In this document: piece by piece, positions 1 through 25,301 of the stretch
Position numbering within the stretch: position 1 is the stretch's first letter
How the letters are laid out: the number at the start of each line of letters is the position of its first letter
Source: a virus
DNA: 25,301 bases
Virus genome (UHGV): UHGV-0254345
Strand: one strand, 5' to 3'
The notes under the pieces: model-generated
Database searches by the model: none
What the model was told of the DNA's origin: nothing
What the model saw: the letters and a program-made list of their open reading frames with translations, nothing else
Position numbers and translations under genes: made by a program

Positions 1-2
1 AG

Positions 3-218
3 TTAAGAAAGCGTCCTGATTTCCTTGTCTGGCTCTGTGAAAAGCTGGGGGTAATGAGAATCCCCTCCATGTTTAACATGGACTCCTGGTGGACCCCGTC
101 GCTCTCCCGTGATGCCCTGTGCGTGGTGTTTAAAGTAGGCGCTTATGGCAGGGAAATAAAAGGGGGTATTCCTGAAGAATGCCAGGAGATTAAACATTCT
201 GAATATGTGGCGCTGACG
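3..218 (+). CDS. 3' end of an upstream gene (hypothetical protein, partial)
   Basis: Open frame from window edge to TAA at 216-218 (…GREIKGGIPEECQEIKHSEYVALTEE*); not in ORF track because it lacks an in-window start; protein-like composition; same strand as downstream operon. Confidence 0.3.
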
Positions 219-230
219 GAGGAATAATTC

Positions 231-578
231 ATGATTGATGCAAAAGTGCTTGAAGGGGTTAAAAACTGGCTGAGTATTTACGGGCGTCTGACCTGCGGCA
301 TTCTGGCTGAAAAAATGAATATGCCGCCATCCTCGATGGTTTATTTTCTGCGTGATGCGGTCGATGCCGGGGTGCTGACGGAATGTAACGGTTTTTATGA
401 TATTCCGCGTCCCCGCCCGGTGCAGCCGGTTCGTCGCAAATGCAGCCAGGAAGGTGCGGCTGATGATGTTCAGTGGTGCAGCTTCAGAAAATCCCTGCCG
501 TGGATTGAGGGGCATGATATTCCGTCAATGGCGTGGGAATTTGCTCAGGGCGTTCTGACCTGTATTTGTCCTCCGTAA
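231..578 (+). CDS. putative HTH DNA-binding protein, probably C-terminally truncated by rearrangement
   Basis: ATG at 231 preceded by GGAGG (about 9 nt upstream); N-terminal helix-turn-helix-like segment; last 13 in-frame residues SMAWEFAQGVLTC are encoded by repeat A (521-563), then a 4-codon tail (ICPP) ends inside repeat B. Confidence 0.5.
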   Translation: MIDAKVLEGVKNWLSIYGRLTCGILAEKMNMPPSSMVYFLRDAVDAGVLTECNGFYDIPRPRPVQPVRRKCSQEGAADDVQWCSFRKSLPWIEGHDIPSMAWEFAQGVLTCICPP

Positions 579-747
579 AACGCAGTCCCTTAAAACAAAA
601 ACCACTGATACTGAATTCAAATACCGACCGGCACGCAACATTCAGCACGGCCTCAAGGCGTTTCGCCTCATCCTTAACTTTCTGGCAGTCCTGCTGATAT
701 TTTTGCCACGCGGCCAGCGCGGAAGGGTTTGATGTTTTAAAGAACAT
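484..747 (-). CDS. hypothetical protein; N-terminal part looks like the displaced 5' half of a gene (fused via repeat B to an out-of-frame tail)
   Basis: Minus-strand ATG (plus 745-747) preceded by GGAGG about 8 nt upstream on the minus strand, overlapping the stop of the upstream minus ORF as TAATG; contains repeat-B-encoded peptide FEFSISGFCFKGLRFTEDKY. Confidence 0.4.
   Translation of the reverse strand: MFFKTSNPSALAAWQKYQQDCQKVKDEAKRLEAVLNVACRSVFEFSISGFCFKGLRFTEDKYRSERPEQIPTPLTEYHAPQSTAGIF
521..563. repeat. inverted repeat A (43 bp), partner at 948-990
   Basis: tccgtcaatggcgtgggaatttgctcagggcgttctgacctgt is the exact reverse complement of 948-990 by direct comparison. Confidence 0.9.
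564..619. repeat. inverted repeat B (56 bp), partner at 991-1046
   Basis: atttgtcctccgtaaaacgcagtcccttaaaacaaaaaccactgatactgaattca is the exact reverse complement of 991-1046; abuts repeat A. Confidence 0.9.
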
Positions 748-983
748 TACGCCACCTCCGCAGATATCCCGGCAGGCGCGGCCGTCCGGTCAACAATCAG
801 GTAACGCAGAACGCGCGAGGTGATATTCCAGCCGCTTAAACCGCAGATAATGACACCCAGGCGTATGTCGATATACGCCATCACAAACCGGGGCACGCCT
901 TCTTTCATGGCCTGCTCATCAACTTCAGCCACCACATAAACGGTTTCACAGGTCAGAACGCCCTGAGCAAATTCCCACGCCAT
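747..983 (-). CDS. hypothetical protein fragment; looks like the displaced 3' half of the gene at 231-578
   Basis: Begins MAWEFAQGVLTC (encoded by repeat A' in the same frame as in ORF 231-578); no clear SD before its ATG; stop overlaps next minus ORF start. Confidence 0.35.
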   Translation of the reverse strand: MAWEFAQGVLTCETVYVVAEVDEQAMKEGVPRFVMAYIDIRLGVIICGLSGWNITSRVLRYLIVDRTAAPAGISAEVA

Positions 984-990
984 TGACGGA
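948..990. repeat. inverted repeat A' (reverse complement of 521-563)
   Basis: Exact 43-bp reverse-complement match. Confidence 0.9.
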
Positions 991-1378
991 TGAATTCAGT
1001 ATCAGTGGTTTTTGTTTTAAGGGACTGCGTTTTACGGAGGACAAATATCCTTTTCATCGCGACTTATGGCGAAAACCGACTGCGTCGAATGGCTGGAGCT
1101 GCACGCCGCGCACATCGCGCATTCCCAAAGCCCTGCGCACTGCCTCTGACGAACTGAACAGTCTGTGGCGTGAATATTCGCCCGTCACGTATGCCAGAAC
1201 CGATGCCCTGTTGTTCTGGCTGGGCATTGATTTCTCAGCAATCCTGTATGGCCCTGTGGAGTGGTTCTGCGTTGACGATGTGATTTATCTTCAGTGCGGT
1301 GTAAAACCCGCAAATCAGAAAATGACCGAAATTCTGTCTGATGAGTTTTATGCTGCTGAAAAGCGAGTCAGGGGGTGA
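983..1378 (+). pseudogene. hypothetical protein lacking its native 5' end (start only via TTG, no SD)
   Basis: Frame is open from 854; first candidate start is TTG 983 with no RBS; N-terminal 20 aa duplicate the repeat-B peptide of the minus ORF 484-747; ends 3 nt before the next gene. Confidence 0.4.
991..1046. repeat. inverted repeat B' (reverse complement of 564-619)
   Basis: Exact 56-bp reverse-complement match (a 57th base may also match). Confidence 0.9.
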
Positions 1379-1381
1379 TGC

Positions 1382-1933
1382 ATGATGAAATTACAACCCA
1401 TGGGGCGAAAAGGTCGTGCACCTGCTCATGTCCGCCCGTGGACACCTGAAGAAGATGCGCTGCTGATTGCGCTTTATTCCTCCACCCCGGTTAAGGATAT
1501 TGCCGCCAGAATAAAAAGAAGTGTCTGGGCCGTATATAACCGGACTGGCGTATTGCGCAGTACATACCCGGAGTTGCTGAAATATAAACGACCGCGATTT
1601 ACACCTGATGAAGATAAATTTATCCGAAAAAATGCCCGGACAATGACCTGCCAGCAAATGGGGGATTATCTCGGACGTAATAAAGACTCTGTCAGGTGCC
1701 GCGCAGGAATGATTGGTGCCGGATTAACAAAGTGCGGTGAGTTACGCCCCGGCACACGTATATCTGATGAGGATGTTCGTCTTATACGTGCACTACGGGA
1801 TTCCGATTACCCTCGCCGTCTGTCATTCCGGGAAATTGGCGAAAAGTTTGGCATATCTGAACATTCTGCTCACGCTGTTTATTACCGTCGACGGACCGCC
1901 GAGGACGCTGTATTACGGGAGTTAACGCCATGA
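1382..1933 (+). CDS. putative DNA-binding protein with tandem Myb/SANT-like HTH repeats
   Basis: GGGGG SD-like run upstream of ATG; three repeats of a W/F-T-P-(E/D)-ED…L-like motif (PWTPEEDALL, RFTPDEDKFI, ISDEDVRLI) typical of Myb/SANT-type helix-turn-helix domains; stop overlaps next start (ATGA). Confidence 0.5.
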   Translation: MMKLQPMGRKGRAPAHVRPWTPEEDALLIALYSSTPVKDIAARIKRSVWAVYNRTGVLRSTYPELLKYKRPRFTPDEDKFIRKNARTMTCQQMGDYLGRNKDSVRCRAGMIGAGLTKCGELRPGTRISDEDVRLIRALRDSDYPRRLSFREIGEKFGISEHSAHAVYYRRRTAEDAVLRELTP

Positions 1934-2115
1934 TAAAGAGACTTGTATTTTTCGCAATTATCGTTCCAGTGTGGGGGACTGGTTTTATATTTGCGATTAC
2001 AGGAAACCTGTCCATTATGCCTGACATTTGGTTCTTTATCAGGATGTCGCTCTTCCTGTTTATTATGGATTTTCTCATCGGTATATACATTCGTATTTCC
2101 GGGAGGCGTAAATGA
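1930..2115 (+). CDS. small membrane protein (two predicted TM helices), hypothetical
   Basis: ATGA overlap with upstream stop; 61 aa, very hydrophobic (LVFFAIIVPVWGTGFIFAI… / MSLFLFIMDFLIGIYI); lies in AT-rich segment. Confidence 0.45.
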   Translation: MIKRLVFFAIIVPVWGTGFIFAITGNLSIMPDIWFFIRMSLFLFIMDFLIGIYIRISGRRK

Positions 2116-2486
2116 GAAAAATCACGTCCTTGTCAGAGTTACAGGAGATGAATATGAGCATTGAATTAAGAACGTCTTATGAATATCGTAAAATTCTTAT
2201 CGCCGGAGGTATGAAACCGGAAGATGCGGAAAAAATCGTTTCTTTTATGGATAAAGAATGTGACAAACGGGATGTGCCAGAAATTATTATGGATGACATG
2301 ATTCTGGATTCAGCCGTAGCGTTAAGTCCGTTATGGATTGTGCATTCTCTTGCAGAAATTGCCAGAGGCACCGATAAAATGGCTGCTGTTGCTGCCCTTC
2401 AGACGCTTAATGAAATGCGTATATCTCCACGCCCGACATTAATACATATGATTCTGTCCAGCATGGAGGATAAAGCTAATGAATAG
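2112..2486 (+). CDS. hypothetical protein (acidic, soluble)
   Basis: ATGA overlap with upstream stop; 124-aa ORF in AT-rich segment; no recognised motif. Confidence 0.45.
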   Translation: MRKITSLSELQEMNMSIELRTSYEYRKILIAGGMKPEDAEKIVSFMDKECDKRDVPEIIMDDMILDSAVALSPLWIVHSLAEIARGTDKMAAVAALQTLNEMRISPRPTLIHMILSSMEDKANE

Positions 2487-2676
2487 TCTACCCGCTGGAT
2501 GGGCGCGGCCATTGATGGCTAAGAAGCATCATTTTTTTAAAACAGGTGAAAATATCAGTATATGTGGGCGGTGGTTATATCTGGCTCATAATCGCGAGCC
2601 GGATACATTTGAAAGCCCTGATGACTGTGCCGAATGCCGCAGAAGACTGAATAAGGAGAAAGATAATGGACAGTAG
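2479..2676 (+). CDS. small hypothetical protein, possible Cys-containing metal-binding motif
   Basis: Overlaps upstream stop; 65 aa with ICGRW…DDCAEC spacing; weakly supported. Confidence 0.35.
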   Translation: MNSLPAGWARPLMAKKHHFFKTGENISICGRWLYLAHNREPDTFESPDDCAECRRRLNKEKDNGQ

Positions 2677-2962
2677 TTCGCAGTTGTTCTGGTGTTTATA
2701 TATCACATCGTTTTTCGGTGCATTCGTCATTACACGATGGCTGTGCCGGAAAGTTATCAGTATTTTTCATAAAAAATACCTGATTGGGCTGGCGGCGGCT
2801 TCTCTGATTAATGCACTTGCCAGATATCATAAGGGGGAATACTACTCAAGAATAAAAACTGTTGATGGTTTTAATATTTTTGTGATTCCTCCGGAGTATC
2901 GGGTTCAGCTCGATCGGGAAAATAATATCTATCATATCAGCAGGAGTGTTGATACAGCATGA
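2666..2962 (+). CDS. hypothetical protein with N-terminal TM segment
   Basis: Overlaps upstream stop and its own stop overlaps the gemA-like start (ATGA); hydrophobic N-terminus LFWCLYITSFFGAFVI. Confidence 0.45.
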   Translation: MDSSSQLFWCLYITSFFGAFVITRWLCRKVISIFHKKYLIGLAAASLINALARYHKGEYYSRIKTVDGFNIFVIPPEYRVQLDRENNIYHISRSVDTA

Positions 2963-3468
2963 GAGGGAAACTGATATCCGCCATTCATGTGGCAAAGCGC
3001 GAGCTTGCCCTGGATGATGAAACCTATACATTCGTTCTGCTGGCAGCCACCGGCAAATCCAGTTGCCGGGATATGTCACCGGATGAGTTATCCCGCGTGC
3101 TGGATGTTTTCAAAAAACGCGGTTTTAAAGTGCGTCAGAAACCGGTTAACCGGGCCTTAAAACCGGGTACGGTGACCGCCAAAATTCGCGCCATCTGGAA
3201 GGTAATGCACCGGCAGGGCTTTATCGCTGATGGCGGGGAAACGGCCCTTAACCGCTGGGTGAAGTCGCAGACGGCCGCGCAGAACGGTGGCGAAGGTGTG
3301 GCTAACTGGCAGTGGCTGGAGCAACACCCCGCACTGGCCTCGGATGTGCTGGAGCGTCTCAAACGCTGGCACCGTCGCAAGATGCTGGATGTGCTGGGGA
3401 TGTCAGCGCGTACAGTGATGAGTTATGAGCGCGTTTGCAGGCTGTATGAAGAATTCTCCCCTTTTTAA
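2959..3468 (+). CDS. gemA: GemA-like regulatory protein (Mu gp16 family)
   Basis: 169 aa; N-terminal MRGKLISAIHVAKRELALDDETY… resembles the GemA/gp16 family as remembered; position immediately upstream of the Mor/C activator matches Mu-like synteny. Confidence 0.6.
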   Translation: MRGKLISAIHVAKRELALDDETYTFVLLAATGKSSCRDMSPDELSRVLDVFKKRGFKVRQKPVNRALKPGTVTAKIRAIWKVMHRQGFIADGGETALNRWVKSQTAAQNGGEGVANWQWLEQHPALASDVLERLKRWHRRKMLDVLGMSARTVMSYERVCRLYEEFSPF

Positions 3469-3472
3469 CCCC

Positions 3473-3503
3473 AAATCCCGCCACAGCGCGGGATTTTTAT
3501 TTT
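3473..3503 (+). terminator. rho-independent terminator
   Basis: 9-bp perfect stem AAATCCCGC / GCGGGATTT (3473-3481 / 3488-3496), 6-nt loop, followed by TTATTTT; sits 5 nt after the gemA-like stop. Confidence 0.7.
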
Positions 3504-3538
3504 AAACTTGCCCTGTGTAATGATGACCGGAGGCGGGT

Positions 3539-3961
3539 ATGGCTGAAACACAGATGAGCATGTTTGGTGACAGCGAACAGCTGCACGCGCTGATTGACCG
3601 TCTGGATGATATTCCTGATGATGAGCTGAAAAAGAACTGGCCCGGCACGCTGCGTGACCTGGTTGATGTGATCAGTGCTGAACTGCACCGTCAGGGGATT
3701 GAATCTGCTCAGGCGGGAATGCTTGCCCGTAAGGTTGCGGCCGCACAGGCCGGGTACATGGGCGGGCGTGGTTATTATCTCCCGGTCGGTGAATCCCTTT
3801 TCACCGAACTGCGCAATAATGAGATTTTTTCCCGCTGGAGCCAGGGTGAAAAAATTGAAACCCTGCGCCGCCATTACCAGATGTCAGAGACGCAGATTTA
3901 CTCCGTTATCCGCAACCAGCGTCGCCTGCATCAGGAGCGCACGCAGCCCCGGCTTTTCTGA
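3539..3961 (+). CDS. Mor/C-family transcriptional activator of late genes
   Basis: 140 aa; GGAGG 8 nt upstream of ATG; Mor/C-like C-terminal region; located directly upstream of the endolysin as C is in Mu. Confidence 0.75.
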   Translation: MAETQMSMFGDSEQLHALIDRLDDIPDDELKKNWPGTLRDLVDVISAELHRQGIESAQAGMLARKVAAAQAGYMGGRGYYLPVGESLFTELRNNEIFSRWSQGEKIETLRRHYQMSETQIYSVIRNQRRLHQERTQPRLF

Positions 3962-4032
3962 TATTCCGCAAATCCTGCCCCCTTTTTTCCACGGTTACGC
4001 TGGCTCAGAGAACACCATGAGACAGCGTAACA

Positions 4033-4533
4033 ATGCCAAAACTCCCCGCGCCACTGCGTAAAAAGCTGATTGCCCTTGTTCTGGCCGGAGCCGGGACGTT
4101 CACTATTGCCACGCACTACACCGGCTACTGGGAAGGGAAAGAAAACACCACGTATCTCGACCCCACCGGCACCCCCACCATCTGCCACGGCCATACCGGC
4201 CCGGATGTGAAACCGGGTATGACAAAAACCGATGAAGAATGTCTGGAACTGCTGGAAAAGGACATGAAATGGGCCTTTGCGGCCATTGACCGGCGTGTTC
4301 AGGTGCCACTTACCCGTGGTCAGACGGTGGCGCTGGCTTCGTGGATCTTCTGGGCCGGTGAAACGAACTTCCGCAACTCCACGCTTCTGCGCCTTATCAA
4401 TGCCGGACAGATGCCCGCGTCCTGTAAGCAGTATATCCGCTGGATTTATTCAAAGGGGGTGAAACTCCCCGGCCTTGAGGCCCGCCGTTCGGCGGATGAA
4501 TGGTTATGTCGCTACGACTTGCCGAAAGTCTGA
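4033..4533 (+). CDS. lys: SAR endolysin (T4-lysozyme-like, glycoside hydrolase family 24)
   Basis: N-terminal weakly hydrophobic Gly/Ala-rich segment LIALVLAGAGTFTIA (signal-anchor-release type); catalytic E-x8-D-x5-T spacing in WEGKENTTYLDPTGTPT; conserved HGHTGPD and AAIDRRVQVPLT blocks as in Mu/P1-type lysozymes. Confidence 0.8.
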   Translation: MPKLPAPLRKKLIALVLAGAGTFTIATHYTGYWEGKENTTYLDPTGTPTICHGHTGPDVKPGMTKTDEECLELLEKDMKWAFAAIDRRVQVPLTRGQTVALASWIFWAGETNFRNSTLLRLINAGQMPASCKQYIRWIYSKGVKLPGLEARRSADEWLCRYDLPKV

Positions 4534-4597
4534 ACCAGCTCTGTCGACCGCTCATGATTGCGCTGTTATGTGCCGTTGTGGCGCTGCGGGGGGCACT

Positions 4598-4996
4598 GTG
4601 GCTGTGGTGAACAATCCCTTACCGGCCCTGATTGCCGGGGCGAGCATGGCGGCGCTGGGGATTATCGCCGTACTGGTTGCCGCGATATGGGGAATGCACC
4701 AGAAGACGCAGCGTCTTGAGGGCAATAATCAGGTACTTGTGCGTGAGCGGGATGAGGTGCGTCAGGTGCTGGCAAATCAGCAGCACACCCTGCACCTCAT
4801 TTCACAAATCAGTGAGGCGGCCACGAATGAAAAGCAACAGAACATTCAGCACAGCGAGGAGCAGCAGAGCGTTGTCCGCCGGTCGCTGGCAACAGTGCCT
4901 GCGGCCTCTGTTCCTGTGCCTGATGATGTGGCTGAGCGGGTGCGCCGGGCCGTCTGTGAAATACGTGCCTGTGCAGCCGGTTCCGATCCCCGCTGA
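4598..4996 (+). CDS. i-spanin candidate (Rz-like)
   Basis: GTG 4598 preceded by a G-rich SD-like run (alternative ATG 4568); N-terminal TM helix LPALIAGASMAALGIIAVLVAAIWG followed by Q/E/R-rich coiled-coil-like sequence; directly downstream of the endolysin. Confidence 0.5.
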   Translation: MAVVNNPLPALIAGASMAALGIIAVLVAAIWGMHQKTQRLEGNNQVLVRERDEVRQVLANQQHTLHLISQISEAATNEKQQNIQHSEEQQSVVRRSLATVPAASVPVPDDVAERVRRAVCEIRACAAGSDPR

Positions 4997-5198
4997 ATGG
5001 CTGGCTGACTGCCTGGTCCCTCCTGCGCCGGAGCCGTTCACGTTTGGGGCATCGGTCACTTACAACCTGCAACTGCTGGCGGTGATCAAGAACTGCAACG
5101 TGGACAAGGCCAGTATTCGTCGTCTGGAGGCGCGGCGACAACATGAATTTACTGATATGGCCGGAACGCCTGCTGTTCCGGCAGGAAAGACGAAGTAA
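4827..5198 (+). CDS. o-spanin candidate (Rz1-like lipoprotein), overlapped in +1 frame with i-spanin
   Basis: Begins inside the i-spanin gene in another frame and runs past its end; lipobox-like LSGC preceded by hydrophobic LFLCLMMWL; mature part proline-rich (VPVQPVPIPAEW…PPAPEPF). Signal region unusually long, so start is uncertain. Confidence 0.45.
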   Translation: MKSNRTFSTARSSRALSAGRWQQCLRPLFLCLMMWLSGCAGPSVKYVPVQPVPIPAEWLADCLVPPAPEPFTFGASVTYNLQLLAVIKNCNVDKASIRRLEARRQHEFTDMAGTPAVPAGKTK

Positions 5199-5208
5199 GG
5201 AAAAAGGT

Positions 5209-5436
5209 ATGGATGATTCAGATTGTGCTCAGGCTGTCATGGAGCGGGCAACAGAACGCGCCCTTTGTGACCGGCTGACACGTAAGCGCCGGGTGGCGGA
5301 GACACCGGGCAGGCGTGTATGCGCGGACTGCGGGGGTGATATTCCGGCTGCCCGTCTGGTTGCCGTGCCGGATGCCATCCGTTGTGTGAACTGCCAGAAC
5401 ATCATGGAGGCCGGTCATGTGGGTCAGCATCGTTAA
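5209..5436 (+). CDS. TraR/DksA-family C4 zinc-finger protein
   Basis: AAGGA SD before ATG 5209; 75 aa with C-x2-C…C-x2-C (CADCGGD…CVNC). Confidence 0.7.
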   Translation: MDDSDCAQAVMERATERALCDRLTRKRRVAETPGRRVCADCGGDIPAARLVAVPDAIRCVNCQNIMEAGHVGQHR

Positions 5437-5728
5437 AGATTATGTTGTCCCGATCCTGTCGGCAACGGCCACGGCCGGGGGGATCTTCATGGCGCTGATG
5501 CGCAAAACCTTCGTCCCCCGCGAGGCCTTTGAAAAACTCTCCGATCGGGTTGAGCGGGTGGAGAGCCGGATTTCCGGCCTGCCCACGCAGCAGGAGGTGA
5601 ACAGACTCAATATCGAAATCACCACCCTGCGCGGTGAGCTAAAGGCCACCAACGCCACCCTGAAATCCGTCTCTCATCAGAACGAACTGCTGCTGGAGCA
5701 GGCTGTAAGGAAAAAACACAATGAGTGA
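5417..5728 (+). CDS. small membrane protein (N-terminal TM + coiled coil), Mu gp25-like position
   Basis: GGAGG about 7 nt upstream of ATG; TM segment VVPILSATATAGGIFMALM followed by a heptad-like charged region. Confidence 0.5.
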   Translation: MWVSIVKDYVVPILSATATAGGIFMALMRKTFVPREAFEKLSDRVERVESRISGLPTQQEVNRLNIEITTLRGELKATNATLKSVSHQNELLLEQAVRKKHNE

Positions 5729-6011
5729 TTTCATTACTGAAGATCAGCGTCTTGTCATTCTGCGGTCGCTGGCGGATTACAACGGCGAACTGGGCGAATC
5801 CGTGCTTCAGGACTGCCTGGATGATTACGGCCACCGCGTGTCCCGCGACACCGTTCACACCCACATTGCCTGGCTTGCTGAGCAGGGACTGGTGCGTAAG
5901 CGCACGCTTGTTAACGGTTATTTCATCGCTGAACTGACCGGCCGGGGTCAGGATGTGGCGGAAGGTCGTGCCACTGTTCCGGGTGTGAAGAAACCACGCG
6001 CAAGGGGGTAA
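5721..6011 (+). CDS. hypothetical protein (possible winged-helix), Mu gp26-like position
   Basis: AAGGA upstream of ATG; 96 aa; overlaps upstream stop; ends 2 nt before TerS-like start. Confidence 0.5.
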   Translation: MSDFITEDQRLVILRSLADYNGELGESVLQDCLDDYGHRVSRDTVHTHIAWLAEQGLVRKRTLVNGYFIAELTGRGQDVAEGRATVPGVKKPRARG

Positions 6012-6013
6012 CG

Positions 6014-6595
6014 ATGGATAAGCCGACGCGTGGCCGTGTACGCAAGGTGGATTTGCTCCCCGACAGCATCCGTAAGCCGCTGCTGGAAATGCTGCGTGAA
6101 AAACGCCTGACGCAGGTCCAGATCCGCGAGGAAATCAACCGTCTGATCCGTGAGGCAGGCCTGCCGGAAGAGCAGCAGCTTTCACCGGCGGCCATCAGCC
6201 GGGAAGCCTCCCGTAATGAGCTGATTGCCCGTAATCTGCGTGATTTACGCGAGCAGACAAAAGCCATGATGGCCGAACTGGGGGATAAGCCGACCGGTGA
6301 AACCACGGCACTGATTCTGGAGATGTCCCGTGCCCTGATGTACCGCCGTCTGCGTGCCGCCACCGAATCCCTGAACAGCGACAGCGATGTGGATATGCGC
6401 CTTATTAAGGACATCCTCCTGTCGGCACAGCGTGCGGAAAGTGCCGCCGAGCGCAGCATTAAGCGTGAAAAAGAAATCCGGGCCGCATTTGCTGAAGAGA
6501 TGGCGAACGCCGTCACCGACGAGTTGCGCGGCGTGGATGGCATGAGCGAGCAGATAGAATTCCGTATCAGGCAGATGCTGCTTGGTAAGGCGTAG
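6014..6595 (+). CDS. terminase small subunit-like protein (Mu gp27 / DUF3486-like)
   Basis: AAGGGGG SD; 193 aa, basic N-terminus (RGRVRKVDLLPDSIRK) consistent with a DNA-binding small terminase; immediately upstream of large terminase. Confidence 0.6.
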   Translation: MDKPTRGRVRKVDLLPDSIRKPLLEMLREKRLTQVQIREEINRLIREAGLPEEQQLSPAAISREASRNELIARNLRDLREQTKAMMAELGDKPTGETTALILEMSRALMYRRLRAATESLNSDSDVDMRLIKDILLSAQRAESAAERSIKREKEIRAAFAEEMANAVTDELRGVDGMSEQIEFRIRQMLLGKA

Positions 6596-6605
6596 GAGGT
6601 GAATC

Positions 6606-6854
6606 GTGGTAACAGATAACCGCTCACTGATGAGCAGTGCTCATCAGAAGGCATTCAGTCTTGCAACACAGTTACCTCCTGAAACCATAAAAGCGTGTCG
6701 TGAGTTGACTGAACTCAGCATTGCCGGGGAAATATCCCTGGAACAACTGCATTCGCTGCTGGCAGGGGCTGTCACTGATGAGTTGAGTGGCGTGGACGTG
6801 ATGACTGAAGAGCTTGAGTTCCGAATCAAAAGCATTCTGACAGGTAAAGCCTGA
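6606..6854 (+). CDS. small protein carrying a duplicated TerS C-terminal tail (function unknown)
   Basis: GTG start with AGGAGG 6 nt upstream; stop overlaps TerL ATG; last 28 aa AVTDELSGVDVMTEELEFRIKSILTGKA match the TerS C-terminus AVTDELRGVDGMSEQIEFRIRQMLLGKA at 19/28 positions. Confidence 0.6.
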   Translation: MVTDNRSLMSSAHQKAFSLATQLPPETIKACRELTELSIAGEISLEQLHSLLAGAVTDELSGVDVMTEELEFRIKSILTGKA

Positions 6855-8518
6855 TGAACAAAGCCAAAGAAAAGTCTCCTTCACTGATACAAATGACACC
6901 TCCCCGCAAAATTGATCTGTCCGGTGAAAAAGCCCTGCTGGGCGTGGATGTGCCGGACAGCCTTGATTTGCCCGGTGATATGCCGGTGTTTCTGGATTAT
7001 CAGGCCCGCTGGTTTGCAGATGAAAGTCAGGTCTGCATCGCGGAGAAATCCCGACGCACCGGGCTTACCTGGGCGGAAGCCGGGCGTAACGTCATTACCG
7101 CCGCAAAGCCTAAGCGTCGTGGTGGCCGTAATGTGTTTTATGTGGGGTCAAAACAGGAGATGGCGCTGGAATATATTTCTGCCTGCGCGCTGTTCTCCCG
7201 TGCCTTTAACCAGCTGGCAGATGCTGATGTGTATGAGCAGACATTCTGGGATCGGGATAAAAAAGAAGAAATTCTGACCTACATGATCCGCTTTCCGAAC
7301 AGTGGATTCAAAATTCAGGCATTGTCTTCCCGTCCGTCAAACCTGCGCGGTCTTCAGGGGGATGTGGTGATTGATGAAGCCGCGTTCCACGAGTCACTGG
7401 ATGAGCTTCTCAAGGCGGCAATGGCGCTTACCATGTGGGGCGCACGCGTGCGCATTATTTCCACGCATAACGGCGTCGATAATCTGTTTAATCAGTACAT
7501 TCAGGAAGCCCGCGAGGGGCGCAAGGATTACAGCGTCCACCGCATAACCCTGGATGATGCCATTGCGGACGGGCTGTACCGTCGTATCTGTTACGTCACC
7601 GATCAGGAATGGTCACCGGAAAGCGAGCAGAAATGGCGTGATGATCTCTACAAAAACGCCCCGACCCGTGAGGATGCCGACGAGGAATACGGCTGTATCC
7701 CGAAAAAATCCGGCGGTGCCTATATTCCTCACGCGCTTATTGAAATGGCGATGATTCGTGACATCCCGATTCTGACGTTTGAAGCCCCGGACGACTTCAT
7801 CAGCCGTGCCGCATGGCTGCGTGAATCGGAAGTTTTAACCTGGTGTGAAGAACATTTAAAACCGCTTACAGAGAAATTAAATCCCCGTTCCCGCTTCAGC
7901 TTCGGGGAAGACTTTGCCCGCACCGGTGACCTGTCCTGCTTTGTGCTGCTGGAAATCACCGAACTCCTGGCAAAGCGCGAGGTGTTTCGCGTGGAGCTGC
8001 GCAACCTGCCGTATGCCCAGCAGGAACAGGTGATGATGTACATCCTGACCCGCGTTCCGGCGCTGGTCGGTGCGGCGTTCGACGCCACCGGTAACGGCGG
8101 CTATCTGGCAGAGGCCGCACTGCTGGCCTTTGGCCCGGACATCATCGACTGCGTGATGTTGTCGCCGAAGTGGTACGGCGAGTGGATGCCAAAACTGAAA
8201 GCCGAGTTTGAAGATCAGAATATCCTCGTCGCCCGCCATCAGACCACGCTTGATGATTTGCGCCATGTGAAGGTGGTGAATGGTATCCCGCAAATCGACA
8301 AGGGGCGCACGAAGGACCAGAACGCAACGGCTGCGAACGCCCGCCGCCATGGTGATTTTGCCGTGGCACTCTGTATGGCAAACCGGGCGTCATACATGGA
8401 GGGTTTCATCCTGGATGAATCAGCCTGTCAGGCGCTACCGGAGCGGTCGCGGGCAATGGAGGGCGGTTATCGTGATGACGATGAGGCATATCATGAATTT
8501 GATCGGGGGGGCTGGTAG
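6854..8518 (+). CDS. terminase large subunit (Mu gp28-like)
   Basis: 554 aa, between TerS-like and portal genes; stop overlaps portal start. Confidence 0.8.
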   Translation: MNKAKEKSPSLIQMTPPRKIDLSGEKALLGVDVPDSLDLPGDMPVFLDYQARWFADESQVCIAEKSRRTGLTWAEAGRNVITAAKPKRRGGRNVFYVGSKQEMALEYISACALFSRAFNQLADADVYEQTFWDRDKKEEILTYMIRFPNSGFKIQALSSRPSNLRGLQGDVVIDEAAFHESLDELLKAAMALTMWGARVRIISTHNGVDNLFNQYIQEAREGRKDYSVHRITLDDAIADGLYRRICYVTDQEWSPESEQKWRDDLYKNAPTREDADEEYGCIPKKSGGAYIPHALIEMAMIRDIPILTFEAPDDFISRAAWLRESEVLTWCEEHLKPLTEKLNPRSRFSFGEDFARTGDLSCFVLLEITELLAKREVFRVELRNLPYAQQEQVMMYILTRVPALVGAAFDATGNGGYLAEAALLAFGPDIIDCVMLSPKWYGEWMPKLKAEFEDQNILVARHQTTLDDLRHVKVVNGIPQIDKGRTKDQNATAANARRHGDFAVALCMANRASYMEGFILDESACQALPERSRAMEGGYRDDDEAYHEFDRGGW

Positions 8519-10107
8519 TGGGACGCATCATTGATACTGACGGAAAACCTTTCTCCTTTGACCCGGAGATGCAGAGTGCCGCGCTGGATATTCCGCAGAT
8601 TGCCAGCCGTTATATTGAACATCCGGCTTCGGGTATCACCCCGAACCGGGCGGCGCAGTGCCTTCGCGGGGCTGAACGTGGCGATCTGATTGCCCAGTCC
8701 GATCTGGCCGCTGATATTGAAGAAAAGGACACCCACCTTTTTGCGGAGCTGGGCAAGCGACGTCTTGCCATTCAGGGGGTGCCATGGAGTATTGAGCCGC
8801 CACCGAACGCCAGCGCGAATGAGAAAAAGGACGCGGAAATGCTCGACGAATATCTGCATTCCGCAGACTGGTTTGATGCCATGCTGTTTGACGCCACGGA
8901 TGCCATCCTGAAGGGCTATTCCTGCATGGAAATTGAGCACGGGATGCTCGGTAAAATGCACATCATCCGCGCCATCCGCTGGCGTGACAGCGGGCATTTC
9001 TGCCTTAACCCGGATGATTTGAGCGAACTGCGGCTGCGTGACGGCAGCCATTCCGGGGTGGCGTTTCAGCCCTTTGGCTGGATAGTGCATCAGTCGCGTT
9101 CACGCACCGGTTACGGTGGTGCAACCGGGCTTGTCCGGACGCTTATCTGGCCGTTCATTTTCAAAAACTATTCCGTGCGCGATCTGGCGGAATTTCTGGA
9201 GGTGTACGGCCTGCCGATGAAGGTCGGGAAATACCCGTCCGGGGCAACACCGGAGCAGAAAAGTGCCCTGATGCGGGCGGTGATGGATATCGGGCGACGT
9301 ACAGGCGGGATCATCCCGGCCGGGATGTCGCTGGAGTTTCAGGCGGCAGCGAACGGTCAGGCCGATCCGTTTGAAACCATGATTTCGTGGGGGGAGCGTT
9401 CCATCTCCAAAGCAATACTCGGCGGCACGCTGACCACGGAAGCCGGAGACAAAGGCGCGCGCTCACTGGGTGAGGTACATAACGAGGTGCGCCGGGAAAT
9501 CAGGGATTCTGATTTACGACAGCTGGCTGCAACCCTGAACCGCGATCTGGTGTATCCGCTGTACGCCCTGAACACCACGCACACTATTGATATCCGCCGT
9601 CTGCCACGTATCTGCTTCCAGACAAAAGAACCAGGTGATATCACCAAAATCACCAGTGCGGTGATGCAGCTCAGTACGGGGATGGATATTTCTGATCCCT
9701 GGATACGTGAGCAGACCGGTATTCCGCAGCCCACGCCCGGTGAAGCCATATTCCGTGTCCGTCAGAGTGGCAATGAACCGGCTCAGACCGACAGGGAAAC
9801 ACCACCGGAAAAACAGGAAAAAACAGAGCAGACGGCGCTGTCAGCCAGACTGCCGGAAGCGAAAAGCACGCCGCGTGATGAACTGGATGATATGGGGGAC
9901 GCGGTGCCTGCCCGCCGCTTACAGGAGGCCATCGACCCGGTACTGGAGCCGGTCATTGATGCCATCAGAACGCGGGGGCTGGCGGATGCGCTGGCAGACC
10001 TGCCTGCCCTTTATCGTGAAATGGATGATTCCCGCCTGATGACGCTGCTCAGTGATGCCATGTTTGCTGCGGAAATGAAGGGGATGCTGGATGGCTCAGG
10101 AGATTGA
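8518..10107 (+). CDS. portal protein (Mu gp29 / DUF935 family)
   Basis: GTG start overlapping TerL stop with G-rich SD upstream; 529 aa; position and length as Mu portal. Confidence 0.8.
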   Translation: MGRIIDTDGKPFSFDPEMQSAALDIPQIASRYIEHPASGITPNRAAQCLRGAERGDLIAQSDLAADIEEKDTHLFAELGKRRLAIQGVPWSIEPPPNASANEKKDAEMLDEYLHSADWFDAMLFDATDAILKGYSCMEIEHGMLGKMHIIRAIRWRDSGHFCLNPDDLSELRLRDGSHSGVAFQPFGWIVHQSRSRTGYGGATGLVRTLIWPFIFKNYSVRDLAEFLEVYGLPMKVGKYPSGATPEQKSALMRAVMDIGRRTGGIIPAGMSLEFQAAANGQADPFETMISWGERSISKAILGGTLTTEAGDKGARSLGEVHNEVRREIRDSDLRQLAATLNRDLVYPLYALNTTHTIDIRRLPRICFQTKEPGDITKITSAVMQLSTGMDISDPWIREQTGIPQPTPGEAIFRVRQSGNEPAQTDRETPPEKQEKTEQTALSARLPEAKSTPRDELDDMGDAVPARRLQEAIDPVLEPVIDAIRTRGLADALADLPALYREMDDSRLMTLLSDAMFAAEMKGMLDGSGD

Positions 10108-11422
10108 TTTAGGTTATGCCGCCACGCTTCCCTCAAAAGAGACGGTGGCATACTTCCGCGCCAAAGGGGCGCATATCAGCTGGAACTGGTTCGAAACAGC
10201 CGCGGATGTTCATGCCCGCTCATTCACGGCAGCAAAAACGGCACGGCTGGATGTGGTGACCACATTACAGGCCGAAGTGCAGCGGGCCATTGATGAGGGG
10301 ATTTCACAGAAAGAATTTATCCGCACGCTGACGCCACGCCTGCAAAAGCTGGGATGGTGGGGAAAGCAGATTGTGGTGGACAGCGACGGTAACGCGGAAG
10401 AAGTGCAGCTGGGCAGTCCCCGTCGTCTGGCGCTGATTTACAACGTGAACACCCGTGTGGCTTACAATGCCGGGCGTTACACGCAGATGATGAACAACAC
10501 GGACACGCATCCGTTCTGGCAGTATGTGGCGGTCATGGACAGCCGTACCCGCCCGTCGCATTCCGCCCTTAACGGTCTGGTATTCCGCTATGACGATCCG
10601 TTCTGGAAAACACACTACCCGCCCAATGGCTGGAACTGCCGCTGCCGTGTGCGGCCATTGTCTCAGGCCCGTCTGGATGCAATGGGGTTATCCGTTTCAT
10701 CCGGTGAGGATCATCTCTCCACCCGCAATGTTGAGGCTGGCGTGGATAAACAGACCGGAGAAGTCAGAGAAATGCCGGTGACCACATATTCAGATGGCAC
10801 CAGAACCATGACACCGGATGTGGGCTGGTCATATAACCCCGGCTCGGCAGCGTTCGGCACAGACCAGGCGCTGATCCGCAAACTGATCGAGGTGAAAAGC
10901 CCGGCGTTACGGGAAATGGTGGTTCAGGAGATGAACAACAGCCCGGAGCGGCAGCTGGCGTTCCGCATCTGGGCAAAAAACATCATGCAGACCCGGCGAG
11001 GTGGTAACGATATCCGCACGCTGGGCTTTATGACTGAAAGCATTGCGCAGGCAGTGGAAAGCCGGACGGGAACGCCACCGGCCCGCCTGCTGGCGATGAG
11101 CGGTAAAAATGTGCTCCATGCGGACAGTGTGAAACATCAGAATGACGGCATCGCTCTGACGCCGGAGGACTTCGGGCGCTTACCGGCAATGCTGGCAAGG
11201 CCAAAAGCGGTACTGTGGGACAAACGGCACAACAATCTGATGTATATCGTGGAAAATCAGGATGGCAGTGTGCAGATTGCCGTTAATGCACCGTACAGTC
11301 TGAAACGTCAGCCCGACAAACTGGATGTGATTGTGAATGCTTACCGGGTTATCAATATGGATAAGCTGAAATCGGATATCCGGGGCGGAATGCTTGAGGT
11401 GCTGGAAGGACAAATTGATTAA
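10091..11422 (+). CDS. head morphogenesis protein (Mu F-like)
   Basis: 443 aa; overlaps portal 3' end; Mu gene order portal-F-G-I-T. Confidence 0.8.
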   Translation: MAQEIDLGYAATLPSKETVAYFRAKGAHISWNWFETAADVHARSFTAAKTARLDVVTTLQAEVQRAIDEGISQKEFIRTLTPRLQKLGWWGKQIVVDSDGNAEEVQLGSPRRLALIYNVNTRVAYNAGRYTQMMNNTDTHPFWQYVAVMDSRTRPSHSALNGLVFRYDDPFWKTHYPPNGWNCRCRVRPLSQARLDAMGLSVSSGEDHLSTRNVEAGVDKQTGEVREMPVTTYSDGTRTMTPDVGWSYNPGSAAFGTDQALIRKLIEVKSPALREMVVQEMNNSPERQLAFRIWAKNIMQTRRGGNDIRTLGFMTESIAQAVESRTGTPPARLLAMSGKNVLHADSVKHQNDGIALTPEDFGRLPAMLARPKAVLWDKRHNNLMYIVENQDGSVQIAVNAPYSLKRQPDKLDVIVNAYRVINMDKLKSDIRGGMLEVLEGQID

Positions 11423-11505
11423 CGGTCAGTGGCGGGGGTCGAACCCGCATACATGATCCACCCGGAGGCAGGCACCGACTTTACCAGTTAAGCGTACACT
11501 GACCG
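11423..11505 (-). other. tRNA-like structured element (acceptor-like stem plus canonical T-arm; no anticodon arm found)
   Basis: On the minus strand: 9-bp perfect stem (11423-11431 with 11497-11505) stacked on a 5-bp stem GCGGG/CCCGC closing a 7-nt loop TTCGACC (T-loop-like); a D-arm-like hairpin with GG loop is possible; hand search found no 5-bp anticodon stem. Confidence 0.3.
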
Positions 11506-11543
11506 CCTGTTTATTTTATATTCATCCTTTATGCGGAGGCAAT

Positions 11544-12017
11544 ATGTCATCCATTGATGCCGCTGTCGTTGTTGACGTTACGCGTCTCCAGCGGGTGTTT
11601 GCCCGGCTTCAGTTTGTGGGCGGCGGAAAAGACCTGGCCCGCAGTGTGGCGGAGAGTCTTCTGTCATCGTCAGAAATGGCGTTTGAACAGGAAAAAGAGC
11701 CGGACGGCGAACGCTGGCATGACTGGTCAGATCCTTACCGCAAGTGGCGTACCCGTAAGGGATACACGCCCGGCAAAATCCTGACACTGAACGGCGATCT
11801 GGCCCGCCGCCTGACCACGGATTATGGCGATACCTGGGCGCTGATTGGATCAAATGAACCTTATGCGGCCATTCATCAGTGGGGTGGCCTGCCTGGTATG
11901 CCACCGGGACCGGCGGCCATTGGCGCACGTCCGTATATGGGCTTTGATCAGGTGGCAGAACAGGAGATCATGGACGAAATCAGAAAACGCTTTAAAAAGG
12001 CCACAGAAACGCCGTAA
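11544..12017 (+). CDS. virion morphogenesis protein (Mu G-like)
   Basis: GGAGG 7 nt upstream of ATG; 157 aa; position after F. Confidence 0.75.
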   Translation: MSSIDAAVVVDVTRLQRVFARLQFVGGGKDLARSVAESLLSSSEMAFEQEKEPDGERWHDWSDPYRKWRTRKGYTPGKILTLNGDLARRLTTDYGDTWALIGSNEPYAAIHQWGGLPGMPPGPAAIGARPYMGFDQVAEQEIMDEIRKRFKKATETP

Positions 12018-12194
12018 TGGTTTAAGGTATACAAACGCATTGCCTTACCCTCTTCAGGCGCGTGTCGTGATTTTCTAACCTGTATTTAACGGGCTTTAAA
12101 ATCTGCGTGAAGCGCCTTTCTCATTTTTCCCCTGTCAGCACTTTCTGAAGTCCCGCAAAACCGGCCCCGAAAAACACCGGCTTATGCTGCCGGA

Positions 12195-13319
12195 ATGAAG
12201 ACGAAAAACACGCCCAAACTTGCTTATGCCATTCTGAATGCCATCAGCCTGTCCGCAGACGGGGACGGTGACTGGTGTCAGATCATGCCAGCCGGTCGGG
12301 TAAAGGCCCGTGACGGTCGCCCGGAAAAACCGGCGGAAGGCTGGCTGATTAACCATGCGGCCGTTGAGCGCATGGTATCCCGGGTTGTGGCGCTCAATCA
12401 GCCGGTAAAAATTGACTACAACCACCAGACCCTGATTAAGGGGCATCCGGCACCGGCTGCCGGTTTTGTCATGGCCTCACCGGAAAACTTCCGCTTCAGT
12501 GAAGAGCGGGGTTTTGAAGTGCGTCCGGACTGGAACCCTCCGGCCATTGAACACCTGCGCAATAACGAATTTCCCTGGTTTTCCCCGGTGATTGGTTATG
12601 ACGAAATCACCGGTGAACCTGTTGAGCTTCGGATGCTGGCTATTACCGGTGACCCCGGTCTGACTGGCATGAATCCTGTCGCCGCACTGTCGGCGGATGA
12701 CCTTTATAACGCCTTAAACCCTCCTTTAAAGGACACCTCCATGAATGAGCAATTACGCCAGTTGCTGACGGCGCTCGGTCTGACCGTGGCCGACGGTGAC
12801 GAATTTACACCGGAACTGGGCACGGCGGCGCTGTCTGCCCTTACCGGGATCAAAACCCGTGCGGATGCGCACGACACCCTGAAAACGCAGGTTGCCAGCC
12901 TGTCGGCAGAGCTGGAAACCGCAAAAGGCACACCAACTGGCGGCACTATTGATCTGACGAAATACGTGCCCGTTGAGACGTATAACGCCCTGCGTACCGA
13001 ATATGTCGCGTTGTCGGCACAACACGGCAGCACCACGCTGGAGCAGTTGCTGGATAAGGCCGAGTCCGAAGGACGCATTTTCAAAAGCGAACGCGGATAC
13101 ATGGAAGGACTCGGACAACAGATTGGTGTTGCGGCACTTTCTGCACAGCTTGACGCCCGCCAGCCGGTTGCGGCTCTGACCACTCTTCAGACCGACACCG
13201 TAACCGTGCCGGATAAAAAGACCGCCACCGCTGCGCTGTCGGCTGAAGATATCGCCGCCGCCCATCTGCTGGGTAAAACCGAAGCCGAGTTCCTGAAAAT
13301 GAAAGAGGAAATGCAATAA
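12195..13319 (+). CDS. head maturation protease / scaffold protein (Mu I-like)
   Basis: 374 aa; N-terminal LPAG…RDGR…IDYNHQT-type block typical of Mu I-like proteases as remembered; Ala/Thr-rich repetitive C-terminal scaffold-like half; start not well supported by an SD. Confidence 0.75.
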   Translation: MKTKNTPKLAYAILNAISLSADGDGDWCQIMPAGRVKARDGRPEKPAEGWLINHAAVERMVSRVVALNQPVKIDYNHQTLIKGHPAPAAGFVMASPENFRFSEERGFEVRPDWNPPAIEHLRNNEFPWFSPVIGYDEITGEPVELRMLAITGDPGLTGMNPVAALSADDLYNALNPPLKDTSMNEQLRQLLTALGLTVADGDEFTPELGTAALSALTGIKTRADAHDTLKTQVASLSAELETAKGTPTGGTIDLTKYVPVETYNALRTEYVALSAQHGSTTLEQLLDKAESEGRIFKSERGYMEGLGQQIGVAALSAQLDARQPVAALTTLQTDTVTVPDKKTATAALSAEDIAAAHLLGKTEAEFLKMKEEMQ

Positions 13320-14266
13320 TGCCTACCCCGATCACACCGGCGATGATCACCGCCCTGATGACGGGCTACCGTTCTGATTTTCAGGCCGGGATGTCCATGG
13401 CTCCGTCTCAGTACCAGAAAATTGCGATGACCGTACCGTCCACGTCGAAATCCAACACCTACGGCTGGCTGGGGCAGTTCCCGCAGTTCCGTGAGTGGAT
13501 CGGCTCCCGCGTCATCGAGAAGATGAAAGCCTATGGCTACGCCATCGTGAACAAAACCTTTGAAGGCACCGTTGCCATTAGCCGCGATGACTTTGAAGAC
13601 GACAATCTTGGCATCTACTCCCCGTTGTTCCAGGAGATGGGGCGCGCTGCGGCGGCACAACCGGATGAACTGGTCTTTGCTGCACTGCGTGATGGTCTGA
13701 ATGCGGCCTGCTATGACGGCCAGAACTTCTTTGATACCGAACACCCTGTTTACCCCAAAGTGGATGGCTCCGGTGATGCACAGATGGTCAGCAATATGTT
13801 TGTGGCAAAAACCGGCTCTGTCGGTGCACAGGTGGATTACAGCGGCCCGGCCTGGTATCTGCTTGACTGCTCCCGCGCGGTAAAACCGCTGATTTATCAG
13901 GATCGCCGCAAGGCCGAACTGGTTGCCCAGACAAAAGTCGATGAAGGCCGTGCGTTTACTGATAACGAGTTTGTGTTCGGTGCTTCCGCCCGTCGCAATG
14001 TGGGCTACGGCTTCTGGCAGATGGCCTACATGATGCAGTCACCGCTGACGCTGGATGCGCTGTGGCACGGCTGGTCAGCCATGCGTGACTTTAAGGCTGA
14101 CGGTGGCCGCAAACTCGGCATCAAACCCACCCATATTGTTGTCCCCACCTCGCTGGAAAAACAGGCGGTGCAGCTGCTGGAGCGCGAGCTGTTCGCAGAC
14201 GGTAACGCCACAGTCTCTAACGAGATGAAGGGCAAGCTGGAGCTGGTTGTCGCGGATTATCTGTAA
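13319..14266 (+). CDS. major capsid protein (Mu T-like)
   Basis: 315 aa; blocks NTYGWLGQFP, REWIG, YDGQNFFDTEHPVYP match remembered Mu major head subunit; start overlaps I stop. Confidence 0.85.
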   Translation: MPTPITPAMITALMTGYRSDFQAGMSMAPSQYQKIAMTVPSTSKSNTYGWLGQFPQFREWIGSRVIEKMKAYGYAIVNKTFEGTVAISRDDFEDDNLGIYSPLFQEMGRAAAAQPDELVFAALRDGLNAACYDGQNFFDTEHPVYPKVDGSGDAQMVSNMFVAKTGSVGAQVDYSGPAWYLLDCSRAVKPLIYQDRRKAELVAQTKVDEGRAFTDNEFVFGASARRNVGYGFWQMAYMMQSPLTLDALWHGWSAMRDFKADGGRKLGIKPTHIVVPTSLEKQAVQLLERELFADGNATVSNEMKGKLELVVADYL

Positions 14267-14273
14267 ACGGTGA

Positions 14274-14292
14274 GCCGGGCTTACGGCCCGGC
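14274..14292 (+). other. GC-rich stem-loop downstream of capsid gene (no U-tract)
   Basis: GCCGGGC / GCCCGGC 7-bp stem with 5-nt loop, 8 nt after the T stop; not followed by a T-run, so not a classical intrinsic terminator. Confidence 0.4.
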
Positions 14293-14309
14293 CCCTGCGG
14301 AGGGCAAAT

Positions 14310-14669
14310 ATGAATGAACATCACACTGTGGCAGCAACAGATGATTCAGGCCTTCAGGTCAGTGGTGACAGTCCTGTCACGGTACTGGCAGAAGTGCGTT
14401 GCAGTCGTACGCATTTTCGTCGTGCGGGGTTCCTGTTCATGCGGGGACGCCAGCAGGTTGACGTCACCCCGGAGCAGCTTGCCCGACTGGAAGCGGAGCC
14501 ATGCCTCACTGTACGAATACTACAGACGCCTGGTGATGATGCGGGAGCCGTGGCGGGTGTGGTTCATGCAGAGACCGGTGCAGATTTAGCCGAAGCCGAA
14601 ACCGTACAGGATGCTCCCCGGAAAAAGACCGGCAATAACGCCAGACAGGCGAAAAAGGCGCGCGCATGA
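14310..14669 (+). CDS. hypothetical head protein (Mu gp35 position)
   Basis: GGAGGG SD before ATG; stop overlaps next gene start (ATGA); preferred over the overlapping alternate-frame ORF 14314-14589. Confidence 0.5.
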   Translation: MNEHHTVAATDDSGLQVSGDSPVTVLAEVRCSRTHFRRAGFLFMRGRQQVDVTPEQLARLEAEPCLTVRILQTPGDDAGAVAGVVHAETGADLAEAETVQDAPRKKTGNNARQAKKARA

Positions 14670-15085
14670 ATTACGCCACCGAAACCGATATGCGGGCACG
14701 TTACCGCGAGGATTTGCTCAGGCCATTACTGGCCGTGCCCCGTTCGGATGAACCGGACACGCGCAAGCTGAACCGGGCACTGACGGACGCGTCTGCCCTT
14801 ATCGACAGCTATCTGTCTTCCCGTTACACGCTGCCGCTGGCGGTGGTTCCGGCGGTCCTTGTTCAGCATTGCTGCACGATTGCCTTTTATTACCTGTGCG
14901 ATCAGCGGGCATCCGATCAGGCGCGTGACCGTTACCGTGAGGCGCTGGCCTGGCTGAAAGATGTCATGAACGGTAACGTGCCGGTCGGCGTGGATACAGA
15001 CGGTGCGGCCCCTGAATCCGGGGATTTACCGCAGGTGCAGTCTGATGCGGCGGTGTTCGGGCGCAACCAGAAGGGCTTTATATGA
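14666..15085 (+). CDS. head-tail joining protein (Mu gp36 / DUF1320-like)
   Basis: 139 aa; translationally coupled on both sides; Mu synteny. Confidence 0.65.
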   Translation: MNYATETDMRARYREDLLRPLLAVPRSDEPDTRKLNRALTDASALIDSYLSSRYTLPLAVVPAVLVQHCCTIAFYYLCDQRASDQARDRYREALAWLKDVMNGNVPVGVDTDGAAPESGDLPQVQSDAAVFGRNQKGFI

Positions 15086-15645
15086 TTACGGAAACCGAGC
15101 AGGCGTACATCGCCCGTATCCGTGAGTATTTCGGGAATGAACTGGTGTCTGTTGACACACATCCCGGCGACTGGAGCGACAGCGTACTGCGCACCATGCT
15201 GATTAACGCCCCGGCTATCTATGTTGCCTGGCTGGGTGCCGGTGAAGGGCGTACCCGTGGGCGTCTGGTCAGTCACTGGGTGTTCTACGTCATCGGCGAC
15301 ATGCTCAATGGCCGTGAGGTCAGCCGTCCCGGGCTTTATCAGATTGTGGCCCGCCTGATTACCGTGCTGGACGGCTTCAGAGCAGAAAAAACCTCACCGC
15401 TTTACTTTGAAAAGGCGGTCAACGGTTACACCGAAACGCAGGCAGGCAGCGGTGCCGTGATGTACGCCCTGTATTTCTCATGCGAGGAAATGATCGACCC
15501 GCTGACGGATATCAGCTCGCTGGATGATTTCCTGCGCCATTACGAAACCTTTACCGAACCGGAAGGCACGCCGGAGTTTAAGGCACACATCCGTCTGCCT
15601 GGTGCAACTGCCGCCGGTGAAAACGCCGGACCGTCAGAGGAATAA
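15082..15645 (+). CDS. tail completion/neck protein (Mu gp37 / DUF1834-like)
   Basis: 187 aa; ATGA overlap with upstream gene; Mu synteny. Confidence 0.65.
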   Translation: MITETEQAYIARIREYFGNELVSVDTHPGDWSDSVLRTMLINAPAIYVAWLGAGEGRTRGRLVSHWVFYVIGDMLNGREVSRPGLYQIVARLITVLDGFRAEKTSPLYFEKAVNGYTETQAGSGAVMYALYFSCEEMIDPLTDISSLDDFLRHYETFTEPEGTPEFKAHIRLPGATAAGENAGPSEE

Positions 15646-15648
15646 CAG

Positions 15649-15927
15649 ATGACAACCATTTTTATTAAACCTGCGCCGGGATGCCTGATTCGCGATCCCG
15701 ACACGATGACTCCGCTCTCACAGGACGGTGAAGAGAAACCCTTCACCCCGTTCTGGTGCCGCCGTCTTAATGATGGCGACGTCATTGTGGTGGATAAAAC
15801 GGCGGAGCCTGCCCCGGCTGCCACAACTGCTAATACCGGCGAGGCTGCAAAACCAGCGGGAGCGGTAGCAGAAAAAACTGCGGCGGTGGCTGAAAAAACC
15901 GCAGCATCAGATAAGGGGACGTCCTGA
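15649..15927 (+). CDS. small protein, Mu gp38-like
   Basis: GAGGA SD; 92 aa with short internal repeat AEKTAAVAEKTAA; precedes sheath gene. Confidence 0.55.
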   Translation: MTTIFIKPAPGCLIRDPDTMTPLSQDGEEKPFTPFWCRRLNDGDVIVVDKTAEPAPAATTANTGEAAKPAGAVAEKTAAVAEKTAASDKGTS

Positions 15928-17429
15928 TGATTAACTTTGATTATATCGGCGATAACAATCGCATTCCGCTGGTACAGATTGAAATCAATAATTCAATGGC
16001 CGTGACCGGCACTCCACCACAGCGTCAGGCGGTACTGTTGTTTGGTCAGGCTGCAATGAAAGACACTACCATTCAGGGGCGCGGTCAGCTTGATGTACCA
16101 GTACGTATTACCCGAGCTTCACAAGCAAGAGAACTCTGGGGGCGAGGTTCCATGATTGCACTGATGGTAGAGGAATTTATCGCCATTAACCCTGACACAG
16201 AGTTATATGCCATTGCACAGGGGGCTGGAACAGGTCAGTCCAGGGCATGCGTGATGAATATCATTGGAACAGCATTGGCAGACGGGGTATTAAGTGTTTA
16301 CATCGGCGGTCGCCGTTACCTCCTGCCCGTCAGTAAGGGGAAAAAAGGTAAAGAGCTTGTGGAAGAGCTGGTTAAGGTCATTAACGCTGACACTGATGCG
16401 CCATTCACTGCTATCGCAGCTGAAGTCAGTGGTGATAATGCTGAAGGACTTAAAGGCAGCATGGGGGTTAACGCCCGCTTTATCGGTGAATGCTCAGCTC
16501 ATGATTTACGGGTGAACTATTATGACGGTGAAACTACACCGGCCGGTCTTACGCTGGAGCTCGTCGCGCCAACACAGAAGGCAACAAACCCCGATATCAC
16601 CCGTAGCGTCTCAGGGATGGGGAATCGTCAGTACAACTACATCGTCATGCCCTATAAGGATGCGGCAAATCTCAAAATTCTGGCGGATGAACTGCTGAAA
16701 CGCTGGGGACCGGTAAAAATGTCGGACGGTATGGTCTGGATGGCGCATACCGGCACCTTCGGTACGGCAACCAGTTTTGGTGAATCCCGTAATGACTTCC
16801 TGTTTACCTGCACTTCTATTCCTAAAGCACCAGAGCCGGATTATGTCTGGGCGGCCTCCATTTGTGCGGTCTGTGCGCCCTCCCTGTCAACGGATCCGGC
16901 CCGACCATTACAGACACTGGCGCTGCCTGCCCGTATGGCACCTGAAGCACCGGCTCGTCTGACGCGGGAAGAACGAAACAGCCTGCTTTATACCGGCATG
17001 TCCACGGTGACCGTCGCGGCCGCTGATGTGGTGCAGATTGAACGTCAGGTGACGATGTACCGTCAGAATGCATACGGCGAAAGCGATCCCAGCTATCTGG
17101 ATGTGGAAACCATCTACACCCTGTCATATCTGCGTTATTCTCTGCGCACCTTTATCACGCAGCGTTTCCCGCGCCACAAACTGGCCGATAACGGTACTCC
17201 CGTCCGGCCCGGTCAGAATATCGTGACGCCGGAGATTATGACGCTCCAGCTGATTGCACTGGGGGAAGAATGGGTGGATCTGGGACTGGTCGAAAATCTG
17301 GACACCTTTAAAAAGAATCTGCTCGTGGAGCGCAACACAAAAGACCGTAACCGTCTGGATGTGATGTGTACACCGGATCTGGTTAACCAGTTCCGCTTCA
17401 TGGCCGCGCAGATCCGTTTCATTTTGTGA
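15927..17429 (+). CDS. tail sheath protein (Mu L-like)
   Basis: 500 aa; directly upstream of tube gene; contractile-tail synteny. Confidence 0.8.
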   Translation: MINFDYIGDNNRIPLVQIEINNSMAVTGTPPQRQAVLLFGQAAMKDTTIQGRGQLDVPVRITRASQARELWGRGSMIALMVEEFIAINPDTELYAIAQGAGTGQSRACVMNIIGTALADGVLSVYIGGRRYLLPVSKGKKGKELVEELVKVINADTDAPFTAIAAEVSGDNAEGLKGSMGVNARFIGECSAHDLRVNYYDGETTPAGLTLELVAPTQKATNPDITRSVSGMGNRQYNYIVMPYKDAANLKILADELLKRWGPVKMSDGMVWMAHTGTFGTATSFGESRNDFLFTCTSIPKAPEPDYVWAASICAVCAPSLSTDPARPLQTLALPARMAPEAPARLTREERNSLLYTGMSTVTVAAADVVQIERQVTMYRQNAYGESDPSYLDVETIYTLSYLRYSLRTFITQRFPRHKLADNGTPVRPGQNIVTPEIMTLQLIALGEEWVDLGLVENLDTFKKNLLVERNTKDRNRLDVMCTPDLVNQFRFMAAQIRFIL

Positions 17430-17437
17430 GGTAAGGC

Positions 17438-17803
17438 ATGAGCGGAAAACAGTATCAGGGCACGGCCACCATCCGTGTGAACGGACAGGAGTACGCCACC
17501 CTTGAGGGAGCCACGTTCTCCCCGTCCGGCTTTGAGCGTGAAGTGGTGAAAGGCGCGAAAGTCTACGGCTATCGCGAGAAACCCCGTGAGGCGACGCTGG
17601 ACTGTAAATTTCCGGCTGGCGGAGAAGGTTCACCGGCTGCCGATGAAATCAACACCTGGACTGCGGTCACGATTGAGTTCGTGGCCGATACCGGTGAAGT
17701 CCACATGATGACGAAGGCCTGGAGCAGTGAACCGGCCTCGCTTGACGGTGGCGGGGAGATCTCCGTGAAGTTCGCCAGCGCCTCCAGTACCCGTGTTCAG
17801 TGA
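17438..17803 (+). CDS. tail tube protein (Mu M-like)
   Basis: GAGGTAAGG SD; 121 aa; follows sheath. Confidence 0.8.
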   Translation: MSGKQYQGTATIRVNGQEYATLEGATFSPSGFEREVVKGAKVYGYREKPREATLDCKFPAGGEGSPAADEINTWTAVTIEFVADTGEVHMMTKAWSSEPASLDGGGEISVKFASASSTRVQ

Positions 17804-17817
17804 TCAGGAAAAATAAA

Positions 17818-18294
17818 ATGACCACACGTAAGAAAAAAACGGCAGTTTCCGAGGCAGCCGTGATGGAGGCAATCCGGGAAGCACTTGAGGGGGCTGATCC
17901 ACGCACTGCCGGGCTGACAGAGCAACTGGCAAAGGGATATGTGGATCTGCTTGATGGTCTGCCGTTTGGTGAGACCCGTGAATATCGTGTCACGTTCCGG
18001 GAACTGACAGCGAAAGACAGTATTGACGCAGAAGCAGAAGCCGAGCGCGTGGTGGAGACAAACAATGGCCCGATGCTGATAGCGTCTCCGTCGTTACGCG
18101 GTGTTGCACTGCTGCGCCGTCAGATTGCCGCAGTGGGAGACATTGAAGGTCCGTTGTCACCCCGTCAGATTGGACAGTTAAGCGAGCGCGATCTCTCCCG
18201 CCTGATGGCAGCGGTCAGCCTGCTGGATACCGCGCTTGCCGGAAAGCTGGCAGCTGACCGGGGGCGATCAGGCGCAGTGTCGGGATCAGATTGA
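17818..18294 (+). CDS. tail assembly chaperone (Mu gp41-like)
   Basis: ATG 17818 with AGGAAAAA upstream (ORF track's earlier start at 17800 is GTG inside the tube stop); located between tube and tape measure genes. Confidence 0.6.
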   Translation: MTTRKKKTAVSEAAVMEAIREALEGADPRTAGLTEQLAKGYVDLLDGLPFGETREYRVTFRELTAKDSIDAEAEAERVVETNNGPMLIASPSLRGVALLRRQIAAVGDIEGPLSPRQIGQLSERDLSRLMAAVSLLDTALAGKLAADRGRSGAVSGSD

Positions 18295-18418
18295 AGAAGC
18301 GGCAATTATCCTAGGGATGGTGACAAAAAGCGGTCCGGAATGGGCGCTTAACCTCCCCCTGTCGCAACTTTACCGGCACTGCCGACAGACAGAAAAAATC
18401 ATCAGAACGAAGCAGTAA
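18206..18418 (+). CDS. alternate-frame extension of tail chaperone (putative programmed frameshift product)
   Basis: Second frame open from 18206 to a stop at 18416-18418, 2 nt before the tape-measure start, overlapping the chaperone 3' end; the expected chaperone-extension arrangement, but frame relation is +1/-2. Confidence 0.35.
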   Translation, partial: WQRSACWIPRLPESWQLTGGDQAQCRDQIEEAAIILGMVTKSGPEWALNLPLSQLYRHCRQTEKIIRTKQ

Positions 18419-18420
18419 GT

Positions 18421-20496
18421 ATGGCCCGAAATCTCAGAGCATCTCTGATAGTTGATTTGCTCGGCAATATCTCAGCCAAATCCCGCCAGTGGTCACAGGA
18501 GCTGGGGGCATTCTCACGCTCCGGCCAGGCGGGGCTGGGTGGCCTGGGAAATGCTGCCCGCCGTGCCGGGCAGGAAACAGATGTACTCGGAAGCAGGATG
18601 CAGCGCACGCTGGCCGGGGTGCGGGGCAGTATCCGCCATGTCACTTCTGATTTTGACCGTCTTCAGGGCAGTATTACCGGCACCATCGGGCGGATCAGCA
18701 ATCTTTACGGAATGCTGGCCGGTGGTGCTGCTGTATATGGCTTTAACCGGGGATTTATTCGCCCGGCAGCGGAGATGGAAACCTATATGATTCGCCTGAA
18801 CTCCCTTTACAAAGGGGATCGGGCGAAAACTGATGATGTCCGCAGGTGGGCAATACAGAATGCGAAGGAAACCACCTGGGGGCTGGCTGGCGTCATGCAG
18901 GAATATACGTCCAGTCTGGGCTTTGGTATGAGTGACAGGGAGGCCCGAAATTTTGTCACCATGCTTCAGGATCAGGGTGCCGTGGGCGGCTGGTCACTGT
19001 CCGATGCACAGGGGGCATCCCTGCAACTGAAACAGATGTATGCAAGAGGCAGTATTCAGGCGGCGGATGCAAATATTCTTGCCACCTACGGCATTAATGC
19101 CTACCGCGTGCTGGCTGATCGTCTGGGTGTGGACCAGAAAGTGGTCAGAAAACTTGGTGAAAAAGGGCTGCTTGGGCCGGACAGTATTCGCCTGTTATTT
19201 CAGACGCTGGCGGAACAGGCCAGGGGAGCACAAAAGGACGCAATGAATTCCTGGAGTGGCCTGACGGCCATGATGGGTGACGTCTGGGACCAGTTTGCCC
19301 GGGATGTGATGGACAGTGGGCCATTTGAAAAACTGAAGGGTAATCTCAGGGGATTTCTTTCATGGGTTGACAGTGCCAAATCTGATGGCAGTTACCATTC
19401 CCTGGCGGAAAGCACGGCATCAGCCATGAACCAGGGCTTTGAGTATGCCCGTGATGCAGTGACAGGGTTTTATCAGGCGATCAGAAAGGTACGCGACACG
19501 CTTCAGGCTCTGCGGGATGCGGGCTATGGTGATGCGCTGGATCGCATTGGTCAGGGGGCACAGACCGCCGCGAAATACCTGCTGTACATGTATCTCGCCA
19601 CCCGTGCCCTGAAAATGGCGCGAGCTGTCGGAACGGGGATTATACGTCCGGGTGCTGCATTGCTGGGATACGGATTATCAGCGGCGGCCTTCCTGACCTC
19701 ACCTTTCCGGCGCTCTCCTCCGGCCGGAACACCACCAGGCACATCTCAGGGACGAGGGCAACGTTTTATAAACTTTCTTACCGGGGTAAATCCGGCAGCC
19801 GTTCAGCCAGTACTTGTAACAAACTGGCCCACAGGAGGACTGTCCGGCACCGGCGCGACCGATACATCCTCAGGCGGACGTCAGGGGCGGGGCCGCAGGA
19901 AACGCGGACCGGGGCGCGGAAGACCGGTCACGCCCCCCCTGCCACCGTCCCCAGTGCCACCGTCTCCCTCTTCTGGTGGGGCAGGGTTCTGGGGGCGCAT
20001 GATGGGGCGCGCCGGTGGGTTACTTTCGTCTGTCGGTAGCCGCATGGGGCTGGGGCGTTTCTCCGGCTTTTTCCGCAGTGCCGGTGGACTGGCCGGCCGG
20101 CTGGGTGGAGGTGCCCTGTGGGCTGGCGCGATGGCAGCCCCGGTTCTGCTGGATGGCAGCGCCAGTGCCACAGACAAGGGAGAAGCGGTCGGCTCTCTTG
20201 CAGGCAGTATTGCCGGTGGTGCGCTGGGGGCGGCAGCCGGACCTGTGGGGATTGCCATTGGTTCTACGGTGGGCAGCTATCTCGGTAACTATCTGGGGGG
20301 ATGGCTGACTGAAGCCTGGCAGAAATTACGGGGCAGTGATGATGAAAGCAGTGGACAGGCGGTACAAAAAGCCTCTGCCCGTGTGGAGCTGGTTGCCCCG
20401 GAAGGGTGGCAGGCTCGCAGTATTGATATTGATGACACGTCCGGTCACGGACTGGATGTGAATGTCTGGAACGGAGGGAATTATGGCCTCTGGTGA
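18421..20496 (+). CDS. tail tape measure protein
   Basis: 691 aa; Gly/Pro/Arg-rich low-complexity C-terminal third; position after chaperone. Confidence 0.8.
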   Translation: MARNLRASLIVDLLGNISAKSRQWSQELGAFSRSGQAGLGGLGNAARRAGQETDVLGSRMQRTLAGVRGSIRHVTSDFDRLQGSITGTIGRISNLYGMLAGGAAVYGFNRGFIRPAAEMETYMIRLNSLYKGDRAKTDDVRRWAIQNAKETTWGLAGVMQEYTSSLGFGMSDREARNFVTMLQDQGAVGGWSLSDAQGASLQLKQMYARGSIQAADANILATYGINAYRVLADRLGVDQKVVRKLGEKGLLGPDSIRLLFQTLAEQARGAQKDAMNSWSGLTAMMGDVWDQFARDVMDSGPFEKLKGNLRGFLSWVDSAKSDGSYHSLAESTASAMNQGFEYARDAVTGFYQAIRKVRDTLQALRDAGYGDALDRIGQGAQTAAKYLLYMYLATRALKMARAVGTGIIRPGAALLGYGLSAAAFLTSPFRRSPPAGTPPGTSQGRGQRFINFLTGVNPAAVQPVLVTNWPTGGLSGTGATDTSSGGRQGRGRRKRGPGRGRPVTPPLPPSPVPPSPSSGGAGFWGRMMGRAGGLLSSVGSRMGLGRFSGFFRSAGGLAGRLGGGALWAGAMAAPVLLDGSASATDKGEAVGSLAGSIAGGALGAAAGPVGIAIGSTVGSYLGNYLGGWLTEAWQKLRGSDDESSGQAVQKASARVELVAPEGWQARSIDIDDTSGHGLDVNVWNGGNYGLW

Positions 20497-21832
20497 CGGT
20501 CGTGGTGCGTTCCGTGGTGTGCCGTTCCTCGTCTGGCGTGAGCAGCGCGAACGTGGCGGGCGAAACATTGTCCGTCGGGAGTATCCGTTACGGGAAACCG
20601 GTGGTGCAGACGATCTGGGACCTAAACTGGCTGAATTTACGTTCAGTGTACTTGTGATGGGGGATGATGTTCAGACACAGCGAAATCGTCTGCGTGATGC
20701 CCTTCGTGCTCCCGGTGCCGGGGAGCTGCTTCACCCGGATTACGGCACGTTAAATGTGCTGATAAACAGCTTTGAAAGTCGTTATAACGCTGCTGAACAG
20801 GGCGTGGTTGAGTTCACCATTAATGTCACGCCGGTAAGTGATGATACCGCACCTGCTGTCACACAGGACACGGCCGCCATTCTGGAGCAGAAGAGTACCA
20901 CCGCGCTCGGGAAGGTTTTTGAAACCCTGGAAGCGGGCTGGACGGTGATTTCTGACGGAATGCACGATGTCCAGGCAATGACCGAAACCATCAGCGATAA
21001 GGTGTCCGCCCTGGAAAATGCCGTTTCCGGCATGGGGATTGTACAGGATATCAGTGCCTTTACTGCCACGTTCACGGCGCTGAAAGGGAATGCCACGGCA
21101 TTACTGACAGCACCTTCCCGCATGGCCTCATCTTTTGCGGGGCTTTTCAGTGCCCTGATCACCCTGCCATCGCTGCCGTCACTGTCTTCAGGAGGCCTGA
21201 ATACCCGGCCCGGAGGCAGTATCGGTCGGACGACATCCGCCGTCTCTCAGGGAATGCCGCAACTGTACAGGACATTATCTTCCCTGCGTTACGTGCTGGA
21301 TGAGCAGGATAATCCGCAGACTCTCATCGGTCTGACACCGGCAGCACAAAAGAATATTCGTCTGATACGGGCGGTAATGCAGAGTGCTGCCGTGGTGGCC
21401 CAGGCACAGACCGTGGGAAAACTGCTGGATCAGGTTCTCAGTCAGGAAACCCTGCCGGACAGTGACGCAGCCCACCGTACCTGGCCTGTCTGGCTGGAAA
21501 GTTCAGTTGATCTTCAGCGCATTAACCGTGACTTAAGCGAAGCGCTCGAACGGCAGGTGATGACACTGTCCGGGCAGGGGTATACCGCCACGGCGCTGAC
21601 GCTTCGTGATGCCAGACTGGCACTGACAGAGGATCTGAATACACGGGGAGTTCAGCTACCCGGTGCAACAGTAGTGACTGTACGTACCACCGAGCCTGCA
21701 CTGGTGACCCTGTACCGTGCCACCGGGAACAGTACCGGCTGGCAACGTTTTGTGCGCCGTAACGGTATTGTTGATCCGCTGTTCATTCCCGGAGGCCATT
21801 CAGTGGAGGTGATTAGTGAGCAGCAGGGTTGA
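20483..21832 (+). CDS. DNA circularization protein N-like tail protein
   Basis: ATG 20483 preceded by GGAGGG (preferred over the ORF-track start at 20462); about 449 aa; Mu gene order TMP-N-P. Confidence 0.7.
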   Translation: MASGDGRGAFRGVPFLVWREQRERGGRNIVRREYPLRETGGADDLGPKLAEFTFSVLVMGDDVQTQRNRLRDALRAPGAGELLHPDYGTLNVLINSFESRYNAAEQGVVEFTINVTPVSDDTAPAVTQDTAAILEQKSTTALGKVFETLEAGWTVISDGMHDVQAMTETISDKVSALENAVSGMGIVQDISAFTATFTALKGNATALLTAPSRMASSFAGLFSALITLPSLPSLSSGGLNTRPGGSIGRTTSAVSQGMPQLYRTLSSLRYVLDEQDNPQTLIGLTPAAQKNIRLIRAVMQSAAVVAQAQTVGKLLDQVLSQETLPDSDAAHRTWPVWLESSVDLQRINRDLSEALERQVMTLSGQGYTATALTLRDARLALTEDLNTRGVQLPGATVVTVRTTEPALVTLYRATGNSTGWQRFVRRNGIVDPLFIPGGHSVEVISEQQG

Positions 21833-22940
21833 ACTGTATCTGGGCGGTGAGATTTTTTCCGGCTGGCTGACGGTCAGCGTCCGTCGCTCGCTGGAGCATC
21901 TGGCCGGGTCGTTTGAACTGGGGCTGATGCTGCCCGGTGAGCGCATCCCCTCAGCCCTGCGAACCGGTCAGTCCCTGACGCTCAGAATTAACGGGCAGAC
22001 GGTCATCAGTGGCTGGCTGGATCAGGTCAGTCAGCGGATCAGTGCAACCCGTCATCAGATCAGCATCAGCGGTCGGGATAAAACCGGCGACCTGGTGGAC
22101 TGTGCCGCCATCCATCCCGGCAGCCAGTGGCGCAACCGGACGCTGGCACAGATTGCCGCAGATTTATGTGCGCCCTTCGGGATAGCCGTGCGCTGGCAGG
22201 TTAACGACGACACGGCTGCACGCCCCTTCAACTCTTTTACGCTGGAAAACTCAGAAACCGTGGCGGATGCGCTGACCCGTGCTGCCCGGCATCGCGGGGT
22301 GCTGGTGACCAGTAATGCTGACGGCGATCTGGTGTTCACCCAGGCAGGAAGCCAGCAGACGGACAGACTGGTGCTGGGAGATAACCTGCTTGATGCCGAT
22401 TACAACACGGACTGGCGAGGACGATACAGCGAATACCGTGTCCGGGGACACGGGCGCGGTGGTGGCAAACGGGGAGACAGCGAATCCGCCGCCCGTCTGG
22501 CAGCACCTGTGGGCGTCATCAGTGATGAGCAGATCGGCCGCTACCGGCCGAAAATCATCCTCGCCGATCAACAGACAGACACCACCGGTGCACGGCAGCG
22601 TGCCCTGCGTGAAATGCGCCGTGCGATTGCCCGTTCAGAACGGTTTTCTGCCACCGTGCGTGGCTGGTTCCGGGATGATGGCCGGTTATGGGATGTCAAT
22701 CTGCTGACCGGTGTTTCAGCCCTGCGTTTCGGTATAGAACAGACTGAACTGCTGGTCTGTCAGGTGGAGTTTTTACTTGATGAACATAACGGGGAAGTCA
22801 CCCGGCTGGTACTGGCACCGCGTGACGGCTTTATCGTTCCGGCAGAGCCGGACAGTAAGGGCCGGGGTGGTTCCGGTGACGATGTTGATGCCTTTATTCG
22901 CCAGCAGATGAAAAAACAGGGGATCAGCTTTGATGAATGA
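21816..22940 (+). CDS. tail/baseplate protein (Mu P / gp44-like)
   Basis: GTG start with GGAGGT 5 nt upstream; 374 aa. Confidence 0.7.
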   Translation: MSSRVELYLGGEIFSGWLTVSVRRSLEHLAGSFELGLMLPGERIPSALRTGQSLTLRINGQTVISGWLDQVSQRISATRHQISISGRDKTGDLVDCAAIHPGSQWRNRTLAQIAADLCAPFGIAVRWQVNDDTAARPFNSFTLENSETVADALTRAARHRGVLVTSNADGDLVFTQAGSQQTDRLVLGDNLLDADYNTDWRGRYSEYRVRGHGRGGGKRGDSESAARLAAPVGVISDEQIGRYRPKIILADQQTDTTGARQRALREMRRAIARSERFSATVRGWFRDDGRLWDVNLLTGVSALRFGIEQTELLVCQVEFLLDEHNGEVTRLVLAPRDGFIVPAEPDSKGRGGSGDDVDAFIRQQMKKQGISFDE

Positions 22941-23544
22941 TGAAGTGTTCAGCCGCCTGATTGCCCCGGTAACGCGCGGTATTCGCCTGTTGTTTGGCCG
23001 GGGCGTTCTGACCGGCACACATGACGAACTGAAAATGCAGAATGTGCAGCTCACCGGCATGGACGGCGAAACCTTTGATGATGTGGAGCGTCCCCAGCAG
23101 TACGGGCAGATCAGCGTTCCCCTGCCGGGTGCGGAAACCTTTTTTGCCTGTCTGGGCGGACAGCGGGATCAGACTGTGGTGCTTGTGGTGGAAGACCGGC
23201 GCAGCCGCCCGACCGGACTCACAGCCGGAGATACGGGGGTGTATCACCATGAGGGGCACCGGATACGGTTAACAAAGGATGGTCGCATTATTGTGACATG
23301 CAAAATGCTGGAGATTTACGCCGATGAGGGGATGCGGGTGGATACGCCGGAGGCCACCTTTACGGGCAATGTGACGGTGGATAAAAACCTGCATGTTAAG
23401 GGTAATTTCGTGCTTGATGGTACAGGTAAATCAGACGGGCTGTTCACGATGTCTGATGCCGTTATTGCCGGGATCACCTATTCCGGCCATGTGCATCAGG
23501 ATAACGGCAAAGGCAGTAAGACAGGAGCGCCGGAGAATGGCTGA
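22933..23544 (+). CDS. baseplate spike / assembly protein (Mu gp45, P2 gpV-like)
   Basis: ATG 22933 with AGGGGA upstream; about 203 aa; baseplate synteny. Confidence 0.7.
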   Translation: MNDEVFSRLIAPVTRGIRLLFGRGVLTGTHDELKMQNVQLTGMDGETFDDVERPQQYGQISVPLPGAETFFACLGGQRDQTVVLVVEDRRSRPTGLTAGDTGVYHHEGHRIRLTKDGRIIVTCKMLEIYADEGMRVDTPEATFTGNVTVDKNLHVKGNFVLDGTGKSDGLFTMSDAVIAGITYSGHVHQDNGKGSKTGAPENG

Positions 23545-23974
23545 TATTGCAATTGTATGGGATCAGGGGTGCGGTTCGCTGCAACTGAACGGTGCCGACC
23601 TGCTGACGGATGACAGTCTGCTGACGGCCGTTCTGATTTCGCTGTTTACTGACCGCCGGGCGCTGGCATCGGATGAAATCCCTGACGGTACGCGTGACCG
23701 CCGGGGATGGTGGGGAGACAGTTTTCGCCCGCGTCCCATTGGCTCCCGTCTGTGGCTTCTCCGCCGGGAAAAAACGCTGGCCTCGGTGATAAGCCGTGCC
23801 CGTGCTTACGCGGATGAGGCGCTGGGCTGGCTCAGTCAGGATGGCGTGGCGTCATCCGTGGTCTGTCATGCAGAACGTGTGGGACACGCGCGGCTGGCGC
23901 TTTCGGTGCGCATAACCCTGCCTGATGGTTCAGTGAGGCCCATGATTTTTTATGCTGATCTTAAGGGGGAGTAA
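23537..23974 (+). CDS. baseplate protein (Mu gp46-like)
   Basis: ATG overlaps upstream stop (ATGGCTGA); 145 aa beginning MADIAIVWDQ; the ORF-track start at 23393 lies inside the upstream gene. Confidence 0.7.
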   Translation: MADIAIVWDQGCGSLQLNGADLLTDDSLLTAVLISLFTDRRALASDEIPDGTRDRRGWWGDSFRPRPIGSRLWLLRREKTLASVISRARAYADEALGWLSQDGVASSVVCHAERVGHARLALSVRITLPDGSVRPMIFYADLKGE

Positions 23975-25056
23975 TGCCTTATCAGCCTTTACCGCTGGCA
24001 CAGTTAATCACGCAGACACAGCAGGATATCAGCCAGCGCCTGCCCGGCTCGCAGCCGGGTGTGAATGAAACCACCCTGAATGCCATTGCTTACGCTCAGG
24101 CAGGGTTATCTGCTCAGGAGCATGAGCATCTGGCCTGGATTGCGCGTCAGATCATCCCGACCGAAGCCGATGAAGCCGAACTGCTGAAACACTGTGCATT
24201 CTGGGGCGTCATGCGTAAGCCTGCCTCTCGGGGGGACGGGCCGGTTCAGCTGATGCTGACCACGGATGCGGGGATCAAGGAAGGTGTGCTTCTCCAGCGA
24301 AGTGATGGTGTGGTTTACCGTATCACCACCTCCCTGACCGGTAAGGCCGGTACGCTGAATGTCAGTGTGGAAGCCGAAAGTGCCGGTCGTGCGGGGAATG
24401 CCCCGGCAGGGACAAAACTGACATTTATCACACCGCAGGCGGGGATCAACCAGACGGCCACGGTGACCGGAACGGGGATCACCGGTGGTGCGGATGTGGA
24501 AACCGTGCCGGAGCTGCTTTCCCGTCTGGTTTTCCGGGTGCAGAATCCACCGTCCGGCGGCACGCAGTATGATTTTGAACGCTGGGCGCGTGAAGTGCCG
24601 GGCGTGACGCGGGCATGGTGCCGCCCGGAATGGCCGCAGGCGGGCAGCGTGGGGGTAACGTTTGTTCAGGATAATAACCCGGACATTTTCCCCGGTGACG
24701 GTGATGTTCAGCGGGTGGCGGATTATATCCGCAGTCATGATGATCCGGCGACCGGCCAGCCTGTCGGACAGCCTCTGGGGCCGACGGTGACCGTGTTTAA
24801 ACTGACCAATAAGCCGGTGCCCTTCAGCATCAGGATCATCCCGAAAACACCGGAGAATCAGGCGGCCGTAAAACAGGCGCTGACCGACCTGTTGTATAAC
24901 GAATCCCGGCCCGGCGGTCTGGTTCTGCCGTCGTCTTTCTGGCGGGCGGTGGCAGGGGTGAAAAATCTGGAGGATTTTGAAGTGCGCAGTCCGCTGACGT
25001 CAGTTCAGGCGGGAGACAGTGAGCTGCTGACGGTAGGAGAAATCACATGGCTGTAA
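23974..25056 (+). CDS. baseplate J-like protein (Mu gp47-like)
   Basis: AAGGGGGA SD; ATG overlaps upstream TAA; 360 aa. Confidence 0.75.
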   Translation: MPYQPLPLAQLITQTQQDISQRLPGSQPGVNETTLNAIAYAQAGLSAQEHEHLAWIARQIIPTEADEAELLKHCAFWGVMRKPASRGDGPVQLMLTTDAGIKEGVLLQRSDGVVYRITTSLTGKAGTLNVSVEAESAGRAGNAPAGTKLTFITPQAGINQTATVTGTGITGGADVETVPELLSRLVFRVQNPPSGGTQYDFERWAREVPGVTRAWCRPEWPQAGSVGVTFVQDNNPDIFPGDGDVQRVADYIRSHDDPATGQPVGQPLGPTVTVFKLTNKPVPFSIRIIPKTPENQAAVKQALTDLLYNESRPGGLVLPSSFWRAVAGVKNLEDFEVRSPLTSVQAGDSELLTVGEITWL

Positions 25057-25301
25057 CCCTGACCCCGCATCAGCGCGCCCTGTTGCAGTTGCTGCCTGAC
25101 GGGCTGGCATGGGATAAGCGGCCGTCATCCGTTCTTGCGGCTTTGTGCCTGGGCCTCAGTCATTCCACGGAGCGTGTTTCCTGGACCGGTAACCAGATGC
25201 TGGCAGAACGTTTTCCTGATTCATCCCGTCTGCTGCTGGAAGACTGGGAGCGTTATCTGGGGTTACCGGAATGTGATATGACCGGCGCAACCATTCAGGA
25301 G
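25047..25301 (+). CDS. tail protein (Mu gp48 / DUF2313-like), 3' truncated by window end
   Basis: ATG 25047 overlapping upstream stop; open to end of window (MAVTLTPHQRALLQLLPDGLAWDKRP…). Confidence 0.65.
   Translation, partial: MAVTLTPHQRALLQLLPDGLAWDKRPSSVLAALCLGLSHSTERVSWTGNQMLAERFPDSSRLLLEDWERYLGLPECDMTGATIQE

What the first reader, a model, noticed from the sequence alone, without database searches (positions are those of the whole stretch)
521..1047. Two interleaved perfect inverted-repeat pairs (43 bp and 56 bp) bracket a 328-bp segment
Repeat A (521-563) and repeat B (564-619) are adjacent; their exact reverse complements A' (948-990) and B' (991-1046) are also adjacent, but in the order A'-B' rather than the B'-A' a simple inverted duplication would give. 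The layout is therefore A-B-[620-947]-A'-B'. This is the footprint of an inversion of the central segment with inverted duplication of both breakpoint sequences, or of a segment that can flip by recombination between either repeat pair. Perfect identity over 43 and 56 bp implies a recent event or ongoing homogenisation.
Basis: seen in the sequence. Interest (0 to 1): 0.7.

Follow-up and report, generated by a model that had tools for sequence, protein, structure and literature searches.

The report
One-off inversion scar in Mu-like prophage
The two interleaved perfect inverted repeats are real, but they are by-products of a single recent 427-base inversion-with-duplication that breaks two small non-essential-looking genes (gp11 and gp12) of an E. 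coli Mu-like prophage, not a conserved switch, and only the original reads can show whether it happened in the cell or during sequencing.

Summary
A 521-563 and A' 948-990 (43 nt), and B 563/564-619 and B' 991-1047 (56-57 nt), are 100% complementary, in the order A-B-M-A'-B'. They are the only long perfect repeats in the window.

Undoing the rearrangement (1-563 + rc(620-947) + 991-end) gives a sequence that matches E. coli FORC_069 exactly over 1901 bp. Over all 25,202 bp it differs by 4 SNPs. So the window equals the ancestral Mu-like prophage with the block A-M'-B' (427 nt) copied in reverse between A and B'.

All 233 E. coli records carrying this locus have the un-inverted, single-copy layout, and none has the window's. 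Contigs of the window's own SNP lineage are also un-inverted. Mu and D108 have gam-11-12 on one strand. The two new junctions and the chimeric ORF products appear in no collection searched.

The event truncates gp11 (111 of 177 aa) and splits gp12. The layout is the '3-1-4-2' outcome of the four-point template-switch model, and the staggered-break inversion model predicts it too.

It is not a programmed invertible element. Whether it arose in vivo or as an artefact cannot be decided without reads. Interest is low to moderate.

The parts
231..578 (+). Truncated gp11-like gene: the first 111 of 177 residues, then a new 4-residue tail (ICPP) and a stop inside repeat B
   Evidence: The intact 177-aa gene in relatives hits Pfam PF25754 Gp11_C at residues 90-167 and phrog_1949.
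521..563 (+). Repeat A, the copy in its ancestral position (end of fragment L->1)
   Evidence: It is single-copy in all relatives.
563..564 (.). Novel junction J1 (A|B), 1 nt of microhomology (T)
   Evidence: The 34-mer across it is absent from genome contigs, viral contigs and metagenome contigs and from all 31 loci held when one search ran (L001-L031); the later D108 locus L032 was not scanned.
564..990 (-). The 427-nt inverted block, the reverse complement of ancestral A-M'-B': B (564-619), inverted spacer M (620-947), A' (948-990)
   Evidence: exact reconstruction. In one search this block matches all 233 E. coli records on the opposite strand.
484..747 (-). Stranded gp12 N-terminal fragment (62 residues match gp12) running out of frame into rc(A)
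   Evidence: Its product is not on record in the protein collection.
747..983 (-). Stranded gp11 C-terminal fragment (residues 100-177) starting from an internal Met
990..991 (.). Novel junction J2 (A'|B'), no microhomology
   Evidence: The 34-mer across it is absent from metagenome contigs and genome contigs.
991..1047 (+). Repeat B', the copy in its ancestral position (start of fragment 4->R)
991..1378 (+). Remainder of the gp12-like gene (C-terminal 128 residues plus stop), cut off from its start codon
   Evidence: The intact 171-aa gene is PF26885 Phage_Mu_Gp12 / phrog_2314.

Best explanation
The feature is the scar of one copying error of the switch-and-return kind in the early region of an E. 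coli Mu-like prophage.

Shown: the window equals the ancestral sequence L-A-M'-B'-R rewritten as L-A + reverse complement of (A-M'-B') + B'-R.

Inferred: a polymerase copied up to the end of A (ancestral position 563). It jumped to the opposite strand at the end of B' (947) and copied 427 nt backwards to the start of A (521). It then returned to the original strand at the start of B' (892). This single event inverts the 328-nt spacer, adds 99 nt, and creates both perfect inverted-repeat pairs in the crossing order A-B...A'-B'. The repeats are therefore consequences of the inversion, not its cause.

The event truncates gp11 after residue 111 and separates the first 62 residues of gp12 from the rest. 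The stranded fragments lie antisense to the early operon with no promoter-like site. I think the event most likely happened in vivo at a replication fork. The same path taken in vitro during amplification cannot be excluded without reads.

Once made, the structure is metastable. Recombination at A/A' would restore gp11 and recombination at B/B' would restore gp12. Either flip leaves direct repeats whose deletion gives back the wild type exactly (simulated, not observed).
For: - Exact reconstruction: there are 0 mismatches to FORC_069 over 1901 bp and only 4 SNPs over 25,202 bp. Three of these SNPs are shared by independent contigs of the same lineage; the fourth, at window 22231, lies outside those contigs and was not checked.
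- The ancestral state is unambiguous. A 627-bp un-inverted query is colinear in 233 of 233 E. coli records. The window form is colinear in 0 of 233, with the 428-nt block on the opposite strand.
- Every gene-called contig that spans this part of the prophage, among those fetched through neighbouring genes, shows intact 177-aa gp11 and 171-aa gp12.
- Mu, D108, SfMu and Yersinia Mu-like phages have full-length gp11, and D108 has gam-11-12 all on one strand.
[quoted passage not shown] The points here are 3=521 < 1=563 < 4=892 < 2=947.
- One event explains the inversion, both duplications and the perfect identity.
- E. coli lacks classical NHEJ (PMC4872102), which disfavours the break-and-join rival.
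- The disrupted genes lie in Mu's gam-to-gemA early region. That this region is dispensable for growth is my own knowledge, not tested here.
Against: - This is a single instance. The junctions J1 and J2 and two chimeric ORF products are in no collection searched, so there is no independent confirmation and no read support.
- The junctions have only 1 nt and 0 nt of microhomology, which is low for microhomology-primed switching.
- The copied-back fragment is 427 nt, much longer than the tens of bases typical of the published short template-switch events. Type 3-1-4-2 was only 1% of those events.
- The final sequence cannot distinguish a template switch from staggered breaks with fill-in.
Confidence: 0.55

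Rival explanations
1. Sequencing, amplification or assembly artefact, or an edited sequence. The source DNA has the ordinary layout, and chimeric molecules or reads, or a mis-join, put the 427-nt block in backwards with duplicated ends.
For: The arrangement is unique. It is absent from 233 E. coli records, from contigs of the same SNP lineage and from three contig collections. The chimeric proteins are not on record. The junctions are almost blunt at 0-1 nt. Strand-displacing polymerases are known to make inverted chimeras within a few kb (PMC1855051).
Against: The ancestral sequence has no inverted repeat here, so an assembler has no graph ambiguity to mis-resolve. Both novel junctions must exist in reads and must be mutually consistent. 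MDA chimeras are typically single inverted junctions with an intervening deletion, and more than 70% show 2-21 nt of priming homology. Here nothing is deleted, two matched junctions are needed, and the homology is 0-1 nt. The rest of the window is of high quality: its only differences from FORC_069 are 4 SNPs, three of which recur in independent contigs.
Confidence: 0.3
2. In vivo breakage and rejoining. [quoted passage not shown] The overhangs are filled in and the segment is religated in reverse. This is the isochromatid staggered-break model proposed for Drosophila inversions.
For: [quoted passage not shown] Near-blunt junctions of 0-1 nt fit end-joining. The prophage encodes a Gam protein that binds DNA ends. 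That Mu Gam is related to Ku is my own knowledge.
Against: E. coli has no Ku/LigD NHEJ (PMC4872102), and its alternative end-joining is rare (cited there as Chayot 2010). Four coordinated nicks and two blunt ligations are less parsimonious than one switch-and-return. Mu Gam blocks repair rather than ligating ends.
Confidence: 0.1
3. A programmed or selected invertible switch (phase variation) that toggles gp11/gp12 by recombination between the repeat pairs.
For: Perfect repeats of 43 and 57 nt are long enough for RecA-dependent exchange (my own knowledge). In simulation, a flip at A/A' restores gp11 and a flip at B/B' restores gp12.
Against: The repeats do not exist in any relative, and no alternative orientation was seen in 233 records. 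No recombinase gene is nearby. The prophage's only recombinase-family gene is about 26 kb away, beside the tail-fibre genes, which carry their own inverted repeats. The present state breaks both genes. No promoter-like site was found on either strand of 1-1500. The crossing repeat order is not that of known invertons.
Confidence: 0.03

Closest known systems
Template-switch mutation, four-point model event type '3-1-4-2' (Loytynoja & Goldman 2017, PMC5453318), a generalisation of the Ripley/Lovett quasipalindrome template switching described in bacteria
   Same: The derived sequence equals L->1 + reverse complement of 2->3 + 4->R of the ancestor, with point order 3<1<4<2. [quoted passage not shown]
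   Different: The scale differs: the copied-back fragment is 427 nt, against tens of bases in the published sets. There is no pre-existing near-palindrome, and only 0-1 nt of homology at the switch points. The setting is a bacterial prophage, whereas the published examples are primate genomes.
Inversions with inverted duplications at both breakpoints from staggered breaks (Ranz et al. 2007, PMC1885836)
   Same: The final architecture is identical, and the duplicated sequences are ancestrally unique gene fragments. The duplications reveal which arrangement is derived.
   Different: Those inversions span kilobases to megabases in a eukaryote with NHEJ, and their duplications have a median length of about 321 bp. 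Here the inversion is 427 nt in E. coli, which lacks NHEJ.
Phage Mu G segment with Gin invertase (programmed DNA inversion)
   Same: Both involve a Mu-type phage and a segment bounded by inverted repeats.
   Different: In the G-type segment the repeats are conserved, sit in tail-fibre genes next to the recombinase, and switch between two functional gene sets. In FORC_069 that system lies outside the window (L014 36030-37362 plus the recombinase gene at 37433-38005). Here the repeats are private, cross each other, have no recombinase nearby, and disrupt genes.
MDA or strand-displacement chimeras (Lasken & Stockwell 2007, PMC1855051)
   Same: Both show a short-range intramolecular inverted junction made by a polymerase changing template.
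   Different: Typical chimeras have one junction, an intervening deletion, and 2-21 nt of priming homology in more than 70% of cases. Here there are two matched junctions, no loss of sequence, and 0-1 nt of homology.

Membership tests
Four-point template-switch event, type 3-1-4-2 | The derived sequence is exactly L->1 + reverse complement(2->3) + 4->R of an ancestral sequence | tested here: met
   0 mismatches over 1901 bp against FORC_069; the whole window has 4 SNPs and no other structural difference.
Four-point template-switch event, type 3-1-4-2 | [quoted passage not shown] | tested here: met
   Points are 521<563<892<947 in ancestral coordinates. The definition is taken from PMC5453318.
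Four-point template-switch event, type 3-1-4-2 | Short range, within one replication fork | tested here: inconclusive
   All four points lie within 427 nt. This is longer than the tens of bases typical of the published events. It is shorter than an E. coli Okazaki fragment (my own knowledge).
Four-point template-switch event, type 3-1-4-2 | Arose during DNA replication in the cell | not testable with these tools
   No reads or culture are available. The junctions are absent from all collections searched.
Staggered-break inversion (Ranz model) | [quoted passage not shown] | tested here: met
Staggered-break inversion (Ranz model) | Non-homologous end-joining available to religate the ends | not testable with these tools
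   The host genome is not in the window. The literature states that E. coli lacks NHEJ (PMC4872102).
Programmed invertible segment (Gin/Hin-type or inverton) | Flanking inverted repeats conserved among relatives | tested here: not met
   A and B' are single-copy in 233 of 233 E. coli records and in the contigs.
Programmed invertible segment (Gin/Hin-type or inverton) | Both orientations occur in natural populations | tested here: not met
   None of the 233 records has the window's orientation, and all are colinear with the un-inverted form.
Programmed invertible segment (Gin/Hin-type or inverton) | Site-specific recombinase encoded next to the segment | tested here: not met
   The neighbours are gam, a phrog_2260 gene, gp11, gp12 and a Myb-like gene. 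The only recombinase-family gene is about 26 kb away, beside the tail-fibre genes.
Programmed invertible segment (Gin/Hin-type or inverton) | Inversion switches between functional states | tested here: not met
   The present state breaks both genes. No promoter-like site was found in 1-1500.
IS/transposon-mediated inversion | The duplicated inverted copies are a mobile element with transposase or terminal repeats | tested here: not met
   The duplicated sequences are 43-nt and 56-nt pieces of the gp11 and gp12 coding sequence.
MDA-type chimera | Inverted junction with an intervening deletion and 2-21 nt of priming homology | tested here: not met
   No sequence is lost (net gain of 99 nt), and the homology is 1 nt and 0 nt. 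The criteria come from PMC1855051. This does not exclude other kinds of artefact.

The most novel reading that the evidence does not exclude
The rearrangement is a genuine in vivo product, and such switch-and-return events of several hundred bases recur in transposable (Mu-type) phages, whose DNA is copied many times by restarted host forks. If so, they would create metastable, precisely reversible gene knock-outs. In this case homologous exchange at A/A' or B/B' would give four states that restore gp11 or gp12 alternately or revert cleanly to wild type.
Probability: 0.05. Interest if true: 0.55.

Novelty: new member of a known kind. Interest (0 to 1): 0.25.

Why it matters
If the rearrangement is real, it is an unusually clean and unusually long (427 nt) bacterial example of a rare class of template-switch mutation. 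The ancestor is known base for base, so the four switch points are defined exactly. It also shows how perfect inverted repeats, and an apparent 'inverton', can arise in one step from unique sequence. That is a useful caution for repeat-based searches for phase-variable elements. It inactivates two Mu early genes of unknown function (gp11, gp12), which suggests they are dispensable for prophage carriage. If it is an artefact, it is a useful example of a mis-join that looks biological. In neither case does it reveal a new biological system.

Tried and rejected
- Tracing the source: the 34-mers across J1 and J2 gave no hit in genome contigs, viral contigs (J1 only) or metagenome contigs.
- Exact look-ups of the chimeric 115-aa and 87-aa ORF products gave no record.
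- Tracing the lineage through the intact neighbour gene and through SNP-bearing proteins (Myb-like protein, GemA S166F, gp27 T59A) found many contigs. Every gene-called contig that spans gp11/gp12 has the normal layout, and none of the loci carries J1 or J2.
- Microhomology or hidden complementarity at the switch points: only 1 nt and 0 nt were found.
- Gin-type switch: rejected. The prophage's real invertase-linked repeats are elsewhere, and the A/B repeats are private to this window.
- IS-mediated inversion: rejected, because the duplicated pieces are gene fragments.
- An EcoRI site (GAATTC) lies next to J2, but the breakpoint is 1 nt before the site (2 nt before the cut position) and the other three breakpoints have no site. 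A restriction or cloning origin was therefore dropped (sequence).
- Promoter and terminator scan of 1-1500: nothing that would give the inverted fragments expression.
- The first census used a 1901-bp query and could have hidden a 427-bp inversion under the 80% threshold. It was repeated with short centred queries.

Full report
**Observation.** The region reads as the first-stage reader described. The repeat finder gives two inverted pairs, 521-563/948-990 (43 nt) and 563-619/991-1047 (57 nt), both 100% complementary. A script confirmed the reverse-complement identities and segment lengths: A 43, B 56, middle 328. B and A share one base, the T at 563. The chance expectation for such pairs in 25.3 kb is about 4e-18 and 1.5e-26. 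A whole-window scan finds no other repeat that is perfect or longer than 32 nt. The order is A-B-M-A'-B', so the two pairs cross rather than nest.

**What the window is.**
- Window 1-2000 matched 234 complete E. coli records, none of them in one piece. In the seven best records the match spanned 1901 bases where the window has 2000. The difference of 99 equals 43+57-1.
- I rebuilt the sequence as window 1-563 + reverse complement of 620-947 + 991-2000. The result is identical, with 0 mismatches over 1901 bp, to E. coli FORC_069 (NZ_CP023061.1).
- Over the whole window, the un-inverted sequence (25,202 nt) differs from FORC_069 by four substitutions and nothing else. Three change an amino acid: GemA S166F, gp27 T59A and a baseplate protein S139N.
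- The window is therefore the ancestral L-A-M'-B'-R rewritten as L-A-[rc(A-M'-B')]-B'-R. Only two junctions are new: J1 at 563|564 and J2 at 990|991. The junctions B|M and M|A' are the ancestral ones read backwards.

**Context.**
- The locus is the early region of a Mu-like prophage: gam, a phrog_2260 gene, a gp11-like gene (177 aa, Pfam Gp11_C, phrog_1949), a gp12-like gene (171 aa, Pfam Phage_Mu_Gp12, phrog_2314), a Myb/SANT-like regulator, then GemA, Mor, lysis genes and the structural genes.
- D108 has gam-11-12-13-14-gemA on one strand. Full-length gp11 is colinear at 66-69% amino-acid identity in Mu, D108, SfMu and Yersinia Mu-like phages.
- In the window, gp11 keeps 111 of 177 residues and then reads ICPP-stop inside B.
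- The first 62 residues of gp12 and the last 78 residues of gp11 sit on the minus strand inside the inverted block. The last 128 residues of gp12 remain on the plus strand without a start codon.
- No sigma-70-like site was found on either strand of 1-1500.

**Is the arrangement conserved or polymorphic?** It is neither.
- A 627-bp un-inverted query centred on the segment is colinear (at least 80% coverage) in 233 of 233 records, representing 232 genomes and 274 prophage copies, at 93-100% identity.
- The window-form 726-bp query is colinear in 0 of 233. Its best match is the 428-nt block (window 563-990) on the opposite strand. Searches give the same picture with longer queries.
- Contigs fetched through the intact Myb-like gene, and through the window's own GemA and gp27 variants, include draft genomes, gut metagenome assemblies and a Logan contig. 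The Logan contig is 100% identical to the un-inverted window over 5.5 kb. Every gene-called contig that spans gp11/gp12 shows both genes intact, and none of the 31 loci held at that point contains J1 or J2.
- J1 and J2 are absent from the genome, viral (J1 only) and metagenome contig collections. Two chimeric ORF products are not on record.
- The arrangement is thus derived, private and recent. Its source assembly could not be found.

**Mechanism.**
- The layout is the '3-1-4-2' outcome of the four-point template-switch model. [quoted passage not shown] This type made up 1% of their human-chimp events (PMC5453318).
- Here 3=521, 1=563, 4=892 and 2=947 in ancestral coordinates. One switch-and-return event explains the inversion, both duplications, the crossing order and the perfect identity.
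- The isochromatid staggered-break model for Drosophila inversions gives the same architecture: fill-in of long overhangs followed by non-homologous end joining (PMC1885836). E. coli lacks NHEJ (PMC4872102), so I rank that model lower.
- Two points count against a microhomology-primed switch: the junctions have only 1 nt and 0 nt of homology, and the copied-back fragment (427 nt) is long for this class.
- An artefact cannot be excluded, because nothing independent confirms the junctions. The ancestral sequence has no inverted repeat that an assembler could mis-resolve, however. Typical MDA chimeras have one inverted junction, an intervening deletion and 2-21 nt of priming homology (PMC1855051). 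Here there are two matched junctions, no loss of sequence and almost no homology.
- I put about 0.55 on a polymerase template switch, most likely in vivo. I put 0.3 on an artefact of some kind, 0.1 on breakage and rejoining, and 0.03 on a programmed switch.

**Consequences (inferred).**
- Both genes are inactivated.
- A read-through early transcript would fold into a 57-bp B:B' duplex. The A:A' helix cannot form at the same time because the pairs cross (MFE -224.8 kcal/mol, z -9.1).
- In simulation, homologous exchange at A/A' gives L-A-M'-B'-A'-B'-R with gp11 intact. Exchange at B/B' gives L-A-B-A-M'-B'-R with gp12 intact. Each product carries direct repeats whose deletion restores the wild type exactly.
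Nothing indicates that it is a selected or enzyme-driven switch.

**Comparison with the phage's real inversion system.** In FORC_069 a recombinase-family gene sits beside the tail-fibre genes, about 26 kb downstream and outside the window. Those genes carry their own inverted repeats of 86 nt at 90% and 50 nt at 84%. None of the defining features of such systems is met at 521-1047: conserved repeats, both orientations in nature, an adjacent recombinase, and functional alternatives.

**Verdict.** The feature is one more instance of a known mutational signature, or a look-alike artefact, in a well-known type of prophage. It is not a new system. Interest is low to moderate. Its value lies in being an exactly resolved, unusually long 3-1-4-2 event, and in warning that inverton-like repeats can arise in one step.

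Noticed in passing
window ~11424-11503 (- strand); L014 21325-21404: RefSeq annotates a 'tRNA-OTHER' here in FORC_069, between the Mu F-like head morphogenesis gene and the virion morphogenesis gene. ARAGORN finds no tRNA or tmRNA anywhere in the window.
   Followed up: partly
L014 36030-37362 and 37433-38005 (outside the window, same prophage in FORC_069): This is the prophage's likely genuine invertible tail-fibre segment. It has inverted repeats of 86 nt (90%) and 50 nt (84%) about 1.0-1.2 kb apart, next to a recombinase-family gene, with a partial tail-fibre gene on the opposite strand.
   Followed up: partly
L014 1339-3387 and 42633-43187: In FORC_069 the roughly 39-kb Mu-like prophage splits the elf/ycb fimbrial usher gene into two partial CDS, as expected for a transposing phage.
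   Followed up: no
L019 (ENA ERZ28660466 scaffold_1387), position 1 = window 1064: A 25,109-nt gut-metagenome scaffold, 100% identical to the window over the 7.4 kb compared, begins 17 nt past the end of B'. Whether this is coincidence or a graph break caused by heterogeneity at this site is unexplained.
   Followed up: no
window 3455, 5449, 6188, 22231: These are the only four substitutions relative to FORC_069 and its five identical sister genomes: GemA S166F, a synonymous change, gp27 T59A and a baseplate protein S139N. The first three recur in independent metagenome and Logan contigs, so they mark a natural sub-lineage rather than errors.
   Followed up: yes
ancestral breakpoints = window 520|521, 563|564 (A side) and 990|991, 1046|1047 (B' side): In the ancestral sequence all four breakpoints fall immediately after a T (ATAT|TCC, CTGT|GAA, TATT|TGA, AAAT|ATC). 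The sample is too small to interpret.
   Followed up: no
window 3-227 and the matching slot in L004-L013: The slot between gam and gp11 is mosaic among relatives. It holds a 180-aa phrog_2260 gene, a 192-aa DUF5420 gene, or no called gene.
   Followed up: no
L022, L023, L030; H29/H30: Several related prophages carry IS insertions (IS1, IS66/ISEc43, and a DDE_Tnp_1 element) in the early region or the portal region. Decay of these Mu-like prophages by other routes is therefore common.
   Followed up: no

What the first reader, a model, noticed from the sequence alone, without database searches (positions are those of the whole stretch)
231..1378. Conceptual inversion of the central segment reconstitutes two intact co-directional genes
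As found, four ORFs on both strands share repeat-encoded peptides. ORF 231-578 ends with SMAWEFAQGVLTC then a 4-codon tail; minus ORF 747-983 starts MAWEFAQGVLTC; minus ORF 484-747 has a strong GGAGG RBS and contains FEFSISGFCFKGLRFTEDKY; plus ORF 983-1378 begins with the same peptide but has only a TTG start and no SD. Placing segment 620-947 in the opposite orientation gives (1) the HTH protein continuing in frame through repeat A into the body now on the minus strand (about 177 aa), and (2) a downstream gene with the GGAGG RBS, TAATG coupling, repeat-B peptide and the body of 983-1378 (about 171 aa). So the present state splits two genes. Either this is a fossil of an inversion that inactivated two non-essential early genes, or an ON/OFF inversion switch; no recombinase is visible in the window (a Mu Gin-type invertase, if present, would lie beyond the right end).
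Basis: partly seen in the sequence, partly recalled or inferred. Interest (0 to 1): 0.75.

Follow-up and report, generated by a model that had tools for sequence, protein, structure and literature searches.

The report
One-off inversion scar breaking two prophage genes
A 428-base piece of a Mu-like prophage of E. coli has been put back in reverse, with short copies of its two ends left behind; this breaks two dispensable early phage genes (gp11 and gp12 homologues) and is a private, very recent mutation (or an assembly error), not a genetic switch.

Summary
Its stated operation does not: inverting 620-947 alone fails, because one copy of each repeat must also be removed.

The anatomy is A(521-563) B(563-619) X(620-947) A'(948-990) B'(991-1047), two interleaved perfect inverted repeats. 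[1..563]+rc(620..947)+[991..] is identical base for base to E. coli FORC_069 (2401/2401). That genome annotates intact 177-aa (Mu Gp11) and 171-aa (Mu Gp12) genes there. Conversely, ancestral[1..563]+rc(ancestral[521..947])+ancestral[892..] reproduces all 25,301 bases of the window, so one event explains everything.

Neither new junction occurs in 232 E. coli genomes carrying this prophage, or in IMG/VR, GTDB representatives or JGI metagenomes. Three records identical to the window over 5.5-7.4 kb still have the intact arrangement. The junctions share only 1 and 0 nt of homology, and no Gin/gix-like site lies in the repeats.

Verdict: a singleton inversion with inverted duplications at both ends. 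Its cause was a double inter-strand template switch or staggered breaks, unless it is an assembly artefact. It knocks out both genes. The "fossil inversion" reading is supported; the "ON/OFF switch" reading is not. Low interest.

The parts
231..578 (+). Truncated Mu Gp11 homologue: codons 1-111 of the 177-aa gene, then 4 foreign codons (ICPP) and a stop read from repeat B
   Evidence: the PF25754 Gp11_C domain spans residues 90-167 of the intact protein, so it is cut at residue 111
521..563 (+). Repeat A (43 nt), the copy contiguous with the left flank, in ancestral orientation
   Evidence: 100% complementary to 948-990
563..619 (-). Repeat B (57 nt), the inverted copy of B' and left end of the inverted block. 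Base 563 (T) is shared with A, giving 1 nt of junction overlap at new junction J1 (563/564)
620..947 (-). Unique segment X, now inverted. On the minus strand it carries gp11 codons 112-177 plus stop, the GGAGG RBS with TAATG stop/start overlap, and gp12 codons 1-42 plus two bases of codon 43
   Evidence: rc(620-947) restores 2401/2401 identity to FORC_069
948..990 (-). Repeat A' (43 nt), the inverted copy of A and right end of the inverted block. New junction J2 lies at 990/991 with 0 nt of overlap
991..1047 (+). Repeat B' (57 nt), the copy contiguous with the right flank, in ancestral orientation
747..983 (-). Orphan gp11 C-terminal fragment ORF (78 aa, residues 100-177 of the intact protein), antisense to the early operon
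   Evidence: phrog_24761 / phrog_1949
484..747 (-). Orphan gp12 N-terminal fragment (62 native residues plus a 25-aa out-of-context tail), antisense to the early operon
983..1378 (+). gp12 C-terminal body (native sequence from base 991, the last base of codon 43, to residue 171), left without its ATG or RBS. The TTG at 983 is fortuitous

Best explanation
This is a mutation scar, not a device. The source is a Mu-like prophage of E. coli. In the ancestral arrangement, the early-operon genes for a 177-aa Gp11 homologue and a 171-aa Gp12 homologue lie head to tail.

A single local rearrangement re-inserted the 428-nt block spanning ancestral 521-948 in reverse orientation. The first 43 nt (A) and the last 57 nt (B') of that block were also kept in the left and right flanks. 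The result is an inversion bounded by inverted duplications of both of its own ends, giving A B X A' B' and a net gain of 99 nt.

In four-point notation the window equals L->1 (ancestral 1-563), then 2->3 (reverse complement of 947-521), then 4->R (892 onward). The order of the points on the ancestor is 3-1-4-2.

The mechanism I think most likely (inferred) is a double inter-strand template switch at a replication fork. The growing strand leaves its template at the end of A and copies the opposite parental strand backwards from the end of B' to the start of A. It then returns to its own template at the start of B'. The equally product-compatible alternative is two pairs of staggered nicks, 43 and 57 nt apart, followed by fill-in and blunt end joining of the flipped piece.

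Consequences:
- Shown: gp11 is truncated at residue 111. gp12 is split after about codon 43, and its 5' part with the RBS now faces backwards.
- Inferred: the early transcript now carries about 800 nt with no translated native gene and can form a perfect 57-bp duplex. This may lower expression of downstream early genes.

The event is private and very recent.
For: - Exact reconstruction. [1..563]+rc(620..947)+[991..2500] equals FORC_069 at 2401/2401 bases. The forward simulation from the ancestral sequence reproduces the whole 25,301-nt window.
- Intact genes in the relative. FORC_069 annotates 177-aa and 171-aa CDSs at those positions.
- Full-length family matches. Gp11_C PF25754 at 8.5e-40; phrog_1949 over 1-176 of 176; phrog_2314 over 1-170 of 173. 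PF26885 Phage_Mu_Gp12 is recorded on identical-length neighbours.
- Polarity and uniqueness. In E. coli genomes, 0 of 232 genomes (548 places) span either junction, and no record exceeds 83% coverage. Both 26-nt junction strings are absent from IMG/VR, GTDB representatives and JGI metagenomes. The chimeric ORF products are not on record. All 55 IMG/VR gp11 loci are colinear, with no inverted repeat of 20 nt or more.
- Recency. Repeat copies are 100% identical. L006, L007 and L009 match the ancestralised window with 0 mismatches over 5.5-7.4 kb yet have the intact arrangement. Only 4 SNPs separate the window from FORC_069 over 25.2 kb.
- Junctions. Overlap is 1 nt and 0 nt, and there is no imperfect homology nearby.
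- Model fit. The inverted-duplication signature is the one described for staggered-break inversions (PMC1885836), and the event fits the four-point template-switch model (PMC7954356). Point 2 lies ahead of point 1, so only an inter-strand switch is possible.
- Host repair. E. coli lacks Ku/LigD c-NHEJ (PMC11297215). This favours a replicative route over end joining.
Against: - No reads are available, so the arrangement rests on one assembled sequence of unknown origin.
- Junction overlaps of 1 and 0 nt are unusual for template switching primed by microhomology. They fit fill-in plus blunt joining better, so the choice between the two mechanisms is weak (roughly 60:40).
- A multi-step route cannot be excluded. 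One example is a tandem inversion duplication later trimmed by two deletions.
- The effects on downstream expression are inferred only.
Confidence: 0.75

Rival explanations
1. Assembly or sequencing artefact: the rearranged block does not exist in the organism's DNA. It would come from chimeric molecules (for example polymerase template switching during amplification or library preparation) carried into the consensus.
For: The arrangement is a singleton in every collection searched. Sequence-identical relatives have the intact form. The origin and read support of the window are unknown.
Against: Typical chimeric or fold-back artefacts have one junction. Here two novel junctions return precisely to colinearity 57 nt upstream of the entry point, and all four points lie within 428 nt. 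Random ligation of fragments would not reproduce that. The rest of the window is clean, with 4 SNPs and no other structural difference over 25 kb. A consensus assembly needs majority read support.
Confidence: 0.15
2. Programmed ON/OFF invertible switch: a site-specific invertase, such as the prophage's Gin-type enzyme, flips the segment to turn gp11 and gp12 on and off.
For: Perfect inverted repeats bound the segment. The closest relative encodes a Gin-like recombinase about 2.2 kb beyond the window's right end.
Against: - The two states differ by 99 nt, whereas site-specific inversion is conservative.
- The repeats are interleaved. A flip at A/A' restores gp11 but leaves gp12 with a 33-aa insertion. 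A flip at B/B' restores only gp12. No single flip gives the intact pair.
- There is no gix-like site in the repeats. The best 26-mer matches in 500-1047 are 15/26, lie in X, and are equalled at 26-32 other window positions. The AAACCNNGGTTT core is absent from 500-1060.
- No relative shows the derived state.
- The present state encodes only fragments.
Confidence: 0.03
3. Multi-step origin: a tandem inversion duplication (three copies, the middle one inverted) or another duplication-inversion intermediate formed first. Two later deletions then trimmed the outer copies to 43 and 57 nt.
For: A-Y-B' / B-X-A' / A-Y-B' with 'Y-B'' deleted from copy 1 and 'A-Y' deleted from copy 3 gives exactly A B X A' B' (my derivation from the anatomy). 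Such duplications are discussed for Salmonella and E. coli in the literature cited in PMC4417113.
Against: It needs three events where one suffices. No intermediate is seen in any relative. There is zero divergence.
Confidence: 0.05

Closest known systems
Inversions flanked by inverted duplications of both breakpoint regions (staggered-break model; Ranz et al. 2007, PMC1885836)
   Same: Ancestrally unique sequences at both breakpoints are each duplicated in inverted orientation at the ends of the inverted segment. There were no pre-existing repeats. The duplications reveal which state is derived. Duplication sizes are similar (the shortest in that study was 46 bp).
   Different: Those cases are kilobase-to-megabase inversions in Drosophila, attributed to NHEJ. 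This one is 428 nt in a prophage of E. coli, which lacks Ku/LigD NHEJ (PMC11297215). It is a private variant rather than a fixed difference.
Short-range template-switch mutations, four-point model (Loytynoja & Goldman 2017, cited in Walker et al. 2021, PMC7954356); quasipalindrome template switching in E. coli (own knowledge: Lovett laboratory)
   Same: The descendant is exactly L->1, reverse-complement 2->3, 4->R of the ancestor. All four points lie within a few hundred nucleotides. The event is necessarily inter-strand because point 2 lies ahead of point 1.
   Different: Most described events copy tens of nucleotides and create or perfect a single hairpin (types 1-4-3-2 and 3-2-1-4). Here 427-428 nt are copied, the order is 3-1-4-2, and two interleaved inverted repeats result. 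There is no quasipalindrome or microhomology at the switch points.
Phage Mu G segment / Gin-gix invertible switch (and Hin, Cin, Pin)
   Same: The setting is a Mu-like prophage, the segment is bounded by inverted repeats, and a Gin-like gene is present in the closest relative.
   Different: This rearrangement is not conservative, has no gix-like sites, has interleaved repeats, yields no alternative functional product and is never seen in relatives. It works like a mutation, not like a switch.
Tandem inversion duplication (Kugelberg et al. 2010, own knowledge; mentioned in PMC4417113)
   Same: An inverted central copy is joined to direct outer copies through two novel junctions formed by strand switching.
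   Different: Here the outer copies are reduced to 43 and 57 nt and the central unique part is present once, so there is no copy-number gain of the genes.

Membership tests
Site-specific invertible switch (Gin/Hin-type) | One pair of inverted recombination sites flanking the invertible segment | tested here: not met
   There are two interleaved pairs, in the order A B X A' B'. No single flip restores both genes.
Site-specific invertible switch (Gin/Hin-type) | Conservative exchange: both orientations have the same length and content | tested here: not met
   The derived state is 99 nt longer than the intact state.
Site-specific invertible switch (Gin/Hin-type) | Crossover sites resemble the element's gix sites | tested here: not met
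   The best 26-mer match in 500-1047 is 15/26, lies outside the repeats, and is equalled at 26-32 other window positions. The core pattern is absent from 500-1060.
Site-specific invertible switch (Gin/Hin-type) | Both orientations occur among relatives or populations | tested here: not met
   0 of 232 E. coli genomes span either junction. 0 of 55 IMG/VR loci do. Both junction strings are absent from three large collections. Within-culture heterogeneity is not testable without reads.
Site-specific invertible switch (Gin/Hin-type) | Invertase encoded in the element | tested here: inconclusive
   There is none in the window. A 190-aa 'recombinase family protein' sits next to the G segment about 2.2 kb beyond the window end in FORC_069.
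Inversion with breakpoint inverted duplications (staggered-break type) | Breakpoint sequences are single-copy in the ancestral state | tested here: met
   A and B' occur once each in FORC_069 and in L006, L007 and L009. IMG/VR loci have no inverted repeat of 20 nt or more.
Inversion with breakpoint inverted duplications (staggered-break type) | The segment is inverted, and the sequence between each pair of breaks is present at both ends in inverted orientation | tested here: met
   43-nt A/A' and 57-nt B/B', both 100% identical. The exact forward simulation reproduces the window.
Inversion with breakpoint inverted duplications (staggered-break type) | Junctions formed by end joining without homology | tested here: inconclusive
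   The 1-nt and 0-nt overlaps are compatible. However, E. coli lacks c-NHEJ (PMC11297215), and the enzymology cannot be read from the sequence.
Four-point template-switch mutation | Descendant = L->1 + reverse complement (2->3) + 4->R of the ancestor, with all points local | tested here: met
   anc[1..563]+rc(anc[521..947])+anc[892..] equals the window over 25,301 nt. The points are 3=521, 1=563, 4=892 and 2=947/948.
Four-point template-switch mutation | Arose during replication by polymerase strand switching | not testable with these tools
   The product is identical to that of the staggered-break route. There is no microhomology to argue for priming.
Phage Mu Gp11 family | Gp11_C domain and full-length similarity to the family | tested here: met
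   The reconstructed 177-aa protein hits PF25754 at 8.5e-40 (135 bits against a cut-off of 27) and phrog_1949 over 1-176 of 176. The window's own ORF keeps only residues 1-111.
Phage Mu Gp12 family | Full-length similarity to the family | tested here: met
   The reconstructed 171-aa protein hits phrog_2314 over 1-170 of 173 at 6.8e-84. PF26885 is recorded for the 171-aa neighbours. The local Pfam copy gave no hit.

The most novel reading that the evidence does not exclude
The rearrangement is real and was made in vivo without microhomology. It would then be a natural bacterial example of a staggered-break or end-joining inversion in a host that lacks NHEJ, conceivably helped by the prophage's own Ku-like Gam protein, which is encoded just upstream. 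The interleaved 43- and 57-nt repeats it created would also make the locus a slow recombination-driven multi-state system. A flip at A/A' restores gp11, a flip at B/B' restores gp12, and a subsequent direct-repeat deletion regenerates the wild type exactly.
Probability: 0.07. Interest if true: 0.5.

Novelty: new member of a known kind. Interest (0 to 1): 0.22.

Why it matters
It matters mainly as a correction. What looks like an invertible switch is a private knock-out mutation of two function-unknown, apparently dispensable Mu early genes, so it carries no regulatory meaning.

It has modest value as an unusually clean example of its kind. Both the ancestral and the derived sequence are known to the base, with no later divergence. 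It shows an inversion with inverted duplications at both ends in a bacterium, a class documented mostly in eukaryotes. The near-zero junction homology bears on how such events form in a host without NHEJ.

It is also a warning for annotation. The four ORFs here are fragments of two genes.

Tried and rejected
- **Search for the derived form.** I tried exact look-ups of the 115-aa, 87-aa and 131-aa chimeric products. I scanned both 26-nt junctions in IMG/VR, GTDB representatives and JGI metagenomes. I ran junction-spanning BLAST against 5,426 E. coli genomes. All were negative.
- **The 78-aa ORF look-up** found only contigs that happen to start at that ATG and continue into the intact gp12. This is a selection effect of exact matching, not evidence for the rearrangement.
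- **Tracing the source through the window's private GemA S166F variant** found identical-sequence contigs, all with the intact arrangement.
- **Gin/gix hypothesis.** I tested a core pattern scan, a local alignment of A+B against the relative's G-segment ends (score 15, equal to the maximum of 200 shuffles), and a 26-mer scan. None showed a site in the repeats.
- **Microhomology or imperfect homology at the switch points:** none beyond 1 nt.
- **New promoter or terminator created by the inversion:** none in 500-1050.
- **Structured RNA or tRNA:** no Rfam or ARAGORN hits in the window.
- **A shared motif at the four breakpoints:** a and d both precede TCC, but four sites are too few to interpret.

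Full report
**1. What is in the sequence**

- 231-578 (+) ends ...SMAWEFAQGVLTC, then ICPP and a stop.
- 747-983 (-) begins MAWEFAQGVLTC.
- 484-747 (-) is preceded by GGAGGTGGCGTAATG and contains FEFSISGFCFKGLRFTEDKY.
- 983-1378 (+) begins at a TTG with the same peptide.

The shared peptides are encoded by two perfect inverted repeats: A = 521-563 with A' = 948-990 (43 nt), and B = 563-619 with B' = 991-1047 (57 nt). Perfect inverted repeats of these lengths are expected about 4e-18 and 2e-26 times by chance in 25 kb. The next-best inverted repeat in the window is 26 nt at 77%.

The order on the + strand is A B X A' B'. These are two interleaved repeat pairs, not one pair flanking a segment.

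**2.

Inverting only 620-947 leaves B and A' between the parts to be joined and does not match any relative. Replacing 564-990 by the reverse complement of 620-947 does work. It gives a sequence identical at 2401 of 2401 bases to E. coli FORC_069, NZ_CP023061.1 3336688-3339088.

That record annotates two head-to-tail CDSs at exactly these positions, with a TAATG stop/start overlap.

The reconstructed 177-aa protein carries the Phage Mu Gp11 C-terminal domain (PF25754, 8.5e-40, residues 90-167) and matches phrog_1949 end to end. The 171-aa protein matches phrog_2314 end to end. PF26885 (Phage_Mu_Gp12) is recorded for the 171-aa proteins at this position in related contigs.

The surroundings are a Mu-like prophage. 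Gam lies upstream. A SANT/Myb-like protein, GemA, Mor, lysis, head and tail genes lie downstream. In the relative, a G segment with a Gin-like recombinase lies 0.8-2.8 kb beyond the window's right end.

**3. One event explains the whole difference**

Take the ancestral sequence and write ancestral[1..563] + reverse complement of ancestral[521..947] + ancestral[892..end]. This reproduces all 25,301 bases of the window.

So the 428-nt block A-Y-B' was re-inserted backwards, while A also remained attached to the left flank and B' to the right flank. The net gain is 99 nt (43 + 57 - 1). The two new junctions share 1 nt (the T at 563) and 0 nt (990/991) with the sequences they replace, and there is no imperfect homology nearby.

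**4. Which state is derived, and how old the event is**

Every relative has the intact arrangement:
- In 5,426 complete E. coli genomes, 232-233 carry this region (548 places). None spans either new junction, and none exceeds 83% coverage of 1-2500.
- Both 26-nt junction strings are absent from IMG/VR, from one genome per GTDB species, and from JGI metagenome contigs.
- The chimeric ORF products are not on record among 153 billion gene positions.
- All 55 IMG/VR loci encoding a gp11 relative are colinear wherever the contig allows. None has an exact inverted repeat of 20 nt or more within 2.5 kb.

Apart from the rearrangement, the window differs from FORC_069 by only 4 SNPs in 25.2 kb.

Three other records are identical to the ancestralised window over 5.5-7.4 kb, and all have the intact genes. 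They are GCA_043180155.1, a gut metagenome scaffold and a Logan contig. The longer two matches cover three of the four SNPs (the shorter Logan match covers two).

The rearrangement is therefore younger than the youngest point mutations of this lineage, and the repeat copies have not diverged at all. It is a singleton.

**5. How it arose (inferred)**

The anatomy is the signature described for inversions generated by two pairs of staggered breaks, followed by fill-in and end joining. In that model, ancestrally unique breakpoint sequences become inverted duplications at both ends of the inversion (Ranz et al. 2007, PMC1885836).

It is equally the product of a single event in the mechanism-agnostic four-point template-switch model (PMC7954356). 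The points are 3=521, 1=563, 4=892 and 2=947/948, giving the order 3-1-4-2. Point 2 lies ahead of point 1, so the copied template had not yet been replicated and only an inter-strand switch is possible.

The two routes give the same product. I favour the replicative route, roughly 60:40, for two reasons. E. coli lacks Ku/LigD end joining (PMC11297215). The break route needs two helicase-assisted separations of 43-57 bp plus two blunt ligations. Against that, the near-absence of junction microhomology fits fill-in and joining better.

A three-step route is possible but less parsimonious: a tandem inversion duplication trimmed by two deletions.

**6. Artefact?**

I cannot see reads, so an assembly or library artefact remains a live rival at about 0.15.

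Several points argue against it. Two junctions return exactly to colinearity, and all four points lie within 428 nt. The rest of the 25 kb is structurally clean. Common chimeras and fold-backs have a single junction.

**7. Why it is not a switch**

- Site-specific inversion is conservative, but here the two states differ by 99 nt.
- The repeats are interleaved. A flip at A/A' restores gp11 and gives gp12 an in-frame 33-aa insertion (204 aa). A flip at B/B' restores only gp12. The wild type returns only after a further deletion between the resulting direct repeats.
- The repeats contain nothing resembling the prophage's gix sites.
- No relative shows the derived state.
- The present state encodes only fragments.

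RecA-dependent exchange between 43-57-nt repeats could occur at low frequency (inference from general knowledge). That would be a by-product, not a designed switch.

**8. Consequences**

Shown:
- gp11 stops after residue 111 plus ICPP, which cuts the Gp11_C domain.
- The gp12 start, its RBS and its first 62 codons now lie on the minus strand, antisense to the early operon.
- The gp12 body (983-1378) has no native start.

Inferred:
- The early transcript has about 800 nt (579-1381) with no translated native gene.
- That transcript is predicted to form the perfect 57-bp B:B' duplex (MFE -224.8 kcal/mol, z = -9.1). A:A' cannot form at the same time because the two helices cross.
- Rho-dependent polarity or RNase III cleavage could lower expression of the downstream genes, including gemA and mor.
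- No new promoter-like or terminator-like site appears in 500-1050.

gp11 is evidently dispensable for prophage carriage. An independent IMG/VR contig has it interrupted by an IS element.

**9. Verdict**

The 'fossil inversion that inactivated two early genes' reading is essentially right, apart from the exact geometry and the age. The 'ON/OFF switch' reading is not supported.

This is a new instance of a known class of mutation. It has low general interest and some value as an exceptionally clean bacterial example, with the ancestor known to the base.

Noticed in passing
L073 2001-2314 (IMGVR_UViG_2548876695_000005): In this related prophage the gp11 homologue is interrupted after codon 81 by the end of an insertion sequence (TGAACCGCCCCGGGAATCCTGGAGAC...; IS3-family/IS629-like from memory). 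This is an independent natural knock-out of the same gene.
   Followed up: partly
window about 11424-11503 (= L005 12013-12092, minus strand): The RefSeq record of the closest relative annotates a 'tRNA-OTHER' here, between the head-morphogenesis and virion-morphogenesis genes. ARAGORN and Rfam find nothing in the window.
   Followed up: partly
L005 26718-28693 (0.8-2.8 kb beyond the window's right end in FORC_069): A tail-fibre G segment bounded by an 86-nt, 90% inverted repeat with gix-like sites (e.g. TTCCCGTAAACCGAGGTTTTCAGGAA), next to a 190-aa Gin-like recombinase. This is the prophage's genuine invertible switch.
   Followed up: partly
window 3455, 5449, 6188, 22231: These are the only four point differences from FORC_069 in 25.2 kb. 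Three are non-synonymous (GemA S166F, Gp27 T59A, baseplate protein S139N). The first three are shared with GCA_043180155.1 and a gut metagenome scaffold (the first two also with a Logan contig); all three records carry the intact gp11-gp12 arrangement.
   Followed up: yes
ancestral breakpoints corresponding to window 520/521 and 1047/1048: Both outer ends of the inverted block lie immediately before TCC (GATAT|TCCG and AAATA|TCCT). With only four breakpoints this cannot be told from coincidence.
   Followed up: no
L002, L003, L004 (Logan SRR27235310; ENA ERZ27268483, ERZ28569539): Three short metagenome contigs start within 0-2 nt of the internal ATG of gp11 (ancestral position 528), so their edge gene call equals the window's 78-aa orphan ORF. 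They continue into intact gp12. This is a selection effect of exact-sequence look-up, not the rearrangement.
   Followed up: yes

What the first reader, a model, noticed from the sequence alone, without database searches (positions are those of the whole stretch)
1930..2962. AT-rich four-gene cassette of small proteins embedded in the early operon
From about 1930 to 2960 the base composition drops visibly (hand counts on several 60-nt lines give roughly 30-45% G+C, against clearly higher G+C in the late genes). It encodes four tightly overlapped small ORFs (61, 124, 65, 98 aa); two have predicted TM segments and one has a possible Cys motif. Compositionally deviant small membrane-protein cassettes inside phage operons are typical of horizontally acquired accessory modules (superinfection exclusion, host takeover, anti-defence or toxin-like functions). 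I could not recognise any of the four proteins, so this is a candidate for an undescribed accessory system.
Basis: partly seen in the sequence, partly recalled or inferred. Interest (0 to 1): 0.65.

Follow-up and report, generated by a model that had tools for sequence, protein, structure and literature searches.

The report
Variable accessory-gene slot of Mu-like prophage
The AT-rich stretch is real and holds four genuine small genes of unknown function, but they are separately exchangeable passengers in the known variable spot of a Mu-like prophage's early operon in E. coli, not a new four-gene system.

Summary
Observation confirmed. Window 1930-2962 is 40.9% G+C, the lowest 1033-bp stretch in the window (rest 56.5%). 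Third-codon positions drop too. All four ORFs are real genes under purifying selection. One correction: the second ORF starts at 2154 (110 aa), not 2112.

The window is an E. coli Mu-like prophage. The four genes lie between the gp12-like gene and gemA, where phage Mu carries the unrelated gp13/gp14/Mu_54. This slot is AT-rich in every Mu-like phage examined, and its content changes between close relatives.

- A: 61 aa, two-pass membrane protein.
- B: 110 aa, acidic, helical, phrog_1988, also in SfMu.
- C: 65 aa, invariant His-Cys-Cys-Cys, about 990 clusters in many phage types, no Pfam family.
- D: 98 aa, conserved membrane anchor, and a C-terminal domain with two deeply diverged alleles.

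Each gene is found without the others, so there is no obligate four-gene system. There is no promoter or terminator of their own. They sit inside the repressor-controlled early operon, so a role early in lytic growth (host takeover or counter-defence) is likelier than protection of the lysogen. No function could be assigned: there was no informative family or fold match. This is an ordinary accessory region; C and D are the parts worth an experiment.

The parts
983..1378 (+). Left conserved boundary: 3' part of the gp12-like gene. Its 5' part is displaced by the private inversion at 563-990.
   Evidence: 54% aa identity to Mu gp12; phrog_2314; PF26885 in related loci.
1382..1933 (+). 183-aa SANT/Myb plus HTH protein. 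It is absent from Mu and SfMu, is the first gene of the lineage-specific part of the slot, and has two alleles (about 72% and 96% aa identity).
   Evidence: Pfam Myb and HTH hits below cut-off; phrog_323 at 2.5e-53; RefSeq name; alleles.
1930..2115 (+). Gene A: 61 aa, pI 11.5, two-pass inner-membrane hairpin with basic ends (KR at the N-terminus, RRK at the C-terminus). R38 is invariant. A membrane-embedded Asp sits at position 46 or at 51, depending on the variant.
   Evidence: dN/dS 0.24. No Pfam, PHROG, NCBIfam, PADLOC or PDB match. Present in 108 of 232 prophage-bearing complete E. coli genomes.
2154..2486 (+). Gene B: 110 aa, pI 4.9, predicted all-helical (six helices, low confidence). 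Conserved core LSPxWI...IAxGxDKxAAVxAL; the C-terminal tail varies. The upstream ATG at 2112 is probably not used.
   Evidence: phrog_1988 at 1.9e-43. 33% identical to SfMu_14 and to proteins of Yersinia Mu-like phages. Start site. Model pLDDT 52.7.
2479..2676 (+). Gene C: 65 aa, putative zinc-binding protein. G7, W8, H18, C29, C50 and C53 are invariant. A basic C-terminal helix follows the CxxC.
   Evidence: phrog_2358 at 4.7e-34. 991 clusters at E<=1e-3. Alignment A5. No Pfam family in 49 members. Model pLDDT 74.
2666..2962 (+). Gene D: 98 aa. One N-terminal hydrophobic anchor (residues 7-23) is followed by basic residues, so a C-in topology is inferred. The C-terminal domain is about 65 aa.
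   Evidence: phrog_17269 at 8.5e-66. Found only in E. coli Mu-like prophages. Hydropathy.
2719..2958 (+). Hypervariable segment of D. The two allele classes are about 50% identical in DNA here and 92-98% identical on either side. Identity returns to 98% exactly at the gemA start.
   Evidence: Allele counts are 65 and 163 complete E. coli genomes. Within allele 1, pN/pS is 1.08: 10 amino-acid-changing codons against 2 silent, Fisher p=0.005-0.01 against neighbouring genes.
2959..3468 (+). Right conserved boundary: gemA (gp16 family).
   Evidence: PF06252 at 1.2e-29; 47% identical to Mu GemA.
3473..3496 (+). Terminator-like hairpin (9-bp stem followed by a T-run) just after gemA. It is the only strong + strand terminator-like site between the ner-like gene and mor, so it is the probable end of the early transcript that carries the four genes.

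Best explanation
The interval is the variable accessory slot of the semi-essential early region of an E. coli Mu-like prophage. It lies between the conserved gp12-like gene and gemA. It carries four real small genes that are inherited independently of one another and are unrelated to the genes Mu has there.

Shown:
- Low G+C, including third-codon positions.
- Coding under purifying selection.
- A slot whose content changes among near-identical prophages and which is AT-rich whatever it contains.
- Each gene occurs without the others.
- Tight co-directional packing with Shine-Dalgarno sites and overlapping stops and starts.
- No enrichment of promoter-like or terminator-like sites. The only strong terminator-like site comes after gemA.

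Inferred:
- The genes are transcribed from the repressor-controlled early promoter in the first minutes after induction or infection, together with Gam.
- They are dispensable for the core cycle.
- Each acts on its own on a host or competitor target, to condition the cell for lytic growth or to counter a barrier or defence.

Most likely modes, gene by gene, all at low confidence:
- A binds or perturbs an inner-membrane protein through a charged pair inside the membrane.
- D is tethered to the membrane and uses a fast-diverging cytoplasmic domain to bind a variable partner.
- C is a small zinc-stabilised adaptor that binds nucleic acid or a conserved host protein, and is used by many unrelated phages early in infection.
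- B is a soluble acidic protein binder.
For: - Identity and position: 100% identical to the E. coli FORC_069 prophage. Gene order there is repressor, ner-like, transposase A, B, small ORFs, Gam, gp10/11/12-like, Myb, A, B, C, D, gemA, mor, lysozyme.
- Flanks are conserved with Mu (gp11 71%, gp12 54%, GemA 47% aa identity). A-D have no match in the Mu slot (hhalign).
- Composition. Slot G+C is 41-48% against 50-56% in the flanks in 10 of 11 loci, including Mu, SfMu and a Yersinia phage.
- Real genes.
- Modularity: L007 has A+3 extra ORFs+B+C+D2. L010 has two other ORFs+B+C+D. L014 has B only. L016 has A+B+a Mu gp14 homologue. Salmonella L017 and L037 have C alone next to gemA. 39 of 58 IMG/VR loci carry C in non-Mu prophages. 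L087 and L088 have D2 alone.
- Operon membership.
- Arms-race signature in D.
- Precedent: phage 'accessory regions' are hotspots of variable, non-essential, horizontally moving genes. Mu E6/Mup07 (gnarl2), in the same early operon, alters the O-antigen barrier (bioRxiv 10.1101/2023.04.06.535777).
Against: - No function was demonstrated for any of the four.
- There is no informative Pfam, NCBIfam, PADLOC or PDB match.
- Within the E. coli lineage, B, C and D co-occur in about 90% of prophages. Functional linkage of that trio is therefore not excluded by prevalence. It is argued against only by the exceptions and by their separate distributions outside the lineage.
- Two weak promoter-like sites lie inside B (2166-2194 and 2260-2287). 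Expression in the lysogen was not measured.
- The AT-rich DNA could also have a role of its own.
Confidence: 0.6

Rival explanations
1. One reading: a single, horizontally acquired four-gene accessory system whose parts work together, for example a membrane toxin or exclusion module with its regulators.
For: The genes are adjacent, co-directional, translationally coupled and uniformly AT-rich. B, C and D co-occur in about 90% of the E. coli prophages of this lineage.
Against: Each gene occurs without the others. B is alone in L014 and in SfMu. A+B occur without C or D in L016. C is alone in Salmonella Mu-likes, in lambdoid-type prophages, and in virulent Pbunavirus and Wifcevirus phages. D2 is alone in L087 and L088. 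A is missing from about half the prophages, and extra genes are inserted between A and B in L007. No PADLOC match.
Confidence: 0.07
2. A lysogen-expressed protective module. The small membrane proteins A and/or D would be made in the prophage state and exclude superinfecting phages or act as a defence or abortive-infection element, as a moron does.
For: Small membrane proteins in prophages often do this (general knowledge). D has two old alleles and an excess of amino-acid changes. Two weak promoter-like sites lie at 2166-2194 and 2260-2287.
Against: Promoter-like sites are not more frequent than in shuffled sequence (5 found, 5.5 expected). There is no terminator bracketing the genes. Stops and starts overlap with the upstream and downstream early genes. 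The whole array from the ner-like gene to gemA is one tight co-directional block under the repressor. Both weak sites lie downstream of A.
Confidence: 0.13
3. Phage-internal helpers rather than host-directed factors. The proteins would tune the phage's own transposition-replication or early-to-late switch, for example C as a small DNA-binding regulator working with the neighbouring Myb/HTH protein, GemA or Mor.
For: The genes sit beside regulatory genes (Myb/HTH, gemA, mor). C has a basic helix after its CxxC, and in other phages it lies near replication and regulator genes: DNA polymerase, nuclease and helicase in 611R5, and a regulator and polymerase in Sa179lw.
Against: C occurs in phages with unrelated replication and regulatory schemes (transposable, lambdoid, virulent myo- and siphoviruses), which fits a host target better. 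A, B and D are missing from functional relatives such as Mu, and C and D from SfMu.
Confidence: 0.15
4. The ORFs are incidental. On this reading, what matters is the AT-rich DNA itself, for example a binding region for a nucleoid protein or a recombination hotspot, or else the ORFs are decaying remnants.
For: The slot is AT-rich whatever genes it holds.
Against: dN/dS is 0.05-0.33 for all four, the reading frames are intact over hundreds of contigs, and each has a good ribosome-binding site. No repeats flank the interval and no RNA family matches.
Confidence: 0.03

Closest known systems
Phage Mu semi-essential early region, genes gp13/gp14/Mu_54 (E14, E15) between gp12 and gemA
   Same: Same position, flanks and strand. 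Same kind of content: two to four small ORFs of unknown function, one of them a small Cys-rich protein. The same dip in G+C (46.5% in Mu).
   Different: No sequence or profile similarity between A-D and the Mu genes. This lineage adds a 183-aa Myb/HTH protein. gemA is followed here by a terminator-like hairpin, whereas in Mu gemA overlaps mor.
Phage 'accessory regions' of Silas et al. (bioRxiv 10.1101/2023.04.06.535777), including gnarl2 = Mu E6/Mup07
   Same: A cluster of small, variable, horizontally exchanged genes between conserved core genes, in the same Mu-type early operon where gnarl2 lies.
   Different: None of A-D has a tested phenotype. No homology to gnarl, Ocr, Ral, ArdA or similar proteins was found or tested here beyond the family scans.
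exo-xis (early-left) region of lambda and Stx phages
   Same: A non-essential early block of small ORFs that influence host physiology. Relatives of C sit among DUF1627, DUF551, Ead/Ea22 and RNase_T genes typical of such regions. Background from PMC8614690.
   Different: C did not match the solved Ea8.5 structure or any other PDB chain convincingly, and it is not a C4 TraR-like protein. Its identity with any named exo-xis ORF was not established.
Lambdoid 'morons' (autonomous promoter-gene-terminator insertions of deviant composition)
   Same: Deviant, AT-rich composition. Presence or absence varies between relatives.
   Different: No promoter or terminator of their own. The genes are translationally coupled to their neighbours.
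PHROG families phrog_1988, phrog_2358 and phrog_17269
   Same: B, C and D match them at E = 1.9e-43, 4.7e-34 and 8.5e-66.
   Different: All three are labelled 'unknown function'. A matches none. The phrog_2358 profile is 146 positions long and C covers only 4-67, so some members carry an extra C-terminal part, as in WFC_00106.

Membership tests
Variable accessory slot of the Mu-type semi-essential early region / phage accessory region | Bracketed by genes conserved across the phage group | tested here: met
   gp11 71%, gp12 54% and GemA 47% aa identity to Mu. The same flanks are present in all related loci.
Variable accessory slot of the Mu-type semi-essential early region / phage accessory region | Gene content differs between otherwise closely related genomes | tested here: met
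   At least eight architectures between gp12 and gemA.
Variable accessory slot of the Mu-type semi-essential early region / phage accessory region | Genes dispensable for the basic lytic cycle | not testable with these tools
   Only indirect: functional phages Mu and SfMu lack A, C and D.
Variable accessory slot of the Mu-type semi-essential early region / phage accessory region | Transcribed as part of the early operon | tested here: inconclusive
   Tight co-directional array, overlapping stops and starts, no enrichment of promoter-like or terminator-like sites, first strong terminator-like site after gemA. No transcript data.
Orthologues of Mu gp13 / gp14 / Mu_54 | Detectable sequence or profile similarity | tested here: not met
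   tblastn found no hit better than E=0.16. hhalign gave B against the gp14 family probability 0.2% and C against gp13 0.4%.
Moron | Own promoter and terminator flanking the insert | tested here: not met
   5 promoter-like sites against 5.5 expected, 6 terminator-like against 5.5 expected, and none brackets the interval.
Known anti-phage defence systems (PADLOC) | Match to a defence-protein model | tested here: not met
   No hit at E<=1 for A-D or for the Myb protein.
Co-inherited multi-gene system | Components co-occur across lineages | tested here: not met
   Each of A, B, C and D was found without the others. Co-occurrence of about 90% holds only inside one closely related E. coli lineage.
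Zinc-binding small domain (gene C) | Four invariant metal-ligand residues | tested here: met
   H18, C29, C50 and C53 are invariant in 49 sequences that are 30-63% identical to C.
Zinc-binding small domain (gene C) | Metal actually bound, with the ligands clustered in the fold | not testable with these tools
Kunitz/BPTI domain (gene C) | Six Cys forming three disulfides; match to PF00014; Kunitz fold | tested here: not met
   [not shown]
Death-fold/CARD (gene B) | Significant sequence or fold match to a six-helix death fold | tested here: not met
   [not shown]
PHROG families 1988 / 2358 / 17269 | Significant profile match | tested here: met
   E = 1.9e-43, 4.7e-34 and 8.5e-66. A has no PHROG match.

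The most novel reading that the evidence does not exclude
Two parts could be new biology.

(1) D may be a membrane-tethered specificity factor locked in an arms race. Its anchor is frozen (0 amino-acid changes against 9 silent changes between alleles). Its cytoplasmic domain exists as two ancient alleles, both common in E. coli (65 and 163 genomes). One allele shows as many amino-acid changes as neutral expectation. This suggests that D binds a polymorphic host defence or a rival-phage protein.

Probability: 0.2. Interest if true: 0.6.

Novelty: new member of a known kind. Interest (0 to 1): 0.3.

Why it matters
It is the ordinary variable accessory slot of Mu-type early operons, so it needs no special explanation. 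It also marks which pieces deserve bench time.

- C is a very widespread small protein with a likely zinc site, found in many unrelated phages, and it has no domain family and no known function.
- D has the population-genetic look of a gene in conflict with a variable partner.

Both are short, easy to clone, and sit in a prophage carried by about 4% of complete E. coli genomes, including O157:H7 and other Shiga-toxin strains.

Tried and rejected
- Pfam, NCBIfam and PADLOC scans of A-D gave nothing usable.
- Domain fusions of C-family members gave only DUF551 or unknown partners.
- Neighbour families of C in non-Mu prophages are DUF1627, DUF551, Ead/Ea22 and RNase_T. That places C in early accessory regions but gives no function.
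- A mutual-information contact analysis of the C family was dominated by conserved columns and was uninformative.
- The genome-contig scan for B found no relative. For C it found three, in Buttiauxella, Scandinavium and Raoultella.
- Rfam, tRNA and repeat scans of the interval were negative.
- Literature on SfMu, Pbunavirus early ORFans, the exo-xis region and Mu gave no function for any homologue.
Full report
**What the window is.** Window 1700-3200 is 100% identical to the chromosome of E. coli FORC_069 and several other strains. RefSeq annotates the surrounding region as a Mu-like prophage. The order is repressor, ner-like HTH, Mu transposase, AAA ATPase (B), small ORFs, Gam, three hypothetical genes, a SANT/Myb-like protein, four hypothetical proteins, a gp16 (GemA) family protein, Mor, lysozyme, spanins, then terminase and head genes. 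Pfam confirms GemA (1.2e-29), Mor (4.9e-31), phage lysozyme (1.2e-35) and the Gp11 C-terminal domain. About 232 of 5426 complete E. coli genomes carry this region.

**Check of the observation.**
- Window 1930-2962 is 40.9% G+C and the rest of the window is 56.5%. No 1033-bp window anywhere in the sequence is lower (mean 55.9%, sd 3.8).
- GC3 falls to 0.38-0.47 in the four ORFs. It is 0.60-0.66 in gemA, mor and the lysozyme gene. The two soluble proteins are as AT-rich as the membrane ones. Amino-acid content therefore does not explain the dip.
- The four ORFs are present, and each has a Shine-Dalgarno sequence.
- Pairwise dN/dS against five related loci is A 0.24-0.33, B 0.15-0.18 and C 0.05-0.09, and 0.14-0.16 between the two D alleles. 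Pooled values over 21 loci agree. All four are real genes.
- One correction. The second ORF starts at ATG 2154 (110 aa), not 2112 (124 aa). AGGAG lies 6 nt upstream of 2154. All homologues and RefSeq begin there, and in L007 a different sequence precedes this start. A and B are therefore separated by 38 bp. The other junctions overlap by 4-11 nt.
- A is hydrophobic over residues 2-58 with a short polar loop, and D has one short anchor at residues 7-23.
- The 'Cys motif' is in C (see below).

**Where the genes sit.** Phage Mu (AF083977) has gp13 (60 aa, Cys-rich), gp14 (100 aa) and Mu_54 (55 aa) between gp12 and gemA. The window's flanks are homologous to Mu: gp11 71%, gp12 54% and GemA 47% aa identity. 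None of A-D matches anything in Mu's slot, and profile comparisons are also negative.

The slot has many architectures:
- SfMu and the Yersinia Mu-like phage vB_YpM_23: a small ORF (gp13 in SfMu), a B relative (30-33% aa identity), gp14, and in SfMu also a minus-strand ORF.
- L007: Myb, A, three extra ORFs (one without a PHROG match, then phrog_6925 and phrog_6158), B, C, D allele 2.
- L010: Myb, phrog_6925, phrog_6158, B, C, D.
- L014: Myb, phrog_6925, phrog_6158, a B variant, a minus-strand DUF2513 gene.
- L016: Myb, A, a B variant, a Mu gp14 homologue (42% identity), a minus-strand ORF.
- Salmonella L017 and L037: a DUF2786/DUF7168 protein, C, gemA.
- L087 and L088: Myb, phrog_6925, D allele 2, gemA.

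In the Mu-like loci of E. coli, Shigella and Yersinia the slot is 41-48% G+C against 50-56% in the flanks. Only the short Salmonella slot does not stand out. Low G+C is therefore a standing property of this slot, not the mark of one recent insertion.

**The four genes are not a system.**
- Among complete E. coli genomes, A is found in 108, B in 214, C in 210, D allele 1 in 65 and D allele 2 in 163.
- B, C and D thus travel together in about 90% of this closely related lineage.
- Exceptions exist for every gene, as listed above.
- Outside the lineage their ranges differ completely. B is also in the Muvirus phages of Shigella and Yersinia. D and A are only in E. coli Mu-like prophages.
- Of 58 IMG/VR loci that carry C, 39 have no B, D or gemA nearby. 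There its neighbours are DUF1627, DUF551, Ead/Ea22-like and RNase_T genes, the content of lambdoid early accessory regions.
- No PADLOC model matches any of the four.

**Gene C.**
- tblastn finds it in 79 phage records. They include virulent Pseudomonas Pbunavirus phages (14-1 ORF85), Wifcevirus (as the N-terminal domain of the 177-aa WFC_00106), Buchananvirus, Shigella Sf11 and Pantoea PA1.
- A profile search of 1.84 billion representatives finds 991 clusters at E<=1e-3, mostly 60-80 aa.
- In 49 diverse members G7, W8, H18, C29, C50 and C53 are invariant. P11, K16, F20 and S27 are nearly so. This is a His-Cys3 pattern with a basic helix after the CxxC.
- No Pfam family covers it. Fusions are uninformative.
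- The AlphaFold2 model (pLDDT 74, pTM 0.58) has short strands at 7-9 and 17-20 and a helix at 51-63.
- The profile hits BPTI at E=5e-4. I regard that as coincidence, for the reasons in the membership table.

**Gene D.**
- The two allele classes are about 51% identical in protein.
- Residues 7-29, the anchor and juxtamembrane basic stretch, differ by 9 silent and 0 amino-acid changes. Residues 36-98 differ at 42 amino-acid-changing and 12 silent codons.
- DNA identity is about 50% from 2779 to 2958 and returns to 98% exactly at the gemA start.
- Within allele 1, silent diversity is ten times lower than in neighbouring genes (pS 0.015 against 0.12-0.16), and pN/pS is 1.08. There are 10 amino-acid-changing codons against 2 silent ones (Fisher p=0.01 against B+C, p=0.005 against all neighbours).
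- This fits a recently spread allele under relaxed or diversifying selection. It is the clearest conflict-type signal in the interval.

**Genes A and B.**
- A is strongly conserved. R38 is invariant. An acidic residue lies at position 46 in some variants and at 51 in others, which suggests a required charge inside the membrane.
- B is acidic (pI 4.9) with a conserved core and alternative C-terminal tails.

**Expression logic (inference).**
- From the ner-like gene to gemA the genes form one tight co-directional block.
- Promoter-like and terminator-like sites are no more frequent than in shuffled sequence.
- The only strong + strand terminator-like hairpin before mor follows gemA, at window 3473-3496.
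- By analogy with Mu, this block is transcribed from the repressor-controlled early promoter, so the four proteins should appear at induction or infection and not in the lysogen.
- That makes lytic-phase host takeover or counter-defence more likely than superinfection exclusion by the lysogen.
- Precedent: phage accessory regions are described as hotspots of variable counter-defence genes. Mu E6/Mup07 (gnarl2), from the same operon, alters the O-antigen barrier (bioRxiv 10.1101/2023.04.06.535777).

**Verdict.** The interpretation as a novel four-gene system is not. This is a new instance of a known kind, the variable accessory slot of a Mu-type early operon, filled with catalogued proteins of unknown function. 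No mechanism could be shown. The proposals for each gene are inferences from sequence features and context.

Noticed in passing
window 521-1047: Window 563-990 is the reverse complement of the reference arrangement (FORC_069, L001 10921-11348). The junctions are duplicated: 43 bp (521-563 is the reverse complement of 948-990) and 57 bp (991-1047 is the reverse complement of 563-619). The rearrangement splits both the gp11-like and gp12-like genes. None of the 233 E. coli records with this region has it, so it is either an assembly artefact or a private inversion-duplication.
   Followed up: yes
window 3473-3496: A strong terminator-like hairpin followed by a T-run separates gemA from mor. In Mu the two genes overlap and the annotated terminator follows mor. 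This lineage also shows only one Mor/C-family gene before the lysozyme gene.
   Followed up: partly
window 2479-2676 (family alignment A5): The C-family profile matches bovine pancreatic trypsin inhibitor at E=5e-4 over 40 residues. It does not match other Kunitz domains, and the structure model shows no Kunitz neighbour. Probably chance.
   Followed up: yes
[not shown]
   Followed up: no
window 1382-1933: The 183-aa SANT/Myb plus HTH protein upstream of the four genes is absent from Mu and SfMu. It exists as two alleles, about 72% and 96% identical to the window's copy. PHROGs labels the family a 'D5-like transcriptional regulator'.
   Followed up: partly
L088 3334-3675 (minus strand); same position in L087: Some relatives carry an extra region of about 700-800 bp, with a 113-aa minus-strand ORF, between gemA and mor. 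This is a second variable spot, right after the terminator-like hairpin.
   Followed up: no
window about 11424-11503 (L001 21725-21804, minus strand): RefSeq annotates a 'tRNA-OTHER' here, between the head-morphogenesis and virion-morphogenesis genes. ARAGORN and Rfam find no tRNA or RNA family anywhere in the window.
   Followed up: partly
window about 19500-20500: G+C rises to 62-67% with strong positive GC skew. This is the compositional opposite of the finding and lies in the late region.
   Followed up: no
window 1930-2115: In gene A the membrane-embedded acidic residue is at position 46 (IMDFLIG) in some variants and at 51 (IMNLLID) in others, while R38 stays fixed. This looks like a compensatory relocation of a buried charge.
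   Followed up: partly

What the first reader, a model, noticed from the sequence alone, without database searches (positions are those of the whole stretch)
1382..1933. Tandem Myb/SANT-like HTH repeat protein in a phage early operon
The 183-aa protein contains three spaced copies of a W/F-T-P-(E/D)-ED-x-x-(L/I) motif each followed by basic/aromatic residues, the pattern of Myb/SANT-type DNA-binding repeats. Such tandem-repeat DNA binders are unusual among small phage regulators and it sits immediately upstream of the AT-rich cassette, so it may regulate or act with it.
Basis: inference. Interest (0 to 1): 0.45.

Follow-up and report, generated by a model that had tools for sequence, protein, structure and literature searches.

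The report
Three-repeat Myb-like phage DNA-binding protein
This early gene of a Mu-like E. coli prophage encodes a small, basic DNA-binding protein built from three Myb-like helix-turn-helix repeats; it belongs to a widespread phage family that also holds the T5 D5 protein and Mu gp9, so it is real but fairly ordinary.

Summary
Window 1382-1933 (+) is a 183-aa ORF with WTPEED at residue 20, FTPDED at 73 and a weaker ISDED at 127. The three ~53-aa units are homologous (hhalign R1-R2 P=1e-15, R2-R3 P=3e-7). AlphaFold2 (pLDDT 86.5) gives three three-helix bundles plus a C-terminal helix.

The Myb reading is not new: RefSeq already names the identical protein "SANT/Myb-like DNA-binding domain-containing protein". 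It is also not rare. It belongs to PHROG 323 (E=2.5e-53), together with the T5 gene D5 DNA-binding protein (all three repeats align) and phage Mu gp9 (a two-repeat form).

Relatives occupy a fixed slot after the gp12 homologue in Mu-like prophages, and the early operon upstream of gpA in P2-like prophages.

The suggested link to the downstream low-GC cassette is not supported, because that cassette is shuffled independently of the gene.

The three recognition helices are the most variable parts. They are conserved within a lineage and differ between lineages, which suggests lineage-specific DNA targets.

Most likely role, by inference: a D5-like early accessory DNA binder that modulates transcription or replication. 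Interest is low to moderate.

The parts
1382..1933 (+). ORF of 183 aa (21 kDa, pI 10.1): three-repeat Myb-like HTH DNA-binding protein, identical to RefSeq WP_000977064.1
   Evidence: homologues; dN/dS 0.04-0.10 within the allele group
1371..1376 (+). Shine-Dalgarno-like GGGGGT, 6-11 nt upstream of the ATG. The upstream ORF's stop codon (1376-1378) lies 3 nt before the start, so the genes are packed as in an operon.
   Evidence: read directly from the sequence
1382..1435 (+). Basic N-terminal arm (residues 1-18; 5 K/R, no acidic residues). The family motif is L-x-P-M-G-x-x-G-x-C-P-A-H-x-R. Model confidence here is low.
1436..1573 (+). Repeat 1 (residues 19-64): WTPEED motif; helices 22-31, 37-44 and 48-61. 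This is the most Myb-like unit, and W20 is invariant in the family.
1574..1735 (+). Repeat 2 (residues 65-118): FTPDED motif; helices 75-84, 90-97 and 101-111. It aligns to c-Myb R3 and to repeat 1 of Mu gp9.
1736..1894 (+). Repeat 3 (residues 119-171): degenerate ISDED motif; helices 129-140, 149-156 and 160-169. It is a generic HTH (Pfam HTH_AsnC-type, HTH_10, HTH_38 and Sigma70_r4 sub-threshold hits) but is homologous to repeat 2.
1895..1930 (+). Conserved acidic C-terminal helix and tail (residues 172-183; family motif R-x-T-A-x-D-A-I-A-R-E-x-L-P, with the last proline invariant). A protein-contact role is possible but is only an inference.
1930..1933 (+). ATGA overlap: the stop codon of this gene overlaps the start codon of the next ORF (61 aa, hydrophobic).
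1930..2962 (+). Context only: a low-GC (39-44%) cassette of four small ORFs of unknown function (the second, third and fourth match PHROGs 1988, 2358 and 17269; the first, 61 aa, has no match). Its content is mosaic among related prophages and is not coupled to the gene.
3473..3496 (+). Context only: a terminator-like hairpin followed by a T-run after the GemA homologue. It marks the probable end of the early transcription unit that contains the gene.

Best explanation
The gene encodes an accessory early DNA-binding protein of a Mu-like (com/mom-bearing) E. coli prophage.

Shown here:
- The protein is a string of three homologous three-helix HTH units of the Myb/SANT (homeodomain-like) type.
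- These units are flanked by a basic N-terminal arm and a conserved acidic C-terminal helix.
- It is a member of PHROG 323. That family also holds the phage T5 gene D5 protein, which has the same three repeats, and phage Mu gp9, which has two repeats.

Inferred mechanism:
- One polypeptide places three recognition helices (the third helix of each unit) in successive major grooves, in the way c-Myb R2R3 and other tandem-HTH proteins do. It would therefore read an extended, asymmetric DNA site.
- The recognition helices are held constant within a phage lineage but differ strongly between lineages. The target is therefore probably sequence-specific and lineage-specific.
- The closest studied relative, T5 D5, is a DNA-binding protein needed for DNA replication and late transcription. 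By analogy, and given the position in the early operon, this protein most likely modulates transcription and/or replication of phage or host DNA early in lytic growth.
- It is a dispensable helper, not the core regulator. Mor fills that role here.
For: Fold and repeats:
- Internal repeat P-values are 1e-15 and 3e-7.
- The AlphaFold2 model has pLDDT 86.5 and shows three three-helix bundles.
- The family profile matches c-Myb R2R3 at E=5.7e-7 over residues 18-106.
- Pfam Myb families are hit by 54-63 of 120 homologues.
- The protein has pI 10.1 and carries 37 K/R residues.

Family:
- PHROG 323 'transcriptional regulator, D5-like', E=2.5e-53.
- T5 D5 is in PHROG 323 (1.2e-71) and aligns over all three repeats (hhalign 96.9%, E=1.8e-10).
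- The GenBank note for T5.118 reads 'DNA-binding protein; required for DNA replication and late transcription'.
- Mu gp9 aligns to repeats 2-3 (98.2%, E=4.5e-14) and is in PHROG 323 (5e-29).

Early-operon setting:
- In about 45 Mu-like loci the gene sits directly after the gp12 homologue and before GemA and Mor.
- In 37 P2-like loci it sits in the early operon upstream of gpA.

Specific recognition:
- The third helices are the most variable segments, with entropy 2.2-2.45 bits against 0.74-1.3 for the scaffold and tails.
- Within an allele group, dN/dS in the third helices is 0.04. Between allele groups it is 0.41-0.62, against 0.11-0.13 for the scaffold.
Against: - No DNA target, promoter or partner was identified, so the functional step rests on analogy with T5 D5. 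That protein shares only about 28% identity in a profile alignment and carries an extra 70-residue N-terminal part.
- T5 D5 is essential in a virulent phage. This gene lies in a region of Mu that is dispensable for growth (my own knowledge of Mu biology, not tested here).
- This protein is just below Pfam's Myb gathering score (23.6 against 24.4 bits).
- Whole-chain Foldseek against the PDB gives no hit with E<1e-3, because the relative placement of the three domains is not fixed.
- Variable recognition helices could also mean low constraint on non-specific binding. The within-lineage dN/dS argues against that reading.
Confidence: 0.6

Rival explanations
1. One reading: the protein is the dedicated regulator or working partner of the AT-rich cassette immediately downstream (1930-2962), as anti-CRISPR-associated HTH repressors are for their cargo genes.
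For: The gene abuts the cassette, and its stop overlaps the first cassette ORF's start. The cassette is compositionally distinct, at GC 39-44%.
Against: - Prophages whose copy of the gene is 95-97% identical lack most or all of the four cassette ORFs (for example L023 and L022).
- Prophages whose copy is only 72-73% identical carry the same cassette at 93-97% identity (L041, L044, L048, L049).
- The distance from the gene to GemA ranges from 0.6 to 2.3 kb, with different content.
- P2-like and T5 relatives have unrelated neighbours.
- No promoter-like signal above the shuffled expectation lies between the gene and the cassette.
Confidence: 0.08
2. A non-specific, cooperative duplex-DNA-coating protein (nucleoid-protein-like). 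It would cover phage or host DNA without a defined site, as was reported for purified T5 D5 (from memory of the 1979 biochemical literature; not read here).
For: - It is homologous to T5 D5.
- It is very basic, pI 10.1.
- The recognition helices are poorly conserved across the family.
- D5 was abundant enough to be detected by mass spectrometry in a T5-like phage preparation (PMC8624392).
Against: Within an allele group the third helices are under purifying selection as strong as the scaffold (dN/dS 0.04 at pS about 0.28). The change is concentrated between lineages. That is the pattern expected for switched specificity rather than relaxed constraint.
Confidence: 0.15
3. A partner or reader of DNA methylation. 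Like GcrA, which binds N6-methyladenine-marked promoters, it would read or direct phage-encoded methyltransferase activity.
For: - In P2-like prophages, 33 of 37 loci have a D12 (Dam-type) methyltransferase within about 1.5 kb, usually directly upstream with overlapping stop and start.
- This gene is often followed there by a C5 methyltransferase or a PAPS-reductase-like gene.
- One form is fused to DUF4406.
Against: - The P2-like loci are one related lineage, so the association is not independent evidence.
- The Mu-like prophages, including this one, have no Dam- or C5-type methyltransferase gene next to the gene. The only DNA-modification module annotated in the whole element is com plus a gene at the mom position, at the far right end.
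- The mycobacteriophage 'methylase' hit is an insertion that splits a C5 methylase gene next to an HNH endonuclease. It is therefore a homing-endonuclease module and not a methylase partner.
- Pfam GcrA is matched by only 4 of 120 homologues, and GcrA's sigma-70-binding C-terminal domain is absent.
Confidence: 0.1
4. A leftover DNA-binding module of a homing endonuclease or transposase that has lost its catalytic domain and has no role of its own.
For: Related repeats occur in phage HNH and other endonucleases and in transposases (PHROG 1891, 6156 and 8446 weak hits; BFVD hits to endonucleases; HokkenD).
Against: - Purifying selection is strong (dN/dS 0.04-0.10).
- The 177-187-aa stand-alone architecture is conserved, with N- and C-terminal ends conserved across more than 100 clusters.
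- The gene holds a fixed position in two phage types.
Confidence: 0.03
5. An AsnC/Lrp-family regulator, as many RefSeq homologues are labelled.
For: There is a sub-threshold Pfam HTH_AsnC-type hit on repeat 3 (19.7 bits against a cut-off of 27). Many homologues carry the name 'AsnC family protein'.
Against: The model is all-helical and has no alpha/beta RAM effector domain. The AsnC-type hit covers only an HTH of about 34 residues. The rest of the protein is Myb-like.
Confidence: 0.01

Closest known systems
Phage T5 gene D5 protein (T5.118, 255 aa; the type member of PHROG 323 'transcriptional regulator, D5-like')
   Same: It is in the same PHROG. All three repeats align (residues 18-169 to D5 residues 71-232, hhalign 96.9%, E=1.8e-10). 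It is an early-expressed phage DNA-binding protein; the GenBank note says it is required for DNA replication and late transcription. The title of McCorquodale et al. 1979, J Virol 29:322, is cited in PMC12630848.
   Different: D5 has an extra N-terminal part of about 70 residues. It belongs to a virulent phage, where it is essential. Identity is only about 28% in a profile alignment. No function has been tested for the Mu-like protein.
Phage Mu gp9 (Mup09, formerly E8; 99 aa)
   Same: It is homologous to repeats 2-3 (hhalign 98.2%, E=4.5e-14), is in the same PHROG 323, and lies in the same early accessory region of a transposable phage.
   Different: It has two repeats instead of three and lacks the N-terminal arm and the C-terminal tail. 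It sits in a different slot, just before gam and not after gp12. In this prophage the slot before gam holds unrelated PHROGs. No literature on its function was found.
Eukaryotic c-Myb R2R3 and SANT domains
   Different: The second and third tryptophans of the Myb triad are replaced by aliphatic residues. The helix 1-helix 2 loop is shorter. The third unit is a generic HTH. The protein is bacterial-viral, and it falls just under Pfam's Myb cut-off.
Caulobacter GcrA DNA-binding domain (PDB 5yiu)
   Different: GcrA has one DNA-binding domain plus a sigma-70-binding C-terminal domain. This protein has three DNA-binding units and no such domain.
Archaeal CRISPR repeat-binding protein (PDB 2lvs) and other tandem-HTH binders (Tc3 transposase, Pax paired domain)
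   Same: These are single polypeptides with two or three linked small HTH units that read an extended DNA site. 2lvs is the top Foldseek PDB hit and a sequence-profile hit (E=1.8e-4).
   Different: The similarity is weak (Foldseek E=0.03, TM 0.24-0.39). The biological setting is different. No CRISPR connection is seen here.
Myb-type HTH transcription factors of jumbo phages, related to the firmicute RsfA family
   Same: Myb-type HTH factors in phages have already been described (PMC7824862). Phage Goslar proteins appear among the structural matches.
   Different: Those are single- or few-repeat factors in very large virulent phages. A direct relationship was not tested here.

Membership tests
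PHROG 323 (transcriptional regulator, D5-like) | Significant match to the family profile | tested here: met
   E=2.5e-53, 182.7 bits, residues 2-182 to profile positions 80-256. T5 D5 (1.2e-71) and Mu gp9 (5e-29) match the same profile.
PHROG 323 (transcriptional regulator, D5-like) | The same three-repeat core as the type protein T5 D5 | tested here: met
   hhalign aligns residues 18-169 with D5 residues 71-232, probability 96.9%, E=1.8e-10. The 70-residue N-terminal part of D5 is absent here.
PHROG 323 (transcriptional regulator, D5-like) | DNA binding, and an effect on replication or late transcription, as reported for T5 D5 | not testable with these tools
   This needs EMSA or ChIP and phage genetics. 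Only the GenBank note and a cited title were available for D5.
Myb/SANT (Pfam PF00249 / PF13921) | Score at or above Pfam's gathering cut-off | tested here: not met
   This protein scores 23.6 bits against a cut-off of 24.4 (PF00249), and 17.4 against 22.9 (PF13921). Of 120 homologues, 54 and 63 match at E<=1e-3. The repeat-rich relative P0126 scores 140 bits.
Myb/SANT (Pfam PF00249 / PF13921) | Tandem repeats of about 50 aa, each a three-helix bundle with an HTH | tested here: met
Myb/SANT (Pfam PF00249 / PF13921) | Three regularly spaced tryptophans (or aromatic residues) forming the core of each repeat | tested here: not met
   Only the first position is kept: W20 is invariant in repeat 1, and repeat 2 of this protein has F73. 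In the alignment to c-Myb, the second and third Trp positions fall on V37 and T55. Repeat 3 has none.
GcrA family (PF07750) | An N-terminal GcrA-type DNA-binding domain plus a C-terminal sigma-70-interacting domain | tested here: not met
AsnC/Lrp family | An N-terminal HTH plus a C-terminal alpha/beta RAM (effector-binding) domain | tested here: not met
   The model is all-helical, with no beta strands. Only a sub-threshold HTH_AsnC-type hit is found on residues 131-164 (19.7 bits against 27).
Sigma-70 family | Regions 2 and 4 with a family-level score | tested here: not met
   TIGR02937 scores 13.6 bits against a cut-off of 42.9. The Sigma70_r4 hits cover only the HTH of repeat 3.

The most novel reading that the evidence does not exclude
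The three recognition helices act as a swappable specificity cassette. Each phage lineage would carry its own version of a three-HTH early protein, matched to its own DNA sites in the phage or the host. Such sites might involve the Mor-controlled switch or, in P2-like phages, methylated DNA made by the neighbouring Dam-type enzyme. That would make this family a so far unrecognised, lineage-specific layer of early gene or replication control, shared by Mu-like, P2-like and T5-like phages.
Probability: 0.12. Interest if true: 0.55.

Novelty: new member of a known kind. Interest (0 to 1): 0.27.

Why it matters
On its own this is an annotated, uncharacterised accessory gene. The useful result is the set of links made here:
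- The RefSeq labels 'SANT/Myb-like' and 'AsnC family' applied to prophage proteins of E. coli and Salmonella, Mu gp9 (no known function) and the classical T5 D5 protein are one family built from the same repeat.
- That gives a concrete starting hypothesis for two long-unassigned early genes of model phages.
- It shows that the 'AsnC family' labels are wrong.
- The pattern of recognition helices that are constant within a lineage but switched between lineages suggests specific DNA targets that could be found by a simple binding-site experiment.

Tried and rejected
1. A single-sequence search of PDB sequences gave only insignificant hits. The family profile was needed.
3. NCBIfam gave nothing useful.
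4. The scan of genome contigs returned only one locus, because a single narrow peptide pattern was used.
5. The apparent link to DNA methylases in mycobacteriophages was rejected. The match lies in an insertion that splits a C5 methylase gene beside an HNH endonuclease.
6. The AsnC-family and sigma-factor readings were rejected on domain architecture.
7. Literature searches for Myb-like proteins in prophages, for Mup09 and for T5.118 found no functional study. The 1979 D5 paper is not held.
8. A 14-mer association scan for flanking sequence that tracks the two gene alleles showed divergence confined to the gene, plus a partial association with the Mor region. That association cannot be separated from linkage.
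9. The promoter scan showed no enrichment over shuffled sequence.
10. No attempt was made to predict the DNA target, because no method here can do that reliably.

Full report
**What is there**

Window 1382-1933 (+) is an ATG-started ORF of 183 aa. A GGGGG run lies 6-10 nt upstream of the start. The upstream ORF's stop codon lies 3 nt before the start codon, and the gene's own stop overlaps the next start (ATGA at 1930-1933). It is therefore a tightly packed operon gene.

The product is 21 kDa with pI 10.1. The third copy, R-ISDEDVRLI at residues 126-135, keeps only the acidic half.

**Where the window comes from**

The window matches Mu-like prophage DNA of E. coli. From position 991 onward it is 99.97-100% identical to the chromosome of strain FORC_069 and six other genomes.

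In that record the element runs from a repressor/ner-like HTH gene, MuA and MuB through Gam, then homologues of Mu gp11 and gp12, this gene, four small ORFs, GemA, Mor, lysozyme and the structural genes. It ends with an invertase and com plus a gene at the mom position. The element is inserted in a fimbrial usher gene.

The gene therefore lies in the early accessory region. A strong terminator-like hairpin follows GemA at 3473-3496. RefSeq already calls the identical protein (WP_000977064.1) 'SANT/Myb-like DNA-binding domain-containing protein'. Diverged alleles are called 'AsnC family protein' or 'DNA-binding protein'.

**Is the repeat real?**

I collected 120 full-length homologues, cut the alignment into the three segments and compared the resulting profiles:
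- R1 against R2: probability 98.6%, P=1.1e-15.
- R2 against R3: 93%, P=3.1e-7.
- R1 against R3: 56%, P=1.1e-4.

So there are three tandem homologous units, the third being the most diverged.

AlphaFold2 on this alignment gave mean pLDDT 86.5 and exactly three three-helix bundles, plus a C-terminal helix at 173-181:
- Unit 1: helices 22-31, 37-44 and 48-61.
- Unit 2: helices 75-84, 90-97 and 101-111.
- Unit 3: helices 129-140, 149-156 and 160-169.

**What fold is it?**

- Pfam on the single protein gives Myb_DNA-binding at 23.6 bits, just below the 24.4-bit cut-off. Repeat 3 gets sub-threshold generic HTH hits (AsnC-type, HTH_10, HTH_38, Sigma70_r4).
- Across the family, 63 of 120 members match Myb_DNA-bind_6, 54 match Myb_DNA-binding and 69 match Sigma70_r4, the last in repeat 3.
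- The family profile against PDB sequences finds c-Myb R2R3 at E=5.7e-7 in one stretch covering residues 18-106, that is repeats 1 and 2 aligned to R2 and R3. It also finds the archaeal CRISPR-repeat-binding protein 2lvs at E=1.8e-4.
- Whole-chain Foldseek against the PDB is not significant, with 2lvs, SNAPc4, Tc3 and Pax as best hits. This is expected when three small domains have no fixed mutual orientation.
- The Myb tryptophan triad is not kept. Only W20 (invariant) survives in repeat 1. In the c-Myb alignment the other two positions fall on V37 and T55.

My conclusion is a Myb/SANT-like, homeodomain-like tandem HTH protein of the bacterial and phage kind. It is not a canonical Myb. It is not an AsnC/Lrp protein, because there is no RAM domain. 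It is not a GcrA orthologue, because there is no sigma-binding domain.

**Which phage family?**

PHROGs places the protein in phrog_323, 'transcriptional regulator, D5-like', at E=2.5e-53.

The name refers to the gene D5 protein of phage T5. T5.118 matches phrog_323 at 1.2e-71. It aligns with this family over all three repeats: residues 18-169 against D5 residues 71-232, hhalign 96.9%, E=1.8e-10. Its GenBank note reads 'DNA-binding protein; required for DNA replication and late transcription; also is involved in shutoff of expression of ...'. The original paper (McCorquodale et al. 1979) could only be seen as a citation.

Phage Mu itself has a short member. Gp9 (Mup09, formerly E8, 99 aa), just upstream of gam, aligns to repeats 2-3 (98.2%, E=4.5e-14) and is in phrog_323 (5e-29). 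I found no paper on it.

The family is large. There are 9,719 cluster representatives at E<=1e-3. Many are long proteins with 4-9 copies of the repeat, one of them fused to an SNF2-type helicase and scoring 140 bits on Pfam Myb. There are also 34 matches at E<=1e-3 among predicted viral structures, including Goslar 'Myb-like' proteins, phage endonucleases and a Vibrio phage 'D5 protein'. Myb-type HTH factors in phages have been noted before (PMC7824862). So 'unusual' is not justified.

**Genomic context of relatives**

- Mu-like prophages of E. coli and Salmonella (51-100% identity, about 45 loci): the gene always directly follows the gp12 homologue. GemA follows 0.6-2.3 kb later.
- P2-like prophages of Salmonella, Hafnia and Citrobacter (39-48% identity, 37 loci): the gene lies in the early operon upstream of the gpA replication gene. 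In 33 of the 37 loci a D12 (Dam-type) methyltransferase lies close by. The gene is often followed by a C5 methyltransferase or a PAPS-reductase-like gene, and once it is fused to DUF4406.
- Mycobacteriophages: the match to a 'DNA methylase' is an insertion that splits a C5 methylase gene next to an HNH endonuclease. It is a homing-endonuclease DNA-binding module.

**The AT-rich cassette**

The stretch 1930-2962 is indeed lower in GC, at 39-44%. It holds four small ORFs of unknown function.

Its content is mosaic. Prophages with a 95-97% identical copy of the gene lack most or all of the four ORFs, while prophages with a 72-73% identical copy carry the same cassette at 93-97% identity. The cassette and the gene recombine independently. 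That speaks against a dedicated functional pairing.

**How the protein evolves**

Per-segment entropy over 120 homologues shows that the third helix of each repeat is the most variable part, at 2.2-2.45 bits. The most conserved parts, at 0.74-1.3 bits, are the N-terminal arm, the first helices, helices 1-2 of repeat 3 and the C-terminal tail.

E. coli Mu-like prophages carry two forms of the gene, about 73% identical, inside flanks that are 90-97% identical. The divergence is confined to roughly 1490-1890.
- Within a form, dN/dS is 0.04-0.10, including the third helices.
- Between forms, the third helices have dN/dS 0.41-0.62, against 0.11-0.13 for the scaffold.

Recognition helices that are constant within a lineage and switched between lineages fit sequence-specific binding to lineage-specific targets. 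They fit relaxed constraint on a non-specific binder less well.

**Mechanism**

Shown: the protein is a basic, three-HTH member of the D5/gp9 family, expressed from an early operon and under purifying selection.

Inferred:
- One chain lays three recognition helices along an extended asymmetric DNA site, as in c-Myb R2R3 and other tandem-HTH proteins.
- The basic N-terminal arm may add minor-groove or backbone contacts.
- The conserved acidic C-terminal tail may contact a protein partner.
- By analogy with T5 D5, the protein modulates transcription and/or replication early in lytic development. It is a helper, not the core switch, which here is Mor.

I put about 0.85 on the statement 'DNA-binding tandem Myb-like HTH of the D5/gp9 family'. 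I put about 0.35-0.4 on the D5-like physiological role. The overall figure given is 0.6.

**Rivals**

The rivals considered are a dedicated regulator of the cassette, a non-specific DNA coat, a methylation-linked reader, an endonuclease remnant and an AsnC-type regulator. Each is weighed in the rival-explanations section.

**Novelty and verdict**

The Myb/SANT reading is already in RefSeq, and the family is already a PHROG, so this is a new, uncharacterised member of a known kind. In the literature I could search, I found no statement of the links between this protein, Mu gp9 and T5 D5, or of the switched recognition helices. These points are modestly useful. Interest 0.27.

Noticed in passing
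window 1-1047: Relative to the otherwise identical FORC_069 prophage, a 428-bp segment is inverted. Window 563-990 equals the reference read backwards, with 43-nt and 57-nt duplicated edges (inverted repeats 521-563/948-990 and 563-619/991-1047). This splits the gp12 homologue: its N-terminal part lies on the minus strand at 484-747 and its C-terminal part at 983-1378. It is either a fold-back assembly artefact near the start of the window or a real local inversion.
   Followed up: partly
window about 1490-1890, compared with loci L034-L054: Two allelic forms of the gene (about 73% aa identity) sit in flanks that are 90-97% identical. The differences pile up in the third helix of each repeat. 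dN/dS is 0.04 within a form and 0.41-0.62 between forms in those helices.
   Followed up: yes
window about 3390-3990 (GemA 3' end and Mor): The Mor region partly tracks the allele of the Myb-like gene. All form-A loci have a 140-aa Mor type. Most form-B loci have a 141-aa type, with three exceptions (L034, L037, L046). Linkage and co-adaptation cannot be told apart here.
   Followed up: partly
P2-like loci L002-L004, L007, L010, L011, L058-L086: In P2-like prophages the homologue sits inside a cluster of DNA-modification genes: a D12 methyltransferase directly upstream, then a C5 methyltransferase or a PAPS-reductase-like gene downstream, followed by gpA. One variant (P0111) is fused to DUF4406.
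   Followed up: partly
L008 7040-7987 (Salmonella Mu-like prophage): The variable cassette between the Myb-like gene and GemA carries a dATP/dGTP pyrophosphohydrolase-family gene (PF04447) in some Salmonella Mu-like prophages. This is an unusual cargo for that slot.
   Followed up: no
L096 4546-7332 (phage T5 T5.108) and metagenomic protein P0126: The T5 'replication origin binding' protein is annotated with SANT/Myb and helicase domains. P0126 is an SNF2-type helicase followed by about nine copies of the same Myb-like repeat. Helicase plus Myb-repeat fusions therefore recur in phage-like sequences.
   Followed up: no
L012 2004-3888 (Mycobacterium phage HokkenD gp111/gp112): A C5 DNA methylase gene is split: the N-terminal half is in gp111 and the C-terminal end in gp112. 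The insertion carries Myb-like repeats and lies next to an HNH endonuclease, which looks like a homing-endonuclease insertion.
   Followed up: partly
window about 11424-11503 (-): RefSeq annotates a 'tRNA-OTHER' between the head-morphogenesis and virion-morphogenesis genes of the identical prophage. ARAGORN finds no tRNA anywhere in the window.
   Followed up: partly
window 3962-4032: Unlike Mu, there is no second Mor/C-type activator gene between Mor and the lysozyme gene. Mu has gp18-20 and C there. This suggests a shorter regulatory cascade in this prophage type.
   Followed up: no

What the first reader, a model, noticed from the sequence alone, without database searches (positions are those of the whole stretch)
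4033..5728. Lysis cassette with SAR endolysin and overlapped spanins but no recognisable holin
The endolysin has an N-terminal signal-anchor-release-like domain and the E-x8-D-x5-T catalytic spacing. It is followed by an Rz-like i-spanin candidate and, in a +1 frame beginning inside it and extending beyond it, a proline-rich lipoprotein (lipobox LSGC) that is an o-spanin candidate. No classical multi-TM holin ORF is adjacent. The single-TM coiled-coil protein at 5417-5728 is a candidate for the membrane factor that releases the SAR endolysin, by analogy with reports on Mu as I recall them; this assignment is inference only. The o-spanin signal region is unusually long, so its true start is uncertain.
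Basis: partly seen in the sequence, partly recalled or inferred. Interest (0 to 1): 0.45.

Follow-up and report, generated by a model that had tools for sequence, protein, structure and literature searches.

The report
Mu-type holin-less lysis cassette with releasin
This is the lysis gene block of a Mu-like prophage of E. coli, built gene for gene like that of phage Mu (membrane-anchored lysozyme, two overlapping spanin genes, and a homologue of the Mu "releasin" in place of a holin), so it is a further example of a system described in 2022 and not a new one.

Summary
Window 3539-6011 matches the phage Mu late lysis region gene for gene:
- C-type activator
- SAR endolysin, 4033-4533 (39% identical to Mu gp22; E34-x8-D43-x5-T49)
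- i-spanin, GTG 4598-4996
- overlapped o-spanin, ATG 4827-5198 (lipobox LSGC, Cys39)
- DksA/TraR zinc finger
- DUF2730 protein, 5417-5728 (33% identical to Mu gp25; Pfam 1e-22)
- gp26 homologue

Chamblee et al. 2022 showed that Mu has no holin and that gp25, the "releasin", frees its SAR endolysin. No holin family match or conserved multi-TMD gene accompanies the cassette here. The same cassette occurs in 231 of 5426 complete E. coli genomes, so this is a new member of a known kind and of low interest.

The work added three things:
- The o-spanin start is ATG 4827 and the i-spanin start is GTG 4598. RefSeq starts the o-spanin after its lipobox.
- This DUF2730 cytoplasmic domain is net +3, whereas Mu gp25 is anionic.
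- An unannotated 34-36-codon membrane ORF (4500/4506-4610) lies between lys and the i-spanin. It is intact in five diverged clades, absent from Mu, and of unknown function.

The parts
3539..3961 (+). Mor/C-family late transcription activator (Mu C equivalent), immediately upstream of lys
   Evidence: PF08765 Mor 4.9e-31; phrog_532 'late transcriptional activator'. It is 40% identical to Mu C (E 3e-35) against 27% to Mu Mor. It holds the position C holds in Mu.
3962..4032 (+). Intergenic region that aligns with the Mu late promoter Plys (putative C-dependent promoter of the lysis operon)
   Evidence: The region aligns with the Mu C-lys intergenic region, which carries the annotated late promoter. 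Shared blocks are ccGCAAATCC and gTTAcgCT, followed by CAGAGAA. No + strand terminator-like site lies between 3500 and 6100. Promoter function is inferred.
4033..4533 (+). SAR endolysin (T4-lysozyme-like muramidase, Mu gp22 type)
   Evidence: PF00959 1.2e-35; 39% identical to Mu gp22, E 3e-32. E34, D43 and T49 are invariant. The cytoplasmic N-terminus carries four basic residues (K3, R9, K10, K11), followed by a weakly hydrophobic stretch rich in Gly, Ala and Thr at 12-29.
4506..4610 (+). Unannotated small ORF of 34 aa from ATG 4506 (36 aa from ATG 4500): MVMSLRLAESLNQLCRPLMIALLCAVVALRGALWLW. It would be a tail-anchored single-TMD peptide. It overlaps the 3' end of lys and the 5' end of the i-spanin gene.
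   Evidence: The ORF is intact in 39 loci with 23 distinct DNA versions. These ORFs have identical length and stop position. It is also present, one codon longer, in the two more distant clades L084 and L157. The spacing WR-12 residues-LRG is invariant. pN/pS is 0.5-0.6 in this frame, 0.9-1.0 in the lys frame and 2.1-2.6 in the i-spanin frame. There is no convincing conserved RNA structure. It has no Pfam or PHROG match and is not among 15 billion predicted proteins. Expression and function are unknown.
4598..4996 (+). i-spanin (Rz / P2 LysB / Mu gp23 type), 132 aa, N-in C-out TMD about residues 10-33, periplasmic helical domain, Cys120 and Cys125
   Evidence: phrog_214 1.5e-31; 25% identical to Mu gp23. 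GTG 4598 is kept in the window clade and lines up with the ATG or GTG start of four sister clades, always 10-11 nt before the small-ORF stop. The ATG 4568 chosen by RefSeq is GTG in relatives.
4827..5198 (+). o-spanin (Rz1 / P2 LysC / Mu gp23.1 type), 123-aa precursor, lipobox LSGC with Cys39, 85-aa Pro-rich mature lipoprotein; 'overlapped' architecture (170 nt inside the i-spanin gene, 202 nt beyond it)
   Evidence: PF23793 LysC 1.7e-17; phrog_3001 1.8e-41; 42% identical to Mu gp23.1. ATG 4827 and Cys39 are conserved in the window, L008, L040 and L084 clades, and in L040 and L084 it is the only usable start. The +2 residue is Ala, consistent with outer-membrane sorting.
5209..5436 (+). DksA/TraR-type C4 zinc-finger protein, 75 aa, in the position of Mu gp24; no assigned lysis role
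   Evidence: PF01258 8e-12; phrog_54 3.7e-17. Only weak similarity to the CxxC...CxxC region of Mu gp24.
5417..5728 (+). DUF2730 protein, homologue of the Mu gp25 releasin: MWVSIVKD (periplasmic) / YVVPILSATATAGGIFMALM (TMD) / RK junction / 75-aa helical cytoplasmic domain
   Evidence: PF10805 1.2e-22, covering residues 6-97 of 103; phrog_736 2.6e-32; 33% identical to Mu gp25, E 2e-17. GGAGG lies 7 nt upstream of the ATG. The AlphaFold2 model has helices 2-30, 35-52 and 58-102, with pLDDT about 90 over 61-100. It is the fourth annotated gene downstream of lys (fifth counting the small ORF), followed by the gp26 and gp27 homologues as in Mu.

Best explanation
The region is the late lysis operon of a Mu-like transposable prophage, and it most likely works as shown for phage Mu.

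1. The C-type activator (3539-3961) turns on a Plys-like promoter in front of lys.
2. The endolysin is exported by the Sec system and stays tethered to the inner membrane, enzymatically inactive. It is held there by its N-terminal signal-anchor-release (SAR) segment, with the basic R9-K10-K11 cluster on the cytoplasmic face.
3. No holin takes part. The DUF2730 protein, which has an N-out/C-in single TMD and a helical cytoplasmic domain, promotes exit of the SAR segment from the bilayer. The released enzyme refolds and degrades the peptidoglycan.
4. The i-spanin and the lipoprotein o-spanin, encoded by overlapping genes, then disrupt the outer membrane.

Shown here: the identity, order, gene starts and sequence features of all components, and their homology to the Mu proteins. 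Inferred by homology to Mu experiments: SAR behaviour, dependence on the DUF2730 protein, and the absence of holin control.
For: - One-to-one homology with Mu: C 40%, gp22 39%, gp23 25%, gp23.1 42%, gp25 33%, gp26 63%, gp27 57% identity. The gene order matches the annotated Mu record.
- Family matches: Phage_lysozyme, LysC, DUF2730, Mor, Mu Gp27 and GemA; endolysin and Rz-like spanin PHROGs.
- The catalytic triad is invariant, and the N-terminal pattern of basic residues followed by a Gly/Ala-rich hydrophobic stretch is kept across all DUF2730-linked relatives.
- The DUF2730 protein has the family traits listed by Chamblee et al.: a profile match that includes the N-terminal TMD, an Arg-Lys pair at the TMD/cytoplasm junction, a position within five genes downstream of the endolysin, and type I similarity to gp25.
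- Mu experiments (PMC9239132): deleting gene 25 abolishes timely lysis; gp22 plus gp25 suffice for lysis; gp25 also releases heterologous SAR endolysins; and no Mu membrane protein behaves as a holin.
- No holin family matched any ORF tested, including all other TMD-containing ORFs of the prophage. The only multi-TMD small ORF (1930-2115) occurs in only about 8 of 33 close relatives that share the cassette.
- The core order is the same in all 67 related loci; the Zn-finger gene was not detected in 7 of them. The cassette is in 231 of 5426 complete E. coli genomes.
Against: - Function rests on 33-39% identity to the tested Mu proteins. Nothing was tested for this prophage.
- In Mu, dependence on gp25 maps to K6 and K7, while K9 is irrelevant. 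Here positions 6 and 7 are Ala and Pro, and the basic cluster sits at 9-11, so dependence cannot be read directly from the sequence.
- Chamblee et al. describe the gp25 cytoplasmic domain as predominantly anionic. Here it is net +3 (14 K/R, 11 D/E) against -2 in Mu.
- DUF2730 proteins of other Mu-like phages are paired with endolysins that lack SAR domains (Klebsiella phage Kp4866-3). The ancestral function of the family may therefore not be SAR release.
- A conserved small membrane ORF (4506-4610), absent from Mu, lies inside the cassette and could contribute to lysis.
Confidence: 0.75

Rival explanations
1. The SAR endolysin releases itself spontaneously. The DUF2730 protein is dispensable for lysis here and serves another late function, for example one linked to the adjacent gp26, gp27 and terminase genes.
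For: Many SAR endolysins leave the membrane at a basal rate without help (background in PMC9239132). The residues that make Mu gp22 dependent on gp25 (K6, K7) are not conserved here. DUF2730 genes also accompany endolysins without SAR domains. The gene sits at the boundary with the packaging genes.
Against: The endolysin has four basic residues before the SAR segment. That is at the top of the range seen in 70 relatives, most of which have two or three. Chamblee et al. [quoted passage not shown] The lys-DUF2730 pairing is kept in every related locus examined. Without a holin or a releasin, lysis timing would be uncontrolled.
Confidence: 0.12
2. The phage does have a cryptic membrane-depolarising lysis trigger. 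The candidates are the conserved 34-36-aa single-TMD peptide at 4506-4610 and the 61-aa two-TMD ORF at 1930-2115. Either would act as a minimal holin or pinholin and release the SAR endolysin by collapsing the proton-motive force.
For: The small ORF lies inside the late lysis operon, between lys and the spanins. It is intact in five diverged clades and has the lowest pN/pS of the three frames. The 61-aa ORF has two TMDs and a basic C-terminal tail, as class II holins do.
Against: Neither ORF matches any holin family or any other family. The 61-aa ORF lies in the variable early region and is missing from most close relatives that carry the same cassette. The small ORF is absent from Mu and from locus L083, whose cassettes are otherwise equivalent. 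Part of its conservation is explained by overlap with the lys 3' end and with the ribosome-binding site and start codon of the i-spanin. In Mu, DNP delays lysis instead of triggering it.
Confidence: 0.08
3. The N-terminal hydrophobic segment of the endolysin is an ordinary cleavable Sec signal peptide. The enzyme would then be secreted in active form, and lysis would be timed by expression level alone.
For: The segment ends in T-I-A followed by T, which could serve as a signal peptidase I site (read directly from the sequence).
Against: The segment is homologous to, and of the same composition as, the Mu gp22 N-terminus, which was shown experimentally to be a SAR domain. Constitutive secretion of an active muramidase would kill the host before virions are assembled.
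Confidence: 0.05

Closest known systems
Phage Mu lysis cassette: gp22 SAR endolysin, gp23/gp23.1 spanins, gp24, gp25 releasin (Chamblee et al. 2022, mBio 13:e00813-22; GenBank AF083977)
   Same: The gene order is the same, from the C activator to the small terminase gene. Every protein is homologous, at 25-63% identity. The endolysin is a SAR muramidase with an E-D-T triad. The spanin genes have the 'overlapped' architecture. The DUF2730 protein has an N-terminal TMD and an Arg-Lys/Arg-Arg junction. No holin family member is present.
   Different: - Mu genes 18-20 (including the membrane proteins gp19 and gp20) have no counterpart, and there is no separate mor gene. GemA is followed by a terminator-like hairpin and then a single C-like gene.
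- The basic cluster of the endolysin is at residues 9-11, not 6-7. Its SAR segment has 2 Gly against 5 in the corresponding Mu segment (Chamblee et al. count six Gly in a stretch of seven).
- The releasin homologue has a cytoplasmic domain of net charge +3 (-2 in Mu) and a weakly hydrophobic TMD rich in Ala, Gly, Ser and Thr.
- A 64-nt spacer holding a conserved 34-36-codon membrane ORF separates lys from the i-spanin gene. In Mu these two genes overlap.
- The gp24 position holds a clear DksA/TraR zinc finger.
Phage P2 lysis genes K-lysA-lysB-lysC (from my own knowledge of the P2 literature; not checked here)
   Same: The o-spanin belongs to the Pfam 'Rz1-like LysC' family. The spanin genes are overlapped. 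A membrane-protein gene lies between the endolysin and the i-spanin (lysA in P2, the small ORF here).
   Different: P2 has a holin (Y) and, as I recall, a cytoplasmic endolysin with no SAR domain. LysA is much larger and spans the membrane several times. P2 has no DUF2730 gene.
Pinholin / SAR-endolysin systems (phage 21 S21-R21, P1 Lyz, as described in PMC9239132)
   Same: A membrane-tethered SAR muramidase is activated by release from the inner membrane and followed by a two-component spanin.
   Different: Those systems are triggered by a holin or pinholin that depolarises the membrane. No such gene is recognisable here, and the homologous Mu system is not triggered by DNP.

Membership tests
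SAR endolysin, Mu gp22 type (T4-lysozyme-like muramidase) | Phage_lysozyme (PF00959) catalytic domain with the E-x8-D/C-x5-T triad | tested here: met
   PF00959 1.2e-35. E34, D43 and T49 are invariant in the alignment with Mu gp22 and five relatives.
SAR endolysin, Mu gp22 type (T4-lysozyme-like muramidase) | N-terminal, weakly hydrophobic, charge-free segment rich in Gly, Ala, Ser and Thr, preceded by basic residues | tested here: met
   Residues 12-29 are LIALVLAGAGTFTIATHY: 9 of 18 are Gly, Ala or Thr, and mean hydropathy is 1.51 against 1.48 for Mu gp22. They are preceded by K3, R9, K10 and K11.
SAR endolysin, Mu gp22 type (T4-lysozyme-like muramidase) | Membrane-tethered, uncleaved, and releasable by depolarisation, a pinholin or a releasin | not testable with these tools
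   This needs fractionation and co-expression experiments. It has been shown only for Mu gp22.
Two-component spanin, overlapped architecture | i-spanin: N-terminal TMD (N-in, C-out) followed by a helical periplasmic domain | tested here: met
   The TMD is about residues 10-33 (maximum KD 2.61). phrog_214 'Rz-like spanin' 1.5e-31; 25% identical to Mu gp23. Topology is inferred, because no dedicated TM predictor was available.
Two-component spanin, overlapped architecture | o-spanin: lipoprotein signal with a lipobox Cys, no Asp at +2, and a short Pro-rich mature protein | tested here: met
   FLCLMM-WL-S-G-C39 fits the PROSITE lipobox pattern when applied by hand. The +2 residue is Ala, and 11 of 85 mature residues are Pro. 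PF23793 LysC 1.7e-17. One caveat: Cys39 lies beyond the 15-35 range of the classical rule. The 26-residue n-region is conserved in four clades. SignalP and LipoP were not available.
Two-component spanin, overlapped architecture | The o-spanin gene starts inside the i-spanin gene, in the +1 frame, and ends beyond it | tested here: met
   4598-4996 and 4827-5198 overlap by 170 nt. The arrangement is the same as Mu 23/23.1.
Releasin (DUF2730 type I, Mu gp25) | DUF2730 (PF10805) match over the whole protein, including the N-terminal TMD | tested here: met
   1.2e-22; residues 6-97 of 103 match profile positions 3-101 of 102.
Releasin (DUF2730 type I, Mu gp25) | Significant sequence similarity to Mu gp25 itself (type I of Chamblee et al.) | tested here: met
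   33% identity over 94 residues, E 2e-17. Shared motifs are M-R-(R/K)-x-F at the junction and S-H-Q-x-E-L-L-L-E-x-A-V near the C-terminus.
Releasin (DUF2730 type I, Mu gp25) | N-out/C-in single TMD with a twin Arg or Arg-Lys at the cytoplasmic junction | tested here: met
   The layout is MWVSIVKD / YVVPILSATATAGGIFMALM / RK.... The AlphaFold2 model has a helix at 2-30. Orientation is inferred from the positive-inside rule.
Releasin (DUF2730 type I, Mu gp25) | Encoded within five genes downstream of the endolysin, in the late operon and paired with a SAR endolysin | tested here: met
   It is the fourth annotated gene after lys. No terminator-like site lies between them. The pairing is kept in all related loci.
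Releasin (DUF2730 type I, Mu gp25) | Predominantly anionic cytoplasmic domain (a described property of gp25, not a criterion for the family) | tested here: not met
   Net +3 (14 K/R, 11 D/E) against -2 for gp25. This bears on the proposed 'acidic microenvironment' mechanism, not on family membership.
Releasin (DUF2730 type I, Mu gp25) | Required for, or accelerates, release of the cognate SAR endolysin | not testable with these tools
   Needs genetic and co-expression assays like those in PMC9239132.
Holin / pinholin | Small late-operon membrane protein that matches a holin family, or a conserved multi-TMD ORF that travels with the cassette | tested here: not met
   No holin hit in Pfam or PHROGs for any ORF tested. 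The ORF at 1930-2115 has two TMDs but lies in the early region and is not conserved with the cassette. The small ORF at 4506-4610 has one TMD and no family. Lethal triggering by depolarisation cannot be tested here.

The most novel reading that the evidence does not exclude
The unannotated 34-36-aa tail-anchored membrane peptide encoded at 4500/4506-4610 may be a genuine additional component of this holin-less lysis cassette. It lies between the SAR endolysin and the i-spanin, and it is conserved in five diverged clades but absent from Mu. Possible roles are a timing or regulatory factor acting on the SAR segment, on the releasin TMD or on the i-spanin anchor, or a minimal depolarising peptide. 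The more ordinary alternatives are an upstream ORF that merely couples translation to the i-spanin, or a leftover of an older i-spanin 5' end.
Probability: 0.2. Interest if true: 0.55.

Novelty: new member of a known kind. Interest (0 to 1): 0.22.

Why it matters
For annotation, the Mu-like prophage family found in about 4% of complete E. coli genomes, including O157:H7 strains, can be labelled SAR endolysin / i-spanin / o-spanin / releasin. RefSeq currently labels these genes 'lysozyme / hypothetical or endopeptidase / LysC without its signal peptide / DUF2730'.

For mechanism, this is a second, well-diverged releasin-endolysin pair. The basic cluster of the endolysin is shifted from positions 6-7 to 9-11. 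The releasin cytoplasmic domain is net positive and not anionic. If the pair proves functional, those differences argue against the 'acidic microenvironment' model. They also point to the few motifs shared with Mu gp25 (MR[RK]xF, and SHQxELLLExAV) as the places to mutate.

The conserved small membrane ORF is a cheap, testable candidate for an overlooked lysis-cassette gene.

Tried and rejected
- Holin elsewhere in the prophage. I scanned every RefSeq CDS of the 39-kb prophage for hydrophobic segments. Apart from the i-spanin and the DUF2730 protein, the small proteins with strong or N-terminal hydrophobic segments are a 61-aa two-TMD ORF (1930-2115), a 98-aa ORF (2666-2962) and a DUF1378 protein outside the window. 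None matches a holin family. The 61-aa ORF is missing from most close relatives, so I rejected it as a conserved lysis gene.
- Upstream start for the i-spanin (ATG 4568 as in RefSeq, or ATG 4496). ATG 4568 is GTG in relatives. ATG 4496 is not conserved, and locus L040 has a stop in that frame. That frame also has pN/pS above 2 in the spacer. Rejected.
- TTG 4872 as the o-spanin start, which would give a canonical 24-residue lipoprotein signal. Alternative starts are not conserved in position, and L040 and L084 have none, whereas the ATG and Cys39 are conserved. Judged unlikely.
- A conserved RNA structure to explain the conservation of the lys/i-spanin spacer. RNAalifold gave -6.6 kcal/mol with a covariation term of -0.5. 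Not supported.
- A link between the number of N-terminal basic residues and the presence of a DUF2730 gene, tested across 70 endolysin relatives. Relatives without a DUF2730 gene nearby also carry 2-3 basic residues. Charge count alone is not diagnostic.
- Searches for the small ORF. The degenerate-pattern scan found no block conserved enough to search with. The exact-sequence look-up found nothing.
- tRNA and Rfam scans of the window found nothing.
Full report
**What the window is.** Positions 3500-6100 are 100% identical to the chromosome of E. coli FORC_069. Related copies at 89-97% identity occur in 231 of 5426 complete E. coli genomes, including many O157:H7 strains. The only phage records that match are two Stx phages carrying an 'inserted Bacteriophage Mu-like phage'. 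In FORC_069 the element is a prophage of about 39 kb inserted in a fimbrial usher gene. It has a Mu-type transposase, Gam, GemA, Mu-type head and tail genes, an invertase and Com. By my reading it is the family of O157 Sakai prophage Sp18, described as an apparently intact Mu-like prophage (PMC2669165). I did not verify that identification directly.

**Checking the observation.** All the listed features are present.
- *Endolysin.* ORF 4033-4533 is a Phage_lysozyme protein (1.2e-35). Its triad E34-x8-D43-x5-T49 falls in invariant alignment columns with E37, D46 and T52 of Mu gp22. Its N-terminus is MPKLPAPLRKK followed by LIALVLAGAGTFTIATHY. That segment is charge-free, weakly hydrophobic and rich in Gly, Ala and Thr, with the same mean hydropathy as the experimentally defined SAR segment of Mu gp22.
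- *i-spanin.* The next gene is an Rz-like i-spanin (phrog_214 1.5e-31).
- *o-spanin.* ORF 4827-5198 lies in the +1 frame and overlaps the i-spanin gene by 170 nt. It is a LysC/Rz1-type lipoprotein (PF23793 1.7e-17). It has lipobox LSGC, Ala at +2 and 13% Pro in the mature part.
- *DUF2730 protein.* ORF 5417-5728 matches DUF2730 end to end (1.2e-22). AlphaFold2 predicts an N-terminal helix (2-30) and two cytoplasmic helices (35-52 and 58-102), with pLDDT about 90 for residues 61-100.
- *No terminator.* No + strand terminator-like site interrupts 3500-6100.

**What it is.** The region matches the Mu late lysis region gene for gene (annotated record AF083977). Identities to the Mu proteins are:

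| Mu protein | Identity |
|---|---|
| C | 40% (27% to Mor) |
| gp22 | 39% |
| gp23 | 25% |
| gp23.1 | 42% |
| gp25 | 33% (E 2e-17) |
| gp26 | 63% |
| gp27 | 57% |

The C-lys intergenic region aligns with the Mu late promoter Plys. All 67 loci retrieved through the DUF2730 protein have the same core order; the Zn-finger gene was not detected in 7 of them, and some loci are cut short. Three further loci with that order came from searches with the endolysin (L083, L084, L157).

**How it most likely works.** Chamblee et al. 2022 (PMC9239132) established the following for Mu:
- gp22 is a SAR endolysin, and gp23/gp23.1 are the spanin subunits.
- Deleting gene 25 abolishes timely lysis, and chloroform rescues it.
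- gp22 plus gp25 are sufficient for lysis.
- Dependence on gp25 comes from basic residues K6 and K7 in the cytoplasmic N-terminus of gp22.
- gp25 also speeds the release of unrelated SAR endolysins.

The family traits they list are all met here: a DUF2730 match that includes the TMD, N-out/C-in topology, an RR or RK junction, and a position within five genes of the endolysin (see the membership table). I therefore take 5417-5728 to be the releasin of this prophage and the cassette to be holin-less. This is inference by homology, and I put it at about 0.75.

**Differences from Mu.**
- The endolysin has four basic residues, with R9-K10-K11 lying directly against the SAR segment. Positions 6 and 7 are Ala and Pro.
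- The DUF2730 cytoplasmic domain is net +3, against -2 in Mu. Its TMD is itself rich in Ala, Gly, Ser and Thr.
- Mu genes 18-20 and a separate mor gene have no counterpart. GemA ends at a terminator-like hairpin (3473-3496), and a single C-like gene follows.
- The gp24 slot holds a clear DksA/TraR zinc finger.

**Gene starts.**
ATG 4827 and a lipobox Cys at residue 39 are conserved in the window, L008, L040 and L084 clades. In L040 and L084 no other start codon precedes the hydrophobic core, so the 26-residue basic n-region is a family trait. RefSeq starts this gene at 4956 or 4980, downstream of the lipobox, which removes the signal peptide.
- *i-spanin.* GTG 4598 aligns with the ATG or GTG used in the sister clades. 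RefSeq's choices vary between 4568, 4598 and 4646.

**Is there a hidden holin?** A hydropathy scan of all prophage CDSs found few other small proteins with TMD-like segments.
- A 61-aa two-TMD ORF lies at 1930-2115 in the early region. It has no family match and occurs in only about 8 of 33 close relatives that share the cassette. It is accessory.
- A 98-aa ORF (2666-2962) and a DUF1378 protein outside the window also have no holin match.

**An overlooked small ORF.**
- *Evidence that it is coding.*
  - It is intact, with identical length and stop position, in 39 loci (23 distinct DNA versions).
  - It is also present, one codon longer, in the more distant clades L084 and L157. That makes five clades, whose endolysins are only 48-83% identical to the window's.
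  - The spacing WR-12 hydrophobic residues-LRG is invariant.
  - In the part that overlaps no other gene, pN/pS is 0.5-0.6 in this frame, against 0.9-1.0 and 2.1-2.6 in the other two. Variable columns by codon position number 11, 7 and 15.
  - RNAalifold finds no convincing conserved structure.
- *Where it is absent.* It is missing from Mu and from L083, where the i-spanin start overlaps the end of lys.
- *Cautions.*
  - Its 5' end is constrained by the lys codons DEWLC.
  - Its R-G codons (CGGGG) and its last codons coincide with the ribosome-binding site and start codon of the i-spanin. That start codon always lies 10-11 nt before the small-ORF stop.
  - It could therefore be mainly a translational-coupling ORF, or a leftover of an older i-spanin 5' end. 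Its C-terminal ...GALWLW resembles the ...GGWLWQ of the i-spanin TMD in L083.
- *Database status.* It has no Pfam or PHROG match. The exact sequences are absent from a collection of 15 billion predicted proteins.
- *My estimates.* About 0.6 that it is translated and about 0.2 that it has a role in lysis.

**Verdict.** The finding is real and was read correctly, but the kind of system is already known (Mu, 2022). It is a new, diverged member of a known kind. Its value is in annotation and in comparison with Mu. The small ORF is a modest new lead.

Noticed in passing
window 4500-4610 (+): Unannotated 34-36-codon single-TMD ORF between the endolysin and the i-spanin. It is conserved in five diverged clades and absent from Mu. 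It has no family match and is not in a collection of 15 billion predicted proteins. The i-spanin start codon always lies 10-11 nt before its stop codon.
   Followed up: yes
window 521-1047: Relative to E. coli FORC_069, window 563-990 is a perfect inverted copy of a 428-bp early-region segment. The junctions are duplicated, giving 43-nt and 57-nt perfect inverted repeats at 521-563/948-990 and 563-619/991-1047. The rearrangement splits two early ORFs. It could be a natural inversion or an assembly artefact; I could not tell which.
   Followed up: partly
window 4827-5198 and 4568-4996; loci L002-L006: RefSeq/PGAP starts the o-spanin ('LysC') at 4956 or 4980, downstream of its lipobox. The annotated protein therefore lacks its signal peptide and lipidated Cys. 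The i-spanin start differs between genomes, and its product name varies between 'hypothetical protein' and 'endopeptidase'.
   Followed up: yes
window 6606-6854 (+): An 82-aa ORF (phrog_30922) sits between the small and large terminase genes. Its last 30 residues are 57% identical to the C-terminus of Mu gp27 (the terminase small subunit, homologue of 6014-6595), so it looks like a partial duplication. O157:H7 relatives lack it; there gp27 abuts the terminase gene.
   Followed up: partly
window 3468-3961: There is only one Mor/C-family activator gene and no counterpart of Mu genes 18-20. GemA is followed by a terminator-like hairpin (3473-3496) and then the C-like gene. This suggests a simpler early-to-late transcription cascade than the early/middle/late cascade of Mu.
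   Followed up: partly
window 1930-2115 (+): A 61-aa ORF with two predicted TMDs and a basic C-terminal tail (holin-like in shape) lies in the variable early region. It has no family match and occurs in only about 8 of 33 close relatives.
   Followed up: partly
window 5209-5436 (+): A DksA/TraR-type C4 zinc-finger gene is embedded in the lysis cassette at the position of Mu gp24, overlapping the start of the DUF2730 gene by 20 nt. Its function is unknown. It was detected in 60 of the 67 DUF2730-retrieved loci, plus the three loci found through the endolysin.
   Followed up: no
L067:2557-3237: In one Mu-clade relative the cytoplasmic N-terminus of the SAR endolysin carries a tandem (PKS)n expansion, MPKIPKSPKSPKSPKSPKSPKSPKSPKSLKAS.... 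This adds many lysines just before the SAR segment.
   Followed up: no
window ~11424-11503 (-): RefSeq annotates a 'tRNA-OTHER' at this position in FORC_069. ARAGORN finds no tRNA or tmRNA anywhere in the window, and Rfam finds nothing at gathering thresholds.
   Followed up: partly
L083:3001-3871: In this relative (endolysin 52% identical) the endolysin frame has no stop at the usual position. It reads on for about 28 codons across the i-spanin start, and the small ORF is absent. This may show the ancestral lys/i-spanin overlap, or it may be a sequencing error.
   Followed up: no

What the first reader, a model, noticed from the sequence alone, without database searches (positions are those of the whole stretch)
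6510..6854. Small gene between TerS and TerL carries a diverged copy of the TerS C-terminal tail
The 82-aa ORF at 6606-6854 has one of the strongest RBSs in the window (AGGAGG) and is translationally coupled to TerL. Its last 28 residues match the last 28 residues of the TerS-like protein at 19 of 28 positions and end in the same GKA-stop, with the nucleotide sequences (6510-6595 versus 6768-6854) clearly related but diverged. C-terminal tails of small terminase subunits commonly mediate contact with the large subunit, so this looks like a second protein able to dock on TerL with a different N-terminal domain: a possible packaging modulator, alternative specificity subunit or adaptor. I do not recall such a gene in canonical Mu.
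Basis: partly seen in the sequence, partly recalled or inferred. Interest (0 to 1): 0.7.

Follow-up and report, generated by a model that had tools for sequence, protein, structure and literature searches.

The report
Chimeric small gene between terminase genes
In about one in ten prophages of one E. coli Mu-like family, a small late gene between the two DNA-packaging (terminase) genes fuses a mini-domain related to the start of the phage's MuF head protein to a diverged second copy of the small terminase's C-terminal tail; whether that tail still docks on the packaging motor is untested.

Summary
The last 31 residues of the 82-aa ORF (6606-6854) match the last 31 of the gp27-type small terminase (6014-6595) at 20 positions (BLASTP E=1e-12), and the ORF's stop overlaps the TerL start (TGATG).

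The ORF is a chimera:
- Residues 1-48 belong to an orphan family I call "X". These are 55-73 aa proteins encoded directly after gp27 in some enterobacterial Mu-like prophages, and none of them has a tail.
- The X family is in turn homologous to the N-terminal segment (about aa 30-85) of MuF-type minor head proteins.
- Residues 51-82 are a copy of gp27 residues 162-193.

The gene lies in a lower-GC mosaic block (about 6540-6905) that also replaces the distal gp27 tail and the first 17 codons of TerL. It occurs in 25 of 5426 complete E. coli genomes. About 200 further genomes carry the same prophage type without it.

The ORF evolves faster than its neighbours (dN/dS 0.3-0.6, against 0 for gp27 and about 0.1 for TerL). 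Its tail has changed four residues that are invariant in a nine-sequence gp27 alignment spanning E. coli, Salmonella, Mu and a Vibrio phage.

My best reading is a translated accessory late gene made by recombination at a junction hot spot. The tail copy keeps the native restart context for TerL. Docking on TerL remains possible but unproven.

The parts
6014..6595 (+). gp27-type small terminase (TerS), 193 aa
   Evidence: PF11985 at 116 bits and phrog_426 'terminase small subunit' at E=9e-55. RefSeq calls it 'phage protein Gp27 family protein', WP_000360580.1.
6497..6595 (+). TerS C-terminal tail (aa 162-193 plus stop): end of a long helix, an RGVDGMS loop, then a short terminal helix
   Evidence: Conserved from E. 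coli to Mu and a Vibrio phage. AF2 secondary structure gives helix 128-171, loop 172-178, helix 179-189, but at low confidence (pLDDT 55).
6594..6600 (+). Shine-Dalgarno AGGAGGT for ORF82, overlapping the gp27 TAG stop
   Evidence: The same stop-plus-SD arrangement precedes tail-less X genes and Mu gp28.
6606..6854 (+). ORF82, a chimeric 82-aa late gene (RefSeq WP_000255659.1 'hypothetical protein'; PHROG 30922, unknown function)
   Evidence: The ORF is intact in 8 DNA alleles; the start codon alternates between GTG and ATG.
6606..6755 (+). X domain (aa 1-50): predicted three-helix unit related to the small proteins found after gp27 in other Mu-like prophages and, through them, to the N-terminal segment of MuF proteins
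   Evidence: hhalign against tail-less X proteins gives 95% probability, E=1.8e-8. An X-only HMM hits 6615-6761 at E=2e-8. A library-wide X profile hits the ORF82 type at E=1.5e-4. AF2 predicts helices 5-22, 25-39 and 45-60, with block-mean pLDDT 70-88 over residues 1-50.
6756..6854 (+). Second, diverged copy of the TerS tail (aa 51-82 plus stop)
   Evidence: It is nearest to the tail of the ORF82-less prophage form (72/93 nt) rather than to the co-resident gp27 tail (60/93 nt). GC3 is 0.52 against 0.79 for the gp27 tail.
6852..6856 (+). TGATG stop/start overlap coupling ORF82 to TerL
   Evidence: In the short form the identical overlap joins gp27 to TerL.
6854..8518 (+). Large terminase (TerL), 554 aa; codons 1-17 (6854-6904) belong to the swapped block
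   Evidence: phrog_2 at E=5.5e-43. The N-terminal 10-25 residues before the conserved PRKIDL motif are hypervariable across Mu-like loci.
6540..6905 (+). Mosaic block that distinguishes the long form from the short form: distal 13 aa of the gp27 tail, ORF82, and TerL codons 1-17
   Evidence: Multiple alignment of long and short forms. The block from ORF82 to TerL codon 17 has GC 0.41-0.50, against 0.55-0.59 for the flanking genes.
10091..11422 (+). MuF-type minor head protein (gp30-like), whose residues ~31-81 (10181-10333) are the paralogous X-like segment
   Evidence: PF04233 at E=5e-30 and MuF_C. hhalign of the X family against residues 31-76 gives E=2e-5. The X HMM hits 10211-10333 at E=0.028. 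phrog_220 is shared.

Best explanation
ORF82 is a translated accessory late gene created by domain shuffling at the TerS/TerL junction, which is a recombination hot spot in Mu-like phages.

What the protein is made of:
- Its first ~50 residues are an 'X' mini-domain. X proteins are stand-alone relatives of the N-terminal helical segment of MuF minor head proteins. In other enterobacterial Mu-like prophages they are encoded immediately after gp27 and carry no tail.
- Its last ~32 residues are a copy of the resident TerS tail.

How it most likely arose (inferred): an X cassette, arriving with a donor's distal TerS tail, stop codon and Shine-Dalgarno site, recombined in frame into the 3' end of a gp27 gene whose stop overlaps the TerL start. 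The old tail-coding sequence and its TGATG restart site stayed in place. Ribosomes translating ORF82 from its own strong SD therefore still terminate on the TerL start codon, as ribosomes translating gp27 do in the short form. The whole block was later moved between prophages by homologous recombination.

Consequence: I read the tail copy mainly as a tolerated remnant that preserves TerL coupling in cis. At the protein level it is under relaxed constraint.

Function (inferred): the activity lies in the X domain. By analogy with MuF/SPP1 gp7, it probably contacts a head or portal component.

Shown here: chimeric anatomy, distribution, mosaic block, substitution rates. Inferred: order of events, the coupling role, the partner of X.
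For: - Chimera: aa 1-48 match tail-less X proteins (E=1.8e-8, E=2e-8, E=1.5e-4 library-wide). Residues 51-82 match gp27 162-193 (E=3.7e-11).
- X to MuF link: 18 of the 35 sequences scanned (5 ORF82-type plus 30 X proteins) hit phrog_220. The X profile finds about 45 proteins of 346-575 aa matched at residues ~27-97. Of ten hits scanned against Pfam, nine carry PF04233; two of these are portal-MuF fusions.
- Hot spot: among 133 Mu-like loci fetched with the gp27 profile, inserts of 40-630 nt lie between gp27 and TerL. There are 14 tail-less X genes, all starting 9-15 nt after the gp27 stop. A rare third junction type has a 9-codon mini-ORF.
- A second tail copy occurs only in the E. coli long form.
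- Block transfer: the long and short forms are near-identical in the flanking sequence and diverge only across ~6540-6905. The block has lower GC. The ORF82 tail is closest to the short-form tail.
- The restart context is identical (GGTAAAGCCTGATGA) in the short form after gp27 and in the long form after ORF82.
- Relaxed constraint: dN/dS is 0.3-0.6 for ORF82, against 0 for gp27 (0 nonsynonymous against up to 26 synonymous changes) and about 0.1 for TerL. Four residues invariant in the gp27 alignment are changed.
- Translation is likely: a near-ideal SD, GTG/ATG start variants, and an intact frame in 8 alleles.
- There is no promoter, terminator or Rfam match of its own.
- The gene is dispensable: it is present in 25 genomes, against about 200 that carry the same prophage type without it.
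Against: - The tail is not decaying freely. Against the short-form gp27 tail, dN/dS is about 0.28 overall, or roughly 0.5 on the ORF82 branch if the two branches are equal. Among ORF82 alleles the tail changes no faster than the X part. The helix-loop-helix pattern is retained. Some protein-level selection on the tail is therefore likely, which fits a docking role.
- The counts are small: 9-21 substitutions in about 30 codons.
- Coupling can be kept without a tail, as the mini-ORF junction shows, so coupling alone does not require the tail sequence.
- The role of X and MuF N-terminal segments is not known experimentally.
Confidence: 0.5

Rival explanations
1. Functional terminase adaptor or modulator. 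The TerS-type tail docks ORF82 on the partner of the TerS tail, presumably TerL. This brings the MuF-like X domain to the packaging motor. There it could bridge to the portal or procapsid, or compete with TerS and so tune packaging initiation.
For: - Tail homology is strong and the helix-loop-helix pattern is retained.
- Tail dN/dS is below 1.
- The gene is co-translated with the terminase genes from a strong SD.
- TerS C-termini bind TerL in lambda and P22 (PMC9611059).
- MuF/gp7 binds the portal in SPP1 (PMC6316719, PMC5576092).
- Small proteins that bind TerL or TerS and alter packaging exist: Gpi (PMC11417361) and Rpp (PMC6739421).
Against: - No binding evidence was obtainable here.
- Residues invariant in the gp27 alignment, in and next to the loop, are changed (R172S, G176V, S178T, L189T).
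- The gene is absent from about 90% of sister prophages and from Mu.
- X homologues need no tail.
- The partner of the Mu gp27 tail is itself unknown, and there is no solved relative.
- The extreme TerL N-terminus is the TerS-binding site in P22. Here it is hypervariable while the tail is conserved.
Confidence: 0.3
2. TerS-ring partner or poison subunit. The tail is an oligomerisation or TerS-TerS contact element, so ORF82 co-assembles with or caps gp27 oligomers. This would alter pac recognition rather than TerL binding.
For: In some phages the C-terminal TerS moiety is proposed to insert into another TerS oligomer, or to bind DNA (E217 and P22; PMC9611059). The tail continues a long predicted helix of gp27.
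Against: This is purely analogical. The gp27 model has low confidence (pLDDT 55). The changed residues and the gene's dispensability argue against it as for the adaptor idea.
Confidence: 0.08
3. Non-functional relic. ORF82 is a recombination scar whose product has no role. The frame is kept open only because ribosomes must reach the TGATG.
For: - dN/dS is high in the N-terminal part, 0.5-1.1 in some pairs.
- GC3 is low.
- The gene shows presence/absence polymorphism.
- Frameshifted or truncated variants exist in draft data: P0008-P0011.
Against: - The core residues 18-53 are nearly invariant across alleles that differ at synonymous sites.
- Overall dN/dS is below 1.
- The X family is conserved across genera at the same position. 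That is not expected for a functionless sequence.
Confidence: 0.1

Closest known systems
Mu gp27 / Phage_Mu_Gp27 (PF11985, DUF3486) small terminase
   Same: ORF82 residues 51-82 are homologous to gp27 residues 162-193. They have the same predicted helix-loop-helix, the same GKA end, and the same stop/start overlap with TerL as gp27 has in the short form.
   Different: ORF82 has nothing corresponding to gp27 residues 1-161 (the HTH and long helices), and it makes no Pfam match. Four residues invariant in the gp27 alignment are changed. It evolves much faster.
Tail-less 'X' proteins of enterobacterial Mu-like prophages (hypothetical proteins, 55-73 aa; linked to PHROG 30922)
   Same: They share the N-terminal ~50 residues (motif L.SAH..AF..A ... 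CR ... I..G.S.E.), the position directly after the gp27 stop with the SD at the stop, and unknown function.
   Different: They end in a short variable C-terminus rather than a TerS tail. They occur in Salmonella, Citrobacter, Mixta and other E. coli prophages whose gp27 is only 57-75% identical.
MuF / SPP1 gp7 minor head proteins (PF04233)
   Same: The X family matches the N-terminal helical segment (about aa 30-85) that precedes and overlaps the start of the MuF domain. It also matches at the portal-MuF fusion boundary. Both are part of the packaging and head gene module.
   Different: ORF82 and X lack the MuF core and C-terminal domains. They lie upstream of TerL rather than downstream of the portal gene. 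ORF82 itself matches MuF only transitively, through the X family.
Small proteins that bind terminase subunits (PLE Gpi binding TerL; PICI Rpp binding TerS; herpesvirus pUL33 as a third terminase subunit)
   Same: These are small helical proteins that could act on the packaging motor. This is the closest functional analogy if the tail docks.
   Different: There is no sequence relationship. Gpi and Rpp are satellite-encoded antagonists. ORF82 is encoded by the phage itself, inside its terminase operon, and no binding has been shown.
Morons (accessory genes inserted between conserved phage genes)
   Same: ORF82 shows presence/absence polymorphism between near-identical phages, has a different base composition, and sits at a gene boundary.
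   Different: ORF82 has no promoter or terminator of its own. It is translationally linked to both neighbours and so is expressed as a late gene.

Membership tests
Phage_Mu_Gp27 small terminase (PF11985) | Whole-protein match to PF11985 above the gathering score | tested here: not met
   ORF82 makes no Pfam match at E<=0.1 or E<=10. gp27 itself scores 116 bits against a cut-off of 28.
Phage_Mu_Gp27 small terminase (PF11985) | N-terminal HTH-like region and central long helices (gp27 aa 1-161) | tested here: not met
   BLASTP and hhalign align only ORF82 51-82 with gp27 162-193. In register, ORF82 1-54 against gp27 112-165 gives 4/54 identities (my count from the sequences). No DNA repeat extends beyond the tail.
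Phage_Mu_Gp27 small terminase (PF11985) | Conserved C-terminal tail | tested here: met
   Tail HMM at 41.7 bits, E=1e-10; hhalign 97%.
Phage_Mu_Gp27 small terminase (PF11985) | Tail residues invariant in the nine-sequence gp27 alignment (E. coli, Salmonella, Mu, Vibrio phage): ELRGxDGxSE and LLGKA | tested here: not met
   ORF82 has ELS[GS]VDVMTE and LTGKA, i.e. R172S, G176V, S178T and L189T, in all alleles.
X family (small proteins encoded after gp27) | Profile match to tail-less members | tested here: met
   hhalign E=1.8e-8; HMM E=2e-8; E=1.5e-4 against 1.84 billion proteins.
X family (small proteins encoded after gp27) | Gene starts 9-15 nt after the gp27 stop, with the SD at the stop codon | tested here: met
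   Junction sequences.
X family (small proteins encoded after gp27) | Single-domain protein of 55-73 aa with a short variable C-terminus | tested here: not met
   ORF82 is 82 aa. Its last 32 residues are the TerS tail. None of 46 X clusters or 14 tail-less X loci has a tail.
MuF minor head protein (PF04233) | MuF core domain | tested here: not met
   ORF82 makes no PF04233 match, and only one X member does, at E=0.14. The similarity is confined to the N-terminal segment.
MuF minor head protein (PF04233) | Gene immediately downstream of the portal gene | tested here: not met
   ORF82 lies between TerS and TerL. The true MuF gene is at 10091-11422, after the portal gene at 8518-10107.
Moron | Own promoter and terminator, allowing expression from the prophage | tested here: not met
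   There are no sigma-70-like promoters and no convincing + strand terminator in 5600-7200.
Moron | Presence/absence between closely related phages, with deviant composition | tested here: met
   25 genomes carry it and about 200 carry the prophage type without it. GC is 0.48-0.50 against 0.55-0.59 for the neighbours.
Terminase-binding regulators (Gpi, Rpp, pUL33 type) | Physical binding to TerL or TerS with an effect on packaging | not testable with these tools
   Only monomer prediction was available. ORF82 gave pLDDT 73 and gp27 gave 55.

The most novel reading that the evidence does not exclude
ORF82 is a genuine third component of the Mu-like packaging machinery. It would be a two-handed adaptor, with a TerS-derived tail that holds TerL and a MuF-derived mini-domain that holds the portal or procapsid (or displaces MuF). 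In that case tail-less X proteins would be a previously unrecognised class of packaging or head-assembly factors encoded between TerS and TerL.
Probability: 0.12. Interest if true: 0.75.

Novelty: new variant of a known kind. Interest (0 to 1): 0.4.

Why it matters
- It is a clean natural example of a phage protein built from two recognisable pieces of other packaging and head proteins. The intermediate forms (tail-less X, short form, mini-ORF form) still exist in sister prophages, so the route of domain shuffling at a translationally coupled gene junction can be reconstructed.
- It defines a small, unannotated family of stand-alone relatives of the MuF N-terminal segment in the terminase operon. 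This gives a handle on what that segment of MuF does.
- It supplies a natural mutant TerS tail, detached from TerS and altered at residues invariant in the gp27 alignment. This could be used to map which residues of the Mu-type TerS tail contact their partner. No structure or interaction data for that tail turned up in the PDB sequence search or the paper searches run here.
- The practical impact is modest unless docking is shown.

Tried and rejected
- **Simple tandem duplication of the gp27 3' end.** Rejected. In register, ORF82 1-54 against gp27 112-165 gives 4/54 identities. No DNA repeat extends beyond the tail. The period is 259 nt. The tail copy is closer to the short-form tail than to its neighbour and has a different GC3.
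- **ORF82 as a mini-TerS whose N-terminus is a diverged gp27 HTH.** I suspected this by eye from LPPETIK against LPDSIRK. Rejected: hhalign aligns only the tail.
- **ORF82 N-terminus recently copied from the resident MuF gene.** Rejected: a direct hhalign gives E=0.77. The link is only through the older X family.
- **A second decayed tail in the 87-aa ORF of L084.** It has the same-sized gap between gp27 and TerL (258-259 nt by my two estimates) and ends ...LRGAE...VGKTS. It is not significant with the tail HMM.
- **Fold searches of the ORF82 model.** Both BFVD and PDB searches returned only generic helical bundles with E>0.1.
- **Database searches that found nothing useful.** PDB sequence searches, PADLOC and NCBIfam, Rfam, the plasmid collection, and promoter/terminator scans.
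- **gp27 structure prediction.** Confidence was too low (pLDDT 55) to use beyond secondary structure.
- **Neutrality tests on the tail.** Inconclusive: there are too few substitutions.
Full report
**1. The observation**

The window is part of a Mu-like prophage of E. coli. The stretch 5700-7100 is 100% identical to several complete genomes, for example strain AST198. RefSeq annotation there gives the gene order DUF2730 (gp25-like), VpaChn25_0724 family (gp26-like), Gp27 family protein, a 249-nt hypothetical gene, TerL, portal (DUF935), and MuF-like minor head protein.

- gp27-type TerS at 6014-6595 (PF11985, 116 bits; phrog_426 'terminase small subunit').
- An 82-aa ORF at 6606-6854.
- TerL at 6854-8518.

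AGGAGG at 6594-6599 overlaps the gp27 TAG stop and lies 6 nt before the GTG start. It is one of only five AGGAGG sites on the + strand. The ORF82 stop and the TerL start overlap as TGATG.

The tail similarity is far beyond chance:
- BLASTP gives 20/31 identities, E=1e-12.
- A tail HMM built from 29 other gp27 tails gives E=1e-10.
- hhalign gives 97% probability, E=3.7e-11.

The copies are 259 nt apart (6509-6595 and 6768-6854) and about 65% identical in DNA.

**2. The ORF is a chimera**

Nothing upstream of the tail resembles gp27. I surveyed 133 Mu-like loci fetched with a gp27 profile from species-representative genomes and IMG/VR. The gp27/TerL junction turned out to be a hot spot.
- Most phages, including Mu itself, join the two genes directly.
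- Many carry inserts of 40-630 nt.
- In 14 of these loci, a 56-69 aa ORF starts 9-15 nt after the gp27 stop. These come from Citrobacter braakii, Apirhabdus and IMG/VR contigs. The ORFs share the motif L.SAH..AF..A...CR...I..G.S.E with the first 50 residues of ORF82.

Three tests support the homology between these 'X' proteins and the ORF82 N-terminus:
- hhalign of ORF82 alleles against tail-less X proteins: 95% probability, E=1.8e-8 over residues 1-48.
- An HMM built only from tail-less X proteins hits window 6615-6761 at E=2e-8.
- The same kind of profile, searched against 1.84 billion representative proteins, recovers an ORF82-type protein at E=1.5e-4.

The X family comprises 46 clusters from Salmonella, Citrobacter, E. 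coli and Mixta. All are 51-73 aa, all are named 'hypothetical', and none has a Pfam domain. None has a tail. A second tail copy exists only in the E. coli long form. ORF82 is therefore X(1-~50) fused to gp27(162-193).

**3. What X is**

- 18 of the 35 sequences scanned (5 ORF82-type plus 30 X proteins) match phrog_220 ('minor head protein and DNA pilot'). The matches fall at the profile positions that correspond to residues ~30-87 of the window's own MuF-like protein.
- The X profile finds about 45 proteins of 346-575 aa, matched at residues ~27-97, with E from 6.5e-7 to 1e-3 library-wide.
- Of ten hits scanned against Pfam, nine carry PF04233 (Phage_Mu_F), which starts about 25 residues into the matched stretch. 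Two of these are portal-MuF fusions in which the stretch sits where the MuF part begins.
- hhalign of the X family against the window's MuF residues 31-76 gives E=2e-5.

X proteins are thus stand-alone relatives of the N-terminal helical segment of MuF proteins. ORF82 itself shows this only transitively.

The function of that segment is not known. SPP1 gp7, a MuF protein, binds the portal and is thereby targeted into the procapsid. Toxin domains are found fused to the C-terminus of MuF-type proteins (PMC6316719, PMC5576092). From this I infer that the N-terminal MuF part does the targeting.

AF2 models ORF82 as three helices (5-22, 25-39, 45-60; block-mean pLDDT 70-88 over residues 1-50), then a low-confidence loop and a terminal helix (68-79). 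The third helix runs through the fusion point. The loop-helix mirrors the predicted end of gp27 (helix to 171, loop 172-178, helix 179-189), but the gp27 model has low confidence, pLDDT 55.

**4. Population picture**

- The ORF82-specific DNA (6596-6767) occurs in 25 of 5426 complete E. coli genomes, always on chromosomes, with up to three places per genome.
- The surrounding prophage type occurs in 231 genomes, most of them in a 'short form' exactly one repeat period shorter.
- In the short form, gp27 (also 193 aa) ends ...QLESRIKGILLGKA and its stop overlaps the TerL ATG as TGATG. This is the same sequence context that follows ORF82 in the long form.

Alignment shows that the two forms are near-identical in the flanking sequence and diverge only across ~6540-6905. 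That block comprises the last 13 residues of gp27 (IEFRIRQMLLGKA in the long form), ORF82, and the first 17 codons of TerL. From ORF82 through TerL codon 17, the block has lower GC (0.41-0.50) than the flanking genes (0.55-0.59). The ORF82 tail has GC3 0.52 against 0.79 for the gp27 tail.

The ORF82 tail is closer to the short-form gp27 tail (72/93 nt, 22/30 aa) than to the gp27 tail next to it (60/93, 20/30).

The left junction (stop, SD, start) is of the type seen before X genes and before Mu gp28. The right junction is of the short-form type.

A third, rare junction occurs in IMG/VR loci L068 and L072 and in one complete genome, strain CI5. It keeps the long-form gp27 tail, the SD and the first four ORF82 codons. 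It then ends as a 9-codon mini-ORF (MATDWFSYE) whose stop overlaps a TerL start with yet another N-terminal extension.

In all three E. coli junction types the TerL start overlaps an upstream stop codon. In Mu-type junctions TerL instead follows a Shine-Dalgarno placed just after the gp27 stop.

**5. Selection**

Among five long-form prophages:
- gp27 has 0 nonsynonymous against 5-26 synonymous differences.
- TerL has dN/dS of about 0.02-0.14.
- ORF82 has dN/dS of 0.12-0.63, mostly 0.3-0.6.

The frame is intact in 8 DNA alleles, and the start codon varies only between GTG and ATG. Residues 18-53 are almost invariant. The first 17 residues exist in two versions.

The tail differs from the nine aligned gp27 tails (E. 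coli, Salmonella, Mu, Vibrio phage) at four otherwise invariant positions: R172S, G176V, S178T and L189T.

Against the short-form tail, dS is 0.68 and dN is 0.19. If the two branches are equal and gp27 is strongly constrained, the ORF82 branch has omega near 0.5. With about 21 substitutions in 30 codons, neutrality can neither be excluded nor established.

**6. Interpretation**

Shown here:
- ORF82 is a translated-looking, dispensable, faster-evolving chimeric late gene.
- Its two halves derive from an X-type MuF-N-like gene and from a TerS tail.
- It travels as part of a lower-GC block that includes the start of TerL.

Inferred: an X cassette with a donor's distal tail, stop and SD recombined in frame into a gp27 3' end of the TGATG type. 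The resident tail-coding sequence and the TerL restart site stayed downstream. Keeping the frame open through that sequence keeps terminating ribosomes on the TerL start.

I take this as the main reason the tail copy exists (confidence 0.5). The X domain would provide whatever activity the protein has.

In its favour, the tail has not decayed freely, TerS C-termini bind TerL in lambda and P22 (PMC9611059), and small terminase-binding proteins such as Gpi and Rpp are known (PMC11417361, PMC6739421). Against it are the altered tail residues, the dispensability of the gene, the tail-less homologues, and the lack of any knowledge of what the Mu gp27 tail binds.

One further point bears on the analogy. 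The extreme TerL N-terminus is the P22 binding site for TerS. In these phages it is hypervariable while the tail is conserved, so the partner surface, if it is TerL, must lie elsewhere.

Two minor rivals remain: co-assembly with TerS oligomers (0.08) and a functionless relic (0.1).

**7. Novelty**

The gene is annotated only as a hypothetical protein (RefSeq) and as PHROG 30922, unknown function. None of the paper searches run here (on Mu gp27, TerS C-terminal tails, MuF/gp7, the Sp18 Mu-like prophage and PICI Rpp) turned up a description of the X family, its relation to MuF, or the TerS-tail fusion; these searches were not aimed at the X family itself.

It is a new variant of known kinds of thing: accessory genes at phage gene junctions, and domain shuffling among virion-module proteins. 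It is not a new category. Interest is moderate. It would rise sharply if the protein were shown to bridge TerL and the portal.

Noticed in passing
L093 3754-3951, L097 3762-3965, L113 3747-3944, L111 3749-3940, L117 ~3600-3784: A second small ORF family ('Y', ~63-67 aa, motif ..ELALELYP..AEALYLLMQMVDGP..AG..I; phrog_21398, unknown function, E=5e-26) follows X, or stands alone, between gp27 and TerL in several Mu-like loci. It is part of 360-630 nt inserts.
   Followed up: partly
L068 3582-3650, L072 2476-2545; E. coli CI5 NZ_CP011018.1 4294303-4294408: A third junction type. It has the long-form gp27 tail, the ORF82 SD and its first four codons. A 9-codon mini-ORF (MATDWFSYE) then has its stop overlapping a TerL start with a different 25-residue N-terminal extension. 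It is found in only 1 of 5426 complete E. coli genomes.
   Followed up: partly
window 6854-6904 and the equivalent positions in about 40 loci: The TerL N-terminus is hypervariable (10-25 residues, many unrelated versions) up to a sharply conserved PRK(I)(D/N)L..E...LGV motif. Recombination boundaries cluster at that motif.
   Followed up: partly
L084 3587-3853: An 87-aa X-like ORF in a Salmonella/Citrobacter-type prophage fills a gap of nearly the same size (258-259 nt by my two estimates). It ends ...AERLRGAELYLFVRYFVGKTS, with its stop overlapping the TerL ATG. This is faintly reminiscent of a decayed tail, but it is not significant with the tail HMM.
   Followed up: partly
protein P0013 (291 aa, Logan assembly): An apparent gp26-gp27 fusion. 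The gp26-like protein reads through into gp27, giving 96 aa plus a 2-residue linker plus 193 aa. It is either a real stop-codon loss or an assembly or gene-calling artefact.
   Followed up: no
proteins P0205 (939 aa), P0223 (790 aa), P0187 (444 aa): P0205 and P0223 are portal-MuF fusion proteins. P0205 and the MuF protein P0187 also carry C-terminal PBECR nuclease-like domains. They turned up among the hits of the X profile.
   Followed up: no
window ~11424-11503, - strand (L002 11725-11804): RefSeq/PGAP annotates a 'tRNA-OTHER' in the gap after the MuF gene in strain AST198. ARAGORN finds no tRNA or tmRNA anywhere in the window.
   Followed up: partly
window 5721-6011: The gp26-like protein upstream of TerS (VpaChn25_0724 family, phrog_436) gives weak winged-helix/ArsR-type matches. 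The Vibrio phage homologue is annotated as an ArsR-family regulator. It may be a DNA-binding partner in the packaging operon.
   Followed up: no
window 5923-6654, - strand: A 243-aa ORF runs antisense to the whole of gp27. It is rich in S, R and L and is most likely a non-coding shadow of the GC-rich sense frame.
   Followed up: no

What the first reader, a model, noticed from the sequence alone, without database searches (positions are those of the whole stretch)
11423..11543. tRNA-like acceptor/T-arm structure on the minus strand between F and G
Read on the minus strand, the F-G intergenic region folds into a 9-bp perfect helix formed by its two ends, directly stacked on a 5-bp stem closing a 7-nt TTCGACC loop, matching the TΨC-loop pattern (T-T-C-purine-A). 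A D-arm-like hairpin with a GG-containing loop can also be drawn, but I could not find an anticodon stem-loop, so this is not a canonical tRNA. It may be a degenerate tRNA, a tRNA-like minihelix (possible substrate for RNase P or CCA-adding enzyme acting as an mRNA processing or stability element), or a structured antisense RNA. On the plus strand the same 9-bp helix is followed by a T-rich run and could act as an atypical terminator or pause site.
Basis: seen in the sequence. Interest (0 to 1): 0.55.

Follow-up and report, generated by a model that had tools for sequence, protein, structure and literature searches.

The report
Anticodon-less tRNA-shaped RNA gene in Mu-like prophage
Between two head-assembly genes of a Mu-like prophage, on the opposite strand, lies a small gene with its own promoter for an RNA that folds like a tRNA but carries a capped hairpin where the anticodon should be; the same RNA family is kept at this spot in distant Mu-like phages and in small elements that look like their satellites, so it is a real, selected, non-decoding tRNA mimic whose job is still unknown.

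Summary
Window 11423-11505 (minus strand) encodes a full tRNA-shaped RNA. It has a 7-bp acceptor stem extended to 9 bp by its flanks, a canonical D-arm, a canonical T-arm and the core tertiary nucleotides. A hairpin capped by a c(UCCG)g tetraloop replaces the anticodon arm. Rfam tRNA scores 31 bits (threshold 29), ARAGORN calls nothing, and RefSeq annotates the site as 'tRNA-OTHER' in many E. coli genomes. I collected 32 distinct relatives. 93% of stem cells pair, 12 of 18 pairs show compensatory changes, and wobble pairs (29 G·U against 2 A·C, counted on the first 26) show that the minus-strand RNA is the selected molecule. A -10 hexamer lies 6-12 nt before the helix in 17 of 22 promoter-bearing members. 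Phage Mu and one relative lack the insert. Mu-like phages whose F protein is only 35-64% identical keep it at the same F-G site, antisense. Tandem arrays of 2-3 units occur in PICI-like islands that carry a Mor homologue. The 'anticodon' arm varies greatly (UUCG, UCCG and GUAA tetraloops, or long stems with 6-14-nt loops). My best reading is a trans-acting tRNA-body mimic, possibly a decoy. The function is inferred, not shown. The plus-strand terminator idea is not supported.

The parts
11423..11505 (-). Whole tRNA-shaped RNA gene including the 9-bp closing helix. Canonical tRNA positions 1-73 correspond to 11503-11424.
   Evidence: Rfam tRNA 31 bits, E 9.4e-5. Family model R1 93 bits at 11420-11507. 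RefSeq 'tRNA-OTHER' at the identical sequence in E. coli FORC_069.
11497..11505 (-). 5' strand of the closing helix, CG+GTCAGTG: positions -2 and -1 plus acceptor 1-7.
   Evidence: Sequence. Acceptor pairs and the two extension pairs covary.
11478..11493 (-). D-arm: GCTT (11493-11490) / loop AACTGGTA (11489-11482) / AAGT (11481-11478). It is preceded by U8 A9 and one extra C (11496-11494).
   Evidence: Alignment to the Rfam tRNA consensus. The D-loop is nearly invariant in 26 variants. D-stem pairs 11:24 and 13:22 show compensatory changes.
11454..11477 (-). Replacement of the anticodon arm. The hairpin CTGCC/GGTGG is capped by the tetraloop TCCG (11466-11463, closing pair C-G), with 2 further outer pairs and bulges. 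There is no 7-nt anticodon loop.
   Evidence: Rfam alignment puts 24 nt in place of 18 model positions. Fold. Relatives carry UUCG, UCCG, UCAG, UCAA or GUAA loops, or 8-bp stems with 6-14-nt loops.
11449..11453 (-). Variable-loop equivalent TGTAT. The last U can form the A15-U48 Levitt pair.
   Evidence: Sequence and alignment A1. The Levitt-pair assignment is an inference from standard tRNA numbering.
11432..11448 (-). T-arm: GCGGG (11448-11444) / TTCGACC (11443-11437) / CCCGC (11436-11432).
   Evidence: Compensatory GCGGG/CCCGC to GUGGG/CCCAC and GCAGG/CCUGC in relatives; 98.8% of cells paired.
11423..11431 (-). 3' strand of the closing helix, CACTGAC+CG: acceptor 66-72 plus positions 73-74. 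No CCA is encoded. The stop codon of F (11420-11422) lies directly beside it.
   Evidence: Pairs -1:73 and -2:74 covary.
11513..11518 (-). -10 promoter hexamer TAAAAT, 7 nt before the first paired base of the helix.
   Evidence: Promoter scan. A hexamer matching at least 5 of 6 sits at this distance in 17 of 22 promoter-bearing family members, against 1.8% of background windows.
11537..11542 (-). -35-like hexamer TTGCCT with an 18-nt spacer. On the plus strand it overlaps the spacer between the Shine-Dalgarno sequence and the ATG of gene G.
   Evidence: The TTGCCY-17/18-TAAAAT geometry is kept in diverged relatives. Its conservation could also be due to G's ribosome-binding site.
11200..11540 (.). 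Divergent mosaic cassette: the last ~75 codons of F, the RNA gene and its promoter.
   Evidence: 62-69% identity to three E. coli relatives here, against 92-100% in the flanks. The last ~20 residues of F track the RNA arm type.

Best explanation
Window 11423-11505, minus strand, is a real and independently transcribed gene for a small (~83 nt) non-decoding RNA shaped like a tRNA. It was inserted like a moron between the late genes F (MuF head protein) and G of a Mu-like prophage and points against the late operon.

Shown: (1) The RNA keeps a tRNA's acceptor stem, D-arm, T-arm and elbow nucleotides under purifying selection with compensatory changes. (2) The anticodon arm is replaced by a hairpin of highly variable sequence and length, here capped by a c(UCCG)g tetraloop. 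(3) The acceptor helix is closed beyond position 72 by pairing of positions -1/-2 with 73/74. (4) A sigma-70-type -10 element sits 6-12 nt before the helix across the family.

Inferred: Transcription starts at or within a few nt of the base of the helix. The 3' end is made by trimming back to the stable helix. The product cannot decode and probably is not charged, since it has no anticodon loop, no conserved discriminator and no free NCCA. It most likely acts in trans as a mimic of the tRNA body, occupying a protein that recognises the tRNA elbow, acceptor or T region. The candidates I favour are tRNA-targeting immunity or competition nucleases, or tRNA-processing factors, so the RNA would be a decoy. 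The variable arm would set which partner is engaged or evaded. That would explain why satellite-like islands carry arrays of two or three units with different arms.
For: tRNA homology: Rfam RF00005 scores 31 bits, above the gathering score of 29, on the minus strand. PGAP annotates 'tRNA-OTHER' at this spot in E. coli genomes, and 230 of 5426 genomes have a match.

Selection on RNA structure: 93.4% of cells are paired and 12 of 18 pairs show compensatory change. None of 500 shuffles reaches the observed percentage paired or covariation score, and slid controls give 35-56% paired (earlier set).

Strand: 29 G·U cells against 2 A·C cells.

Tertiary core: U8, A14, G18G19, A21 and T-loop positions U54, U55 and C56 are invariant in 26 variants; R57 is G in 25 and A58 in 23 of them.

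Arm: UUCG with a C-G closing pair occurs in four different stem backgrounds. UCCG, GUAA and other tetraloops also occur, as do type C stems of unrelated sequence that still pair.

Promoter: TTGCCT-18-TAAAAT, and the -10 is conserved in 17 of 22 members against 1.8% background.

Insertion: in Mu, F and G overlap by 4 nt. In L064 the F stop is followed directly by G's ribosome-binding site.

Deep synteny: the element sits at the same F-G spot, antisense, in phages with F only 35-64% identical.

Action in trans: the family is also kept, still covarying, outside the F-G context. It occurs as tandem arrays after mor in PICI-like islands and in a mini-Mu-like element that lacks F and G.

No decoding: ARAGORN calls none of the family members in the 20 sources scanned.
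Against: There are no expression data of any kind. The transcript, its ends and its abundance are all inferred. No terminator was found downstream on the minus strand.

No partner protein is identified, and nothing in the window encodes a tRNA-related enzyme. The decoy idea rests on analogy only.

Strict retention at one genomic position over deep divergence could instead point to a cis role. The arm hairpins are only modestly more stable than shuffles (mean z = -0.84). A T-loop variant that changes A58 to C occurs in 12 loci and also in the islands. That would weaken a canonical T-loop and may mean relaxed constraint in some lineages.
Confidence: 0.45

Rival explanations
1. Cis-acting antisense regulator. 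The minus-strand promoter and its structured RNA would act on the late F-G mRNA. The mechanism could be convergent transcription at the end of the lys-type late operon, or pairing with the F 3' end and F-G spacer followed by RNase III cleavage. This would tune G (or F) expression or silence leaky late transcription in lysogens. The tRNA shape would serve only as a stabilising or processing module.
For: The element has kept exactly the same position and antisense orientation in Mu-like phages with F 35-100% identical. Its -35 overlaps G's translation start region. No terminator follows it, so transcription should read antisense into F. The divergent cassette includes the last ~75 codons of F.
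Against: A stabilising hairpin would not need conserved tRNA tertiary nucleotides (U8, A14, G18G19, A21, T-loop). The family persists and covaries in islands and a mini-Mu-like element where there is no F-G mRNA to oppose. In the islands it is co-oriented with mor.
Confidence: 0.15
2. Cognate RNA partner of the MuF C-terminal domain, or of another virion or assembly component. The RNA arm and the F tail would form a matched pair used in head assembly or DNA delivery. Satellite-like islands would carry arrays of all arm types so as to engage or jam F from any helper.
For: The divergent cassette is asymmetric. It covers the RNA and the last ~75 codons of F (inside the MuF_C Pfam match at residues 347-429) and stops at G's start. 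The last ~20 residues of F sort with the RNA arm type across lineages. One island (L088) carries units resembling each of the three prophage types. PICI-bearing genomes also carry the Mu-like prophage in at least 3 of 15 cases, against 4% overall.
Against: The F tail and the RNA gene are physically adjacent, so linkage alone explains their co-inheritance. Island units differ from prophage units precisely in the arm loops. There is no evidence that MuF binds RNA. The co-occurrence count is small and comes from partial lists.
Confidence: 0.12
3. Decaying tRNA pseudogene: a phage tRNA that lost its anticodon and persists without function.
For: There is no usable anticodon loop. The Rfam score is marginal and is missed by default filters. 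A58C and G57A T-loop variants exist. The arm region is highly variable.
Against: Compensatory changes occur in 12 of 18 pairs over deep divergence, with 93% pairing. The tertiary core and the promoter are conserved. Special tetraloops were acquired repeatedly rather than the arm drifting at random. The element has been amplified into arrays in a second kind of mobile element.
Confidence: 0.08
4. Chargeable tRNA-like molecule. After RNase P cleavage, 3' trimming and CCA addition it would be aminoacylated through acceptor-stem identity elements (for example G-1:C73, as in tRNA-His). It would then be used outside normal decoding, or some variants would decode with unusual loops.
For: G-1:C73 is present in the window and many prophage variants. 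The Edwardsiella-type variant has a 7-nt loop, UUAGUCA. PGAP labels the last island unit 'tRNA-Tyr', with GUA in its loop.
Against: Position 73 and the 1:72 pair are not conserved: 73 is C, U or A, and A-1:U73 and U-1:A73 also occur. Pairs -1:73 and -2:74 covary, which argues that these nucleotides stay paired in the functional RNA. The 'Tyr' loop has 6 nt and lies within a perfect 16-nt palindrome. Most arms end in tetraloops. No CCA is encoded.
Confidence: 0.07
5. Plus-strand or DNA-level element: an atypical terminator or pause site in the late mRNA, or a protein-binding or recombination site read as DNA.
For: In this window the 9-bp helix on the plus strand is followed by a T-rich run. The T-arm is an inverted repeat.
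Against: No terminator is called there. In relatives the T-rich run is separated from the helix and matches the complement of the -10. G lies downstream in the same operon and needs read-through. Wobble pairs favour the minus-strand RNA 29 to 2. None of the 231 E. coli matching records showed an interrupted copy, apart from the partial match to the islands' own units.
Confidence: 0.03

Closest known systems
Canonical bacterial and phage tRNA genes (Rfam RF00005)
   Same: 7-bp acceptor stem, D-arm with G18G19, T-arm with a UUCGA-type loop, U8/A14/A21 and a 5-nt variable loop. The element scores above the Rfam gathering threshold.
   Different: There is no 5-bp stem with a 7-nt anticodon loop; a tetraloop-capped or long variable hairpin takes its place. 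The acceptor helix is closed by 2-4 extra covarying pairs instead of a free NCCA. No CCA is encoded. One extra nucleotide sits between position 9 and the D-stem. ARAGORN rejects it.
'tRNA-OTHER' / undetermined-isotype calls of tRNAscan-SE in RefSeq (PGAP)
   Same: This exact locus already carries that automatic label in many E. coli genomes.
   Different: The label says nothing about function. Such calls are often att-site fragments or artefacts (PMC9897764). This one is a full-length, covarying, promoter-bearing gene family.
mascRNA-type tRNA-like small RNAs (from MALAT1/MEN-beta; from my own knowledge and the abstract of bioRxiv 10.64898/2026.01.19.700226 listed)
   Same: A tRNA-shaped non-coding RNA with a non-functional anticodon arm that uses the tRNA fold for biogenesis or stability rather than for decoding.
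   Different: mascRNA is eukaryotic and is released from the 3' end of a long transcript by RNase P and RNase Z. The element here is a stand-alone bacterial gene with its own promoter at the helix, and no sequence relationship exists.
Bacterial Y RNA YrlA tRNA-like domain (PMC4201824; bioRxiv 10.1101/312249, listed)
   Same: A bacterial or phage non-coding RNA that mimics the tRNA elbow, with D-arm, T-arm and acceptor-like stem.
   Different: The topology is inverted. In YrlA the RNA ends form the Ro-binding stem at the anticodon side and the acceptor is closed by a loop (from my own knowledge of those papers). Here the ends form the acceptor side and the anticodon side is closed. There is no rsr/rtc neighbourhood and no Rfam Y RNA hit.
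Phage tRNAs used against tRNA-targeting immunity, e.g. T5 tRNA-Tyr against retron Ec78 (bioRxiv 10.1101/2023.03.15.532788, listed)
   Same: A mobile-element-encoded tRNA-type RNA whose proposed value lies in conflict with tRNA-cleaving defences.
   Different: Those are functional decoding tRNAs that replace cleaved host tRNAs. This RNA cannot decode, so it could only compete or inhibit. No link to any defence system was tested here.
tmRNA tRNA-like domain
   Same: Acceptor and T-arm mimicry without an anticodon arm.
   Different: There is no mRNA-like reading frame, no pseudoknots and no G3·U70 alanine identity (3:70 is C-G here). ARAGORN's tmRNA search is negative, and the D-arm here is complete.

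Membership tests
Canonical tRNA (RF00005) | Cloverleaf with a 7-bp acceptor stem, D-arm and T-arm, scoring above the curated threshold | tested here: met
   31.0 bits against a gathering score of 29, E 9.4e-5, full model 1-71. The hit appears only with permissive filters and is missed by the default gathering scan of the whole window.
Canonical tRNA (RF00005) | 5-bp anticodon stem closing a 7-nt loop with U33 and a purine at 37 | tested here: not met
   24 nt replace the 18 model positions. The best fold is a 5-bp stem with a UCCG tetraloop. ARAGORN finds no tRNA in the window or in 19 related loci.
Canonical tRNA (RF00005) | Conserved tertiary-interaction nucleotides (U8, A14, G18G19, A21, T54-Psi55-C56, A58) | tested here: met
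   All are present in the window. U8, A14, G18G19, A21 and T-loop positions 54-56 are invariant and A58 is present in 23 of 26 variants. An A58C variant exists in some lineages.
Canonical tRNA (RF00005) | Single-stranded discriminator plus CCA 3' end available for charging | tested here: not met
   No CCA is encoded (the 3' flank is CGTTA). Positions 73 and 74 pair with -1 and -2, and these pairs covary across the family. Whether processing later frees the end cannot be told from sequence.
Canonical tRNA (RF00005) | Aminoacylation and decoding on the ribosome | not testable with these tools
   Needs charging assays or tRNA sequencing.
tmRNA | tRNA-like domain joined to a tag-peptide reading frame and pseudoknots | tested here: not met
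   ARAGORN's tmRNA search is negative. The RNA is only ~83 nt, and there is no Rfam tmRNA hit.
Bacterial Y RNA (YrlA-like) | Ends form a Ro/Rsr-binding stem, and the gene lies next to rsr | tested here: not met
   Here the ends form the acceptor helix. No rsr-like gene lies among the window ORFs scanned, and no Rfam hit was found.
Intrinsic terminator on the plus strand | G+C-rich hairpin immediately followed by a U run | tested here: not met
   No plus-strand terminator is called at 11423-11520. In relatives the T-rich run is displaced from the helix.
Phage moron (independently expressed insert in a late operon) | Present in some relatives and absent in others at the same junction | tested here: met
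   In Mu, F and G overlap by 4 nt. L064 has the F stop directly before G's ribosome-binding site. The window has a 121-nt spacer.
Phage moron (independently expressed insert in a late operon) | Own promoter and own terminator | tested here: inconclusive
   The promoter-like site is conserved. No terminator was found. No transcript data are available.
Cis-encoded antisense RNA | Transcribed opposite a target mRNA and acting through complementarity at that locus | tested here: inconclusive
   The orientation and position fit. However, the family also lives away from any F-G target. A search for loop complementarity found no consistent target.

The most novel reading that the evidence does not exclude
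Transposable (Mu-like) phages and the small islands that appear to parasitise them would share a dedicated class of 'double-blunted' tRNA-body mimics. These are L-shaped RNAs with the anticodon end capped and the acceptor end closed, made from their own promoter. The interchangeable arm would be a specificity module. It could address different tRNA-recognising immunity or competition nucleases (an RNA decoy arsenal, which the satellites carry as multi-unit arrays). Alternatively it could pair with the co-varying C-terminal tail of the MuF head protein in helper-satellite conflict.
Probability: 0.25. Interest if true: 0.8.

Novelty: new variant of a known kind. Interest (0 to 1): 0.6.

Why it matters
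Annotation pipelines already flag this locus as 'tRNA-OTHER', a label usually taken to mean junk or an att-site fragment. The comparative evidence shows something different: a selected, promoter-bearing RNA family that keeps the whole tRNA body but has lost both working ends. It has been kept for a long time at one junction of Mu-like phage genomes, and it has been copied into arrays in elements that look like their satellites.

If it is a decoy or a protein-specific ligand, it would add an RNA-based player to phage-host or phage-satellite conflict, comparable to the RNA anti-CRISPRs that mimic crRNA repeats (from my own knowledge). It would also give a simple, testable system in E. coli, including O157 strains that carry this type of Mu-like prophage. 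Finally, it is a practical warning that 'tRNA-OTHER' calls in prophages can be functional non-coding RNAs.

Tried and rejected
- **Plus-strand terminator:** No terminator is called there, the T-run is not adjacent to the helix in relatives, and the wobble count favours the minus strand.
- **Hidden protein gene downstream:** A 77-aa antisense ORF (11180-11413, TTG start) lies just after the RNA gene and coincides with the divergent block. No comparable ORF exists in the other variants, so I treat it as chance.
- **Thermodynamic significance:** The whole interval is not unusual on either strand. The arm hairpins are only modestly better than shuffles (mean z = -0.84; 3 of 26 at p <= 0.05).
- **Base-pairing targets for the large arm loops:** After masking the element itself, matches of 9-10 nt were found in three loci, with about 0.15-0.2 expected by chance in each. 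They lie on inconsistent strands and in unrelated positions, so I do not count them.
- **Origin from a host tRNA:** blastn of the 161-nt region against 5426 E. coli genomes hit only this family and no chromosomal tRNA.
- **Integration target (attB):** No interrupted copies appeared among 231 matching records. The only partial hits seen were to the islands' own units.
- **Other RNA families:** Only weak chance-level matches were found (STnc480 17.6 bits against 72; sR55).
- **tRNA-related enzymes near the gene:** None was found in the window.
- **Species-representative genomes:** The first strict pattern found nothing. A looser one found only Edwardsiella anguillarum and Citrobacter braakii.
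- **Literature:** Ten full-text searches found no description of this RNA.
Full report
**Setting.** The window is the early-to-late region of a Mu-like prophage. Pfam identifies GemA, Mor, lysozyme, an Rz1-like protein, gp27, the Mu-type portal (8518-10107), MuF (10091-11422, with a MuF_C match at residues 347-429), the G/virion-morphogenesis protein (11544-12017), protease I and major head protein gpT. All are on the plus strand. The finding concerns the 121-nt spacer between F and G.

**Observation.**
- A 9-bp perfect helix forms between 11505-11497 and 11431-11423, read on the minus strand.
- A 5-bp stem, GCGGG/CCCGC, is stacked directly on it and closes the loop TTCGACC (11448-11432).
- The D-arm is GCTT/AACTGGTA/AAGT (11493-11478).

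Rfam's tRNA model aligns the minus strand 11503-11424 end to end at 31.0 bits (gathering score 29, E = 9.4e-5). The alignment replaces the 18 anticodon-arm positions of the model with 24 nt. Those 24 nt fold into a short stem capped by UCCG with a C-G closing pair, which is a UNCG-type tetraloop.

ARAGORN calls nothing. Rfam's default filters miss the element when the whole window is scanned. The interval's folding energy is unremarkable on either strand. On single-sequence evidence the element is therefore marginal, and comparison with relatives decides the matter.

**Relatives.** The 161-nt region matches 230 of 5426 complete E. coli genomes, and PGAP already labels the spot 'tRNA-OTHER' in many of them. 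Variants only 72-76% identical sit at the same F-G junction. Pattern scans of viral, metagenomic and species-representative collections and a search with the G protein gave 26 distinct variants. A further viral scan and searches with a family covariance model raised this to 32.

The element lies between F and G, always antisense, in phages whose F protein is 33-64% identical to the window's F. These are L099, L098, L100 and L102, and the fragmentary L073. Hosts include Edwardsiella and Citrobacter. Phage Mu has no spacer at all, because F and G overlap by 4 nt. One relative, L064, has the F stop immediately before G's ribosome-binding site. The element is therefore an insertion of about 120 nt, of the kind called a moron.

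**Structure under selection.** On 32 distinct sequences:
- 93.4% of stem cells form standard pairs, and 12 of 18 pairs show changes on both sides.
- None of 500 column shuffles reaches the observed percentage paired or covariation score.
- Sliding the 3' partners by 1-3 columns drops pairing to 35-56% (the independent MAFFT-based set gives the same picture).
- Examples are acceptor GUCAGUG/CACUGAC against GCCGGUG/CACCGGC, GUUGAUG/CAUUAAC and GCUGGUG/CACCAGC, and T-stem GCGGG/CCCGC against GUGGG/CCCAC and GCAGG/CCUGC.

Counted on the first 26 variants, G·U wobbles number 29 on the minus strand, against 2 A·C cells that would be wobbles on the plus strand. The selected molecule is therefore the minus-strand RNA. 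Positions corresponding to U8, A14, G18G19, A21 and T-loop positions 54-56 are invariant in those 26 variants, R57 and A58 nearly so, and the last variable-loop base can form an A15-U48 pair. The tRNA elbow is thus preserved, not merely a set of hairpins.

**Two departures from a tRNA.** Both are properties of the whole family.

The first is the arm that replaces the anticodon arm. It is always a hairpin, but it is highly variable in sequence and length.
- c(UUCG)g occurs in four different stem backgrounds.
- UCCG, UCAG, UCAA, UAAC and GUAA tetraloops also occur.
- One class has 8-position stems of unrelated sequence (for example CUCGUCAG/CUGACGGG, fully paired, and CCUGAGGG/CCCGAAGG, with two central mismatches) closing loops of 6-14 nt.
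- Only the Edwardsiella-type variant has a 7-nt loop, and that loop lacks a purine at position 37.

Repeated acquisition of unusually stable tetraloops indicates a structural cap, not decay. The excess stability over shuffled sequence is modest, however (mean z = -0.84).

The second departure is at the acceptor end. The helix continues beyond pair 1:72, because positions -1 and -2 pair with 73 and 74. These pairs covary (CG/CG, AG/CU, AG/UU and others; 8-11 bp in all). No CCA is encoded, and position 73 is not conserved. Both working ends of a tRNA therefore appear to be closed off.

**Expression signals.** A sigma-70-type promoter, TTGCCT-18-TAAAAT, lies on the minus strand at 11542-11513. 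The -10 ends 7 nt before the first paired base, so transcription should begin at or just before the helix.

Across 22 family members that should have their own promoter, 17 have a hexamer matching at least 5 of 6 positions (TAAAAT, TATACT or TATATT), ending 6-12 nt before the helix. The background rate in random windows from the same loci is 1.8%. Several members also carry a TG extended -10. The flanks of the diverged members are otherwise unrelated.

The -35 overlaps the spacer between G's Shine-Dalgarno sequence and its ATG, so its conservation is ambiguous. No terminator follows on the minus strand. The 3' end must be inferred, and trimming back to the closing helix is the likely route.

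**Other contexts.** Two further kinds of element carry the family.
- PICI-like islands of about 8 kb are one kind. The fully viewed example, integrated at the tRNA-Ile gene next to mug, encodes an integrase, Ash, Icd-like proteins, a RepA-type helicase, SSB, PerC and a Mor homologue 44% identical to the window's Mor. Downstream of mor the islands carry two or three tandem units behind a single promoter. The island's mor-plus-RNA segment occurs in 15 of 5426 E. coli genomes. At least 3 of those also appear in the partial list of genomes carrying the Mu-like prophage, which occurs in about 4% of genomes overall. One island carries units resembling each of the three prophage arm classes.
- A mini-Mu-like element (L096/L101) is the other. 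It has a transposase, a MuB-like ATPase, two PADLOC defence-candidate genes, Mor and a gpT-like capsid gene. It keeps one unit but has no F or G.

Persistence of covarying stems in these settings argues that the RNA works in trans.

**Local mosaicism.** Against three E. coli relatives, identity falls to 62-69% between about 11200 and 11540. This block comprises the last ~75 codons of F, the RNA gene and its promoter. The flanks are 92-100% identical, and the block ends at G's start codon. The last ~20 residues of F sort with the RNA's arm class across lineages. This could reflect a functional pairing between the F tail and the RNA. Tight physical linkage explains it equally well, so I treat it only as a lead.

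**Mechanism.** What is shown is a selected, tRNA-shaped, minus-strand RNA with a conserved promoter, a capped variable arm and a closed acceptor end, which can move between elements. What is inferred is its action.

The conserved elbow and tertiary core mean that something which recognises tRNA shape must matter. That could be maturation or modification enzymes, or a tRNA-binding effector. Because the RNA cannot decode and probably cannot be charged, the most economical model is a tRNA-body mimic that occupies such a protein. The variable arm would then set specificity, and the islands' arrays would broaden it. A decoy against tRNA-targeting immunity or competition nucleases is the candidate I favour. 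It rests on analogy with phage tRNAs that counter such systems (bioRxiv 10.1101/2023.03.15.532788, listed) and was not tested here.

The main rival is a cis-antisense role at the F-G junction, which would explain the strict synteny. The conserved tRNA tertiary nucleotides and the ectopic copies argue against it. A cognate partnership with the MuF tail, a chargeable tRNA-like molecule, a dead pseudogene and a plus-strand or DNA element follow in decreasing likelihood.

**Comparison with known kinds.**
- It fails membership in canonical tRNA on the anticodon loop and the free 3' end, while meeting the body criteria.
- It is not tmRNA, because it has no reading frame and ARAGORN's tmRNA search is negative.
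- It is not a YrlA-type Y RNA, because the topology is inverted and there is no rsr neighbourhood.
- It is not a plant-virus 3' tRNA-like structure.
- Functionally it most resembles tRNA-like small RNAs such as mascRNA, in having a tRNA shape without decoding.

Ten full-text searches found no description of this family. The only prior record I found is the automatic 'tRNA-OTHER' (and in the islands 'tRNA-Tyr') label.

**Verdict.** The element is a new variant of a known kind (tRNA-like non-coding RNA). The evidence that it is a real, selected gene is strong. The evidence for what it does is weak. I score interest at 0.6.

Noticed in passing
L001 2996-3195; L069 1-9700 (E. coli JNEC-KY179 chromosome 743000-752700): An island of about 8 kb is integrated at the tRNA-Ile gene between mug and nfeF. 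It encodes an integrase, Ash, Icd-like proteins, a RepA-type helicase, SSB, PerC and a Mor-family activator (44% identical to the prophage Mor), and ends in 2-3 tandem tRNA-like units. It looks like a PICI-type satellite that may exploit Mu-like helpers. Its mor-plus-RNA segment is found in 15 of 5426 E. coli genomes, and at least 3 of those also carry the Mu-like prophage.
   Followed up: partly
L096 1-14830 and L101 (IMG/VR UViG 2919497567 and 2921608179): A mini-Mu-like element carries a DDE transposase, a MuB-like ATPase, a 786-aa AAA_13 protein matching PADLOC candidate PDC-S06 (E 2e-180), Mor, a gpT-like capsid gene and a DUF2971 protein matching PDC-S31. One tRNA-like unit lies 213 nt upstream of DUF2971 on the same strand. 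There is no F or G. The same source genome as L101 also holds a full Mu-like prophage with its own unit (L100).
   Followed up: partly
window 12018-12194: The 177-nt G-I intergenic spacer is the place where the phage Mu record annotates the central 'gyrase cut site', 20 nt after G. It may hold the equivalent strong gyrase site, but I did not compare the sequences.
   Followed up: no
window 11200-11540: This is a sharp mosaic block: 62-69% identity to otherwise 92-100% identical E. coli prophages. It covers the last ~75 codons of F (inside the MuF_C domain) and the RNA gene and ends at G's start codon. The last ~20 residues of F sort with the RNA arm class.
   Followed up: partly
L073 118-198 (minus strand): A second, more diverged family member (42 bits, E about 1e-8) with its own TATACT -10 lies about 550 nt from the first on a 1.1-kb metagenome contig. 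Between the two lies an F C-terminal-like reading frame interrupted by a stop codon. L102 carries a similar variant at its F-G junction.
   Followed up: partly
L069 1790-1880 (minus strand as shown): A cluster of short direct repeats (GTGAAA-type, e.g. gtgaaagaaggtgaaagaaggtgatttttgtgaaattaagcgaaatcacgtgaaatcaggtgaaataatg) lies between mor and the promoter of the island's tRNA-like array. They look like iterons or protein-binding sites.
   Followed up: no
window 11437-11443 and relatives (L007, L013, L024, L027, L028, L031; island units in L001 and L082): A T-loop variant, TTCGCCC (A58 changed to C), recurs both in prophage copies otherwise identical to the window and in the last unit of some islands. 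A TTCAACC variant also exists (L046, L047). This may reflect relaxed constraint or exchange between prophage and island copies.
   Followed up: no
window 6854-8518: The 554-aa ORF in the position of the large terminase (Mu gp28) has no Pfam match at E <= 0.01, although homologues in related loci are 47-56% identical by tblastn.
   Followed up: no
window 5923-6654 (minus) and 11180-11413 (minus): Two long antisense ORFs (243 aa and 77 aa) overlap plus-strand phage genes. The first has no Pfam match. The second is not conserved in relatives. Both are probably chance ORFs.
   Followed up: partly

Follow-up and report, generated by a model that had tools for sequence, protein, structure and literature searches.

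The -2 shift in the tail-chaperone gene of bacteriophage Mu was reportedly shown experimentally by Xu, Hendrix and Duda in 2004 (Mol Cell 16:11). At this locus, the GenBank record of Mu (AF083977) has one CDS for the plain chaperone (Mu_41) and another that is a two-piece join, Mu_56, with the annotation 'verified -2 translational frameshift in PMID 15469818; tail assembly chaperone frameshift product'. According to Mu_56, the canonical Mu shift, whose direction had been left uncertain in the initial annotation of the DNA analysed here, is thus -2. The review by Atkins et al. presents Mu as the classic natural -2 case (PMC5009743), another article describes the site as tandem -2 slippage on GG GGG CGA, with an argument based on the A-site tRNA-Arg ICG (PMC3458567), and two more papers also name Mu as the first natural case of -2 frameshifting. 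The junction of the Mu fusion product differs between databases (slash at the junction), being ...QERGR/EWLR... in GenBank UIW09302.1 and ...QERGG/EWLR... in UniProt P0DJY4, and these records imply tandem and P-site-only slippage, respectively. The mechanism, the motif and their occurrence in Mu-type phages are already known (2004; curated in GenBank and UniProt).

Other tail chaperone frameshifts go in another direction: that of phage lambda is a -1 shift, said to have been described by Levin, Hendrix and Casjens in 1993, and P2 also shifts -1. According to the review cited above (PMC5009743, on Xu et al. 2013, 2014), the tape measure protein of lambda is coated by gpG and by the G portion of gpGT, and the T portion binds the major tail protein, whose polymerisation it initiates; lambda depends on the ~30:1 ratio that the frameshift sets, and both proteins are absent from the virion. 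By analogy, the Mu-type pair is assumed to do likewise for the tube of a contractile tail. Arterivirus nsp2TF (Fang et al. 2012) and Trichomonas vaginalis virus 1 provide other natural -2 ribosomal frameshifts (PMC5009743).

The stretch of DNA analysed here (UHGV virus genome UHGV-0254345; 25,301 nucleotides), referred to below as the window, is a Mu-like prophage of E. coli. Several E. coli chromosomes, that of FORC_069 among them, match it at 100% identity, and its copies in O157 strains are 97.5% identical. A megablast/blastn search of a phage collection returned two Stx phages carrying a 'Bacteriophage Mu-like phage' insert that is 86% identical to the window; no DNA similarity to Mu itself was detected in that collection by megablast/blastn, and Mu was found at the protein level only. 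The chaperone is 49% identical to Mu gp41 over residues 33-154 (E 2e-26, tblastn), and the gene order sheath, tube, chaperone, tape measure is common to the window and Mu. The features of the locus, all on the + strand, are as follows.

15927..17429, + strand: tail sheath gene (RefSeq annotation; same order in Mu)
17438..17803, + strand: tail tube gene, directly upstream of the chaperone gene (Pfam Tail_tube PF10618, E 8.1e-31; RefSeq)
17818..18294, + strand: zero-frame tail assembly chaperone CDS, homologue of Mu gp41, 158 aa (ORF list, RefSeq, Pfam, PHROG)
18206..18418, + strand: whole stop-free stretch of the +1/-2 frame (ORF list and sequence)
18260..18267, + strand: putative slip site GG GGG CGA (sequence; Mu and relatives; published Mu site)
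18266..18418, + strand: predicted post-shift extension, 50 codons (translation, identity to Mu, PHROG 12783, third-position bias)
18421..20496, + strand: tape measure protein gene, 691 aa (Pfam TMP_3 PF20155, E 1.9e-18; RefSeq 'tape measure protein')

In both the ORF table and the raw sequence, the chaperone CDS starts with ATG at 17818 and stops with TGA at 18292-18294, and the RefSeq annotation of the FORC_069 chromosome has the same CDS (WP_000213225.1, 'phage tail assembly protein'). Its product matches Pfam Gp41_Mu PF23746 (E 5.1e-31, 107 bits, cut-off 27) and PHROG 508 'tail assembly chaperone' (E 1.2e-46), with a weak match to Pfam Phage_TAC_7 PF10109 (E 1.8e-5, 25.1 bits, cut-off 25). 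The codons of the chaperone start at positions equal to 1 mod 3 and those of the second frame at 2 mod 3, so that the second frame is reached by a shift of +1 or -2. This frame opens at 18206, after a TGA at 18203-18205, overlaps the chaperone frame for 89 nt (18206-18294), and ends with TAA at 18416-18418, leaving 2 nt between its stop and the tape-measure ATG at 18421. The apparent 126-nt 'gap' between the chaperone and tape measure genes is exactly bridged by it. The -1 frame is open for 57 nt only (18258-18314), closing 106 nt short of the tape-measure start. The initial annotation had proposed a second frame with these limits, lying 2 nt from the tape measure and reached by +1 or -2 and not by -1; every coordinate is confirmed by the ORF table and the sequence, and the direction is borne out by the codon phase, by the early closure of the -1 frame and by the -2 annotation of Mu. 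The same annotation saw here a departure from the usual -1 slip, which holds in so far as the site is unlike the lambda-type -1 sites, but for Mu-type phages such a shift is the known rule.

Within the window's genes, 14 of 282 stop-free stretches in the +1 frame reach at least 70 codons, which corresponds to about the 95th percentile, and GGGGGCGA is present in 2 copies in the window against 1.55 expected. Each taken alone, the open frame and GGGGGCGA are within chance expectation; their significance comes from the exact bridging position, the codon phase, and the conservation in relatives.

Read from GAT 18266 to CAG 18413-18415, followed by TAA, the extension has the product DQAQCRDQIEEAAIILGMVTKSGPEWALNLPLSQLYRHCRQTEKIIRTKQ. 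The predicted fusion, join(17818..18267,18266..18418), is 200 aa long and comprises chaperone residues 1-150 and a 50-residue C-terminal domain; for a tandem -2 slip its sequence would be ...LAADRGR followed by DQAQCRDQIEEAAIILGMVTKSGPEWALNLPLSQLYRHCRQTEKIIRTKQ. The extension is identical to that of Mu at 23 of 42 positions (55%; E 5e-20, BLASTP), and this homology, together with the bridging of the gap in relatives, upholds the initial assignment of the second frame as the frameshift extension of the chaperone. It also matches PHROG 12783 (E 6.9e-39), a 54-residue family with no function assigned, which evidently collects such extensions from genomes in which they were entered as small ORFs in their own right. 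When the closest relatives (80-87% identity) are compared past the zero-frame stop, 20 columns vary, 14 of them at third codon positions of the extension frame, and this bias argues that the extension is translated as coding sequence.

The locus is thus closest to that of Mu, with which it shares a homologous chaperone, the gene order, the GG GGG CGA octamer and its phase, and an extension in the same frame that has 50 post-shift residues and ends just before the tape measure. The two differ in that the window chaperone has a longer, Lys-rich N-terminus (158 aa in total, compared to 144 aa for Mu), in the distance from the G run to the zero-frame stop (27 nt in the window, 21 in Mu), and in the distance from the extension stop to the tape-measure ATG (2 nt in the window, 14 in Mu). 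The frameshift product is annotated in Mu but not for the window prophage.

The five G's at 18260-18264 lie in the context CC GGGGG CGA, with GAC CGG GGG CGA TCA as the zero-frame codons, of which CGG occupies 18259-61, GGG 18262-64 and CGA 18265-67. The longer zero-frame reading is GCA GCT GAC CGG GGG CGA TCA in the window and ACA CAA GAA CGG GGG CGA GTG in Mu, the slip octamer and its codon phase being identical in the two. The G run, put forward initially as a candidate slip site, therefore coincides with the published Mu octamer in the same phase. The window prophage is one more copy with an identical signal. CGA is rare in the prophage (28 of 483 Arg codons, 5.8%; 4.4 per 1000 codons) and is decoded inefficiently via I:A wobble, and both properties fit a role as the pause and re-pairing codon. 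The site does not have the lambda-type X XXY YYZ layout, as a -1 shift would put the A-site tRNA-Arg on GCG with no pairing, nor does it have the RF2-type +1 layout, the A-site codon being CGA and not a stop. No AGGAGG-type element was found upstream of the site (GCAGCTGACC).

Compared to the other described systems, the locus resembles lambda G/GT in its presumed function, with two chaperone products that have a common N-terminus and a fixed ratio and are encoded just upstream of the tape measure gene. However, the lambda heptamer G GGA AAG, of the X XXY YYZ type, gives a -1 slip, whereas the extension of the window lies in the +1/-2 frame, and no sequence homology was detected between lambda G/GT and the window chaperone. 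P2 gpE and gpE+E' are related through the Pfam family Phage_TAC_7 ('E, or 41 or 14') and likewise combine a contractile tail with a chaperone frameshift before the tape measure, but the slip motif and direction of P2 are unlike those of the window. The -2 sites of arteriviruses and Trichomonas vaginalis virus 1 differ in belonging to unrelated genes of eukaryotic RNA viruses, with slip sites G GUU UUU and CC CUU UUU, and the arterivirus site is in addition stimulated by a trans-acting protein.

The comparison with relatives covered nine annotated Mu-like phages, 25 viral contigs, and 34 loci from a one-genome-per-species bacterial collection. In all nine annotated phages, whose chaperone identities go as low as 33%, the 'gap' of 107-144 nt ahead of the tape measure is spanned by the +1/-2 frame, the -1 frame ends too early by 17 to 118 nt, and [C/A]GG GGG CGA is present in the same phase. 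The full GG GGG CGA octamer and its phase are common to the window, Mu, D108, SfMu, and six more distant Mu-like phages. G GGG CGA is found in phase in all 46 loci with an intact chaperone 3' end (39 distinct 47-mers), although these loci are phylogenetically linked and the counts overstate the number of independent observations. Conservation of the alternate-frame ORF in related phages was also checked, and the same +1/-2 frame is kept, bridging the gap to the tape-measure gene, in every one of these intact loci. They span more than 20 genera of Gammaproteobacteria, the motif being present in Escherichia, Shigella, Klebsiella, Raoultella, Pluralibacter, Pantoea, Sodalis, Xenorhabdus, Pasteurella and Haemophilus, and further in Canicola, Aeromonas, Plesiomonas, Vibrio, Photobacterium, Enterovibrio, Shewanella, Marinomonas, Marinobacter and Alteromonadaceae. 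Across the 39 distinct sequences the seven motif bases never vary, whereas the information content of the positions around them is 0.02-1.5 bits.

Seven of these 39 have A or C in place of the first of the five G's (AAG, GAG, GCG or TCG GGG CGA). AAG GGG CGA occurs in viral contigs 80-84% identical to the window (L022/L023/L025, about 1947), GCG or TCG GGG CGA in Sodalis and Pantoea (L038/L039, about 1890), and GAG GGG CGA TAG in Xenorhabdus (L044/L049, 1842/1169), where a 13-bp hairpin starts 5 nt past the CGA codon. In these four-G variants, P-site re-pairing after a -2 shift would be 2 of 3. One Enterobacteriaceae MAG (L037, 1860) has seven G's, in CAG GGG GGG CGA. The overlap of the two frames shrinks to 20-35 nt around the motif in the relatives from Shewanella and in several from Vibrio, with an extension-frame stop 12 nt before the first post-shift codon and a zero-frame stop one codon past CGA, and this short overlap confines the shift to the motif.

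The loci outside the intact set are one truncated at a contig end (L050), two fragments (L027, L068), and one in which the two frames are fused (L036). The last, from Erwinia tracheiphila ICMP 5845 (1840-1998), has one G fewer (GAA CGG GGC GAG TGG), and its chaperone and extension form a single frame (...PERGEWLQCRNEIEQ...), so that the 'frameshift' form would be its sole product. Either the prophage is decaying and the mutation is real, or the long-read assembly has a homopolymer error at this point. Mu-like in-frame fusions of 187 aa (P0003, P0008) were also found in Logan assemblies of public sequencing runs.

Folding of 63-93 nt downstream of the site gave no sign of a stable RNA structure in the window (z -0.32 for 63 nt, +1.29 for 93 nt, and +0.08) or in Mu (z -0.22 and +0.03). 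A notable hairpin was obtained for Xenorhabdus only (z -2.3), with a weak one in Vibrio martha (z -1.35), and there is no family-wide stimulatory RNA element. Rfam had no match to 17700-18600 with E up to 1. Scanning of 17400-18800 for promoters and terminators returned no promoter-like site and one terminator-like match, inside the tape-measure gene and at chance level.

Given the observed anatomy of the locus, the homology of both of its parts to Mu, and the conservation of motif, phase and frame, we hypothesize with high confidence that the region is a Mu-type programmed -2 ribosomal frameshift of the tail assembly chaperone gene. The majority of ribosomes would read 17818-18294 to give the 158-aa chaperone, while a minority would shift two bases back at GG GGG CGA, with tRNA-Gly on the P-site GGG and the poorly decoded CGA in the A site. 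The tRNA-Gly would then re-pair perfectly with GGG 18260-62, and the tRNA-Arg (anticodon ICG) would re-pair at two of three positions with GGC 18263-65. Translation would continue from GAT 18266 to TAA 18416-18418, giving the 200-aa fusion. By analogy with lambda gpG/gpGT, the chaperone part common to both products may bind the tape measure protein and the extension may recruit the tail tube subunit, with the frameshift efficiency setting the ratio of the two products. The -2 shift at the Mu site is taken from the literature; the same -2 event in the window prophage, the identity of the residue at the junction, and the role of each domain are what this precedent would predict, and the direction (-2 or +1) and efficiency in the window prophage are likewise estimated from homology to Mu.

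The direction is also addressed by the comparative data. All intact loci have a G directly before the GGG codon, as the third position of seven codons (CGG, AGG, AAG, GCG, TCG, GAG and GGG, coding for Arg, Lys, Ala, Ser, Glu or Gly). Re-pairing of tRNA-Gly on xGG needs this preceding G, whereas a +1 slip from GGG to GGC does not, which favours -2; a +1 slip from the codon before GGG is incompatible with the data, because that codon varies. The comparative data thus appear to lean toward -2, as does the literature. Less orthodox versions of the event, in which the -2 shift involves the P site only, or in which -2 and +1 shifts are mixed, driven by the eight-base motif and the slow CGA alone with no RNA structure, are unlikely. 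If either version were true, the relatives with weakened sites, namely those with AAG, GAG, GCG or TCG GGG CGA and Xenorhabdus with its CGA directly before a stop and its 13-bp hairpin, would tune the efficiency in different ways.

A purely +1 ribosomal shift at the same place appears improbable. The tRNA-Gly would move from GGG 18262-64 to GGC 18263-65 while the slow CGA left the A site empty; the ribosome would arrive in the same frame, and the product would be a 199-aa fusion with one residue fewer (...ADRG/DQAQ...). The G GGG CGA site is compatible with such an event, since a rare or slow A-site codon beside a P-site codon that overlaps a near-cognate is, as a matter of general knowledge, the classic +1 layout, and CGA is rare. 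However, a verified -2 shift is on record for the homologous site of Mu, the +1 shift does not require the invariant G that follows the first two bases of seven different upstream codons, and on GGC the wobble position of the tRNA-Gly would be mismatched (C:C or U:C), compared to a perfect GGG at the -2 position in 32 of the 39 distinct sequences. Natural in-frame fusions that imitate a +1 product do exist in the Erwinia locus and the two Logan assemblies, but these are changes at the DNA level.

The same one-G-deleted assemblies, which show that changes in run length arise at the DNA or sequencing level, bear on transcriptional slippage of the kind seen in IS elements, potyvirus P3N-PIPO and type III secretion genes, in which the RNA polymerase would stutter on the five G's and mRNAs with one G fewer or two more would give the fusion. 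The homopolymer run is at exactly the right place for this. Runs on which such slippage is productive are longer, usually with 8-9 or more A or T, whereas the run is only 5 G in the window, 4-5 G in nearly all relatives, and 7 in one (L037). The invariant CGA after the run and the fixed codon phase would also be left unexplained, and the literature classes the Mu event as ribosomal. We thus regard slippage of the polymerase as very improbable, and favour the programmed -2 ribosomal shift.

Equally small is the probability of an independent gene with its own start and no frameshift, which would begin either at TTG 18236, giving a 60-aa ORF, or at ATG 18317. On ~360 contigs the 60-aa ORF has been called a 'hypothetical protein', D108 gene 41.5 is a similar case, and some relatives have an ATG 6 nt past the motif with the G run at Shine-Dalgarno distance. 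However, Mu, SfMu and the Marinomonas locus L057 have no ATG, GTG or TTG in the first 60 nt past the shift point, and the window has no start codon between TTG 18236 and ATG 18317. The TTG at 18236 has no upstream Shine-Dalgarno sequence, a start at ATG 18317 would lose 17 conserved residues, several relatives have the extension-frame stop 12 nt before the first post-shift codon, and the promoter search gave no candidate. As the start codons of the extension frame are not conserved, independent initiation of the extension was rejected. The notion that the open frame and G run are functionless and 18295-18420 is plain intergenic spacer has next to no probability and is refuted by the comparative data, since, although each feature alone is within the chance expectation of the window, relatives in more than 20 genera have kept the frame, the motif with its phase, and the protein sequence, and the substitution pattern is of the coding type.

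The Mu-type -2 shift has consequences mainly for annotation, the one new point being the missing fusion product. RefSeq/PGAP calls the 158-aa chaperone only and leaves 18295-18420 as an apparent gap. In an exact-sequence look-up, the 158-aa chaperone was found on at least 1000 contigs and the 60-aa alternate-frame ORF (TTG 18236, to 18418) on the ~360 public contigs mentioned above, while the 200-aa fusion, in either version, was absent from a collection of ~15 billion proteins. The 60-aa ORF and D108 gene 41.5 are most likely the mis-annotated frameshift extension. A literature search for the literal GGGGGCGA returned unrelated primer or sequence matches only. For Gammaproteobacteria, the annotation rule would be to look close to the 3' end of the chaperone gene for an in-phase G GGG CGA from which ~50 codons of the +1/-2 frame lead up to the tape-measure start. 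The natural site variants could be used for studying bacterial -2 frameshifting; knowledge of phage tail assembly or of recoding is unchanged by the finding.

Two further observations were made in the genes on either side. The second GGGGGCGA of the window lies at 16138-16145 in the sheath gene (15927-17429), in the same codon phase (CTC TGG GGG CGA GGT), where a -2 slip would reach a stop after three codons (GAG GTT CCA TGA). It is probably incidental, because it is not kept in the Mu sheath, which has AAFGQGSM at the equivalent place, and because the copy number of the motif is near chance. Downstream, the tape-measure ORF (18421-20496) runs 35 nt into the next ORF (20462-21832, 456 aa; overlap 20462-20496), and its C-terminal third is very Gly/Pro/Ser-rich (e.g. 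RPVTPPLPPSPVPPSPSSGG), with a weak glycine-zipper match.
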